Assembly (NCBI RefSeq): GCF_009914755.1
Contig: NC_060938.1
Length of the DNA: 64,000 bases
From: the human T2T-CHM13v2.0 reference genome, Homo sapiens
Strand: one strand, 5' to 3'
Part shown: piece by piece, positions 1 through 64,000 of the stretch
Position numbering within the stretch: position 1 is the first letter of the stretch
Layout of the letters: the number at the start of each line of letters is the position of its first letter
Position numbers and translations under genes: made by a program
The notes under the pieces: model-generated
Seen by the model: the letters and a program-made list of their open reading frames with translations, nothing else
The model's database searches: none
What the model was told of the DNA's origin: nothing

Positions 1-1549
1 AGGTACTCAGAGAATATATGAGAATAAATGAATAACAGCTTCTCCTTCTAGTAATGTATTGGCTTTTCCTTTAAGACCAAGTATAGGTACTTTGACACTT
101 TAAAATTAGGTGTCCTTTTTGCTTTTAAGAGATGAAGTTTTATGTACCTGAAGCTATTAGTTATATTTTTATTTTCAACTACTTTTTTGCCTGCTTGATC
201 TTTCAGAGACTTAAAATGTTTTTTTAATGCATGTCTTAAATGTTTTTTATACATTTCAATGCTGTGTGTCTCCGCAAAATTGTTTATGATGCTGATGTCT
301 TCATTGCGAATTTTGTCTTTTATCCTTTGTAAAACTAACTTCTCTGTCATTTAATGCTCTTTGCCTTAAATTTATCTTTTTCTGAAATTAGCCTTTATTT
401 CATTAAAAATAGGTGGGAAAATGAGAGAAAGTTCCCTGAGAGCTTCTTACTTTTCCTGTTTCCTCCCCTTAGCATCTGTGACTGCAGTATATGGCTTCCC
501 ATCCTAATTCAGCCTTGACCATGTTATGTCTCTGATAGCCATGCTTTCCAAAATGAATGTAGATCCAATGATATCGATGTAGGACCAAGAAAGAGAATGG
601 CTGTAGCCATCTCAGAAGTAGAGCCCAAGAAGAGAGATGGAGAGGAACCTCAGTTTCTGGTTGGTAGCTCTAGACCTAGGTCTGTATAAGGGCACATGGA
701 AGGGATGGGTATAAGCAAAGCTTTTACATCCAGACAGTATTCTGACAGGTTGTTACCTATGTTTCATTGACTGTTTAAAAATGTTTACTATCATCCTTCT
801 CTCACTAGATATTCCATTTTTTATACTGAAGCATGAGTTGGTTGTTCATTGTATTTCAGTCCAGCCTTACATGCACCACAGTAATACTCTCAGAGGTGAC
901 ATATCACTGATCACTATCCTTTGGTTCCTGCAGCACCAAGACCTTGCATGTTTTATGTTATGTTGGGAGTTTCACTGTCTTTGACCTGCCCATTGAATCA
1001 GACATGGATCCCTGATTGGAAATACATCTCAAGTCTGTAGTCAGCCATGTTTAATTTGAGTCTTGTGTTCTCCTTTTTTGCCTTCCCCAAGCTGCTTGAA
1101 AAGAGCCTTTTTATTTCAGAGGGAACTTTATATTTTGTGCAGGCGGTGTATTTCTGAAATGTTGCTCATTTTTATTGCAGACTTCTTCACTGCTGGGGGT
1201 TGTGCCAAATGTGGGATTTGATTCCTTGGGAAAGAGAAACCTCTGAGTTTTATATGCCAGAAAGTGTTATTACCCTTATCCTTCTTATCACTGAAGGCTG
1301 TGATGTTCCATCTGAGGTTCTCTATATTGAGAAGACAGCTCTGTGTCCTTCCTGGCCTGGCTGGGTTTTGGAAGGCAGAATTTGCTCAGTTGTGTTATGC
1401 CATTATATGATGTGCTGACTAGTCATTTATGTTTGGCTTCTACCTTCAATTGATTGTCTTGCAATGGTTTGATTAGAGCCCCAAACACAGTGGGTTGTGC
1501 ATTTACTAAGTTGTATTGGACAGTGTTGTGGTTGGGATGACAATGATTA

Positions 1550-1775
1550 TAATCACTATCGCTTCCTGAAAGCCTGCTTACTGTACGAGTTCTAAATGCT
1601 TTATGTACACTAAATCATTCAATCCTCCCAACAATTCTGTAAATACTATTAACTCCATTTTACAAAAGAGGAAGCTGAGGCACAGAGCATTTAAACTTAC
1701 CAGGGTCACACAGCTCATATTTGACAGACCAAGATTTGAATATAGGCAGCCTGTCTCTTAACCACAATGTTATGG
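1550..1775 (-). mobile_element. MIR SINE
   Basis: ccattttacaaaagaggaagctgaggcacagag core. Confidence 0.75.
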
Positions 1776-2405
1776 TCTCTCTATACAGAATTAACTGTGA
1801 AATTCCTCTGTTCATTTAAACTTTTAGGTGAGTTGGAAAAATTTTTATATTAATTTATGTGTTAATTATAAGTGTCAAAGTAGGATTAAGGTTTACCTGA
1901 AAAGGCTAATTAAGGAGAACAGGTTTATGACTGAATGGGAAAAGACATTAAAATGTTACCATTCTGAGAGACCAAAGTCTTATGTTCTTCTATTGTACAA
2001 CTAGTGCTGAAATAAATACTCTTTTTTTAAAAAAAAGTAAACCCCATACTATTTTTAATTGAGTTTAAAAGATAATTGTAAAAGAAAATTTACAATTAAT
2101 TTATAACTATGAACTTGAAAGTATTGTGCATAATGACAGTACCTTAAAGTGTAATTCAGAAAAAGTAGGAGAAACTGAGTGGAATTTATCAGGTGAAATC
2201 AAAGACAAATGTGGAATGTTTTAACATTAAGTTCTGGGAACTATTTCTTAATACTGAAAGTAGCTATCCTATCCCTCAGTGCAAAATTCAGAATGAGGCC
2301 AGAGTAGCAAGCTTTGCATAACTACTTTTCATCTGAGTGGTTCCCATAGGGCCAGCCTGAGCATCACAGTTAAGAATGAAATGGTTCTTTTTTCTCCCCT
2401 GCAAC

Positions 2406-2551
<146 letters not shown>

Positions 2552-5500
2552 TTGTGAAGTGGTCCCTTTGGAGCACAGTCTTGGGTGAATGTGGGAGGAA
2601 AAGGAGATAGAAAGAGCATCATGTTCTTCCAATACTTGGGGCAGCCATGTTTCATGCTGGGAATAGGCGTCGGGCTTTTCCACTGCACCTGCTTGAGCGA
2701 ATAGCGGTGCCCACTGGTGGTTTTCTGTTGATTGTGAAGACTCTTGATGAGTGTATGGAGATCATTTGGAACTCTAAAAATGACATGTTACACTTCCTTT
2801 CGGGAGTTCTATTCCCAGAATAGCACAGTTCTTTGAAATCCTCATTTAAATGAGCCTCATGATTTGTGGAAGGTGAGAATGCACACACCTGCTTTGCAAA
2901 TTGATAAACTATGCCCTAAATTCATAACAGGTGGTTTGCTTGAAGTAGAGTAGTGAGTCAGCAGTGGGGCTATCAATAGAATCCAGTCAATAGTTCTGTC
3001 GCTCACCCTCTGACCTCGCTTTTGATGTTAGTCTAGTTGGAAAAAAAAAAAAGTAGTAGGAGGAGATTGATGGTTTTATCAGCTGAGGCCATTGCCTTTC
3101 TCTGTGTGTATGTGTGTGTACACATTGATATGTTTGTGTGTGTTTCTGTGTTTGCCTGTGTTTTCTGAATCATTTTTGCCAAGTGGTATCTTCTTCCTAC
3201 TTCCCAGATGGTAGTTCTGATTTTTTTTCTTTTGGAAATTGCTCACAAATCAGAAGGCTTCACTTGCCAGTTGACAGATTTTAACAGCAGCTGGTAGCTG
3301 ACCACCCTCCACCACCCATCCCTCCCACCTTCTTCCATGAAGAGGCATCAGGAGATAGCACAGATAAGCTGTAAGATGTTTAGCTTTGTTAAGGAGGTTA
3401 GGACAGTAGGAAAATTTGACCATTATTGAAAATATTCAATACAAAGCCAAACTGAAATGTATCTTTCTGCTCAGATTAAAGCCATTTTTGCCAATGTCTC
3501 TGACTCCGTATTTTGATCAATTCCTTTTCAGTCGCATGGTAGTTTTGTCCGCTTATATCATCCTGCCGGGAAAAAAATTAGTTTTGAAAGTGTTTTAAAC
3601 AGAACTTACTCAGAGAATATTGAAAATGCAACCATTGTGATGTTGATGTTATGCGATGGATCCTCTGTGTGGAAATCGTTCTGAAATGTCTTTGGATGAT
3701 GAATTGTACGGAGACAAGTGTGGCCTCAATTTACCTTAATTTGTTGGGAAATAAGAGATACATAGAACTACACCAGTCCAAATCCCATCTAGATTTGTGC
3801 TATACATTTTGTTTATTACTCTCACTTTCTCTTTCACACAATTGCAGTTGAACTACCTGTTTCACTTCTTGCCAGGAGCAGAATGTAGCTCTGATCAGTC
3901 TGCCATAGGTATAAAGGTTTTTGTTTTTCATTTGGTTATTTGTTAATCACATTCAAAGGTGGCTTTAACCTTTCTCTCAATTAGCCAAGAGTGTATTATC
4001 ATTGATTGAATTCAAGCATTGATGAAACAAAATGGATTTTCAGACAGTGGCCTTTTGTATTTATAAAATGAAAGCTGCAAAGAAAGGAAATCAAAGCCAT
4101 AATTTATCTGTTGCATTTGGTTATTAATAAGCACCAGAGATGCCATATCATTTGATTTCAGGTTGAATAATGTGCTCCCAGACTATGTGGGATTGAAGCC
4201 TAGGCTACTTTGAGCCTGCTAACTTAGCTGCCTCAGTTTCCTTATCTATAAAATGCAGGAAATAATAGTGCCTGCCTCACAGTATTGCTGTGAGAATTAC
4301 ATGGGATGTTTGTAAAGCACATAAGCTATACGACATAGACTTTCTTGAACTGTTAAAACCTGCTTTGTGTAATATTTTGCAAGTTTGCTTTAAAGTCTCT
4401 TTGAAAATATATGGCTTGTGTTAAAAAATGGAAGGCCACAATGCATAAATAAATACAAGCCTCCTCCCTATATGAAACACAACCATGCCTTTAAAACTGA
4501 TTCCTATTTGGTTGAGTTCAGAGAAAGAGACTTGCCAATCTGGATTTCGAATGAGCTAAACCGCATTAATTTGCTGGTCTATTCACATTTAGCACAAACA
4601 CTATAGTTAGAAAAACACTGTGGAGCTGTTCAGAAATGGAGATGATGTTCACAGTGTATTTTAAAGGTGGAAGAAAATAGTTCAACTTCATTTGAAAGGC
4701 AAATAGCTACTAATCTATGTGAACAGGTAGTTGAACTTTCGGGCATCTTTTCCCTTCTACTAATCATGAAAACAAGAGGGGCAAATGTGAGCCTGGAAGT
4801 GAGAAGAATCACAGTGTTTTAGAGCTAAAAGTAAGTTAAAATCCAGGAGAGTCCCCTCATTACTGTCGAGGAAACTGAGACCTGGAGAATATATAATAGT
4901 GAACTTGCTGTAAACCACATGATTAGGTGGTGACAGGGAGCAGACCTTATGATTCATGTAATGACTCAATATAAGCTCAACTCCCTGGGTAAATTAAAAC
5001 ATCTAGGTAAGATGGTAACTTACAATTGATCAATCCTTGACACCGGGGAAACAAGCCTTGTACTGGAATTAATAGTGGGTGGTGTCTGTATCAGAGTTTC
5101 ACCCAAAGAGGAAGGCTTTAAGTGTTTCTGCTACTGAAAGACTGTTGCGATAAGGGAGGGCCTATACAGAGACGATGGACTTCATCTGAACCCTAAAAGC
5201 AAGAGGCTGTAGATACTAAAATCTAAGAAAGGCAGCAGCACAATTTGCAGACTATAAAAATGGAAGGGAATTTAATGGAGTACAGAATATCAGGTGAATT
5301 GCCTTGACAATGGCTAGAGAGGTTAGAAGGAAATTCGGTGGCTTGGATGACGAAAACGGGAATGATGAATTAAATGACCCAGTAAGTTGAGTGAAAAGAA
5401 AGCATGTGACATTGAAGGAAACTCAAGTTACAAAAGAAGGGTAGAAGCTTAAAAGAAAAGAGGGAGAATGTTGGCATGATTGCTAGCACCTGAACATCTT

Positions 5501-6939
5501 AATAAAATTTAAAATTCCATAGAAATGTAGGATGCTGTTAAGGTAATTTTGTCATTTTCTTCACTATGGTAAAACCATTTAGTCTTTGTGGCTTTTAATT
5601 CCTTTCTTGGTAAGATAAGAATTAGAATAGTATACCATCCTAAAAGTCTGTTAGTCTATGACATTTAAAAGAATCAAGGATCATTTTCTTGACTCCTGCA
5701 AGCAGTGGCAATTTTGAATCTATTATTTTGTAATATCCATTAGCTTAGGATGGTTTTCTGTACCTAATACACAGAAAATTCTTACTTGAATTTATGAATA
5801 TATTAGTTATTTGAGCTTATAAAAATGAATTCACATAGGGTAATGATACTGAATAATGACAATGATATTTTAGCTGTAAATTCCTAATTAGTTTTGCAAG
5901 CAAAACTCTCATCCGGAAGTTTTGGAAATCTGATTAAACATAATATTGACAGATCGTGGAGCTTCTACAGTTAGTAAAAAAAAAAAATTAAGGTAAATTT
6001 AACAGATTAAAATGAACTTATTTAATTAGGGTGGAGGGAGGAGTGGTTGTTTCAGGACTAAAATATTTTGGTAAACACAATCTTTTTTTTTGTTACAGCC
6101 CATTTAGCTAATGAAAGTGTCACTACAATGAAAGAAATTTGCATCCCTAATTGTTTTGGGTATAAACCCATCTGAATTGGTTCACTTTTAATTCTAATTT
6201 TAGAAATATAGCAACTGTTAAATGCAAATCTAATACTAGATCATAAATTACAATTTAACAAACTTTGAAAAACATTTCATGAAATAAGGTACCACTGAAG
6301 TTCAGTTAGCATACTAAACTTAAGGAAAAATATTTCTCGGTAAATATTTCAGAAAAAATACAATATAGAAAATAATAGATGGCTAAATATTGTATTTGAT
6401 TTTAAATATTAAGGCAAGAGGACATCTTAAAAACCATAGGACAGTTGAAAAGTAAGTATATAGCTATTTTATAAATCAAAATAAGAATGTGTACCTTCGG
6501 ATTGTGTTATGAATGAAATCAACTGCATTTTTTTTTCTCCTGAAAGTCAAAGTGGAAATAAAATATTTGACAATATGACTGATAAGTGTATAAATCTTGG
6601 TTATCATATGAGGGATATCTTTCCTCCCCGGCCTGTTGCACAAAGCACAGGAACTGGCAAAATGTGGTCTATCCATCAAAGGGAATATTACTTGGTTATA
6701 AAAAAGGATACCTCACTTTTTAATTTTCAAAGCAAGAACACATATTCTGGAAGAAATTTAGTAATCATGAATCAGTTGAGTTGTTTTACAAGTTCATGAG
6801 CCAATGTGAAGAAAGAGAGTATATGAGAGCATGAGTGAGGTGGAACGGAGAGGGACTGAGTTAGTGCCCCATAGGAAATGGAAAGACATGAGAGCTGCTG
6901 TATGATTTATGAATATATAATTAATATCCAATGAAAAAA

Positions 6940-8146
6940 CAGCCTTCTCATACACACAATAAACTCAGATAGACCCATAGACATAAATGTAAAAGTTAAA
7001 ACAATAAAACTTTTAGAAAGAAACCTGAGAGTAAATCTTCATGACTTTGGGTTATGCAAAGCCATATTAGATATAACACTAAAAGCACAAGTGACAAAAC
7101 AAAAAATTAGATATATTGGATGTTATTGAAATTCAGAATTTTTGTGCTGAAAATGATACGATGAGCAAAGTGAAAAGACAACCTAAAGAATGAGGGAAAG
7201 CACTTGCAAATTTTATATCTAGTAAGGGACATGCATCAAGAATGTGTAAAGAGTTATTACAGCTAAATAATAAAAAGCCCAATTAAAATGGGCAGAGAAC
7301 TTGAATATGTCTATTTTTCTAAAGAAGATATACAAATGACCAATAAGTATATGAAAAAATACTCAACATTCTTAGCTATCAGAGCAAAGCAGATTGAAAC
7401 CACTATGAGGTGCCACCTTGTACCCACCAGCAAGGCTGTAATAAAAAAGACAGATAATAACAAGTGTTGGTGAGGATGTGGAAAAATTGGAACCTTAATA
7501 TACTGCTGGTGGGAATGTTAAATTGTTTAGCCCCTTTGGAAAATAGTATAGCAGTTCATCAACAGATTAAACATAGAGTTACCATAGAACCCAGCAGTGC
7601 CACTCCTAGGCATAAATTCAAGAGAAATGAAAACATATGTTCAAACAAAATCCTGTACATGAATATTCATAGTACCATCAGTCATAATAGCTGAAAAATG
7701 AACACAACCCAAATGTCCATCAACTGATGAATGCATCAACAAAATGTAGTCTATTCATCAAATGGAATATTACTTGGCTGTAAAAAGAATGAACTACTGA
7801 CATATGCTACAACATGGGTGAAGCTTGGCAACATGCAAATGAAAGAAGTCAGTAACAAGAGGCCACATATTATATGACTCTTTTTTATATGCAATGTCCA
7901 CAATAGGCCATTCCATATAGGCAGAAAGTAGATTATGCTGACTAGGGCTGAGGGGATGGGGGGATTCCAGGGGTGGGGGAGAATGGGTTGGTGACAGGTA
8001 GTAGATATGAGGTTTCCTTTTCGTGTGGTGAAAATGTGCTAAAATTGATTGTGATGGTTGCATAAGTCTGTACAACATTGTACTGTATACTTAAAATTGG
8101 TGAATTGTTATGTGATTATATATCAATAAAGCTGTTTTTTAAAAAA
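6940..8146 (+). mobile_element. L1MB-like 3' fragment (ORF2 C-terminus, 3'UTR, aataaa)
   Basis: ORF 7288..7473 FSKEDIQMTNKYMKKYST..; ends tcaataaagctgtttttt. Confidence 0.82.
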
Positions 8147-9762
8147 GGCTTCCTCACAAACAAAACAAAAACTGTTCCAGTTGATCTTCCAGAAAATGAC
8201 AAAAGTTTTTCTGTCTGAGGGTGGATTTGACTGAGTGTCCTACCCCGAAAGCTTCTTAGTTTGCCTTGTGGCTTTGGTGTGACAGACAGTATTGTCTTTG
8301 AAGTGACCTTAAGTATTTACATATGTCGTCTGTTTTTCTGGTGCATTGGAAGGGTAATTTTTGAGTATGAAGGGTCAAATCTTCTGGGCACAGCTTGCCT
8401 CAAGAGCTCTGGTAGGTTCTTGTATGAAGGTTCTTTAACATGTTGCTAGACTCCCCTTAAATCCAATTTGGATCATGACCAGTTTTAGCATATATTCCAG
8501 AACTCAGCATGCAGCAGTTCCAAGGGCATGTAGCCCAGTTGTTTAGTATCTTATTTTTGAAAGTATGAATTCTTTCTATTTGTGCTGTGTACTGCTTTGA
8601 TTTTTACTTTGTCCTAATTATTTGGTCAGACTATTCTCTTAATCTTTTTACCATTTTATAATAGCTCTTAAGAATGTTGAATCCACTTAAGAGAAAAAGA
8701 ACATGAAGATAAAGGTTGGGTACAATACGGGAAGAAAATAATGAAGGAATATATATTTAATTCCATCAAAGAGACATATATCAATTTCCAGGTTTAGGGA
8801 AGAGAAGTGAAAATAGACTAATAAAAACTAAATTTGATTAACAGGGTTTCACTGTTGTGCACAGAGCCCTTGCTTACCAATGGGTGTTGTTCCACGCATT
8901 GCTTTGTAAGCTATTTGGAACTTGAAAGACACTTTCCTATAAAAGTTGGGGCTAAAATCCAGAGCACAAAAGCCCATTTAATCTGAATTTCATGTATATC
9001 TGAATTTCAAGGTGAAGAGTCCTATAAAGACTAATGAAATATATAATTGATTCATTCAACAGATCCGTATTAAGCACCCATTGTGCTGGTTATGGTGATA
9101 GATGCTTTTCCATGTTAGATGCTCTTAGAATTCCTACTCCTCCAACTACAGTAGGATGGGGCTAATTAATTACTGCCTTCATTCAATAAATATTTATCGA
9201 GCAGCTGCTGTTGGGCTGACACTGTGCAAGCTATGTAGGCTCTGAGGATGCAGAGAGAGGGATCCTGCTTCTACTTTTAAGGAGCTGTCAGTCTGGTCAG
9301 GGGAATATTACAAGTAAAGGGAGAGCTTCAGATTATTTTGGTAAGTGCTTCCATAGGGGTAAGCACAGGGCGTAGGAGGAATGAAAATGAGGGAAAGGAA
9401 CCCAAGCTGAGATTTGTTTTCTGTGGGAGGTGGAGAATAGATCTCAAAGCAGGTGAAGCTTAGAGCATTTTGAAGAATGAGTTAAAGTTGGAAATGAGAG
9501 TATGGGAGCAGAGACATCCTGGGCATAGAAACATGAGGATCTGAAAAAAGAAAAGAGGTAACCACGCATTGGTTGGGTATGGCTGGAAGCGGAGATGGGC
9601 AGGGTGGGGATGTGGAGAAAGCTGAGGCTAGAGGTAGTGTTGAATACATGTGTCAAGAGTTCAGGAGAGAGAGGGATGGAGAAGCTGCCCTGCTGGCCAT
9701 CAGTATGGAGGTGGGAGTTGGAGCTGTGGGTTAAGATTTGCAGAGACAGCATATGGACTCAG

Positions 9763-10125
9763 TGTGCTAGTCCATTCTCATGCGGCTAATAAAGACATAC
9801 CCAAAACTGCCTAATTTATTAAGGAAAGAGTTTCAATGGACTCACAGTTCCACATGGCTAGGGAGGCCTCATGATCATGGCAGAAGGCAAAGGAGGAGCA
9901 AAGGCACATCTTACGTGGTGGCAGGCAAGAGAGCCTGTGCAGGGGAGCTGTCCTTTATAAAACTATCAGCTCTCATGAGACTTATTCACTAGCATGAGAA
10001 AAGCACGGGAAAAACCCGCCCTCATGATTCAATCACCTCCCACCAGGTCCCTCCCATGACACATGGGGATTATGGGAGCTACAATTCAAGATGAGATTTG
10101 GGTGGGGACACAGGCACACCATATA
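9763..10125 (-). mobile_element. THE1-type (MaLR) solo LTR
   Basis: gctaataaagacataccc...gatgagatttgggtggggacacag motifs; TSD CTCAG/CTGAG. Confidence 0.88.
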
Positions 10126-10736
10126 CTGAGCAAGTGCTCACAGTAGATTCCTGAGGAGCACTGGTGCCAAGAGATGGTAGAAGAAATGAGTTGGCTTCAG
10201 GGGCTGAGACGAACAAAGAGAACAGAGGAAAATGAGGCTGTGTTGTCATGGAGGACAAGGGAAGGAACTTGGTCAGTGGCCACGTGTTCTGCTGAGAGGA
10301 TGGCAAAAGAGGACTGAAAAGCCTCCACTGTATGCAGCAACTAGGAACAAGTTATTGTGTTTCTTAGACACTTTTGCCTCTGAGCTACAGTCAGGTCTCA
10401 GATGCTCTGAGAATCTGGTCCGCACTTGAAATGAATTTCAGAAGCATGAGCTTTTTTTTTACCCCTTTGGCTTAGTTATGGCAGGATTCCTGTTCACAAG
10501 GTCTTGTAGTTTTTTAGTGTTTTCTTTGTGTTTATGTAACTTCCTTGCATACTCTGTCATCTCCAGACTCTATCCTGTGTCTTAAATTTATATTAATTTA
10601 CCAATAATCTCTTAGGGAAAAAGTTTACACGTCTTTATTAACTATCAACATGTGGTTCGGGATGTCTCTTCTAGAAATCAGGGACACATAATTAGCTTGT
10701 GTCTTAAATTGATGTTTTCAACACTATTCTTAATGC

Positions 10737-11040
10737 AGGTGCACAAACCTTTATCTGGAATTGTAAAAACCAAACCATCTAAAACTGGAATGTTTTTCTT
10801 GTCGTTAAGATTGTTTTAACTGAGATGAGGTTATTTAGAGTGTTTACTTATCTCTCTGTTAGTTTGAATAATCATGTTTTAATTATTAATGTGTTTTATT
10901 ACAAGGTGTTTCCTCAGACTCCACTGGGGTATTAAATAATACATGGTACATGTACCATATTGTCTTTTTAAAATCTGAAAGAACCTGAATCTTGAAACAT
11001 ATCTAGTCCCAAGGGTTCCAACAATGGACTTGGCATGTCT
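10737..11040. mobile_element. MER46C-like (TcMar-Tigger) MITE
   Basis: caggtgcacaaacctttatctggaa... and ...gaaacatatctagtcccaagggtt, degenerate terminal inverted repeats. Confidence 0.65.
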
Positions 11041-11258
11041 AAGCTAGTGACTCATCTGGGCTATTTCTGATTTCTTAAGTGAACCTGACTTTCCTGCCTG
11101 CTTTGTGGCCCCCCAGAGCCTTCTAGTGTCATAGAAGAGGGAGCTGGTGGTATTGTAATTGTATGTTGGTAACCTGTAGCCAGGCATGGGCAGAGGTCTT
11201 TTTATGATCACCATGTACATCTGCATCAGGCTTGAGCCTGGCATGTCATAGAGTCAAT

Positions 11259-11792
11259 ACTGTTGATTAAGCGGATGGATTTGTAAATAAGTGATTTTCC
11301 CTGAATTCACTTTTCTTTTCCTATCCTGCCTCCAGGCTTGGTTATAGCTCCACTCTGCCAGCTCTAAATAGGATGTGGATAGGGGTTTCTCCAGGGCCCA
11401 CACATGGCCGGTAGTTTCGCTTGCAGGCATCTCTGACGGATTTTGCTGCTGCTAGAGTGTGGTATATGGGTTGGATTCTGAGGCCACACTCAGGCAAGAG
11501 TACCATAACCAATTCACAGCCTCTACTTTTGATACAGAAGATACATGGTACTCTTTCCTGAGTGTGGCCTCAGAATCCAATTCATATACCATACTCTAGC
11601 AGCAGCAAAATCCATCAGGGGTGCCTGCAAGATTAATCTACTGGCCATGCATGGGCCCTGGAGAAACCCCTGTCCACGTCCTGTTTAGAGCTGGCAGAGT
11701 GGAGCTATGACAAACCTGGAAGCAGGATAGGAAAAGAAAAGTGAATTGAGGGAAAATCGCTTATTTACAAATCCGTCTGCTTAATCAACAGT
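11259..11792. repeat. Long inverted repeat: arms 11259-11506 and 11545-11792 (248 bp each, ~90% identical), 38-nt spacer
   Basis: Manual base-by-base alignment of the left arm with the reverse complement of the right arm. Confidence 0.97.
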
Positions 11793-11999
11793 GGCACATA
11801 TTCCATGATTTTGTTGATCCCAGCTACTGTGGAAAGCAAGGACTCCTTGGGTCCCAGGACTCATTTGTTTTGTGTCATTTTGGTTTTGAGGCCCAGCTCT
11901 CTGTCTGGCCTTTATAGTTCCCTGGAACCTGAGGAATGGAACACCTGGCATTTGTACTTTGTGTTGACCCAGCAGGAAAGTGTGATGGAAGGACTATGT

Positions 12000-12370
12000 A
12001 CTTGAGAATCAGAAAGGGCTCACCCACATGTTACTTAACTTTTCTGGGCTTCAGTAACTTCATCTGTTGAATAATGATTTAATAGCTTTCTCTGAGGATA
12101 TTGTAAGTTTTAAATGGAATATTATATGTAACATGAGGAGCACATGATAATGCCTAATAAACGTTGCGTAGAGTTCTTTTGTGCCTACAAAGTATTTCTT
12201 TTGCTTGTCACAACAACTTTGTAAGGCAAGGCAGGGATTATTATTCCCATTTATATATGAAGAAATGGAAGGTCAGAGAAGTAAAGTGACAAATGGCAAG
12301 TCACACAGCTAACAAGTGGCAGAACTAGGACCCTAACTTGGGTTTTTAAAATTCTAAATCCTTTATGCTT
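12000..12370. mobile_element. Two adjacent MIRs in opposite orientation (+ ~12000-12165, - ~12190-12370)
   Basis: ttacttaacttttctgggcttcagtaacttcatctg and cccatttatatatgaagaaatggaaggtcagaga cores. Confidence 0.65.
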
Positions 12371-13039
12371 CACTCCTCCTCTTCTTCAGTGAAGAAAAAA
12401 ATTTCTGGCTGTAAGGGGAAGTTTTGATCTAGTTTAGTTTAATTCAGCTAATGCTTTCAGTGTGCTAACAGTGATCCATCTTGGGGTTGTGGAGACCTAA
12501 TGCAGACCCTGCAGCTGCAGGGAACTTGCAGTGTTGAAAAGACAAGGCATGAGGTGCCTTGGTCATTATGAATAGAATGCCATGAAATCAGGGAGCAGTA
12601 ATGAATGATATTTGGGGCTATGATATTCTTATAGATTCATAAAGTATTCTAAGCTAAGAAGGCCCTAAAATCCACTTCCACATATTATGTATGCTAGGTC
12701 TATGTTGGGATAAGAGAGGGTAGCATTAGCTATGTGTGGGGACGCAAGGACATGCAACCTGAAGAAATAAGACATTAAATGAATAAAATGTTAATAAAGA
12801 TTTAAATAGCTAGTCAAGATAGAAGACATCACAAGATGATATATATTTATATGCTTAATGAATTTAATACATTTTTAATGCATTAAGAATAGAGACAGCA
12901 TTTATTGCAGGAATTCAGCAGACAGAGCAATATAAAGTTCTTTGGCCAAGATTTCATAATTATGTGTTGACAGAGGCAGATCTTGAACAGAGATCTCTGA
13001 ACTCTCACCTCTAATACTTTTGCACTTCACCACTATATG

Positions 13040-13089
13040 AGAATACATCTGGGCTCAAGTGATGGAAGCCAAATTCAGAGGGGCTTAAG

Positions 13090-13140
<51 letters not shown>

Positions 13141-13611
13141 ACTGGATTTTACTGACTCACATTAGTGAAAAGTGATATGCTAGGAAAGCGTATCCAGTGA
13201 GTGCTGGATACAAGAATGATTTGCTCCAGTTCACGGAGGGTGTTGAAAGCAGTAATCTAGCAGCAATCTTGGTTCTGCTTTTTTTTTTTCTCTTTTACTG
13301 TGTTGGCTTCTTTCTTAGGCAGAATTTCCCCAGATGATGGCAGATACCAGTTTATGTTCTACTTGTTTATCCACCACAGCTGCAGGAATGGGGAAGCTTG
13401 CTCATAATATTTCCAGCAAAGTCCTGAGGCTGGTTATCATTGGCTAGACTTGAGTTTTTTCCCCAGCCTAAAATGAAGGAATGTGGGATCAATCTCACCC
13501 AAACCTCATGAAGATATGGAGAGGGGTGGTTTTCTACAAGAAAATCAAGATATTGTTACTGAAAAAGAGAGAAAGATGCTAGAAGGTCAAAGTTAACATC
13601 TGCCTGCTACA
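13040..13611 (-). mobile_element. Old MLT1-family LTR containing a (CA)n tract
   Basis: aagtgatggaagccaaattcagaggggcttaagc...gactcacattagtgaaaag, similar to MLT1J/K ends. Confidence 0.5.
13093..13142 (+). repeat. (CA)n microsatellite, ~25 units
   Basis: Direct reading. Confidence 0.98.
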
Positions 13612-14145
13612 ACACATACATACAATTGGGACATTTCAAAAAGAGGTTTAAATAATAAGAACCTAAATCTTTAGGTATTTATCCACATAGTGATTTCAGG
13701 TGCATACATCCAGATTTATATTTGGTATTTTTCTTTTGCTTGCAGGACTGACATTAACATTTTTTGTTTTGCAGGTCTGACAGTGATGAATTCTTTCTGT
13801 AAAGTGTATTTTGCCTTCGTTTTTGAAAGATATTTTGTCTAAGTATAGAGTTCTGTCAGTTTTTTTCTTTCTGCATTTAAGAAATATTGTTTCACAGTGA
13901 GATTTTAAAATGAGAATTCTGCTGTCATCCTTATCCATGTTCCTCTGTACATGAAACATCTCTTTTTCCTCTACTGTTAAAAAATATATTATTTTTAGAG
14001 CAATTTTAGCTTTATGGAACTGGAGAGCAGAAAGTACCAAGAGGTCCCATATACTCTTACCTCTTCCTGCTTTGTTTCCCCTGTTAACATCTTAGATTGG
14101 TGTGGTACGTTTGTTACAATTGATGAACTGATATTGGTACCTTAT

Positions 14146-14568
14146 TGAATTAGGGTTCTCTAGAGGGACAGAACTAATAGGATAGATGTATATATAAAGG
14201 GGAGTTTATTAAGGGGTATCAACTCACACAATCAATGGGTCCCACAATAGGCCGTCTGCAAGCTGAGGAGAAAGGAAGCCAGTCCGAGTTCGAAAGCTGA
14301 AGAACTTGGAGTCCGATGTTTGAGGGCAGGAAGCATCCGGCATGGGAGAAAGATGTAGTCTGGGAGGCTAGTCCTGTCTAGCCTTTTCATGTTCTTCTGC
14401 CTGCTTTTTATTCTGATTAGATTGTGCCCACCCAGATTAACAGTGGGTCTGCCTTTCCCACTCCACTGACTCAAATGTTAATCTCCTTTGGCAGCACCCT
14501 CACAAACACACCCACAAACAATACTGTGCATCCTTCAATCAAGCTGACACTCAGTGTTAACCATCACA
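14146..14568 (-). mobile_element. MLT2A-type (ERVL) solo LTR nested in an old L1 fragment
   Basis: TG..CA termini, perfect TSD CTTAT, typical tagggttctctagagggacagaac and ttaaccatcaca ends. Confidence 0.9.
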
Positions 14569-14762
14569 CTTATTAACTAAAGCCCATAGTTTGCATTAGT
14601 GTTCACTCTTTGTGTTCTGTTCCTGGCTACTTTTAACTGATTTTAAGGAATTTATTATATGCCTTGATAGAGTTTTCACCATTTTTCTCAGGCTTAGACT
14701 GTGTTGAGCCTGTTGAATTGGTGGGCTTATAATTTTCATGAAATACAGAAAACTCTGGGCCA

Positions 14763-14962
14763 TTTTTTTATTTTTTGAGATGGAGTCTTGCTCTGTCGCC
14801 TGGGCTGGAGTGCAGTGGCATGATCTCAGCTCACTGCAACTCTGCCTCCCGGGTTCAAGCAATTGTCCTGCCTCAGCCTCCTGAGTAGCTGGGTCTACAG
14901 GTGAGTGCCACCATGTCCAGCTAACTTTTTATATTTTTAGTAGAGTTGGGGTTTCACCATAT
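14763..14962 (-). mobile_element. 5'-truncated AluS
   Basis: Alu consensus; TSD GGGCCATT on both sides. Confidence 0.9.
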
Positions 14963-15366
14963 GGGCCATTATTTTTTAGATTTTTTTTCTGCCCCTCTCT
15001 CCTTCAGGGTTTCCCATTACATATGTATTGTGCCACCTGAAATTGTCCCACAGCTCACTGGTGCTTTCTTCATGTTTCTTACGTTGATTATTTTTCTCTG
15101 TGTTTCATTTTGGATGGTCTCTATTGCTGTTTTCAAGCTCACTAGTCTTTTATTCTGCATTGCCCAAATCTGCCATCAATCCCAGTCAGTATATTTTACT
15201 GTGTTTAATTTTCATCTCTATAAGTTTCATTTGAATCTTTCATCTCTTTACCTATCAGGTTCAATCTGTTGTCTAGTTTGTTGAATATATGGAATATAGT
15301 AATATAAACTGTCCTTTCCTACTAATTATTCTCTGTGTAATTTCTAGCTCCATGTCAATTGATTGA

Positions 15367-15564
<198 letters not shown>

Positions 15565-16561
15565 TGATTGAATATCACACATTGTGAATTTTACCTTTGC
15601 GTGCAAGATATATATAAATATTTTTGAGCTTTGTTCCAGGATGTTGTTAAGTTATATAGTGGCTCTTCGATCATTTCAGATCTTGCTTTAAGCTTTGTTA
15701 GGAAGGGCTAAAGCAATGGTCTACCTGGGGCTGATTGTTCCTCATTACTGAGGTCAAATCTTTCTGAAGAGTTTACCCTGTGCACTGTTAATAATGAGGT
15801 TTCCATTCTAGTTGGAACAGGCACTATTCGTGGCTCTCAGTGAGCCCTGGGTACTGTTCCTGCCAATCATTTCAAGTGGTTCTTTCCATGATTCTGAATC
15901 CTCACATGCATGTATTGATCAGTATTCCGCTAAACACTCAAATACTGTATATCTCTGGAGTTCTTTCTCTTGGCAGTTTTCCTCTTTAATACTGTTTCTG
16001 TGAGCTCTTAGTCCTTGACCTCCCTGGACATCTTACTCCATCTTCTCAAATTAGGGAAACCACCCCAGCCTTGTCTTGAGTCCTCTTCTCTGAGCTGTGG
16101 CCTGTTAATTTTCTCTAGGGAGCCAGCTTGGACAATCATAGGACTTACCTTTCTCATTTCTCACCTCTCAGGAATCCCTGTTTTTTTGTTTACTAGAGTT
16201 CAGTATCTTGAGAACCATTGTTTATGCCCCCATCTTTGCCTGTTTTATGTCTATGTGGTGGTAAATTTGGTACTTGTTATTCCACCTTGATCAGAAACAG
16301 AAGTGTCCTTGATAAATTCTTAATGGTTTTAAAGGTTGCCTGTGGTTTCTCTTTTTTTTTTTTTTTACATAGAAAGTTCTATTTTTGAAATTTTATTTCT
16401 TGCTTTCCAGTTCATGTACTTCATTTATTTTTCTCGTCCTATAGTAGTACTTCTAAGACCTCCAGTACCCCCTCAGAAGGAAGTGATGAGAATAAGTATT
16501 CTTGTCTTGAATTATCTCTGAGGAATGCTAAAGTTTCGCTATCGACTGTGATGCTTGATAG

Positions 16562-16995
<434 letters not shown>

Positions 16996-17085
16996 TGAGA
17001 TGATTATATGTTTTTCATCCCTAACCTGTCAATGAGATTAATTATATTTAAGAGACTTTCATAATACTTAAACTTCTTTGCATGA

Positions 17086-17229
<144 letters not shown>

Positions 17230-17340
17230 TAGGCTCTTATTCTTAATGTACCACTGACCCTTGAATAACATAGATTTGAATTGCACAGTTCCATTTTTAT
17301 GGGGGTCTTTTTCAATCACACATGGATCAAAAATACACAA

Positions 17341-17482
<142 letters not shown>

Positions 17483-17531
17483 TTACAGTATTCCTGGGAT
17501 TCAAAACTTGACTATATAGAGGGTTGACTTT

Positions 17532-17982
17532 TCTTTTCTTCTTTTAATTTTACTTTAATTTCTGGGATACATGTGCAGAATGTGCAGGTTTGTTACATAG
17601 GTATACACATGCCATGGTGGTTTGCTGTACATATCAACCCATCATCTAGGTTTTAAGCCCCGCATGCATTAGGTATTTGTCCTAATGTTCTCCCTCCCCT
17701 TGCCTCCCCACCCCCAACAGGCCCTGGTGTGTGATGTTCCCCTCCCTCTGTCCATGTGCTCTCATTGTTCAACTCCTACTTATGGGTGAGAACATGAGGT
17801 GTTTGGTTTTCTGTTCCTGTGTTAGTTTGCTGAGAATGATGGTTTCTAGCTTCATCCATGTCCCTGCAAAGAATATGAACTCATTCTTTTTTATGGCTGC
17901 ATGATATTCCATTGTGTATATGTGCCACATTTTCTTTATCCTGTCTATCATTGATGGGCATTTGGATTGGTTCCAAGTCTTT
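17532..17982 (-). mobile_element. 5'-truncated L1PA (about L1PA7-8) 3' end
   Basis: tctgggatacatgtgcagaatgtgcagg 3'UTR; ORF 17769..18032 contains the ORF2 C-terminus. Confidence 0.88.
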
Positions 17983-18108
17983 GTGGGTTTTGCTGGGCTG
18001 ACTGCCGGACTTGAGTAAGTGCTGATAAGCATATGTGGGGGTTATGTCCTAGAACCAGTCCTCTGCATATACCAGCGACAACTATTTTTAATACATTATA
18101 AATTTTGT

Positions 18109-18478
<370 letters not shown>

Positions 18479-18919
18479 CTACTGTATAAATTATCTTCCT
18501 TGAGTTTACATTATTCTCATATAATTATATGGGAAGTTTTTCCTTCTAAAACAGCTTCTATAAAAGAGCAGTCACCTAGTCTTTGAAGGTTGGACAAAGG
18601 TGTATAAAAGCATCGGGGTATGTTAAGTCTTTTGGAATTTTTTTCTAAATACTATTTCTGTAATGGTTGTTGGTCTGTATGTTTTGTATTTTTCTTTTTT
18701 AAAATTTTATTATTATTATACTTTAAGTTTTAGGGTACGTGTACACAACGTGCAGGTTTGTTACATATGTATACATGTGCCATGTTGGTGTGCTGTACCC
18801 ATTAACTCGTCATTTAACATTAGGTATATCTCCTAATGCTATCTCTCCCCACTTCCCCCACCCCACAACAGGCCCCGGTGTGTGATGTTCCCCTTCTTGT
18901 GTCCATGTGTTCTCATTGT

Positions 18920-22767
<3,848 letters not shown>

Positions 22768-22830
22768 TATAATGTTAGCTGGTTATTTTGCTCGTTAGTT
22801 GATGCAGTTTCTTCCTAGCCTTGATGGTCT

Positions 22831-23842
22831 TTACAATTTGGCATGTTTTTGCAGCGGCTGGTACCACTTGTTCCTTTCCATGTTTAGTGCTTCCTTCAGG
22901 AGCTCTTTTAGGGCAGGCCTGGTGGTGACAAAATCTCTCAGCATTTGCTTGTCTGTAAAGGATTTTATTTCTTCTTCACTTATGAAGCTTAGTTTGGCAG
23001 AATATGAAATTCTGGGTTGAAAATTCTTTAAGAATGTTGAATATTGGTTCCCACTCTCTTCTGGCTTGTAGAGTTTCTGCCAAGAGATCAGCTGTTAGTC
23101 TGATGGGCTTCCCTTTGTGGGTAACCCGACCTTTCTCTCTGGCTGCCCTTAACATTTTTTCCTTCATTTCAACTTTGGTGAATCAGACAATTATGTGTCT
23201 TGGAGTTGCTCTTCTCAAAGAGTATCTTTGTGGCATTCTCTGTATTTCCTGAATTTGAATGTTGGCCTGCCTTGCTAGATTTGGGAAGTTCTCCTGGAAA
23301 ATATCCTGCAGAGTGTTTTCCAACTTGCCTCCATTCTGCCCGTCACTTTCAGGTACACCAGTCAGACATAGATTTGGTCTTTTCACATAGTCCCATATTT
23401 CTTGGAGGCTTTGTTCGTTTCTTTTTATTCTTTTTTCTCTAAACTTCTCTTCTCGCTTCATTTCGTTCATTTTGTCTTCCTTTGCTGATACCCTTTCTTC
23501 CAGTTGATGGCATCAGCTGCTGAGGCTTGTGCATTCGTCACATAGTTCTCGTGCCATGGTTTTCAGCTCCATCAGGTCTTTTAAGGACTTCTCTGCATTG
23601 GTTATTCTAGTTAGCCATTCGTCCAATTTTTTTTCAAGGTTTTTAACTTCTTTGCCATTGGTTCGAACTTCCTCCTTTAGCTCGGAGTAGTTTGATCTTC
23701 TGAAGACTTCTTCTCTCAACTCGTCAAAGTTATTCTCCGTCCAGCTTTGTTCTGTTGCTGGTGAGGAGCTGCGTTCCTTTGGAGGAGGAGAGGCGCTCCG
23801 AATTTTAGAGTTTGCAGTTTTTCTGCTCCGTTTTTCCCCCAT
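22831..23842 (-). pseudogene. L1 ORF1p, broken by frameshifts/stops
   Basis: Fragments 23513..23842 (MGEKRSRK..), 23183..23470 and 22976..23167 match ORF1p pieces. Confidence 0.9.
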
Positions 23843-24416
23843 CTTTGTGGTTTTATCTACCTTTGGTCTTTGATGATGGTGACGTACAGATGGGTTTTTG
23901 GTGTGAATGTCCTTTCTGTTTGTTAGTTTTCCTTCTAACAGTCAGGACCCTCAGCTGCAGGTCTGTTGGAGTTTGCTGGAGGTCCACGCCAGACCCTGTT
24001 TGCCTGGGTATCAGCAGTGGTGGCTGCAGAACAGCAGATGTTGGTGAACCGCAAATGCTGCTGCCTGATCATTCCTCTGGAAGTTTTGTCTCGGAGGAGT
24101 ACCCAGCCATGTGAGGTGTCAGTCCGCCCCTACTGGGAGGTGACTCCCAGTTAGGCTACTGGGGGTCAGGGACCCACTTGAGGAGGCAGTCTGTCCGTTC
24201 TCAGATCTCAAGCTGCGTGCTGGGAGAACCACTACTCTCTTCAAAACTGTCAGACAGGGACATTTACGTCTGTAGAGGTTACTGCTGCCTTTTGTTTGGC
24301 TATGCCTTGCCCCCAGAGGTGGAGCCTACAGAGGCAGGCAGGCCTCCTTGAGCTGTGGTGGGCTCCACCCAGTTCGAGCTTCCCGGCTGCTTTGTTTACC
24401 TACTCAAGCCTGGGCA

Positions 24417-24887
24417 ATGGCAGGCGCCCCTCCCCCAGCCTCACTGCTGCCTTGCAGTTTGATCTCAGACTGCTGTGCTAGCAATGAGCGAGGCTGTGTC
24501 GGCTTAGGACCCTCCGAGCCATGTGCGGGATATAATCTCCTGGTGTGCTGTTTGTTAAGCCCTTTGGAAAAGTGCAGTATTAGGGTGGGAGTGACCCGAT
24601 TTTCCAGGTGCCATCTGTCACCCTTTTCTTCGACTAGGAAAGGGAATTCCCTGACCCCTTGCACTTCCCTGGTGAGGCGATGCCTCACCCTGCTTTGGCT
24701 CATGTACGGTGCGCTGCACCCACTGTCCTGCACCCACTGTCTGGCACTACCCAGTGAGATGAACCCAGTACCTCAGTTGGAAATGCAGAAATCACCCGTC
24801 TTCTGCATCAGTCACGCTAGGAGCTGTATACTAGAGCTGTTCCTATTCGGCCATCTTGGCTCCACCTCCCTGTATTTTTCTTTTTAA
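24417..24887 (+). CDS. L1 antisense ORF0, open for 156 codons (MAGAPPPASLLPCSLISDCCASNE...), running out of the L1 5' end
   Basis: Inside ORF 24348..24887; MAGAPPPAS..CSLISDCCAS is the known ORF0 N-terminus; ATG in GCAATGG context; expression not shown. Confidence 0.55.
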   Translation: MAGAPPPASLLPCSLISDCCASNERGCVGLGPSEPCAGYNLLVCCLLSPLEKCSIRVGVTRFSRCHLSPFSSTRKGNSLTPCTSLVRRCLTLLWLMYGALHPLSCTHCLALPSEMNPVPQLEMQKSPVFCISHARSCILELFLFGHLGSTSLYFSF

Positions 24888-25006
24888 AATTGCATAGTTG
24901 CTTAAACTTATTTTTTTCTCTTTGGATTTTTAAAGGTTCACTGTATGTATAGTCTTATATCTCAGTCGATCTTGTTAGTGGCTTATTGTTAAAACATGCA
25001 GTTTTT

Positions 25007-25262
25007 GGCTGGGCATGGTGGCTGTATTCCTAGCACTTTGGGAGGCCAAGGCAGGTGGATCACCTAAGCCCAGGAGTTTGAGATCAGCCTGGGCAACCTG
25101 GTGAAACTCTGTCTTTATAAAACATTAGAAAATTAGCTGGGTGTGGTGGCACACACCTGTAGTCTCAGTTCCTTGGGAGGCTGAGTGTGGAGGATCCCTT
25201 GAGCCTGGGTGGTTGAGGCTGCAGTGAGCTATGCACTCCAGCCTGGGAAACATTTTAAAAAA
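25007..25262 (+). mobile_element. AluJ with internal deletions
   Basis: agcccaggagtttgagatcagcctgggcaac; TSD AAAA(C/A)ATGCAGT. Confidence 0.88.
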
Positions 25263-25838
25263 ATGCAGTCTTTATCGTCTCTGATTTTGTTATGTTTTCT
25301 TTATATTAATATTTTTATTAATACCTGCTTTTATCTTTTATAGTTCTTCCTTGTATTTTGCTTTGGTTTAAACTGTTGGTTGATAACATCTTAAGTTGAC
25401 CATTTATCATATTAGTTTTTCAATCTTTTTTTGCTTTCTAATATGTGCATTAGATTAATCCATGAATTTCCTTTAAGTACCACTTTAACTATACCCCACA
25501 AATGTATGATATGTGATGTGTTCATTATTTTTCAGTTGTAAATATTTTATCATTCCAATTATGGCTTTTTCTTTGACCCATCAATTATTTAAAAATGTGG
25601 TTTCTGGTTTCCAAAAGCATTTTTATAATTTTTAAGAGACTTTTATTTTTAACGGTGTTGAAATTAGAATGTGGTCTAATTGTAGCTCTGAAGCTTCTGT
25701 TCTCATGGCCTAATATAGGCCTAATTTTTGTAAATCTTCCACATATGCATGCGATTACTATGTATACTTTGATTGTTTTCCATCCTTCCTTAAGCTAGTT
25801 GAATCCCTCTAATGTATTATCTTCTGTGTGTTTGTGGG

Positions 25839-26530
25839 GTGTTATGCACTAAATGTTTACATCCCCAAAAAACACTCATTTCTTAAAACCATAATCCTGA
25901 TGGGTTGGTACTTAGAAGTAGAGTGTTTGGGAATTAATTAGGTCATGGAGGTGGAGCCCTCATGAGTGGGATTAGTGCCTTCATAAGAAAAGGCAAGGGA
26001 GTTAGTGAGCTCTCTTTCTGTCATGTGAGGATAAAAAGAGAAGTCAGCTGTCTGCAGCCTAGAAGAGGGCCCTCACCAGAGCCTAAGCATGCTGGCATCC
26101 CGATTTCAGATTTCTAGCCTCAAGAACTATAAGAAATAAATGTCTGCTGTTTATAAATCTTTCAGTCTGTGATACTTTTTTATAGCAGCATGAAAGACAT
26201 AAATTGGTTCTGAGCAGTGGGGTGCTGCTGTAATAAATATCTACAAATGTGAAGGCAGCTTTGGAACCGGGTAATGGGTAGAGGCTGGAAGGGTTTTGAA
26301 GTACATGCTAGAAGACGCCAAAATTGTCATGAAGGAACTTTTAAAAGTGATTCTGGTAAGGGCTCAGAAAAGAGGAGAGCTCTAGAGAAAACTCCCATCT
26401 TCTAAGAGAATACGTAAATAATCATGTCCAGATTGTTGGTAGAAATGTGAACAGTAAAGTCCATTCTGATGAAGTCTCAGATGGAAATGAAAAAGACGTT
26501 TTTTGGACAGTAGAGGAAAGGGGATCCTTT
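25839..26530 (+). mobile_element. MLT1A-like MaLR LTR (~25839-26199) followed by internal sequence
   Basis: ggtggagccctcatgagtgggattagtgcc, aagaaataaatgtctgctgtttataa, then aaattggttctgagcagtggggtgctgc internal start. Confidence 0.75.
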
Positions 26531-26534
26531 CTCA

Positions 26535-26821
26535 AGGACATGAGCCTTCTCCTGCCCTCAGACTGAAACTTACATCATCTGCTCTCCTGATTCTTAAGTA
26601 TCTGGACTCTGACCGGAACTTACGCTATTGGTTCCCCTGGTTCTCAGACCTTCAAAGTCAGACTGAAACTACATCACTGGCTTTCTTGGGTTTCCAGCAT
26701 GCTGACTGCAGACCTTGGCACTTCTCAGCTCCCATGATTGCATAAGCTCATCTCTTATAACAAATCTTTCTATACACATTTATATCCTATTGATTCTATT
26801 TCTCTGCAGAACCCTAATACA
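26535..26821 (+). mobile_element. MLT2-family LTR 3' fragment
   Basis: Ends tcctattgattctatttctctgcagaaccctaataca, the MLT2 terminus. Confidence 0.7.
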
Positions 26822-27604
26822 GTATTGTACTAATTTTTAAATTCCTTTGTTCATTCACTATTGAAGCATGTGCTTTATTCTTAATAGTATAATAGATGTT
26901 AAGGGCAGAGACTAGAAAAGTATGAATTAAGACTGCAAATTCCTCAGAAATGTTAGGGGAGTCACGACTACATAAACCTATTTAGAAAATGTAAATAAGA
27001 AAATAATAGAAGGTAAACTAAACTCTGTATGACAATTATGAAAATGAATGGAACAAAAGGCATTATTATACCTAGAGCAATTTTTTGTTCAATGGTGCCA
27101 GGCTTGTTTTTAGGTGGTTGAATGCCTAAAAAGTCGAGGTGCTTTTTGTGGAACCCCATGAAACTTTAATGGATTTATTTTCATCATGAATCAGGAACCA
27201 TTTTACCAGTGGAAAATATGACTAGATTATGGAAGCCATTTAACAGTCATAGCCGTGAATGTGCATATCCATGACAAAGCAAGCTGGGGAAAGAAACATG
27301 ATTAGCTATTTCCAAGTTTCTTTGCTAATATTCATGTGTTTTATTACCTGCTTATTCTTGTCAGCATGTGTGTGATAGCAGGCATCCACGGCATAGAAGT
27401 GTTAGGGGAAAAGTGAACATTTAGAAAACCTTTTCCATTTTTCTTTTTGCAAATGGAGAAGAGTTATTTATTATTAGATTTTATCAGGGAATCATTTGGG
27501 GGCTGCTATTCTAGTATAAGCATACCACCACCAAATATCTGATCTACAGATTGTATGATTTTTTTTTTTTGAATATGGCCTTTATAAAAGCTGTTACTTA
27601 GTGA

Positions 27605-27910
<306 letters not shown>

Positions 27911-28973
27911 TAGTGAGTCTATTCTTAATATTCAGTCTATTTATTTTCAGTTGTGATATATTTGGATATATTCATTATAGAGTCGATGCTGAAGGGAGTT
28001 TATAACTGCCTTATAGAAATTATCTCTGTAGCTTGACTTGCCTCTGTTGTGAGATAAAAGAATAACTTTAGAAATTGCCTTGAGGATGATTTACAGCATG
28101 GGATAGGAAGACTAGTGAATAAACTGAACAGCTAGAAAGCTAGAAACTCACAACACCTGAAAATTGCAAGAGCCATTCATGATCTTTTTCAGCCTGTTTA
28201 CACATCCCAGGCCCTTCATTTTAGAATCTATGGCAATGAGATTAAAAAAAATCTTTCTAGTCAGAGAATTTGTAAATTAAAATGTTGACTCAACATTTGC
28301 TTGTAAGGATTCATTGGAGTGATAGAGAAATATTGGGGGTTTGGGGAAAGAAAGCAAGAACAACCGTTTGGTTTTGTGTTTTCTCTGCATGTGCAGAAAT
28401 TTAATTATCAGGTCACCTCAGTTCTCAGCAGAGTAAATTACAGTCTTGGCCATTCATTTGTATGCAAATGCCACCATAGTAGGAAAACAACACAACTCTT
28501 GGGTCCTATCAAGCAATTCCCTTATAGGAGGCATACAAATGAGACAGCAGAGCTTAAAAGAGTCAGAGAGGCTGACAGTTTCACACTTGCTTTTGTCTAG
28601 GTGAATCTTTTTGCAGTGATGAAACAGCTTAGAGTAATCATCAAAGCCAAATGTTCAGAAAACATCGTTACTTGAGAGAGTCCTTGCAGTGAGAAAGGAG
28701 GGCGCAGTGAATCTGACTACAGATATGAATCTGTTTAGAATACTACCTGTGGTGAGGGTTTTGTGATCCCTGCAGTCAGAACCAATCACCCTACCTGTCA
28801 GTACTTTCATCATGGCTCTTCTTTTATCTTTGATGGATTTGGTCTGGCGGGGAAAGAAAATAAGCCTCAAAGAGGCTAGAGGAGCCCTTGATATAGGGTG
28901 GATCCCTTAGGTGAATAATCAGCAACACAAATCCCTGCTCAAAAATGCAAGGACAACTTGGGGCTGATATAGG

Positions 28974-30532
28974 TGTATTAGTCAGGGTCCTCTAGAGGAA
29001 CAAAGCTAATAGGATGGATGTATATATAAAGGGGAGTTTATTAAGGAGTATAGACTCACATGATCACAAGGTAAAGTTCTGCAATAGGCTATCTGCAAGC
29101 TGAGGAGCAAGGAAGCCAGTCTGAGTCCCAAAACCTCAAAAGTGGTGAAGCCGACAGAGCAGCCTCAGTCTGTGGTCGAAAGTCCAAGAGTCCCAAAGCT
29201 GAAGAACTTGGAGTCCGACGTTCAAGGGAAGGAAGCATTCAGTGTGGGAGAAAGATGGAGGCCAGAAGACTCAGCCAGTCTACTTTTTCCACGTTCTTCT
29301 CCCTGCTTTTTTTTTTTTTGCTTTTAAATAGTCAAATGTTTATAATAAACGTATTTTCCAATCTCGAAATGATTATCAGTGGTAACAATGATCAACGTAA
29401 AATAGATGTGACAGGAACATCACGACGTTTGATTATACTTACAGGAAACACAAAGCTACAGTGAAATACTATCTCACGTCTACCAGGTCTGCAAAATCCA
29501 GCTTGGGCAAGGGTGTCACCAGCCCCTTCTTATGCTGGTGGAGGAGGGCGATTTGGTACCACCCCTTTAGGGGCCTAAATACAGCCCTCGCACTTCTACA
29601 CCAAGGAATTTAACCTAAGAAAATAGTCTGACCTGGGCAAAAAAGGGTTTGTACAAGGAATAGTCAGGCTAGCATTGTTGGTTATAAAAGACAGCAAAAA
29701 CCCTAAATTTCTACAGGAAAGGGGATAAAGTCTGGTGCTATAAAACTCCGTTTCCGGATGAATCCCACCTGTATCTGAATGCATGGGGCGCTCTCCAAGC
29801 TACGTTAAGTATAAAGGCCCCGAGTAAAGTAACTGACCTTTTGCAGAAACGCACGTAGATGTTCCTGCATAGACTTTCTTTGTAGACACATAAGAAACGG
29901 GTTTCTCTCTGCCCCAGGGGAGAACTGGGCCTTGGAGGTTAGGACTGGGAAAAACACATCAAGTCTTCACCAAATACCCATTCAGGCTCCTTGAATTTTC
30001 TACTCTGTGCACCTGAACACACTTTTGTTCTCTTGCAAGCAGTTGCTTTGCACTGGAGGCAATGAAGACACGGCGGAGTCCCAGCTTGCAGGGAGCTTAG
30101 GTTCTGACGGCGTCGGAGGACAACACGCTCTGGACGAGCGCGGCGCCCAAGGGTCAGCGGCAGCAGCGAGCAGGGGGCACGGGATGCAGGGAGGCTCTTC
30201 GGGAGGCATGAAAGTCAGACGTGTTCCGAAACGTGAGCCGCGCTGGGGGGCACGGCGCACGACCGGGGACAGGAGGAGGACACTGCGGTCGCAAAGCCCA
30301 GGCCGTGCAAAGGCCCCGTGGTCAGCCAGGAGCCCAGTTCTGCCTGCTTTTTATTCTGGCCATGGTGAAAGCTGATTAGATGGTTCCCACCCAGATTGAG
30401 GGTAGGTCTGCCTTTCCCAGTTCACTCACTCAAATGCCAATCTCCTTTGGCAACACCCTCACAGATATACCCAGGAACAATACTTTGCATCCTTCAGTCC
30501 AATCAAGTTGACACTCAATATTAACCATCACA
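28974..30532 (-). mobile_element. MLT2A-type (ERVL) solo LTR, interrupted by the retrocopy
   Basis: TG...CA ends, 5-bp TSD ATAGG both sides, homologous to the LTR at 14146-14568. Confidence 0.9.
29312..30337 (-). pseudogene. L1-mediated retrocopy (processed transcript fragment, source unidentified) inserted in an MLT2A LTR
   Basis: T-tract 29307-29319 (polyA on minus); 15-bp TSD TTCT(C/G)CCTGCTTTTT at 29297-29311 and 30338-30352; LTR sequence resumes after it; CpG-rich. Confidence 0.85.
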
Positions 30533-31590
30533 ATAGGTAAACACTTTTTCTCATAGGCATAAATATAGTGGGCTGAATATGGCACCAGAAGGGCCCAGGT
30601 TGTAGTATCATTGTATTCAGAGTTAGTTGGGTTTGACCTTAGTTCGTGGCTGTTGGGACAGGGAAGAGGGTCCAATAACTAGAGACATGGGGGTAGGGTC
30701 GGACAAGTAAGCTCTCGGCTGGATTTAAAGGTTTGTCTAGGAACTCACAATATAAATAGGAATGCCAGAAGAACTTCCCAGGTAAATACAGTGGGGAGTA
30801 GAGAAATGCAACATTTCATGGGTACTTGGGCTTCTTTCCTAGGTTTAGGGCAGGAAGACAAGTACTTATTGGCTCATGACTTATGGATTTGAGCTTTCTC
30901 AACTGCACAGAAATGACTTAATGCTGGGAATATTTGAGTCACCAAGGGGAGATCCTCTGGGTCTCGCAAAGGAAAGAGGTAAGGCTGCTATAAGATATAG
31001 ATTTCTTTTAAGCTACTTAAAAAAACTCCATTGAGGCACACTTGAAGTACAATAAACCGCACATACATAAAGTATACAAGTTGATGAGTTTTGACATATT
31101 GTACTTGTGAAACAAATACCACAGTCAAGAAAACATATATTTACATCACTCCAAAAATTTCCTCCTGCCTCTTTGTAATCCATCTCTCTCTCTAACCCCA
31201 CCCCAGGCAACCATGGATCTATTTTCTGTCACTATATATTATTTTGAATTTTTAGATTATTATAAAAATGGAGTTATATAATGCACATTCTTTTTACCTT
31301 TTTACCCACTAGTTTAATGCTTTTGAGATTCATTCGTGTTGTTGCAGGTATAAATAGTTCCTTCCTTTTGATTTCTGAGTAATATTTCATTGTATTTATA
31401 TACCACAATTTGTTTATCTGTTCATGTGTTGCCAGGCTTTTGGTTTGCTTCCAGATTTTGACTATTACACATGAAGCTTCTATGAACATTTGTAAGTCTT
31501 TGTGTGAACATGTGTCTTTGTTTTTCTTGGGAAAATATCTGGAAGTGGGTGGCTAGGTTATATGGTCAAATGTATGTTATGTTTAAATTC

Positions 31591-31913
<323 letters not shown>

Positions 31914-32046
31914 TAAATTCTTAAGAAACTGCCAAATAGTGTTCAAAAGTAGTTTTATCATTTTACATTTTCACCAGGAGTGTATGAGGGCTCCAGATGC
32001 TTTGCTTCCTTGACTTTGATATGTTCAGGTTTTTAAAATTTTGTCG

Positions 32047-32490
32047 ATAGCAAAGACATGGAATCAGCCTAAATGTCCATCAGTGGTAGACTAGATAAAG
32101 AAAATGTGGCATATATGCACCGTGGAATATTATGCAGCCATAGAAAAGAATGAGATCATGTCCTTTGCTGGGACGTGGGTGGAGCTGGAGGCCATTATCC
32201 TTAGCAAACTAACACAGGAGCAGAAAATCAAATACCACATGTTCTCACTTATAAGTGGGAGCTAAATGGTGAGAACACATGGACACATAGAGGGGAACAA
32301 CAGACCCTGGGACCTTTGGGAAGGTGGAGGGTGGGAGGAGGGAGAGGATCAGGAAAAATAACTAATGGGTACTAGGCTTCATATCTGGGTGATAAAATAA
32401 TCTGTACAAAAAAACCCCCATGACGCAAGTTTACCTATGTAACAAACCTGCACACGTACCCCTGAACTTAAAAGTTAAAAAAAGAAAAGA
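32047..32490 (+). mobile_element. L1PA (older, about PA10-13) 3' end
   Basis: aaacctgcacacgtacccctgaacttaaaagttaaaaaaa terminus. Confidence 0.85.
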
Positions 32491-32899
32491 TTTTTAAAAA
32501 CAGCCCTCAATTTATCGGTATCTCATGTGATTTTACTGTGTCTTACCCTGATGATCACTGATGTGGAGCATCTTTCATTTGTTTATAGGCCATTTGTACA
32601 CATTAATTTATGAAGTGTCTGGATTTTTAAATTTTGTTGGTTGTGTTATTTATGAGTTGTAAAGGGTCTTTATAAATTCTAGATAGAAGCCCTTTATTTT
32701 CCCTCAGCCTATGGTTTGCCTTTTTGTAAATGACATTGTTCAAAGAGCAAAAGTTTTTAATTTTGATGGAGTCCAACTTAGCAATTTTTTTCTGGTATGG
32801 TTAATGCTTTTGTATATCCTAAGGTCACAAAAGATTGCTCTGAAGTTTTTCCTTGGGTATTCTATAGTTTAAAGTTTTACAGTTAGATTTAGGATTAAT

Positions 32900-33019
32900 T
32901 TATATATATGTAATTGATACATATATATAATTTATATATATGTATATATATACATATAATTTTTATATATGTATAGCTACATATATAAATTAATCAAAAT
33001 CATATATATGTGTATATGT

Positions 33020-33051
<32 letters not shown>
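32900..33051 (+). repeat. (TA)n-rich low complexity followed by (CA)n
   Basis: Direct reading. Confidence 0.92.
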
Positions 33052-34159
33052 TCAATGTGAGATAGAAGGGTTGATGTTTCTTTTCACAAATAGATACCCA
33101 TATGCTCAAGCATCAGTTTTTGAAAAGACTTTCATATTGAATTACGTTGGCACTGTTGTGAAAAAATAATAGACCATACTTGTGTGGCACTATTTCTGGA
33201 CTCTGTATTCTGCTTCATTGATTTATTGATCTATCCTTTTGCCAATAGCAAGTTGTCTTGATTTAATGTAGCTATATAATAAGTCTTAAAATCAGATAGG
33301 TGGGTCCCCCTACTTTGCTCTTCTTAAAAATTATTTTGACTACTCTAGGTCCTTTATGTTTTCTTAAACACTTCAGAGTCTACTTGTCAAACTTGACAAA
33401 AAATATCTGTTTGGATTGCTTTAAATCATTACACTGGTTGAGGGAAATTAGCATCTTAACAATATTGAGTCCTCTATTTTCTCTCAGTAATGTTTTAATG
33501 CTTTTAGTGTGAGAGTTTTGAATGCCTTTTGTTAAATTTACTTCTAAGTATTAGTGCATTTTGATGCTCTTTCTAAATGGAATTTTTAAAAAATTTCATT
33601 TGTAATTTGTTAGTAGAATATAAAAATAGAATTGATTTTTATATAATGACCTTGCCAAATTCACTAAGTAGTTCTCACAGTTGATTTTAGCTATAGGGTT
33701 TTAGTAGATTCCCTACACTCCTTTTCTTTCATGATTGAGAAATATCCATAGGATGGTGAAATTTTTTTTTTTTTATCAGAAATTGACAATAAATTCTGTC
33801 AGCATTGTTTTCTGTATGTGTTGAGATGATTATTTGGTTTTTCTTTTTTATTGTGTTAATTTGGTGAATTGCATCAACTTTAGTATCTTAAACCAACCTT
33901 GCCTCTCTAGGGTAAACCTTATGTGGTCATAATATATAATCCTTTAAATACATTATTGGATTTCTTTTTTTAATATATTGCTGAGGATTTTTTATGACTA
34001 TAATCATAAGAGATATTGGCATATGATTTTCTATACTTGTAATGTCTTTGTTAGAAGGAGTTTATATTAGGATTATGCTGGCCTCATAAAATGGGTTGAG
34101 AAATGTTCTTTCTTTCTCTTCTTTCTATAAGAGTTGTGTAGAGATTGGTACTATTTGAT

Positions 34160-35100
34160 ATTTATTGAACTCTATATCCCAAAACTGCAGAACACTCTTT
34201 TCAAGTGCATGTCATTATGATCAACTGTATGTCAAGGTACAGAGATAATAAAAGATACAGTATTGCATTGTGGGGTTGATAAACTGTGAAGTTAAATATG
34301 AGATGACAGTAACACAAAGGAGAGGGGAGGTAAATTATTTATGCTGTTGCAAAGTACAAATCATTGTAGAGTGGTATAATATTGTATAATGCAACGTGTA
34401 AATTTTGTAAATTGATATAACACTGGCTTAAAATAGACTGTGATTCACTTAGGACACAATCCCTAGAACAACCGTTGACAGAAGAAAATGAAAATAGGTA
34501 TAGCCAAAGAACTTAATAGACAAATTAAAATTGAATTCTAAGCAAACAGGTTATTAACACATGCATAAAGTAGTAAGAGCAACTGAAGATGAAAAAACAG
34601 ATGCAACAAATAGAAAACAAACAGCAAAATGACATACCTAAACCTAGCAATGTTCATACATTAAATGCAAATTAAATAAATATCTCACTTGAAAGTACAG
34701 ATTGTCAAAATGAAGAAGAAAGCAAGACCCAACTGTATTATAGCTATAAGAAGCATACATTAAATATAAACACAGACGGGTTGAAAATGAAAGAATTAAA
34801 AAATATGAGTTATGCAAACTGTGAGCATAAGGAAGCTAGTGCAGTTACATTAATATCAGACAAAGTAGACTTCAAGACAAGGAGTATTAGGAAAAAGAAA
34901 GAAGTATGTTTTGTAGTGGTAAAGTGGTCAATTCATCAAGAAGACACAAAATTGTAAGTGTGTATGCACCTATTAAGGGCTTCAAAATACATGGAGGAAG
35001 ACGTAACAAACTAAAAGGGGAAATAAAATTTCAAAATAAAAGTTAGAGATTTTAACACCTCTTTCTCAGTAGCTGCTAGAGCAATGAAAAAAAACAGCAA
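34160..35100 (+). mobile_element. Old L1M fragment (inter-ORF region and ORF2 endonuclease start)
   Basis: atatcagacaaagtagacttcaag, tcaattcatcaagaagac and gagattttaacacctct endonuclease-region remnants. Confidence 0.65.
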
Positions 35101-36609
35101 GTATATATATAATCTGTGTTCCCTTCTTTCAGAAATTGGATCTCCTCCAATTTCTGCCTGCTCTTGCTCACCATGCCTTCAAATAGTTGACTTAAAAAAT
35201 GTTGTTGTGAATTTATAATTTTTTACTTGTAGAGGGGTTAGTTTGAATCACTCTGCCATTATCAGAACCGGAATTTTCAATATTGTAACTTGTTGCCTAG
35301 TATAGTGCTTTGTATGTTACTAATTGTAATGGAAGATTTTCTATTTGACTCACTCATATTTAACTATTACAAGTGCCATCGCTTTGTTCCTATGTGAAAT
35401 GGAGTTGTCAAAACATCTCATACAAGGTTTGGGTGACAAAACAGATGTTTGCAGGAGGACCAGATGTTGATCTTTTTTCTGCCACTTACTAGCTATTTGA
35501 TTGTACTGAAGTCTCTTAAGTAGCCTCAGCCTTAGTTTCTCTATTTGAGGGGGGGATGAGGGAGAATGAAGGAGTTTGTTTACATCAGTGTTTTTAAAAC
35601 TTAATGTGTCAGAGTCTTCCTTCTCCCCCCAGCATAATCTTATGAAAATGTAAAGCATATTAAAACAAAATAGCCCTGATTGAAAAGGGTGCAGAGCCCA
35701 GCCTGTGCATTGCATCCCTTACACACCTCCACGTCTACGTTGGCATTGAAGCTCCTTTGGGGAACCTTAGACTTCCTCAGGGAATAGTCTGAAAAAAATC
35801 AAGACTGGGTAATTTATAAAACTCTTTTCCTAACTTGTTTGAGTCCGGGAATGGCCAGATTGTGCTTTTAGAAATGTGGCCGTTTTTCCTAGGGTCTAAT
35901 GTGGGCAGTTGTCATCTTTGATCTCCCTTCTGCTTTTTTTTTTATCCTTATTTCTATCCTTATCCAACCAACACAGGCAGCCATTTGCTGTGGATATTGG
36001 AGAAATCTCGTATCTAAGGGATTTCCTGAAATTGCAGTTGAAAGTAGCACTCGGGTACTGCACCACTGAGCACAACCCACCCCTACCTGTCTCTACTTCC
36101 CGTCTGTACGATGTGAGCAATACTTGCCTCCACTGCATTGCTCCTATGTGGGTGGGAAGGAATTAATAGGCTTGGAGCTACTCTGATCATTTATAATTTT
36201 TTTCTCCATCTGTAAAGTAGCAGCAGACAGGCTCAAGAAATCCTCTCTTTGCATCGCCAGTTGGTAATTTTGTTTCCTTAAAAGAAGCAACAAAATGAGC
36301 AGGTGTTGGGCACTTCCCACTTCCAGGCAGTGTTGTTAGCTCCTACAGAGCACTCCACCTCCAGGCTTGGGAAAAAGGATTGTAAGGTAAGGTGGGAAGT
36401 ACAACCCACACTATCAGCTTTATCTCCTCCTGCCTCAGCCCTTGTATTTTCCACCCTTCCACTACAACAACCCTAATGGTGAGTTCTCAAAGTCAGACCC
36501 TGGGAGAGGGCACATGCTTTCCTGTGCGTATAAATGCCAAGCTGGAGAAAAGGATTTCCACAAAGGGCAGTGACATGATGGGGGATGCTGATGAAGACGA
36601 TGAATATAA

Positions 36610-36845
36610 CAATAGTAGTTAAACATTTAAAAAGTATACCATATGCCAGACATATGCTAAGGCCTTTACGTGGCTTATCTCATTTAGTCTTCTCAACAAT
36701 TTTAAGAGGTAAGGGATATCAAAATGAGGACACTGAAGTTTAGAGAGATTAAAGGAACTTGCTTAGGTCCCAGACTCGCAAATATAATATCCCAGTTTTA
36801 AACTCTGTCAGCTTGGCTTCACATTCTGCACTCTTAACCACTCTA
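36610..36845 (-). mobile_element. MIR SINE
   Basis: atgaggacactgaagtttagagagattaaaggaacttgc. Confidence 0.7.
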
Positions 36846-37884
36846 GCCGTGGGTGATACTACTCCCAACAGCCAGTTTCTGTCATACTAAGACCCCACCA
36901 TCCCGTCTCTTTGGAAGATAAAGATGGAATTTCCTCTGCCCCTCCTTCAACTAGAAAAAAAATGATTAAAAATTAGAGAGAGGAACACTCTGGCTTCATA
37001 GCAATAGGAACTTGATATTGATAGGTCATTTTTGGATACCTTTCTGCCTGTCAAAGTCATTAACTGCCTGCCAGTGCAAGAAGCCCACAGTAGCACCTTG
37101 GTTGTGTGTTAATAAAGGGATGAAGGTGCCGGAGTACATGTATCAGAAAGATTGCGGGAGAGTCAGCTTTCTCTTTGGTGGCAGATGTTTAGATGATATC
37201 TGAGATCTGTCTGAATTCTGTGATTGAGTGAAATGAACAGTCTTTCAGCTTCAAGGTGTATCCACATTTACGATAATTGTGTAACTTTTTTTCTGTCACA
37301 TTAGCAAGTTAATTGGATGAAGAGGTAAAGATTTTAATAAAAATTTCTACTGTATTATTTCCTTGGTACTTAATGGGAAAGGGATTTGAACTTGGTATTT
37401 ATATGATGCTTCAGAAAATACTATCTTATTGCTGAAATAAGTGTCACAACTTAGATGAGACCTTGTGATTTTCAAAGATTAAGTTAAATGAAACCCACAT
37501 CAGCTATTTAGTTGGTAGCATAGATACATTGAAAGGCAAGTAGCTGGGATCTTGCAAATAGACAAGAGCCAAACTTTAAATTTGAAAAAAAAAAAAAAAA
37601 AAAAAAAAGAAAACACTGGGGAGAGATTGGAAAATGCTATGGAAAAACCATTGACTTGGAACATGGTAGACTTTAGATTGGTGCTTGTTTGGTGCGATGG
37701 TGGGCAAATCACTTCAGCTTTTTGGCTTTAGTTTTTCTGTGTGAAATAGAGGGAATAGATGCTCATGAAAATCTTTTCCAGCCCAATATATGTGATTTTA
37801 TTTTTCTGGTGATAAAACACAGTTGCATCCATTTTGTCCAGAATTTAAGAAGTTTTTTCCATGGGGAAACAGATGGTAGAGGGA

Positions 37885-38142
37885 GCGTAATGGACTATTA
37901 ATAACATGGACTTCGGAGCAAGACAGCTTGGGTTTGAATCTTGGCTCACTGCTTATAAACTGTTATGACTGTGGCAAGTTATTAACCTCATTGTGCCTTA
38001 GTTTCTTCATTCATAGCCTGGGGATAATAATAGTACCTACTTTCTTAGGTTATTGTGAGGGGTAAATAAGTTAACATATGTCAAGCAGTAGAACAATGCC
38101 TGGCATGTGATAAATGCTGCATAAAGGATTGCTTTTATTACT
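37885..38142 (+). mobile_element. MIR SINE (near full length)
   Basis: gggtttgaatcttggctc...ggcaagttattaacctcattgtgccttagtttcttcat. Confidence 0.8.
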
Positions 38143-39524
38143 GTAACAGTGCCACTATTGACTTCTATTGCTGCTCAGTGGCCTTTGCAAGAGATCGCAA
38201 GTTTCATTTTTAGACTGAGAATTCCCTGAGGTCCTTGGGGAGTGAGGCTTAGAATAGCACGTGTGGATGTGTTTATAATCCCACAAGGAACAATAAGCCT
38301 GTATGCACTCACATCTACACTACTACTGCCCTTTTCACTGCTCTGCTCTACCTTTATCCATCACAAAGAAAGCACTCTTCACAGGTTTCAGGGTGGAAGC
38401 AGGAGAGCTCCCTGAACCTTACTGTGAGGAGTAAGCTAGATAGGGCTTCAGCTTCCTAATGCAATGAAATCTGATGATATGCAGAGTGGTTAGGGACATA
38501 GATGCTACGCTTAAGTCCCAACTTTGGTAATGTCTTAAATTTGTTGCCTTATGACAAGTTACTTAACTTTTCTCTGTCTTTTGTTTCTATCTATATAATC
38601 AGAATAGAATTCCTACTTCATGGAATGGGTAGATGCAAAGTCCCAAGAAGGTAGCTGGTATATATGTTTAGTATATGGGAAATGTTATAACTACTGTATG
38701 ATTGTATATCAGGCAAGGAGAATTTTTGCTCTGTGGATGATCAATGGCTCACTGAAAAAAAATCAAGAACCATATACTAATAAATTAGTTGCAATTATTA
38801 ATTTTATAGATGGAAAGATATCCATGCATTGGCTAACTCATTTGAAATGGATGACTTATGACTACTTAAATTTTAAAAATTGGCCTAAAAATATAAATTA
38901 GAATGGAATCTCAGAGTTGGAAAGCACTCCAATTGTTGTCTAATCCAGACACCCCTCACATTCATGTATCTCCCCAGGTGCTTAGCTGGTCCTGTACTCT
39001 AAAGGTGGAAGTAGTTTGATTTTGTTCCTGTTGTCCCTGGATCTCTCCTATATGCATTGGTCCATCGCATCCTAGAGTGCTATGCCCAGCACATGGAGGC
39101 ATGAAGAGACTGGTCATTATGGTGGTTTTCTGATGGAATGGTATTTGCCTAGCTTATTGGAGTAATGCTGGGAAATCCAGTCTCTTCTGACACTTAGGTT
39201 TTCAAGCCCTACTGTGGCGTTAGATGCAGCCAATAGAATTAAGTGAGATGACAAAGATGTACTCTTATGTTCATGGAGAAGCTGCTCCATAAAAGAGAAG
39301 ATCAGTGAAAAACAAATCAAATGTTGATGCATGTCCAGCAGGAAGTTTGGAGTTGGAGAATTTTAGAGCTAGAAAAGACCTGGGAGATGATCCAGACCTT
39401 TAAAATGATCCAAAAACAAGGCATAAGAGAGATTAAGAGACTTGGCCACAGGACCTCCACTAGTTAATGTGAGTACACAGAGTGAGAGTTCTTTCCACCA
39501 CCTCTCTCTGATTCTCCAGCACTA

Positions 39525-39733
39525 TGATTAGAAATGTGGGTGCTAGAGACTGGCTGCTTTAAATCAGATCTTGGTTCTGCTCTTAATTGACGGTGTGATC
39601 TTCTGCCAGCTGTGTACTTCTCTCTGCCTCAGTTTTCTTGGAAAAATGGAAATAGTTGTAAAGGTTTTGTGTGTCGGGCACTTATGACAGTGCCTGGCAC
39701 ATAATGAGCACTCAGTAAGTGTGTTATTATTGC
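39525..39733 (+). mobile_element. MIR SINE
   Basis: ctctgcctcagttttcttggaaaaatgga...cagtgcctggcacataatgagcactcagtaa. Confidence 0.7.
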
Positions 39734-39984
39734 TAGTCTTCCAAAGAACCTCAGGAATGTCAGCTCTTAGACAAGCCAGAGAATACATGTTTTGACCAGG
39801 CTGGTGTTTAAAAGTATTTTCTCTCACTTGAAATATGGCTTTTTATTCCTTCCTGGCTTCTGACTCAGAAGTGATCTTCAGGACCCATCTGTGAATGAAC
39901 AACCATATTCTTCTCTGGAATCACTATTTGACTTTGGGATATAAAATGATGAAAAATTATTCCCCATTATTTATGGTTTCCAAT

Positions 39985-41950
<1,966 letters not shown>

Positions 41951-42029
41951 CAAAGGTTGGGTTGTTGATGCTGAGAAAGATTCAGAAAATTTCTAAATGA
42001 GTTAAAACACACACACACACACACAATGA

Positions 42030-42340
<311 letters not shown>

Positions 42341-42847
42341 GGGTCTCTTTTCAAAACTAGAAAGCTTTTGGAAAATAAAATCGTGTTGTAGATATTCCTT
42401 CTCCGAAGTGGGGATTGGCTATGTGTGTTTTAATAAATGAGATTAGATGAAGAGCATACATCCCATGGTCATTGACTAGAACTGCATATAAGGCAAATGT
42501 GCTGATAAACGTTCTGTTTCCAGTTATGAACACATTTAAGCAGCGTAACAAATCAGCAGGGCTGCCTGGCTCAACATGAGGGTTCATTATGATGATTATG
42601 GGTGTCCCAATGATTTGTCTTGGGTTCTAGCTATATACCGTATTTCTAATTACCTTCATGAGCATTCTTTGCTTTGGACTCAAATTTGTGTTGCAAAAGT
42701 GCTTTAAATTTTTTTTCTATCCAGTTTGAGTGTGCCTTCGTTCAAACTCATTGTCCACGTTCTTCTCTTCTGTTTTCCTGGAGAGTCTATCTCTGTATTC
42801 GAGCATATAGGCCACACAGGAGACTCATGGCTCTTGTTTACTCCCAG

Positions 42848-43060
42848 TCAACAGCTTTGGGGATGACGAAGAGCTGTCCACATCTTCTGACAGTGACGAG
42901 GAGGTGATCAAACAATTTGAGATTTCCGTGTCCCGGTCCCAGAGTTTCCGTTCAGTGACATCTGAGAAAGGAAAGCAGACAGGATTGGAGCAGAAACCAA
43001 AATTCAGCCGTTCGTTGTTGACACACGGAGAAGATGGCACAGAAGTATCTGCCTGCGAAG
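42848..43060 (+). CDS. SYT16: Synaptotagmin-16 internal coding exon (213 nt, phase 1 to 1): (V)NSFGDDEELSTSSDSDEEVIKQFEISVSRSQSFRSVTSEKGKQTGLEQKPKFSRSLLTHGEDGTEVSACE(D)
   Basis: Acceptor ttgtttactcccAG|TC, donor GAAG|GTATCC; translation overlaps ORF 42904..43089, matches the SYT16 protein as I recall it, and joins the next exon in frame (G|AT=Asp). Confidence 0.93.
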
Positions 43061-45526
43061 GTATCCTTTGCCTCACATCCTTTCTTTAGACCAGGGATGG
43101 CCAATGGTAAGAGTGCATCCGAATTATTCACCCTCTGCACTCTGCATCTGAGAGTCCAGAGAGGAAAAGAAAATGAGGCAGGATGCATTACGTGGAGCAA
43201 AGGGGCTGCTTTGAACCTCCCAAGGGGACTGCCATGCAGGAGGTTGAGAGAGGGAATGGATCAGGAGTGGGTGGGTCTCAATACTAGGTTGTGGGACCCC
43301 TTCCCTTTCTTTCTTATTGGCCACTTCTTCCTAAATTTAGAATAGTATTTGTTGAGCTTAGCAAATCTTGTTCCCTTTTGATAGATACGAAAATGTCACG
43401 TACTTGTCCACTGACATTGAGAGTCTGTGCCATTTCTCCCATTTAGAATCATAAAATAAGTTTTCCACATATCTGTATAACTCCGGAAGATATTTTGAAG
43501 CCTTTCTTCTAATTAGTTTGCATTACGAAATCAATGGGTATTTTTATCTTTCAAATAAAAAAAGTAGTGTAATAATATTAAATAACCTTTTTCAAACAGC
43601 ACATGCCCCTGCATCCTTACTCTCAGTCCCTGTAGTTTCTGACACACCCCACCTGCATGAAAATTACTGGGTAAGCACAAAGTCTTATGTCATTTTCCAG
43701 CATCATCATCCTAAATTTACATTTCACAAAGGGGAGGGGATACTCAAAGCTAGGGCAGCCAGCTTGGGATGTTGGGCAGACCTTGTTACAGGTCCTCCTC
43801 CCCTCTCTAACATTAGACCCAAAGTAACCTGGAGAGAGGGTGCAAACAGAACAGTACACTATTTCTTTGTGCTTTCCCAAGCAAAGGTCAAGGTATCTAT
43901 CTGACTCCTTCATGCCCAGAGCCCTGAATAGACAAAGCCATTGTAACAGGGAAGGGTCTGTGAAGTGTATTTGGTAAAAAAGCAAGAGAAAATGCTATGC
44001 CACCCACCTTCATGACCTGGTCTCAGTTACCTGAGCTCTCTAACCTTTCCTTCTTTCCTTTTGGGAAGGTGGTCAGTCAAATGAGGGCATAGCTGTAGAT
44101 GTTCCATATTTTCAAACCCAGACAGATAAAAAGGAGGGTGCAGAAATTGAGAGAAGATAAAACGGGAGAAATTTTGATTTCAGGATGAGCACAGGACAAG
44201 CAGACAGAATAAAGGATTAAAGAGGTGGAATTAACAAAAAGACCCCTAATTTTCAGCAGGAATAACTTGCTATCCATCATGTAGTCTGACTTATTGACAT
44301 AAGCCAACATCATGTATTTTATTGCCATTCTTTTTAGCTCAAATTAATAAGTAAAGGCCCTATATAACCAAACCACAACATCAGTGGCCGCTGACAGAGT
44401 CATTTGCCCACACCCCCTCTCTTGGCTTTTCTCTTTCTCTGATGTTACATCACAGCATTCCTTTCTCTCCATTGAGAGGGCAAATGTTAGCTAATGAAAG
44501 TTAATAGCAGTTGATTCCCTGAGAACAGCTTGTTTAATCCTAAAGCTAATGGCCCCATTTCCCAAAAGCCCAAGTGTCTGGCTTCTGATTTACACAAATG
44601 GCTGATGTTCTGAGAGTTCTGACAACCATTCTAACCCTTATCCTTCCTGGAACGAGCAACAAATTATCTCTTGTCCTAACTGGCAATTCTGAATTTTAGA
44701 CAGATGGTGATAGAAAAGGTTAAAGAGGAAAAAAATCTACTACATTGAATGAAGTACCTGTAGATTTTGAAGAAAATCAGCAGGATTTTCACAGAAATAG
44801 CCACATGCCAAACTTTAGGTTACCAGACGCCATGGAAATGTTAACATGGTTTTTATTGCTTGATTTTTTTTGTTCATCTTTATATCAGTGGATTTTTTTC
44901 AGTGGTAAAGAATCATGAAAAGATTAAGCATGCACTCCAGAGAGGAATTTTTTGGTATGCCTATTCTCTATTTAGCTGTTTTATTCCACTGTAAACATTG
45001 TTTTGTAAGATCAAATTTAGTTGTAGAAACAGTTCTTCCACTTTAAAAATGCATTCAAAAGTGCTGGACAGTGAAATTAAAGGGCCAAATCTAAGTAAAA
45101 TCTGAAACATGAGTGAGCTATTGGTAGGTTGTCTCATATTTCATCTTAAGTGAAATCCTTCATTCTAGATTCTGTGGTGAGGCTATTTAGAACCATGTTC
45201 CAGGCAAGTTCTCTTTTGTCCTGTGTATCTGATTTAGGATTATTGCACACTAATTGTCAATGCATTCCTGATAACGTTAAAGAGGGTTTTTGGTCTAAGT
45301 GGTCTGGATTGGAGGCCTGTATGCAAGGTCTTTAGACGTGAAAGGTTAGCTGTAGAATAATAGTCCATTTCCTGGGGCTTTTTCTTTTTTTCTAGCAGTA
45401 ACCTTATTTTTGTGTATGGAATAGTTATTCTGAGGATATTTCCTACAAGCTAGATGTTATTACTCTGGTGTCCTCAAAACCAGCTCAATTGTCTCCAGAA
45501 TGTGTACTTAGTTTTGTTTGAGATGG

Positions 45527-45997
45527 TATATCTGCCATGGTTCAATTGGAGAACTAGAATCAGCAGGATTACATGCATATATGTACATACAAAATGTACA
45601 TGTACATGCAAACACCTGCACATGCAGGGGTGTGTGTGTGTGTGTGTACCCCAAGAGATTCATTGCAAAGAATTGGGAAGGTGGTGGCTGGCTAGGTAAC
45701 AGAAATACACAGCCCCCATATTTGCGGTACAGGTTGTTGGGAAAGGTAGGGGGAAACTCTAGGCATGAGCTGAAGCTGTAGTTCTTAGGTTGAATTTCTT
45801 CTCCCGGGAACTTCAGTTCTCTTAAGGTCTTTCAGCTGACTGCTTATGTAGGATAATCTCCTTTGCTTAAAGTCAACTGATTATAGGCTTTAATCACATC
45901 TATAAAATACCTTCGCAGCAATACCTAGATTTAGTGTTTGATTGAGTAATTGGCACCTATAGTCTAGCCAAGTTGACGCATAAAACTTGCCATCACA
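45527..45997 (-). mobile_element. Old MLT2-family (MLT2E/F-like) LTR
   Basis: Ends agccaagttgacgcataaaacttgccatcaca; TSD GATGG both sides. Confidence 0.72.
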
Positions 45998-48379
45998 GAT
46001 GGTAAGCAGAAGTCTTTGTATTTGGGTGGTGATCGGGGAGAGAGGTTTGGGAGTATGAAAAAAGTATTTGAATAATGGGGTTTTATTCCATCAAAGTGGG
46101 ATATGAACTAAGCAAGTGGAAGAATTTCTCTGTTAAAATAAATTTGGTTGATGTGACATAGTTATGGCCTATAATTTCTAAGAAGCCAGGATACGTTTCT
46201 CTGACAACAGGCAATTACTTTTGTGCGTCTATTGAAGGTGTCATGATCTTCTTTAATTTAAAGGCACGGGAAGACTGCTTTATGGAAAGGTGAATCACCT
46301 TTCCCTTTCCTCCTCCTCGCAACTTGACTTGTACCCCAGATTTGCTTCTCTAATTCATTCCTTGCTTGTCTGTCATGGAAAATGGTTTGTTACATTAATA
46401 TCATTCTTATGTTTTTCAGTTATGAATAACTTTTCAAGGCTTAATGTAGCTTTTGAAAATTCTCTTATTACTGATCTTGGTATTATCACCGTAGGAGTTA
46501 AAGTCATGAGACAATTTTATGGGGATAATTTCTTGGCAAAGTAAAATTTTGTGCTGAAATCCTGCTGGGTTCTACACATGTTGATGGATGACCCACTGTT
46601 TAATAGGACATTTTCCTGTTCGCATATGTGAGGAATGGGTGTGCTAATTAGAGACTTAGAAGAAAATCCTGCTTTATGTTGTAGGTTTTTGCATGTGGAT
46701 TTTTCCTTGTTCTGTCATTTTGTGTGGCCTGTTTTTAGGATGTTTGCCAAATAACCGAAAGTCTGGATGTAAAAATTTTGTAATGTCCCATAAAAGTGTT
46801 TCCAAGGGGTCTGAACTGAATAATGAAGGATAACGAGGAAGATAGGGAACTTTCTCAATGGCCTGCTGTGATTTTACAAAACCCCATATTAGGAGTCTGA
46901 AGTTCTGCCCCGAGGATCTGCCTGAAGATGTTTTTGTATGGTCTGGTTGATAACATATTTTTAAAATTTGAATGCTTACTATACATGGGTCATGTACTCT
47001 GGTGAACCCCTGTCACCACCACTCATATTGCTGCATACCTGGCTGCTTTCAATATTTGCTACCTACCTAGACTTTAAAGTTCTCTGAAGGGTAAGTGATA
47101 ACGCATTGGCAGATAAAGACTATGCAGTAGATATATGTGGCTTAGTACCATCCAGAAGCTTACATTCTATTAATAGCTGAGGTATCAGACTAACAAGGGA
47201 AAACAATTGCTACCATACAATGTATATAGAAGAGCTTTATGACATAGACTTTGCCAACCCACGCCCTTGTCCTGTCTACATCTCTAGTTTTCTTTCATCC
47301 TGGGATGGGGTCTGCTGGAGGAGAAAAGAGGCCAAAGAGATAAGAGATCCTCAATTTCTCTTTGGGTGTGGGAGGCAAATAGTGGGGGCAGCTATTTCTT
47401 AGGAAGACCCTGCCAGCTTTTCCTGACCATCTGAGGACACTCTTGACATGTAGGAAGACGAAAGGGATGAATGGAGGTGAGGGGTGCTGAGAGAGAAAAG
47501 TGTGGAGACTGAAGGAGTCAGGGAAGTCTCAGGAGTTGTTGGTGCTTTGTATGGGGAGGGAGGACAGGACACAGGGAGGGTTTGAGGGGCACTGTGAGCA
47601 GAAATACACAGCTAGTATTTTCATAAACCAGTGAGACCAGAGGAATGAGACATGGTCACTTGGGAAGCAGTGGAAAATGGGGTTGGATGGGTTGGATGAG
47701 GCCAGTTCAGGCCAGGCAGGTAAGCAAGCCTAATATTTACGGAAGGCCTTGCTGGCTGCCAGGTGAATATTATTTCATGTGTCCACAGTGACCCTCTGAT
47801 GGCTTTTATCATTTTTTAGATAAAGAAGCAAAGATTCAGAGAATTTGAATATTGTCCGGGTTCTTATGGCAGAGACAGGATTTAAACTCGGATCATACCA
47901 ATCCAAGACCATGGATCAAGGAGAGAACTTTTTACTTGGTAGGATCACCAAAGCTTTTTGAGCAGAGGGTAATGTGGTAAACACTGAAGAGGAAAGGAAG
48001 CATGGTAGAGTCGGGAGACCATACGATCTCCATATTAGATGACTCTTTTTGCTTTTAGATCCATTGCAGAAGTCTTGTGGTCATTAGCTCCAGCAAAATG
48101 CTGTGTCGATTTTATCCTTTTGACATAAATATATATTCTCTACACTCATATTTAAAAAGTATTAAGCCTTCTGATACGCCACATAATGAGATAATGTTCT
48201 TTTTCATTTTATGGATCAAGTTTCTTCACTGTATGGATAGAATTATGTTTCTGCAGGTATTATTGGTATGGGTTCTGTTTCTGCAATCTTGATTGTTGTG
48301 ACTGCAATTACTCAATTTCTCTAGGTAAAAAGGTGTTAAAAATAATGCATTTGAAATGGTTTTCTTATTGCAAATTTAG

Positions 48380-48636
48380 ATTTGGATGGAGCCAGCCAAC
48401 GGCGTTATTCTGAGAATCTCTCCTACGGTGAAGATGACCACATCCCTGCTCACTCACAGTCCCCATGTGAAAGAGGGGATGCCAAACACCACGGCACATC
48501 TCACCAAGAGTCCAGTGTGGTCCAAAGCCTCAGGCGCCAATCCACAGAGGGCAGCTTGGAGATGGAGACAGCTTTTAATAGCCGGGGATTTGAAGATTCC
48601 TATGCCACTGACAGCTCCTCCATGTGGAGTCCAGAG
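48380..48636 (+). CDS. SYT16: SYT16 internal coding exon (257 nt, phase 1 to 0): DLDGASQRRYSENLSYGEDD...DSSSMWSPE; ends at a GC donor
   Basis: Acceptor tttcttattgcaaatttAG|AT; ORF 48382..48852; the protein continues SPE|EQDR into the next exon when spliced at GAG|GCAAGT. Confidence 0.92.
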
Positions 48637-51343
48637 GCAAGTTATTTGTTTTTCATTCTTTCATTGGTTCCCTTTCCCCTTCCCCTCTTTCCACTCTCCT
48701 TTCTCATCTCTCTAAAAAAAAAAAAAAATTCCAGAAAGGAAGCATTACTTTTATCTGCAATAAATTTTTGTCCAGATGACCAAAATCCCATGCATGTCAA
48801 TAAAAGAGTCATAAATTTCTCTCAAAATGGAAAAAAAAGGATGAATGGTTAAAAAAAAAAAAAAAAAAAAGAAAAAAAAATAAGAATGGTGGCAGAATGG
48901 ATCCAGGAACAGCCAGGCTTTTATATAAAGGCTTTTTATAGACTTAATTTTAAATAATGGAATTTTCAGTTCTTTAGAGGGACTGGTTTATTTACTTCAT
49001 GGTTTCAATTAAGTGGAGTCTATTTTTATTTAGCCCAAATCTCACGTTACGATTATTTGATATGAAAATTATTTGAAAATTGAACTAAAATGAAATGGCC
49101 TTCCAAGTGAAATTATACAAGGTGTAATGATGCAGATCTTGCACTGTGAATATATACAAAATATATTTTGTGCCTAGGAGACAGCATTAATCAGTAATGC
49201 CCCTCTGGCCATCGACATTGCTTTTGTAGTAAATCTCTGATAAAAGATACTTCTTCCAAAGTTCTTTTTCAATTAAAGCTTAGTCCAGAATAAATGTAAC
49301 AATCAATCCAGAGATATGGCTGGAGGTGATGATGGTAGTAGCTACCATTTATTGAGCAGTTAATATATGCCAGGCACTGTGATAAGGATTTTACCAAATT
49401 GTTTCCTTTTACTGGCCCTTACGGTTATTTTTCCATTAGATAGATCCCTCCTATCATGATTCTGTGACATTGGAAGGCATTAAGGAATGGTGTTTAATAC
49501 CTAATTTGAAATTAATTTTGATGAAATAAGTCATATACATATATAAACCTTTAATATAATTTGCAGGGATGGGGGAAGAAGGAGAGAGGTGAATGGATTT
49601 TATTAGCATCCATTTGAGAAAATAAACAGGATGCATCTCTTATTAGGACTTGGAGTGTCACACACGCTAAATGCTCAAGGTAAAAAAAAAAAAGGAATCA
49701 CAGAAAACCCTGTTTCCAAGCCTTAACTGCTAACATGTTGGCGCGTGTAGGTAGTATCTAAGGAGGGGTATGCATACACATCTGTGCCCCTGTGTAGATG
49801 TCTCTGCTGAGGACCAGAAATGGTAGCTCACATATGTGGTTTGTGGCTTGTTAAAAAGCAGCCCTTCATATGGAGGCACCCAAAGCCATTAACTTTATAC
49901 ATTTTGTTTAAAAAAAGAAAAAACTCTGCTTACCCGTTAGTTTACTACCAAGCCGTATCAAATCCCACACACTAACTCTTAAAAAATATTTTGAATCTCT
50001 CTCCCAAAAACAAAACAGACCAAATGATTTGCCTGCCTATTGATACTCTGTCTCCTTGGTGATTGTGCCATGAGGCTTGGAAGTGACTTCTCCAGGTCAC
50101 CTCCCATTTACCTGCCTGCTGGAGCTTTAATAGAAGACTCGGTATTGAGGGTACTAAATGTTCTCAGACTCCAAAAATACCCAGACATCTCTGTGTGCTC
50201 CATTCAACCTCCTATCTATTTTGAGAAAAAACTGTAATTTGGTGCTCCTACAGTAGAACCTCAAATCCAACTCGGAGGCAGTTCCCGTAACTGCCTGCTT
50301 TGCAGGCTTAGCTTGCCTTTTAAGAAATGATTTATTTGCCTCTTAGCTGTATTGAGAACTCTGTCTTCCCCTGTGTATCTGGCATCAGGAACATATTGTA
50401 GGCCTGTTTACTTTAGGCCACACAGATGACATCAACACTATCTTACTAAAACAGAAAGGCTTTCAATTTGACAGAAAATCTTTAAACCTACCTGGGTTTT
50501 GACAATTTGACACAAGTATTCTCATCTTAAGGAAAAGCCCAGGATATTGGAGCTCAAGGAATCATTTATTTTGTCTCAGCAGGAAACTGGTCGTGCAGTG
50601 TGACTACCTGTTAGGCTGATGGATTTTCGAGCTCTGCTCTTCTCTGCTGGCGAAGGCCTTTGGCTTTTTCCTGCAGACCCAGGGCTTGGCAGGAAAGACA
50701 ATGGGAGTGTGGCTGGTGATTTTGAGCACACAGGGAGACAGGTGTCCCACTTTTCATCTCTGCTTTCCACTGATTAATTGGTTGGCCTTGAGAAGTTAAT
50801 TAAAATCTGCCAAATGGGGATAAGAATGAAGAGATTTTTACCTTGCAGGAAGGTCAGATGGATTAGTGGTATTAACAGTACCCACGTGAGGAGCTCCTTC
50901 AGTTGCCTGGTGAGAGGTAAAGTGTGTTGAAATAATTAATTGCTATGAAAATACCAGCATTCACAAATCTTTTTCTCAAATCAACCCAGGGAGGGGCTAC
51001 AAAGCCCAGTTTTCATGGGCCACAGCTTGAATTGGCCTATCCAAAGCCCAGCCATTGGCAGGATCTGTTTATTCAGAGGAGTTCTTAGGACAGTCAGGAG
51101 CTCTACCCAGGACTCTCTTAGAAACCTGCAGGTGGAGTGAGCATTTATCCGAAGAGACAGCCTGATACATAAGTGGAGAGAGCTCCTCATTCACTAAAAT
51201 ATTTTTACCTTGGCATTGAAGTTGACAAAACTAAGAGCTATTAACTAACATTAAGAGCAGGGGCCTCAAAGGATGTGAAAACCACAGAGAGTGTGATTCC
51301 AACCCCCACCTTCCGTCTTCTCCCCCTTCATCTTGTGCGCTTG

Positions 51344-51379
51344 CTCTCTCTCTCTCTCTCTCTCTCTAGTGCTCTCTCG

Positions 51380-51450
<71 letters not shown>
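51344..51450 (+). repeat. Compound microsatellite (CT)n-(TA)n-(CA)n
   Basis: Direct reading. Confidence 0.98.
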
Positions 51451-51451
<1 letters not shown>

Positions 51452-51741
51452 GTCTATATGTAGAAATAGTTATGCCTAAAGGTTTGGGGAAGAAGAAAGG
51501 AGACTGTATGTTTCAAAATAAGGTTTGAAATTTTGAGTATTGGATACGAGTTAAGGCAGGCCTGGGACTCAAACTGCCAGGGCATGAGTCCTGGATAATC
51601 TTGTCTGGGAATTTGATCTGGGCTTGGGGGGAGAGAGCGTGTTAGTTATTTAGTCTTTCTAAGCTTGAGTTTCGTCCTCCATAAAATGAAGATATTAAAA
51701 TACCTACCTCATTGCATTGATGTAAATATTCAAAAAGATAA

Positions 51742-52220
51742 TGTTTCTTAGTTGGGTTCCTCAAAAAAGCAGAGCCTACGTAAAGGCTTTGTTCCCTGCT
51801 TTGGGAGTGCAACCCCAGGGAACAAAAGTGCGAGACAAGGGAAGTAAGGCAGGGAAGAAGGGAGGTCAAGTGTGAGAATACACAGTTGAATTGGCCACCA
51901 CTCAGTATGGCTAATTGCCTGATCTTGTGTGATCACACTCCAAGAAGCTGTATGAACTGATAGGACAACTGACTACGGGGCAAAAAGTAGACTTTACATA
52001 TATTGGTGTCAAGCAGGGTTCTGCAGCTGTCTAAGCCTTGGCGGTCGACAGAGAGACCAATGATAAGAAATGAGAATTATATTGTGTGGGTAGAAGGTAA
52101 GACTTTATTGAGTAGTTCCAGGCTGAAACTACTTAGAGCCCATATAGGCTGTGCCTTAGGGGAAGATGGAACATGAGTTAAGGCCAAGAAGATCTGAAGT
52201 GTTTAAGAGCCAATTTTTAT
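51742..52220 (-). mobile_element. Old ERVL LTR (LTR33-like)
   Basis: tgtttcttagttgggttcctcaaaaaagcagagcct start resembles the LTR33/LTR16-class terminus; right boundary uncertain. Confidence 0.45.
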
Positions 52221-53419
52221 AGTCTGTAAAGGATTTGATATGGTATTTGGCATAAGAAATAGTTTAGTAGATGTTAGCTATTATTACTTATGGTCAGAAA
52301 TGCAATACAGAGATGATCAAGAGTAGGCTAAAATAGATGGGAGTTTTAGGAAGAGACAAGGGAGTTTGAGAGAAGATTCTGACTTGATTTTTGAGTTGGC
52401 CTAAATCCTTGGAGACTTGCTTCTAATATATATACACTAGTCAGTTGTATTCAAAAGTCTCTATAGCAACCACTTTTATCACTTGAAACTAAGTACCTCT
52501 GAATAGAAACACTCACGCATGATTGCATGCTCAGAGGAAAGGATATAAGAAGCTTCACTTATTTTACAAGAAATCTAAATTTTCTTGCAGGCTAATTTGA
52601 ATCTTAAAAGAAAAGGATATTTATTAGATGTCTACTGTCTGTCAAGTCCTCTACTTTTTACAACATCCCTACACAGAAGGTACCATCTCCATTTTACAGT
52701 TGAGGAAAATAGAACATGGAAAGGATTAAATGACTTGCCCAGTGTCATAGAGCTAGTAAGTGGTAGGCCTGGGCTTCCTAAGGAAATATGAACCCAGAGA
52801 ACCATGAACTTTCACCCAGACTATGTGGGAAAGTTTCATTGATGGATGCACATTTTGAGGCATTGTATTATAATTTGAAACGAGATCTCTAAATTAGCAA
52901 GTTCTGGTGTTCAATTGCATAAATAAGAACTGGTTTGCAATAAGAATCAGATCAAAGTTTAGTTACAGGTAAGGATCATGCCTTCAGAGGAAAATAGAAT
53001 TATTATTGACATTATTTATAATTTGTTAGTGGGGTGGTTCATTATAATAAATGCAGCCTAGCTCAGTTTTCCCAGTAAGGTCATCAGATCTGAGTGGCTG
53101 CAAGTAAATTGCTACCCAAGGGTGACATTCCATAAAGAGGGATGTGTGTTTGAGAATAGGTAGCACCAGTCCAGTGGTGGGAATAGATATTTATGCAGTC
53201 TGGTCTAAGCCAGGTATTTTCATATCAATGAAAACCTCACAACAACACACCAGCAAGTAGGCACATTAATGTGCATTTTTAAGCTAGACTACCGAGAGGC
53301 TGGTCTATTTGGCCAGGGTAAAAAAGCTAGTCAGTGGTAGAGTTATGATTTCAATTTAGGTGTTCTGGCTCCAGGCTCAGTGTTGCTGTTTACTAAAGGG
53401 CTGTGGAGGTGTCCTCCTA

Positions 53420-53572
53420 AATCCTTGCTGCTCAAAGTGTGAGCCGAGGCTAGCAGCGTCAACATCCCTTGTGCATGTCCCAGAAATGGCAGGATCTCAA
53501 GCTCCACTCCAGACCTACTGAATCAGAATCCTCAGATGATTTAGGTCTACATTAAAGTTTGAGAAGCTCAGC
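53420..53572. mobile_element. MER5A-family hAT MITE
   Basis: ctcaaagtgtg...cagacctactgaatcagaatc...aaagtttgagaa; flanked by cctaaa on both sides. Confidence 0.7.
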
Positions 53573-54084
53573 CCTAAACCTTTTATCCCACTTAGATTGA
53601 AAATATACTGAAGCATCACCTTCCTGGGACTCCCATCAAAATTCTTGTCTGTAGAAAGCTCTTGCCTGTGGAGAACAGGCTCAGGCTCAACCATCTGTAT
53701 TTAGGGACACAAGGAAAAGTTGCCTATGGACAATTGCCTGTTGACTTAATTTTAGATTTAGCATCTCAGTTGGTTTCAATGATCCTGGGCAATTGTGCTT
53801 TTTGAGAGGCAGTATATATGAAAACACTTTGCAAAAATATAAAAGCTTTAGTTATCCATTCCAAAAACATTCACGAAGGCGCACCATATGCTAGGCACTT
53901 TGCCGTCAAAGAATTCACAGTTTAATGCAGCGATAGACCAGTAAACAGACCTATCTGATATAGAGGGAATACACTGGCAGTTAGAAAGCAGGGATTCTGA
54001 AAGAGCACAAAGGGGCACCAACTGGCCAAAATGTAATTGGGTATCATCATTTCCATTTCTAATTGTTTCCTCTGCCTGCAACAG

Positions 54085-54525
54085 GAACAGGACAGGACCA
54101 ATTTGCAGGTGCCATCCGGGGTCTCAGAGCCCATCTCAAAGTGTGGTGACCTAGATGTCATCTTTGAATATAGAGCCGCCAGCCAGAAGCTCACAGTGAC
54201 CATTGTGAGGGCACAGGGCCTCCCAGATAAGGACCGAAGTGGTGTCAACTCCTGGCAAGTTCATGTAGTGCTGCTGCCTGGTAAGAAACACAGGGGCAGG
54301 ACGAACATACAGAGAGGGCCCAACCCCGTCTTCAGGGAGAAGGTCACCTTTGCCAAGCTGGAGCCCAGAGATGTGGCTGCCTGTGCTGTCCGCTTCCGCC
54401 TGTACGCTGCCCGGAAGATGACCCGAGAGAGAATGATGGGAGAGAAACTATTCTATCTCAGCCACCTGCACCCAGAAGGGGAAATGAAAGTGACTCTGGT
54501 TCTGGAGCCAAGAAGTAATATAAGC
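54085..54525 (+). CDS. SYT16: SYT16 exon encoding the C2A domain (441 nt, phase 0 to 0): EQDRTNLQVP...KCGDLDVIFEYRAASQKLTVTIVRAQGLP...LEPRSNIS
   Basis: ORF 54037..54597 has the synaptotagmin C2 signature (LTVTIVRAQGLP, PNPVFREKVTF, VRFRLY); acceptor tcctctgcctgcaacAG|GAA, donor AGC|GTGAGT. Confidence 0.96.
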
Positions 54526-55154
54526 GTGAGTATGTTAAATGGTGCTGCTAATGATGTGGTGTGTTCGAAGACCTGGGATTGTCAGCCCTTGATTTAGTAC
54601 GTTCAGTCTGTGAATTCAGAGACTTTAATTTAATTTTCCATTTGGCTCTCCTCACCCTTGTAAGCCATGATTTGCACTTCATGGTACAATGGGTCTTTCA
54701 TGCCTGTCTTCCTGATAACCTGATGGATAAATGCCCTGTCCATTTTAGGACAAAATAGCAGCAGTGTGGTAGAGGGCATGGAGAAAAACAGGGAAGGTGG
54801 CTTGGCCCTCTGGATTGTGGATAACTGATCCTACTCCTCCTGCCCCCAATCTGCATCATGATGAATCTCAGAGATGGGACTTTCTGGGCAAGGTTCTTAA
54901 CGGGTATGCTGGGGCAGACTGAGAGAGCAGCCCAGAACTTCAGCTGCTTCTGAAACCTTTCATTTGTGTTACTACCGTCTTCCCTCATACCCCATTTCCC
55001 TGCTTGCCACAGGGTTTCAAGGAAAGGTGTCATAATTTACATGCCTACAGGATGGGCAGCTCACTACTGCTGTGGGTTATATGTCATGTAGTATGCCCAT
55101 CTCCTTTTACAAAACCACGTTAACAGATCAGGGAGCTCTGTAGGCTCTGGATTC

Positions 55155-55900
55155 AATCAGTCATTCATTCAGAGATGTTTACTGTCAATTATGGTATAGG
55201 CAAAGTGGATGCAGGAAAGAACTAAGCAGGCGATGCCTCTGCCCTTGGAGAGCTTGCAGTCTAGTGGTGGCCAAGTAGGCAAGGAGACAGAGTGATAGGC
55301 TGCCGCTTGTTTAGAGGATCAGAGAAAGTTTCTTTGAGGTGGTGATAAAACGCCGGAACTCAAAGCATCGAGAGAGCGAGGCTGGTGCTGTGAGGAGGAT
55401 GAGAGTTCCAGACAGAGTGAACAGCACATGCAAGCAGTCAGGATGTGGGGTGGCCGGGGGAGTGGGGAAGCTTGTCATATCTGAGGAAGAACAAAGGAGA
55501 CAGAAAGTCTGGACTGTAGTGGTGGCAGATCTGTCTACTTAAATGTCCAATGATGTCTCAAAATTAACGTCTTCAGGCTTGAAATCCTGATTTTTGCCTC
55601 CCTAAATCTATTCCCCCTGCAGTCTTCTCCATGTTGCTTAAAGGCAGTTGCATTCTTCCAATTGCTGGGGTCAAAAATCTCAGAAGTCATCTGTGACTTT
55701 TCTGTTTTCCACCTGAAATCCTATTGGCTCTATCTTCAGGTACAACCAGAACCTGGCTCTCTGCTGGATTACTGAAATAGCTGCTCAGTGGTGGTCTTTC
55801 CACTTCTGCCTTTGCCTCTACAGACTCTTCTGGACATGGGAGCCAGAATGAGCTTTTTAAAGTTATAAGCCAGATGATGTCTCAGCTCTGCTCAGATCTC
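55155..55900. mobile_element. L2 LINE fragments (both orientations)
   Basis: cattcattcagagatgtttactg...; tccccctgcagtcttctccatg...cattcttccaattgct. Confidence 0.55.
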
Positions 55901-57447
55901 CCTTTTTTCTTAATATCTGAGTAAAGCACATCGGAAATGATGGAAAACAGAATGCAGTGGAGATCAGAAGGGATCCTGCGTGATAGAGCTTGGGAATGGG
56001 GATGATCACACCCATATTTATGCTTGCTAGGCCCTATGCTGTGTGCTGGTGGCACGGAGTTGAATGGGGAAAATGAGCTAGTGTAAAAGAACTTTGCAGG
56101 TGGAAGTCTTTCATTCACCAGTTATTTGTTGAGCACAGTTATGTGCCAGACATTAGGCTATGCACCAGGGACTGAGAGATTTATACGGATTCAGAATTTG
56201 ATGGGAGAGGCAAGCAGTGAGTGACAGGTGCCACAGCGGGAAGCTTTTATAGGAGCACAGGAGGGGGAGTGAGTCTCACTTAAGAGTAAGCAAATATTTC
56301 ATTGTTGAATTTTTATCTTCTAGACAGCAGGGTCTGTAAGACATCTATCACAACCACCTAGCCCTGCCGTTTACAAACTATGTTCCATACAGCCTCAGGT
56401 TAGGTGGGGGGGCGCTCTGCAGAAATGTCTGTGGTTTGGTAAACAGGATACTTTCCTGCAGATGGGCAGAATATTTGATTCCTTTTATTGGTTCTAATTA
56501 TTGAGTTTCTGGTCAGAAATTTGAAGAAATGATTTCAAACATTGAGAAGAAAGGTTTAAGTCAAGTCTAATGCCCTTGTTTCTGGTGGAGGAGATGGTGT
56601 TTCAGGGGGACAGGATTGCCTGCCCCCACAGGGTCGATTCCTACTCCCGTGCCTTGAGGGACAATCAGTGTCCTTCTCAGTTTTGTGCTCCTCCTCCCGA
56701 TGTGCCCGTGCCTGGTGGGGAAGTGTAGGTGCTCAGGAGAAGCGTGCCCATGAATAAACATGACAGAAAGCTCAGGTTCTCCTGGGCTCACTTGGTGCCT
56801 GCCAGGTCGCTGAGACCCACAACCCATGTGTTGTCTTTTTTCTCAAACAGTTGTAAAAGTGCTCATTTGTAATGTAAGTTATTTCTTTAAAAGGCAAAAT
56901 TTGGCACCTGGCATATATTTAACAACCTTAAGCAGAACTAGGAGCCAAATGTTCTATGTGGGGGTAGACGTCCAGTGGTCATTTCTTTTATAGTTAAGAC
57001 ACAACGCCTCCTGTATTGCCATATTCATCAAGGAGCTGCAGAGAACAGAAACAAACCTCAGGCCTGGAGTGGAGGGGTTCCTTAGAAACATCCAAGCACA
57101 GATTACACAGGGGGGAATTTGAGTCTATATTGAATGTATTATTAACTCTCCTTGTATCTTAGAGGGTTTGATTTACACTAGTAATAACGTCTTTGTCCGT
57201 TTTGCCTTTAGAGAGGAAATATTGAATGGAGACAGCTCTTGAAACAAATATGTCAGTTCCTAATGCAGGGATCTCATCCGTGACTGTGCTCCCTGGGCCC
57301 ATTGTAATTCACGCCGAGTGCGCCCTTAGTCATCTTTGGCAGTCATTGGGGATTGGGTCACAATTTCACCAAACATAATATCGGCTTTCTCTAAAAGAGA
57401 GTAGTGCAGCGTGGGCCAATGGATTCTTTGTTGTTCTTCCCCTCCAG

Positions 57448-57637
57448 AGTGGAGGGTCTCCGCTCAGCCCATCTGCGGTTTCTCACAGTGATAGTACTTC
57501 ATCCACGCAGTCGCTGTCTCATGGAGGGGCGCCAGAGCTGTTGGTGGGGCTCTCGTACAATGCCACAACGGGGCGATTATCTGTGGAAATGATCAAAGGC
57601 AGCCATTTCCGAAACCTCGCTGTTAACCGAGCACCTG
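57448..57637 (+). CDS. SYT16: SYT16 exon for the inter-C2 linker and start of C2B (190 nt, phase 0 to 1): SGGSPLSPSAVSHSDSTSSTQSLSHGGAPELLVGLSYNATTGRLSVEMIKGSHFRNLAVNRAP(D)
   Basis: Acceptor ttgttcttcccctccAG|AGT, donor CCTG|GTAAGT; ELLVGLSY..GRLSVEMIKG is a C2B beta1-beta2 motif; this frame is not listed in the ORF track and was translated by hand. Confidence 0.94.
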
Positions 57638-57967
57638 GTAAGTGTGAGTCTGTTCTCCCAGCTCTGGTTCTTCCAGAGGCAAGTGGAAAGCCCTGTCTGC
57701 TTTCATCTTAGTTCTTTAATTTTTACCATAAAAATGATCTTATTATGGCTTAAGCAAGCTTTCACAAAGAGATACCTCTGTATTTTTTAAATGGCTCTCT
57801 ATTTAATTAGACTTCTTTGCTATCTAGATGTTTCTGGACATGAAATAGACTGGCCTGTGTGTCTATATTGTTTAAAGGAAAAGAATGAACAGCATTTTCA
57901 GCAACATAATGTGTATGGGCAATTAAAATCTGCTAATACGTCCTAGGCCCTCAACTTTAAAGAAAAA

Positions 57968-58215
57968 GAGCTCTGGCTTTGGAGTAAGGCAGATCTGGGA
58001 TTGAATTCCAGCTTTACCTACCACTTAACCACTAGCTTTGATCTGATCCTGTGCAATTTATCCCTTTTCAGAACACAGCTAACTCATCTGACAAAAAAAG
58101 ATATTAATAGTACCTTCCTGATGGAGTTGTTTTGGAGTTTAAATGAAATGATTTATTTAAAGCATTTAGTACCATGCCTATCACATAGTGAATGCACAAG
58201 AAATGTTAATGGTTG
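57968..58215 (+). mobile_element. MIR SINE
   Basis: gagctctggctttggagtaaggcagatctgggattgaattccagc. Confidence 0.72.
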
Positions 58216-59447
58216 TGGTGGTGACAGAGAAAGGAAGTAAAGGAGGCAGATCTGGGGCAATGCAGGACTGGCTTTCTAGGGGAACTGCCACTTTTGAGAT
58301 TGTCACTGGAAAGAGGGGTTCAAGGTATATCCCCAGAGCTGCAGTCCAAGGTTCAGAAAGCCAGACTCAAAAAGCTGCTGTTTTCAGTTGCCTCAACAGC
58401 CTCTCACCACCTAGGAAGTTAGAGATTGAACATTAGAAGCATGCTGTTAAAAAGTTAGCTTACCTTTTTATGATCTTGTTTTGCAGCAAAAAAGCTTGAA
58501 AGGGGGGCAGGAAGATGATTTCTTTTTTGCTTCTGCCTTCTGGACCTCATGCAAATACACCTAATTGGAGGACTTAATTTGGATCTGGAATGCTAGCTGC
58601 AAGAGAGTCTGAAAATGTTGTTGAATTTCTAGTCTTTTGAGTCAGGAAGGTAAACTAGAAGGGAGTAGAGTAGAGGGCTAGGGAGCCTGCCCACCATGGG
58701 CACCAAACTGTTATTGAAAGAAGGATGAAATCAGTATATTTGTGGCAGGCTGAAAGAGTCAGTGGGCTCAGGCCTCATGTATCAGCAGCAGGTGAAGAAC
58801 TAGGAGCACCACTGGAAAAGAGTCATCTCCTACAACTGAATCTGGGCTCTCACTCTTTTTTTGCCCTTAACTATGCTGCAGCCCACAAAGGATCTGTGGA
58901 ATGGGGGTATCTTGTTAGTCAACTTGTATGAAAACCATTAGGAGGGCAAATTAGTAAGGAATGCCCCAGCACTTTGGATAACAGAATAGACTGGGTTTAT
59001 CAGCCATATTCTATGTCGACACTCAGAGCCACATGAGGGCTATTTAGAATGCATAATAGATGCTTATTATTAATTGCATAGCTAGACTCTTTTTGCTAGA
59101 TACCAATTTGTTTTCCAGAATAGCTCTGAATTTACTAGAGATCTGTCTGGATTTACTACTTTGCCTTCTGAACTTTTGCTAACCTCTTTTGCTGTCCTTC
59201 TGAGATCAGGTAAAGTCTGAACAATTTTTTAGGAACAGGGTAGAGATGCAGAGAATGATGGGGTTGTGGATCACACAATCATGGCCTATTCAAGTCCATG
59301 CTGGGAAGCTTTATTTTGTATATTGGGTGGTACCGGGCAATCCAGAGGAGAGGTACATCATCGTGCTTGAGAAAGTACCAGCTGGAGGCCAACAAACCAA
59401 GGTGTGAATTCAGGCTCTGCCACTTATTATAATAGTTGTGAGTTACT

Positions 59448-59796
<349 letters not shown>

Positions 59797-60539
59797 TCAG
59801 TTTCCTCATCTATAAAAAAGGAGTCAGTATAGTATATACTTTATAAGTTTGCATTCCTGTAATACATGCAAAACTGTGATGTTGAGGATGGAACTATTAT
59901 ATCTTAATAAATATCTACATAAATATGCTAAAGATGAAATTCCTGTAACAAATATTTAAAACCAAATAGGAAAAAAAGGCAAGTCCTAATTTAGAAATGG
60001 ATTTTATTCCAGAAGTTTAAGTCTATTTGGCATTTAGTACATGATTTGCCATAGGCATAGTGTTGCAATAAAACTTAAAATGTAACTGACATGTTGTATC
60101 TTTGCAACCCATGGAATAGAAAACAATGCTGCCGTGATGCTAGTAATTAAAACAGAAAGCCAATAGTGAAGACAAAAGTTTTTTGTCTCTGTAGAATGCT
60201 GGTACTTGAGGAAAAGCCAGTTTAATTAGGAAGGGATGAGAAAGTAGAAGGTTCCTTTGTGGAGCTTCTGAAATGGACCTCTTGGGATTTTCAAGGGCTT
60301 TGGATGTCGACGGCCTTGGTTTTTCATTATGTCTCGCTTCATTATGGCACTCACACTACTTTGACAGTTACATGGCAAGCTTGGGATACATTTTTAGTTC
60401 CCATATGGAAGAGAACAAGAGAGAGAAAGAATGAGGGGACACGAGTTTTATGAGGTAACTGAGAAGAGTTGGAAGGAAGAGGGGGAGAAGAAGAGAGGAC
60501 AGGAGCCAGGAGAGGAATGGAGCTGTGAGTGGGGAAAGG

Positions 60540-60748
60540 CGGAGGCCGCATGCCAAGTGCACCGCTCCCCACGGCAGAGGGAGAGCCGGCGGCAGCCTGG
60601 GGCCTGCTGCAGAGTCCACCACAGGGTCGCCGCCGGCCAGGGGAACTTGTACCACTGAGGGCCATGACAGCTTGTGGTTGAGGCTCTCGGCTCAGGTGCA
60701 GTTACCTCTTCCGTGACCTCAATCATGCCCGACGGGGCGGTCATGATC
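60540..60748. promoter_or_regulatory. Small intronic CpG/GC-rich patch (candidate enhancer or internal promoter)
   Basis: About 14 CpGs in ~200 bp against an AT-rich, CpG-depleted background; GC box GGGGCGG and ETS-like CTTCCG. Confidence 0.35.
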
Positions 60749-61204
60749 ACATAAAGAATGGTTCTTAGGGAAGTGTGAAGGAAAATAGGTTGAGCCTGAG
60801 TGTTAGGAACTTTTCTTCTCTTGAATATTGTTAAGGTTTTACATGTTGCTGGAAAGAGAGACAGCGGCTAGGATTTAGAAGTGAGAATCTTTTTGCCTCA
60901 AAATATATCATAAAACAAAAGGCAACTTTGAATTCACCAACCTGACCCGGTTAGATAATCGGATATTTTTTAAACTTTTCCTCATAAGTAAGACAGAGGA
61001 ACTGAACAAACAGTAGATGAAGTTCTTCTCCTCTGTTGGGGTCTTAGAAGAAATAAGCCACTGAGATAGAAACCCCCTCCCCTTCTGAGGTAAAATCCTT
61101 GGGCGAGAGGGCTCCTTTCTCTGATGGGCTGGAGGTAGTGGGGCCAATAATAGAAATGTGAGTCTCTGCCGGCTCCAACCAGAGCCTCCACTGCACAGCC
61201 CCCA

Positions 61205-62105
61205 GCATGGCTAAAATGAAAAATTTGCACCAAGTATTGGTGAGGATGTGGAGAATACATTCTTGGTGTGAGTGTAAAATGGAACAACCACTTTGGGAAA
61301 AGGCGTAGAAGCTTTTTTTTATATAAAACTAAACATGCACTGAGAATCTAGCAGTTACGTTCTTGGGCAGTAACCGGTAAGTCAAAAAAGAAAAAAAGAC
61401 CCATGCAAGAATGTTTATAGCAGCTTTATTCATAACGACAAAAACTAGACAGTCCTCACGCCCATCTAGAGAAGAGTGAATAAGCAAATTAAGATATATA
61501 ACTGAATACTATTCAGCAATAAAAAGTAATAAAATTAAATGTAGGCATTCAACAGCATGGAGGAATCTCACAAACTTACTGAGTTACCTACTGCTTGATT
61601 CCATTGGTAAGAAATTCTGCAGTAAGCAAAACTACTCTATAGTGGGGAAAAAAAGCAAAGGAGTGGTGGTGTCAGGAATGGTATTGGTGCTAGGATGTAC
61701 TTGGTAGGGACATGAGGAAATGTTCTGGGGTGATGGGAATATTCTGTATTTTGTTATTCTTTAAAATTTTTTATCTATATATTGATAGGGATGTGAGTTA
61801 AATGGATGTATGCATTTGTCAGAAGTTGGTGAATGGCACTGAGCTTTGTACATTTCACTTTAGGTAAATTTTACCTTAAAAAAGTACTGTAAAATATTAA
61901 ACTCTAGCTAATGAAATGCATGCTGAAATTTTTAGCATTGAAGAGCAACAATGGCTACAATTAAAATGGATTAATGGATGAATAGAGGCACAGATATGTG
62001 AGAAAAAATAAAACAATCGAAAACTTAAGGTGGTGGGTATAGGGACCTCCACTGTACAATTATTTCAAATATTCTATATATTTTAAATTTTAGGTATAAA
62101 ATACT
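61205..62105 (+). mobile_element. Old L1M (L1MC/ME-like) 3' fragment
   Basis: ggtgaggatgtggagaa, gaatgtttatagcagctttattcata, gaaatgttctggggtgatgggaatattctgtat. Confidence 0.7.
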
Positions 62106-62287
62106 GGGGAATACAATCTAGTGTGGTATGAAGTAGATAAGCTGGGTCAAGTTGGTAAAAATAAAATGAGTCTTAGCCATGGATAGGGACTTCTGTGGTT
62201 GGCAATACTTTTTTTTTTTTTAATTAGAGTGATTGAGATGTCACTCTATTTCCCTAGATAAACCTTGGATCAGAAAGATGGGGTACT

Positions 62288-62647
<360 letters not shown>

Positions 62648-63983
62648 TCACAAGGGAAAGTATTTGGCTGGGCATTTCTTCTTTTCGAACTTCATTTCTA
62701 TGTATCTATCTGTCTATCAATCATCTTTTGGTGAAAATGCCCATGTTATAAAGTGTTGTGATTTTTTAAAAAAATCATGTATGTGGGCTAAGAAGATAAA
62801 ATAGGCTATTTGAAAATTACTGTAACTAGCCTATAGAACCTATTTATAAACATAAATAAGTACGGTAGCAGCATGAACTTATCTTAGTGCAAATCAAGTA
62901 ACAACATGCCAAATGTCACACCAGCCATTTTCAAGGTGATGTCTCATTTACTACACGTGGTCAGTGTTCAAAACTATTGTTGCTATTAAGATGGTATAGG
63001 GTAGTCTACAAATCTTCTGATGGCAAATGATAACCTCCAGGTCTGTCCCTGGCTAATGGTCCAGATGAAAAAGCAGTGTATAGTGTCTAGCAGACATCTG
63101 AAATCCTGATGTGCATTTACAAATGCTTTTGGAAAAGTTAGCAGTAAGAGTTAGAAACATTTGATCATCTTTTGAATTTGGCTTCACGGGAAAGCAATTC
63201 AGTAACAACTTTGCAGCTCTATTCTGTTCTTATCCTAGCCCTGCTATCCAACTGCTGCATGGCCTCAACATTTGATTTAACCTCTCTGAATTACATTTTC
63301 CTTATTAAATGAGGTTAACAAGCTAGTGTTACAGATATACTGCTATGTTTCAAAAAAGTTAGGTATTGTGTTGACAGGTTCTCTTTCTCCATCTTCAGCT
63401 TTGCTATGTCTCCTTCTACAGTGTATTACTGCATTGTGTTTATATGTGTATATGTACAGATATAATGGTCATTGTCAAAAACTCTCATTAAGATGTTCCC
63501 TCCAGTTAAAAACAAGTTCCCCAGCTTCTCAGCATGTGCATGATTAGCCACACATGATAATTACACCCCAAATGATAATACTTAACAGCAGCAGCATATT
63601 AACCTTGTTAGGCACTCACAATAGCAGAGACTAAAGGAAAGAAAAACAAGCAAATCAAGCTCCCTCATGTTTTGTGTGAAGAACAAGTGGGATTCAGAAA
63701 ATGTGCTCTACAGAGTGCAGGGAAAAAAAGACTCAGTGAAAATGAACATATATGAGACATATGACCTTCTTTTAGAATCCTGGTCCAGTTTTTGTTAAAT
63801 ATAGTGTATTAAGAGCCACTGTCTGCTCAGAGTCATGGCCATTTCATATGAAAATTTAGATGAGGCACTAACTTATTGAGTGCATAGGTGATATTCCTTT
63901 TTCTACATCAACTCTAATTCTCATGATGATATCAAAGTTAAAAAATATTAAAAGCAATAGAAAAGAAAAGATAGTTACTATGG

Positions 63984-64000
63984 TGTATTAGTCTGTTTTT
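63984..64000 (-). mobile_element. Edge of a MaLR (MST/THE1) LTR cut by the window end
   Basis: tgtattagtctgtttt is the typical terminus; only 17 bp visible. Confidence 0.45.

What the first reader, a model, noticed from the sequence alone, without database searches (positions are those of the whole stretch)
11259..11792. ~250-bp-stem intronic hairpin, apparently a local inverted duplication, with sense-strand G:U bias
Seen: 11259-11506 and 11545-11792 are reverse complements (248 bp each, ~90% identical) around a 38-nt loop. By my manual alignment there are 18 transition differences. Thirteen of them would be G:U wobble pairs in the + (SYT16 pre-mRNA) strand and only 5 would be A:C mismatches (one-sided binomial p about 0.05). 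There are also 2 transversions, a 1-nt bulge and one 5x6 internal loop. The arms are not Alu or L1, and I see no TSD or known MITE terminus. The left arm starts inside what looks like an L2 3' tail (cctggcatgtcatagagtcaatactgttgattaagcggatggat), while the right flank is unrelated, suggesting fold-back or template-switch duplication. Established: long inverted repeats with short spacers are unstable in DNA (cruciforms), and long intronic dsRNA is a substrate for ADAR, Drosha/Dicer and dsRNA sensors. Inference: persistence plus wobble bias hints at a retained RNA structure (editing hub, endo-siRNA or proto-miRNA source) or arm-to-arm gene conversion.
Basis: partly seen in the sequence, partly recalled or inferred. 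Interest (0 to 1): 0.8.

Follow-up and report, generated by a model that had tools for sequence, protein, structure and literature searches.

The report
One-off inverted duplication in SYT16 intron
A 248-base stretch of a SYT16 intron was copied once, backwards, right next to itself tens of millions of years ago, and the resulting long hairpin looks like an ordinary, neutrally decaying by-product of DNA replication rather than a selected RNA structure.

Summary
Arms 11259-11506 and 11545-11792 are reverse complements, 224 of 247 aligned columns identical (90.7%), with a 38-nt spacer. The + strand RNA folds at -451.7 kcal/mol, z -39.

The repeat occurs at one place only. In the whole T2T genome the arm finds only itself and its partner. 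The same tool finds thousands of Alu copies and a lone relative at 67% identity in a low-copy control. There is no target-site duplication, no tRNA, tandem repeat or long ORF, and no Rfam family reaches threshold.

The best reading is a single replication template switch or fold-back that made an inverted duplication roughly 25-45 My ago, followed by neutral decay.

The sense-strand G:U excess is real: 13:4, 14:5 or 13:5 depending on the alignment. I measured the same strand asymmetry on 40 Alus across 264 kb of this gene. Wobble-making transitions are favoured 1.2-1.3-fold, giving a null share of about 0.56. Against that null the excess is not significant (P 0.07-0.12). Transversions are not depleted and there are no gene-conversion tracts.

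Editing, small RNAs and species distribution could not be tested here.

The parts
11170..11280 (+). Probable very decayed LINE-2 3' end. It runs from the left flank about 22 nt into the left arm.
   Evidence: A local alignment to an L2 3'-end consensus derived from 19 copies in the surrounding 263 kb scores 69. Shuffles give 52 +/- 5.5 (P 0.004), and 99.4% of 530 real 131-nt windows score lower. The flank alone (11170-11258) has P 0.010, and the mirror side has P 0.30. The nhmmer profile does not detect it, and one of the 5 scoring schemes shows no excess. Support is weak.
11259..11506 (+). Left arm, 248 nt. Probably the parental copy.
   Evidence: Its only genome-wide matches are itself and the right arm.
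11507..11544 (+). 38-nt unique spacer, which forms the apical loop of the RNA hairpin.
   Evidence: It has no similarity elsewhere in the 264 kb.
11545..11792 (+). Right arm, 248 nt. An inverted copy of the left arm and probably the derived copy.
   Evidence: 90% identical to the reverse complement of the left arm, E 3.5e-88.
11415..11419 (+). Left side of the only sizeable internal loop. Its partner is about 11632-11636. A 1-nt bulge lies near 11337.
   Evidence: Fold and alignment (transversions at 11417-11419 / 11632-11634).

Best explanation
This is a single-locus inverted duplication. During replication or repair in an ancestral anthropoid primate, the nascent strand passed the segment 11259-11506 and 38 further bases. 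It then switched to the complementary strand, copied those 248 bases backwards, and returned to the original template. In the four-point template-switch model this is order 3-2-1-4, a fold-back. The event created a perfect 248-bp palindrome with a 38-nt spacer inside a SYT16 intron.

Since then the two arms have each gathered about 5% substitutions (K2P between arms 0.10) under the ordinary mutation spectrum of this transcribed region. That spectrum favours A>G and C>T on the sense strand, so it produces more G:U than A:C in the pre-mRNA hairpin.

When SYT16 is transcribed, the intron should fold into an imperfect dsRNA of about 248 bp, 95.6% paired counting G:U. I infer that it behaves like inverted Alu pairs: a nuclear ADAR substrate that is discarded with the intron. 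I infer no selected function.

Shown: the repeat, its uniqueness, the lack of transposon hallmarks, the local mutational asymmetry, and the lack of signs of selection or conversion. Inferred: the mechanism, the polarity (left arm is the parent), the age, and the fate of the RNA.
For: Uniqueness. The arm (248 nt) and the whole 651-nt region match only their own locus in the 3.1-Gb genome, with 1 first-look candidate each, even at E<=10. Controls with the same tool:
- Two Alu-bearing stretches gave 5253 and 5443 candidates, with copies at 86-92% identity.
- A low-copy pseudogene found its one relative at 67% identity over 259 nt.
- blastn (word 7) and nhmmer against 264 kb of the gene found nothing but the two arms.

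No transposon hallmarks.
- The longest perfect direct repeat within +/-6 nt of the ends is 3 nt, equal to the null median.
- The flanks are not direct repeats of each other (P about 0.4).
- The 25-nt terminus pattern with up to 3 mismatches gave 3 extra sites, against 1 for the reversed control. Those 3 share only 22-57 nt with the arm.

Polarity. L2-3'-end-like sequence crosses the left arm boundary only.

Neutral decay.
- Sense-strand asymmetries on 40 local Alus are A>G/T>C 1.22 (bootstrap 1.01-1.47), C>T/G>A 1.31 (1.06-1.59) and CpG 1.29 (1.07-1.51).
- G+T on the + strand is 53.1% in the window and 53.8% in its first 42 kb.
- The expected wobble share is about 0.56, which gives P = 0.068 (13 of 17), 0.088 (14 of 19) and 0.121 (13 of 18).
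- The transition share is 11 of 15 in the arms against 613 of 850 in Alus.
- Differences are evenly spaced.

Not an assembly fold-back artefact: the arms differ at 23 aligned columns plus two 1-nt gaps.

Mechanism precedent. Template switches that create inverted repeats and hairpins in one event are documented in human and primate genomes. The 3-2-1-4 type and its mirror make up 31% of high-confidence human-chimp events (PMC5453318, passages). More than 6,000 such hairpins are reported in primates (PMC10710096, abstract and section 5).
Against: The template-switch events described in those papers are far shorter, with inverted fragments of 15 or more up to 83 nt in the passages I read. A 248-nt fragment is outside the documented range.

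I found no junction microhomology, though 10% decay would erase 1-3 nt.

The L2 evidence for polarity is weak. nhmmer is silent and one scoring scheme shows no excess.

No outgroup genome was available. The empty site, the age and the direction of each substitution are therefore unverified.

The G:U excess is still nominally suggestive (P 0.025-0.048 at p0=0.5). The lower bootstrap bound of the asymmetry (p0 about 0.51) would leave it at P 0.03-0.06.

The Alu-based asymmetry rests on only 12 copies in one orientation and 28 in the other.
Confidence: 0.72

Rival explanations
1. The hairpin is a selected RNA element of the SYT16 pre-mRNA, such as an ADAR editing hub, an endo-siRNA source or a proto-miRNA. 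Pairing on the sense strand would be preserved by selection, and that would explain why G:U outnumbers A:C.
For: G:U(+) to A:C(+) is 13:4 to 14:5. The + strand fold is 33 kcal/mol more stable than the - strand fold. The longest uninterrupted helix counting G:U is 60 bp on + and 36 bp on -. Weak miRNA-like Rfam hits sit at the apex 11466-11587. The host gene is neuronal, and editing is high in brain (own knowledge).
Against: The bias is no longer significant against the locally measured mutational asymmetry (P 0.07-0.12). Transversions, which always break pairs, are not depleted. All Rfam hits are far below gathering score: 41.6 against 105, 37.5 against 100, 28.7 against 82 and 23.9 against 84.5. 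RefSeq annotates no RNA gene here (hub table). A continuous 248-bp stem lacks the basal junction about 35 bp from the loop that miRNA processing prefers (PMC10710096 introduction). Four full-text searches pairing SYT16 with inverted repeat, A-to-I, dsRNA or hairpin listed nothing relevant; I judged this from titles and abstract openings only.
Confidence: 0.08
2. It is the relic of a palindromic DNA transposon (a MITE-like element with long terminal inverted repeats) that inserted here.
For: The overall shape, two long inverted arms around a short unique centre, is that of a foldback or MITE element. The ends are sharp.
Against: There is no second copy in the genome at a sensitivity that found a lone 67%-identical relative in a control. 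Sister copies of an element whose arms are 90% alike should themselves be about 90% alike. There is no TSD. The terminus pattern occurs at chance level. A decayed L2 end appears to continue across the left boundary.
Confidence: 0.07
3. The inverted repeat is much older than its 10% arm divergence suggests, and it has been kept similar by intrachromosomal gene conversion between the arms.
For: Gene conversion between palindrome arms is well known for large palindromes (own knowledge). Without an outgroup, the age cannot be measured directly.
Against: The 25 differing columns are spread evenly. The longest identical run is 26 nt, against a simulated median of 33 under random placement (P of a run this short or shorter, 0.17). 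No converted tracts stand out.
Confidence: 0.1
4. It is an assembly or sequencing fold-back artefact.
For: Long-read libraries can produce palindromic chimeras (own knowledge).
Against: Artefactual fold-backs give near-identical arms. Here 23 aligned columns differ and there are two 1-nt gaps, with a spectrum typical of old germline substitutions.
Confidence: 0.01

Closest known systems
Template-switch mutations that create inverted repeats or hairpins: the four-point model, type 3-2-1-4 (Loytynoja & Goldman 2017, PMC5453318; Monttinen et al. 2023, PMC10710096)
   Same: One event makes a perfect inverted copy of adjacent sequence, separated by a short un-inverted spacer. There is no TSD and no family of copies. 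Such events are often intronic, and the result is an RNA hairpin that then decays.
Inverted Alu pairs and other intronic long dsRNAs that are ADAR substrates; the genome-wide dsRNAscan catalogue (PMC11838218, preprint)
   Same: It is a long, imperfect intramolecular dsRNA in an intron. Its dG (-452 kcal/mol) is similar to the median of edited repetitive dsRNAs (-410 in their Table 1).
   Different: The arms are not repeats, so it would fall in the catalogue's sparse 'non-repetitive' class: 497,429 of 5.13 million, with median lengths 75-144 bp. The loop is 38 nt, against medians of 509-2035 nt. It is tighter and better paired than the Alu pairs in this window, which are 73-83% complementary with spacers of 562-2688 nt. 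It falls just short of their putative MDA5 class (>300 bp and >96% paired), at 248 bp and 95.6%. SYT16 is not named in their main text, and their tables were not open to me.
Hairpin-RNA and young miRNA loci born by inverted duplication in plants, flies and mouse oocytes (recalled; no paper read here)
   Same: A local inverted duplication yields a long near-perfect hairpin transcript.
   Different: Those loci copy a target gene and yield small RNAs. Here the copied DNA is anonymous intron (no ORF over 86 aa), and no small-RNA evidence exists.
MITEs and foldback DNA transposons
   Same: Long inverted arms around a short centre.
   Different: It is single copy, has no TSD, and its terminus is not conserved elsewhere.

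Membership tests
DNA transposon / MITE | Several copies in the genome, with similarity matching their age | tested here: not met
   Only the own locus is found. Controls were positive, including a lone 67% relative.
DNA transposon / MITE | Target-site duplication flanking the terminal inverted repeats | tested here: not met
   The longest perfect flanking direct repeat is 3 nt, equal to the null median.
DNA transposon / MITE | Match to a curated repeat consensus (Dfam/Repbase) | not testable with these tools
   No repeat library was on hand. The stretch is not among the masked stretches listed in the hub table.
Template-switch (four-point, 3-2-1-4) inverted duplication | The inverted fragment is a reverse-complement copy of immediately adjacent sequence on the same chromosome | tested here: met
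   The arms are 38 nt apart, and 224 of 247 columns are identical in reverse complement.
Template-switch (four-point, 3-2-1-4) inverted duplication | An ancestral or outgroup sequence that lacks the copy and is explained by one switch event | not testable with these tools
   No other primate or mammal genome was available.
Template-switch (four-point, 3-2-1-4) inverted duplication | One arm sits in its original context (is the parent) | tested here: inconclusive
   L2 3'-end likeness crosses the left boundary only (P 0.004 and 0.010 against 0.30 on the mirror side). The nhmmer profile does not detect it.
miRNA precursor families (Rfam MIR3440, mir-641, mir-5615, mir-506) | Score at or above the family's gathering threshold | tested here: not met
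   41.6 against 105, 37.5 against 100, 28.7 against 82 and 23.9 against 84.5 bits.
ADAR-edited intronic long dsRNA | A long intramolecular duplex of 25-30 bp or more within one transcript | tested here: met
   The stem is 248 bp, with a longest Watson-Crick run of 26 bp and 60 bp counting G:U on the sense strand. It lies inside a SYT16 intron per the hub table.
ADAR-edited intronic long dsRNA | Observed A-to-I sites on both arms | not testable with these tools
   No RNA-seq or editing database was available. Literature searches found nothing for this locus.
LINE-2 3' end (left flank) | Significant alignment to an L2 3'-end profile | tested here: inconclusive
   The nhmmer profile built from 19 local copies gives no hit on the flank. 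A lenient local alignment has P = 0.004-0.026 in 4 of 5 schemes and 0.60 in the fifth. The score lies above 99.4% of real windows.

The most novel reading that the evidence does not exclude
A primate-specific, single-copy 248-bp hairpin, created in one step by an unusually long template switch, has been kept foldable on the sense strand of a neuronal gene's intron. It would act as a non-repeat ADAR editing hub or a small-RNA source. That would make it a caught-in-the-act example of a long hairpin-RNA locus being born from anonymous DNA in humans.
Probability: 0.07. Interest if true: 0.6.

Novelty: new member of a known kind. Interest (0 to 1): 0.27.

Why it matters
The locus is a clean example of how a long intronic dsRNA can arise from non-repetitive DNA in one mutational step. 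Its inverted fragment is about three times longer than the template-switch events described in the passages I read.

Its main practical value is as a caution. In any transcribed region, the ordinary transcription-associated mutation asymmetry pushes an inverted repeat towards G:U rather than A:C on the sense strand. A wobble excess is therefore not by itself evidence of selection for RNA structure. Here I measured that null in the same gene.

If later data showed editing or small RNAs, the locus would be a useful non-Alu model substrate. Without such data it is an ordinary neutral relic.

Tried and rejected
- I built a sequence-only covariance model of the arms, but the own genome does not accept model searches. 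I used DNA and pattern searches instead.
- Rfam gave only sub-threshold, generic hairpin hits, plus an irrelevant bacterial sRNA hit at 10927-11006.
- My first attempt at an L2/MIR profile drifted to MIR and did not touch the hairpin or its left flank.
- One recalled L2 motif found no seeds at up to 2 mismatches. Fuzzy matching found usable seeds.
- The L2 nhmmer profile did not hit the flank. It gave only a 6-bit noise hit inside the right arm.
- An apparent direct repeat between the left and right flanks, seen by eye, was not significant (P about 0.4).
- The bacterial promoter/terminator scan is irrelevant to a human intron.
- The ORF, tRNA and tandem-repeat scans showed nothing: no tRNA, no tandem repeat, no reading frame over 86 aa.
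- I looked for junction microhomology by eye in the sequence and found none.
- CpG decay as the sole cause of the bias is rejected. The bias is 8:3 outside CpG columns and 5:1 inside them.
- Four SYT16 literature searches listed nothing that looked relevant from title and abstract opening, and I did not open those papers. Supplementary tables of the dsRNAscan preprint, which may list this hairpin, were not open to me.

Full report
What is there. The window is a human SYT16 intron on the + strand (hub table). The nearest listed exon starts at 30862, about 19 kb downstream. The repeat finder reports three collinear inverted segments: 11420-11506/11545-11631 (87 nt, 92%), 11338-11417/11635-11714 (80 nt, 89%) and 11259-11340/11711-11792 (82 nt, 93%). 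A gapped alignment joins them into two 248-nt arms. Of 247 aligned columns, 224 are identical (90.7%), and each arm has one 1-nt gap. The spacer is 38 nt. As RNA the + strand folds into one long hairpin of -451.7 kcal/mol, against -169 +/- 7 for shuffles (z -39, 0 of 100 as good). The - strand folds at -418.7 kcal/mol (z -36).

Is it a repeat family? The human T2T assembly is held as the window's own genome.
- The left arm matches only itself (100%) and the right arm (90%, E 3.5e-88). The first look produced a single candidate locus.
- A 651-nt query over the whole structure at E<=10 again finds only its own locus.
- The same tool gave 5253 and 5443 candidates for two Alu-bearing stretches of the window, with copies at 86-92% identity.
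- A low-copy control, the annotated 507-nt pseudogene downstream of the window, found its single relative on another chromosome at only 67% identity over 259 nt.
- A sensitive local search (blastn word 7, nhmmer) of 264 kb of the gene, made plus the window, finds nothing but the two arms.
- The 25-nt arm terminus with up to 3 mismatches occurs at 3 other places, against 1 for the reversed control pattern. Those 3 places share only 22-57 nt with the arm.
- There is no target-site duplication. The longest perfect direct repeat within 6 nt of the two ends is 3 nt, the null median. The two flanks are not direct repeats of each other (P about 0.4).
- There is no tRNA, no tandem repeat and no reading frame over 86 aa.

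Sister copies of a transposon whose own arms are 90% alike should also be about 90% alike, and they would have been found. The transposon reading therefore fails two defining tests. A curated repeat library (Dfam) was not available.

Which arm is the parent? I built an L2 3'-end profile from the surrounding gene with the locus masked; it rests on 19 copies and gives a 121-nt consensus.
- nhmmer with that profile does not detect the left flank. A strict local alignment shows no excess either.
- With more lenient scoring, the consensus aligns end to end with 11170-11280. The score is 69, against 52 +/- 5.5 for shuffles (P 0.004). P is 0.004-0.026 in 4 of 5 schemes and 0.60 in the fifth.
- That score exceeds 99.4% of 530 real 131-nt windows.
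- The flank alone, without the arm, gives P 0.010. The mirror-image test on the right side gives P 0.30.

This is weak but one-sided support. A very decayed L2 end seems to cross the left boundary by about 22 nt, so the left arm sits in its original context and the right arm is the copy.

Mechanism. An inverted copy of immediately adjacent DNA, with a short un-inverted spacer, no TSD and no family, is what a replication or repair template switch produces. In the four-point model, events of order 3-2-1-4 (with the mirror 1-4-3-2) create an inverted repeat, and they made up 31% of high-confidence human-chimp events (PMC5453318, passages read). Such events are reported to have produced over 6,000 hairpins in primates and some miRNA genes (PMC10710096, abstract and section 5 read). 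Those fragments are short, from 15 nt upward, with examples of 28 and up to 83 nt. The present 248 nt is well outside that range, and this is the one unusual feature of the locus. I saw no junction microhomology by eye, but 10% decay would hide 1-3 nt.

Age. The K2P distance between the arms is 0.101. Outside CpG columns, 15 of 233 sites differ, which is 3.2% per arm. That is lower than all 40 local Alus measured against their pooled consensus (minimum 4.5%, median 7.6%; this is inflated by subfamily differences). Using primate divergences recalled from memory, I infer an origin roughly 25-45 My ago, around the anthropoid or catarrhine ancestor. This is an estimate and was not measured.

The G:U bias. 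At p0=0.5 the one-sided P is 0.025, 0.032 and 0.048.

The right null is not 0.5, however. In a perfect hairpin, sense-strand A>G and C>T make G:U, while T>C and G>A make A:C. Mammalian introns are known to have more A>G than T>C on the non-template strand and an excess of G+T (PMC2927911, passages read). The + strand here has 53.1% G+T, and 53.8% in the first 42 kb.

I measured the asymmetry in this gene on 40 Alu copies from 264 kb, 28 in one orientation and 12 in the other. I used double ratios that cancel site composition and age. The results were A>G/T>C 1.22 (bootstrap 95% 1.01-1.47), non-CpG C>T/G>A 1.31 (1.06-1.59) and CpG C>T/G>A 1.29 (1.07-1.51). This gives an expected wobble share of about 0.56, with a range of 0.51-0.60. 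Against 0.558 the one-sided P becomes 0.068, 0.088 and 0.121.

The excess is therefore in the direction expected from mutation alone and somewhat larger in size. With 17-19 events it is not distinguishable from that expectation. CpG decay alone does not explain it, because the bias is 8:3 outside CpG columns and 5:1 inside them.

Other signs of selection or conversion are absent.
- Transversions always break a pair, and they are not depleted: 11 of 15 non-CpG differences are transitions, against 613 of 850 in local Alus.
- The differences are evenly spread. The longest identical run is 26 nt, against a simulated median of 33, so there are no recent conversion tracts.
- Persistence does not need selection. 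In yeast assays, raising an Alu inverted-repeat spacer from 12 to 20 bp lowers recombination about 40-fold, and divergence lowers it exponentially (PMC10164571, introduction passages read).

What the RNA probably does (inference). The sense hairpin is 95.6% paired counting G:U, against 92.0% on the antisense strand. Its longest Watson-Crick run is 26 bp, and the longest run with G:U is 60 bp. That meets the length reported for ADAR substrates (a 28-bp example is cited in PMC11838218). It falls just short of that preprint's putative MDA5 class (>300 bp and >96% paired), and being intronic it should not reach the cytoplasm. All Rfam hits at the apex are miRNA families at less than half their gathering scores, and RefSeq lists no RNA gene here. 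In this window the only other inverted repeats of 60 nt or more within 3 kb are 73-83% complementary pairs with spacers of 562-2688 nt. Several of them coincide with Alu copies. This is therefore the tightest dsRNA former in the window.

The dsRNAscan preprint predicts 5.13 million human dsRNAs, 497,429 of them non-repetitive (PMC11838218, passages and Table 1 text). This hairpin should be among them, but SYT16 is not in the main text and I could not see the tables.

Verdict. The locus is a real, single-locus, non-transposon inverted duplication. It most likely arose from one long template switch in an ancestral anthropoid and is now decaying neutrally. The suggestion of retained RNA structure or gene conversion is not supported by what could be tested. 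Editing, small RNAs, polymorphism and species distribution remain untested.

Noticed in passing
G000 C14:56034001-56298000 (264 kb of SYT16, window included): Sense-strand mutational asymmetry measured on 40 Alus: A>G/T>C 1.22, C>T/G>A 1.31 and CpG C>T/G>A 1.29. The C>T excess is seen far from the gene's 5' end, whereas the paper I read (PMC2927911) describes that asymmetry as local to the first ~2 kb in mammals. The sample is small (28 copies against 12).
   Followed up: partly
same 264 kb: 28 of the 40 long Alu copies have their T-rich end first on the + strand, so they are antisense to SYT16. Only 12 are in the sense orientation.
   Followed up: no
window 12039-12166 (+) and 12187-12283 (-): Two MIR-like copies in opposite orientation lie just right of the hairpin. 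A MIR profile built from the region found them. They form a second, much weaker inverted pair.
   Followed up: no
window 9047-9142 (-) and 9176-9298 (-): Two adjacent L2 3'-end copies on the minus strand, found by the local L2 profile.
   Followed up: no
L029 (C14:56358003-56358509, outside the window): The annotated pseudogene LOC100419079 has a single detectable relative on contig C5 at 67% identity over 259 nt. I used it only as a sensitivity control.
   Followed up: no
window 10927-11006 (-): A sub-threshold Rfam hit to a Salmonella sRNA family (30.7 bits against a gathering score of 60). It is certainly spurious in a human intron.
   Followed up: no
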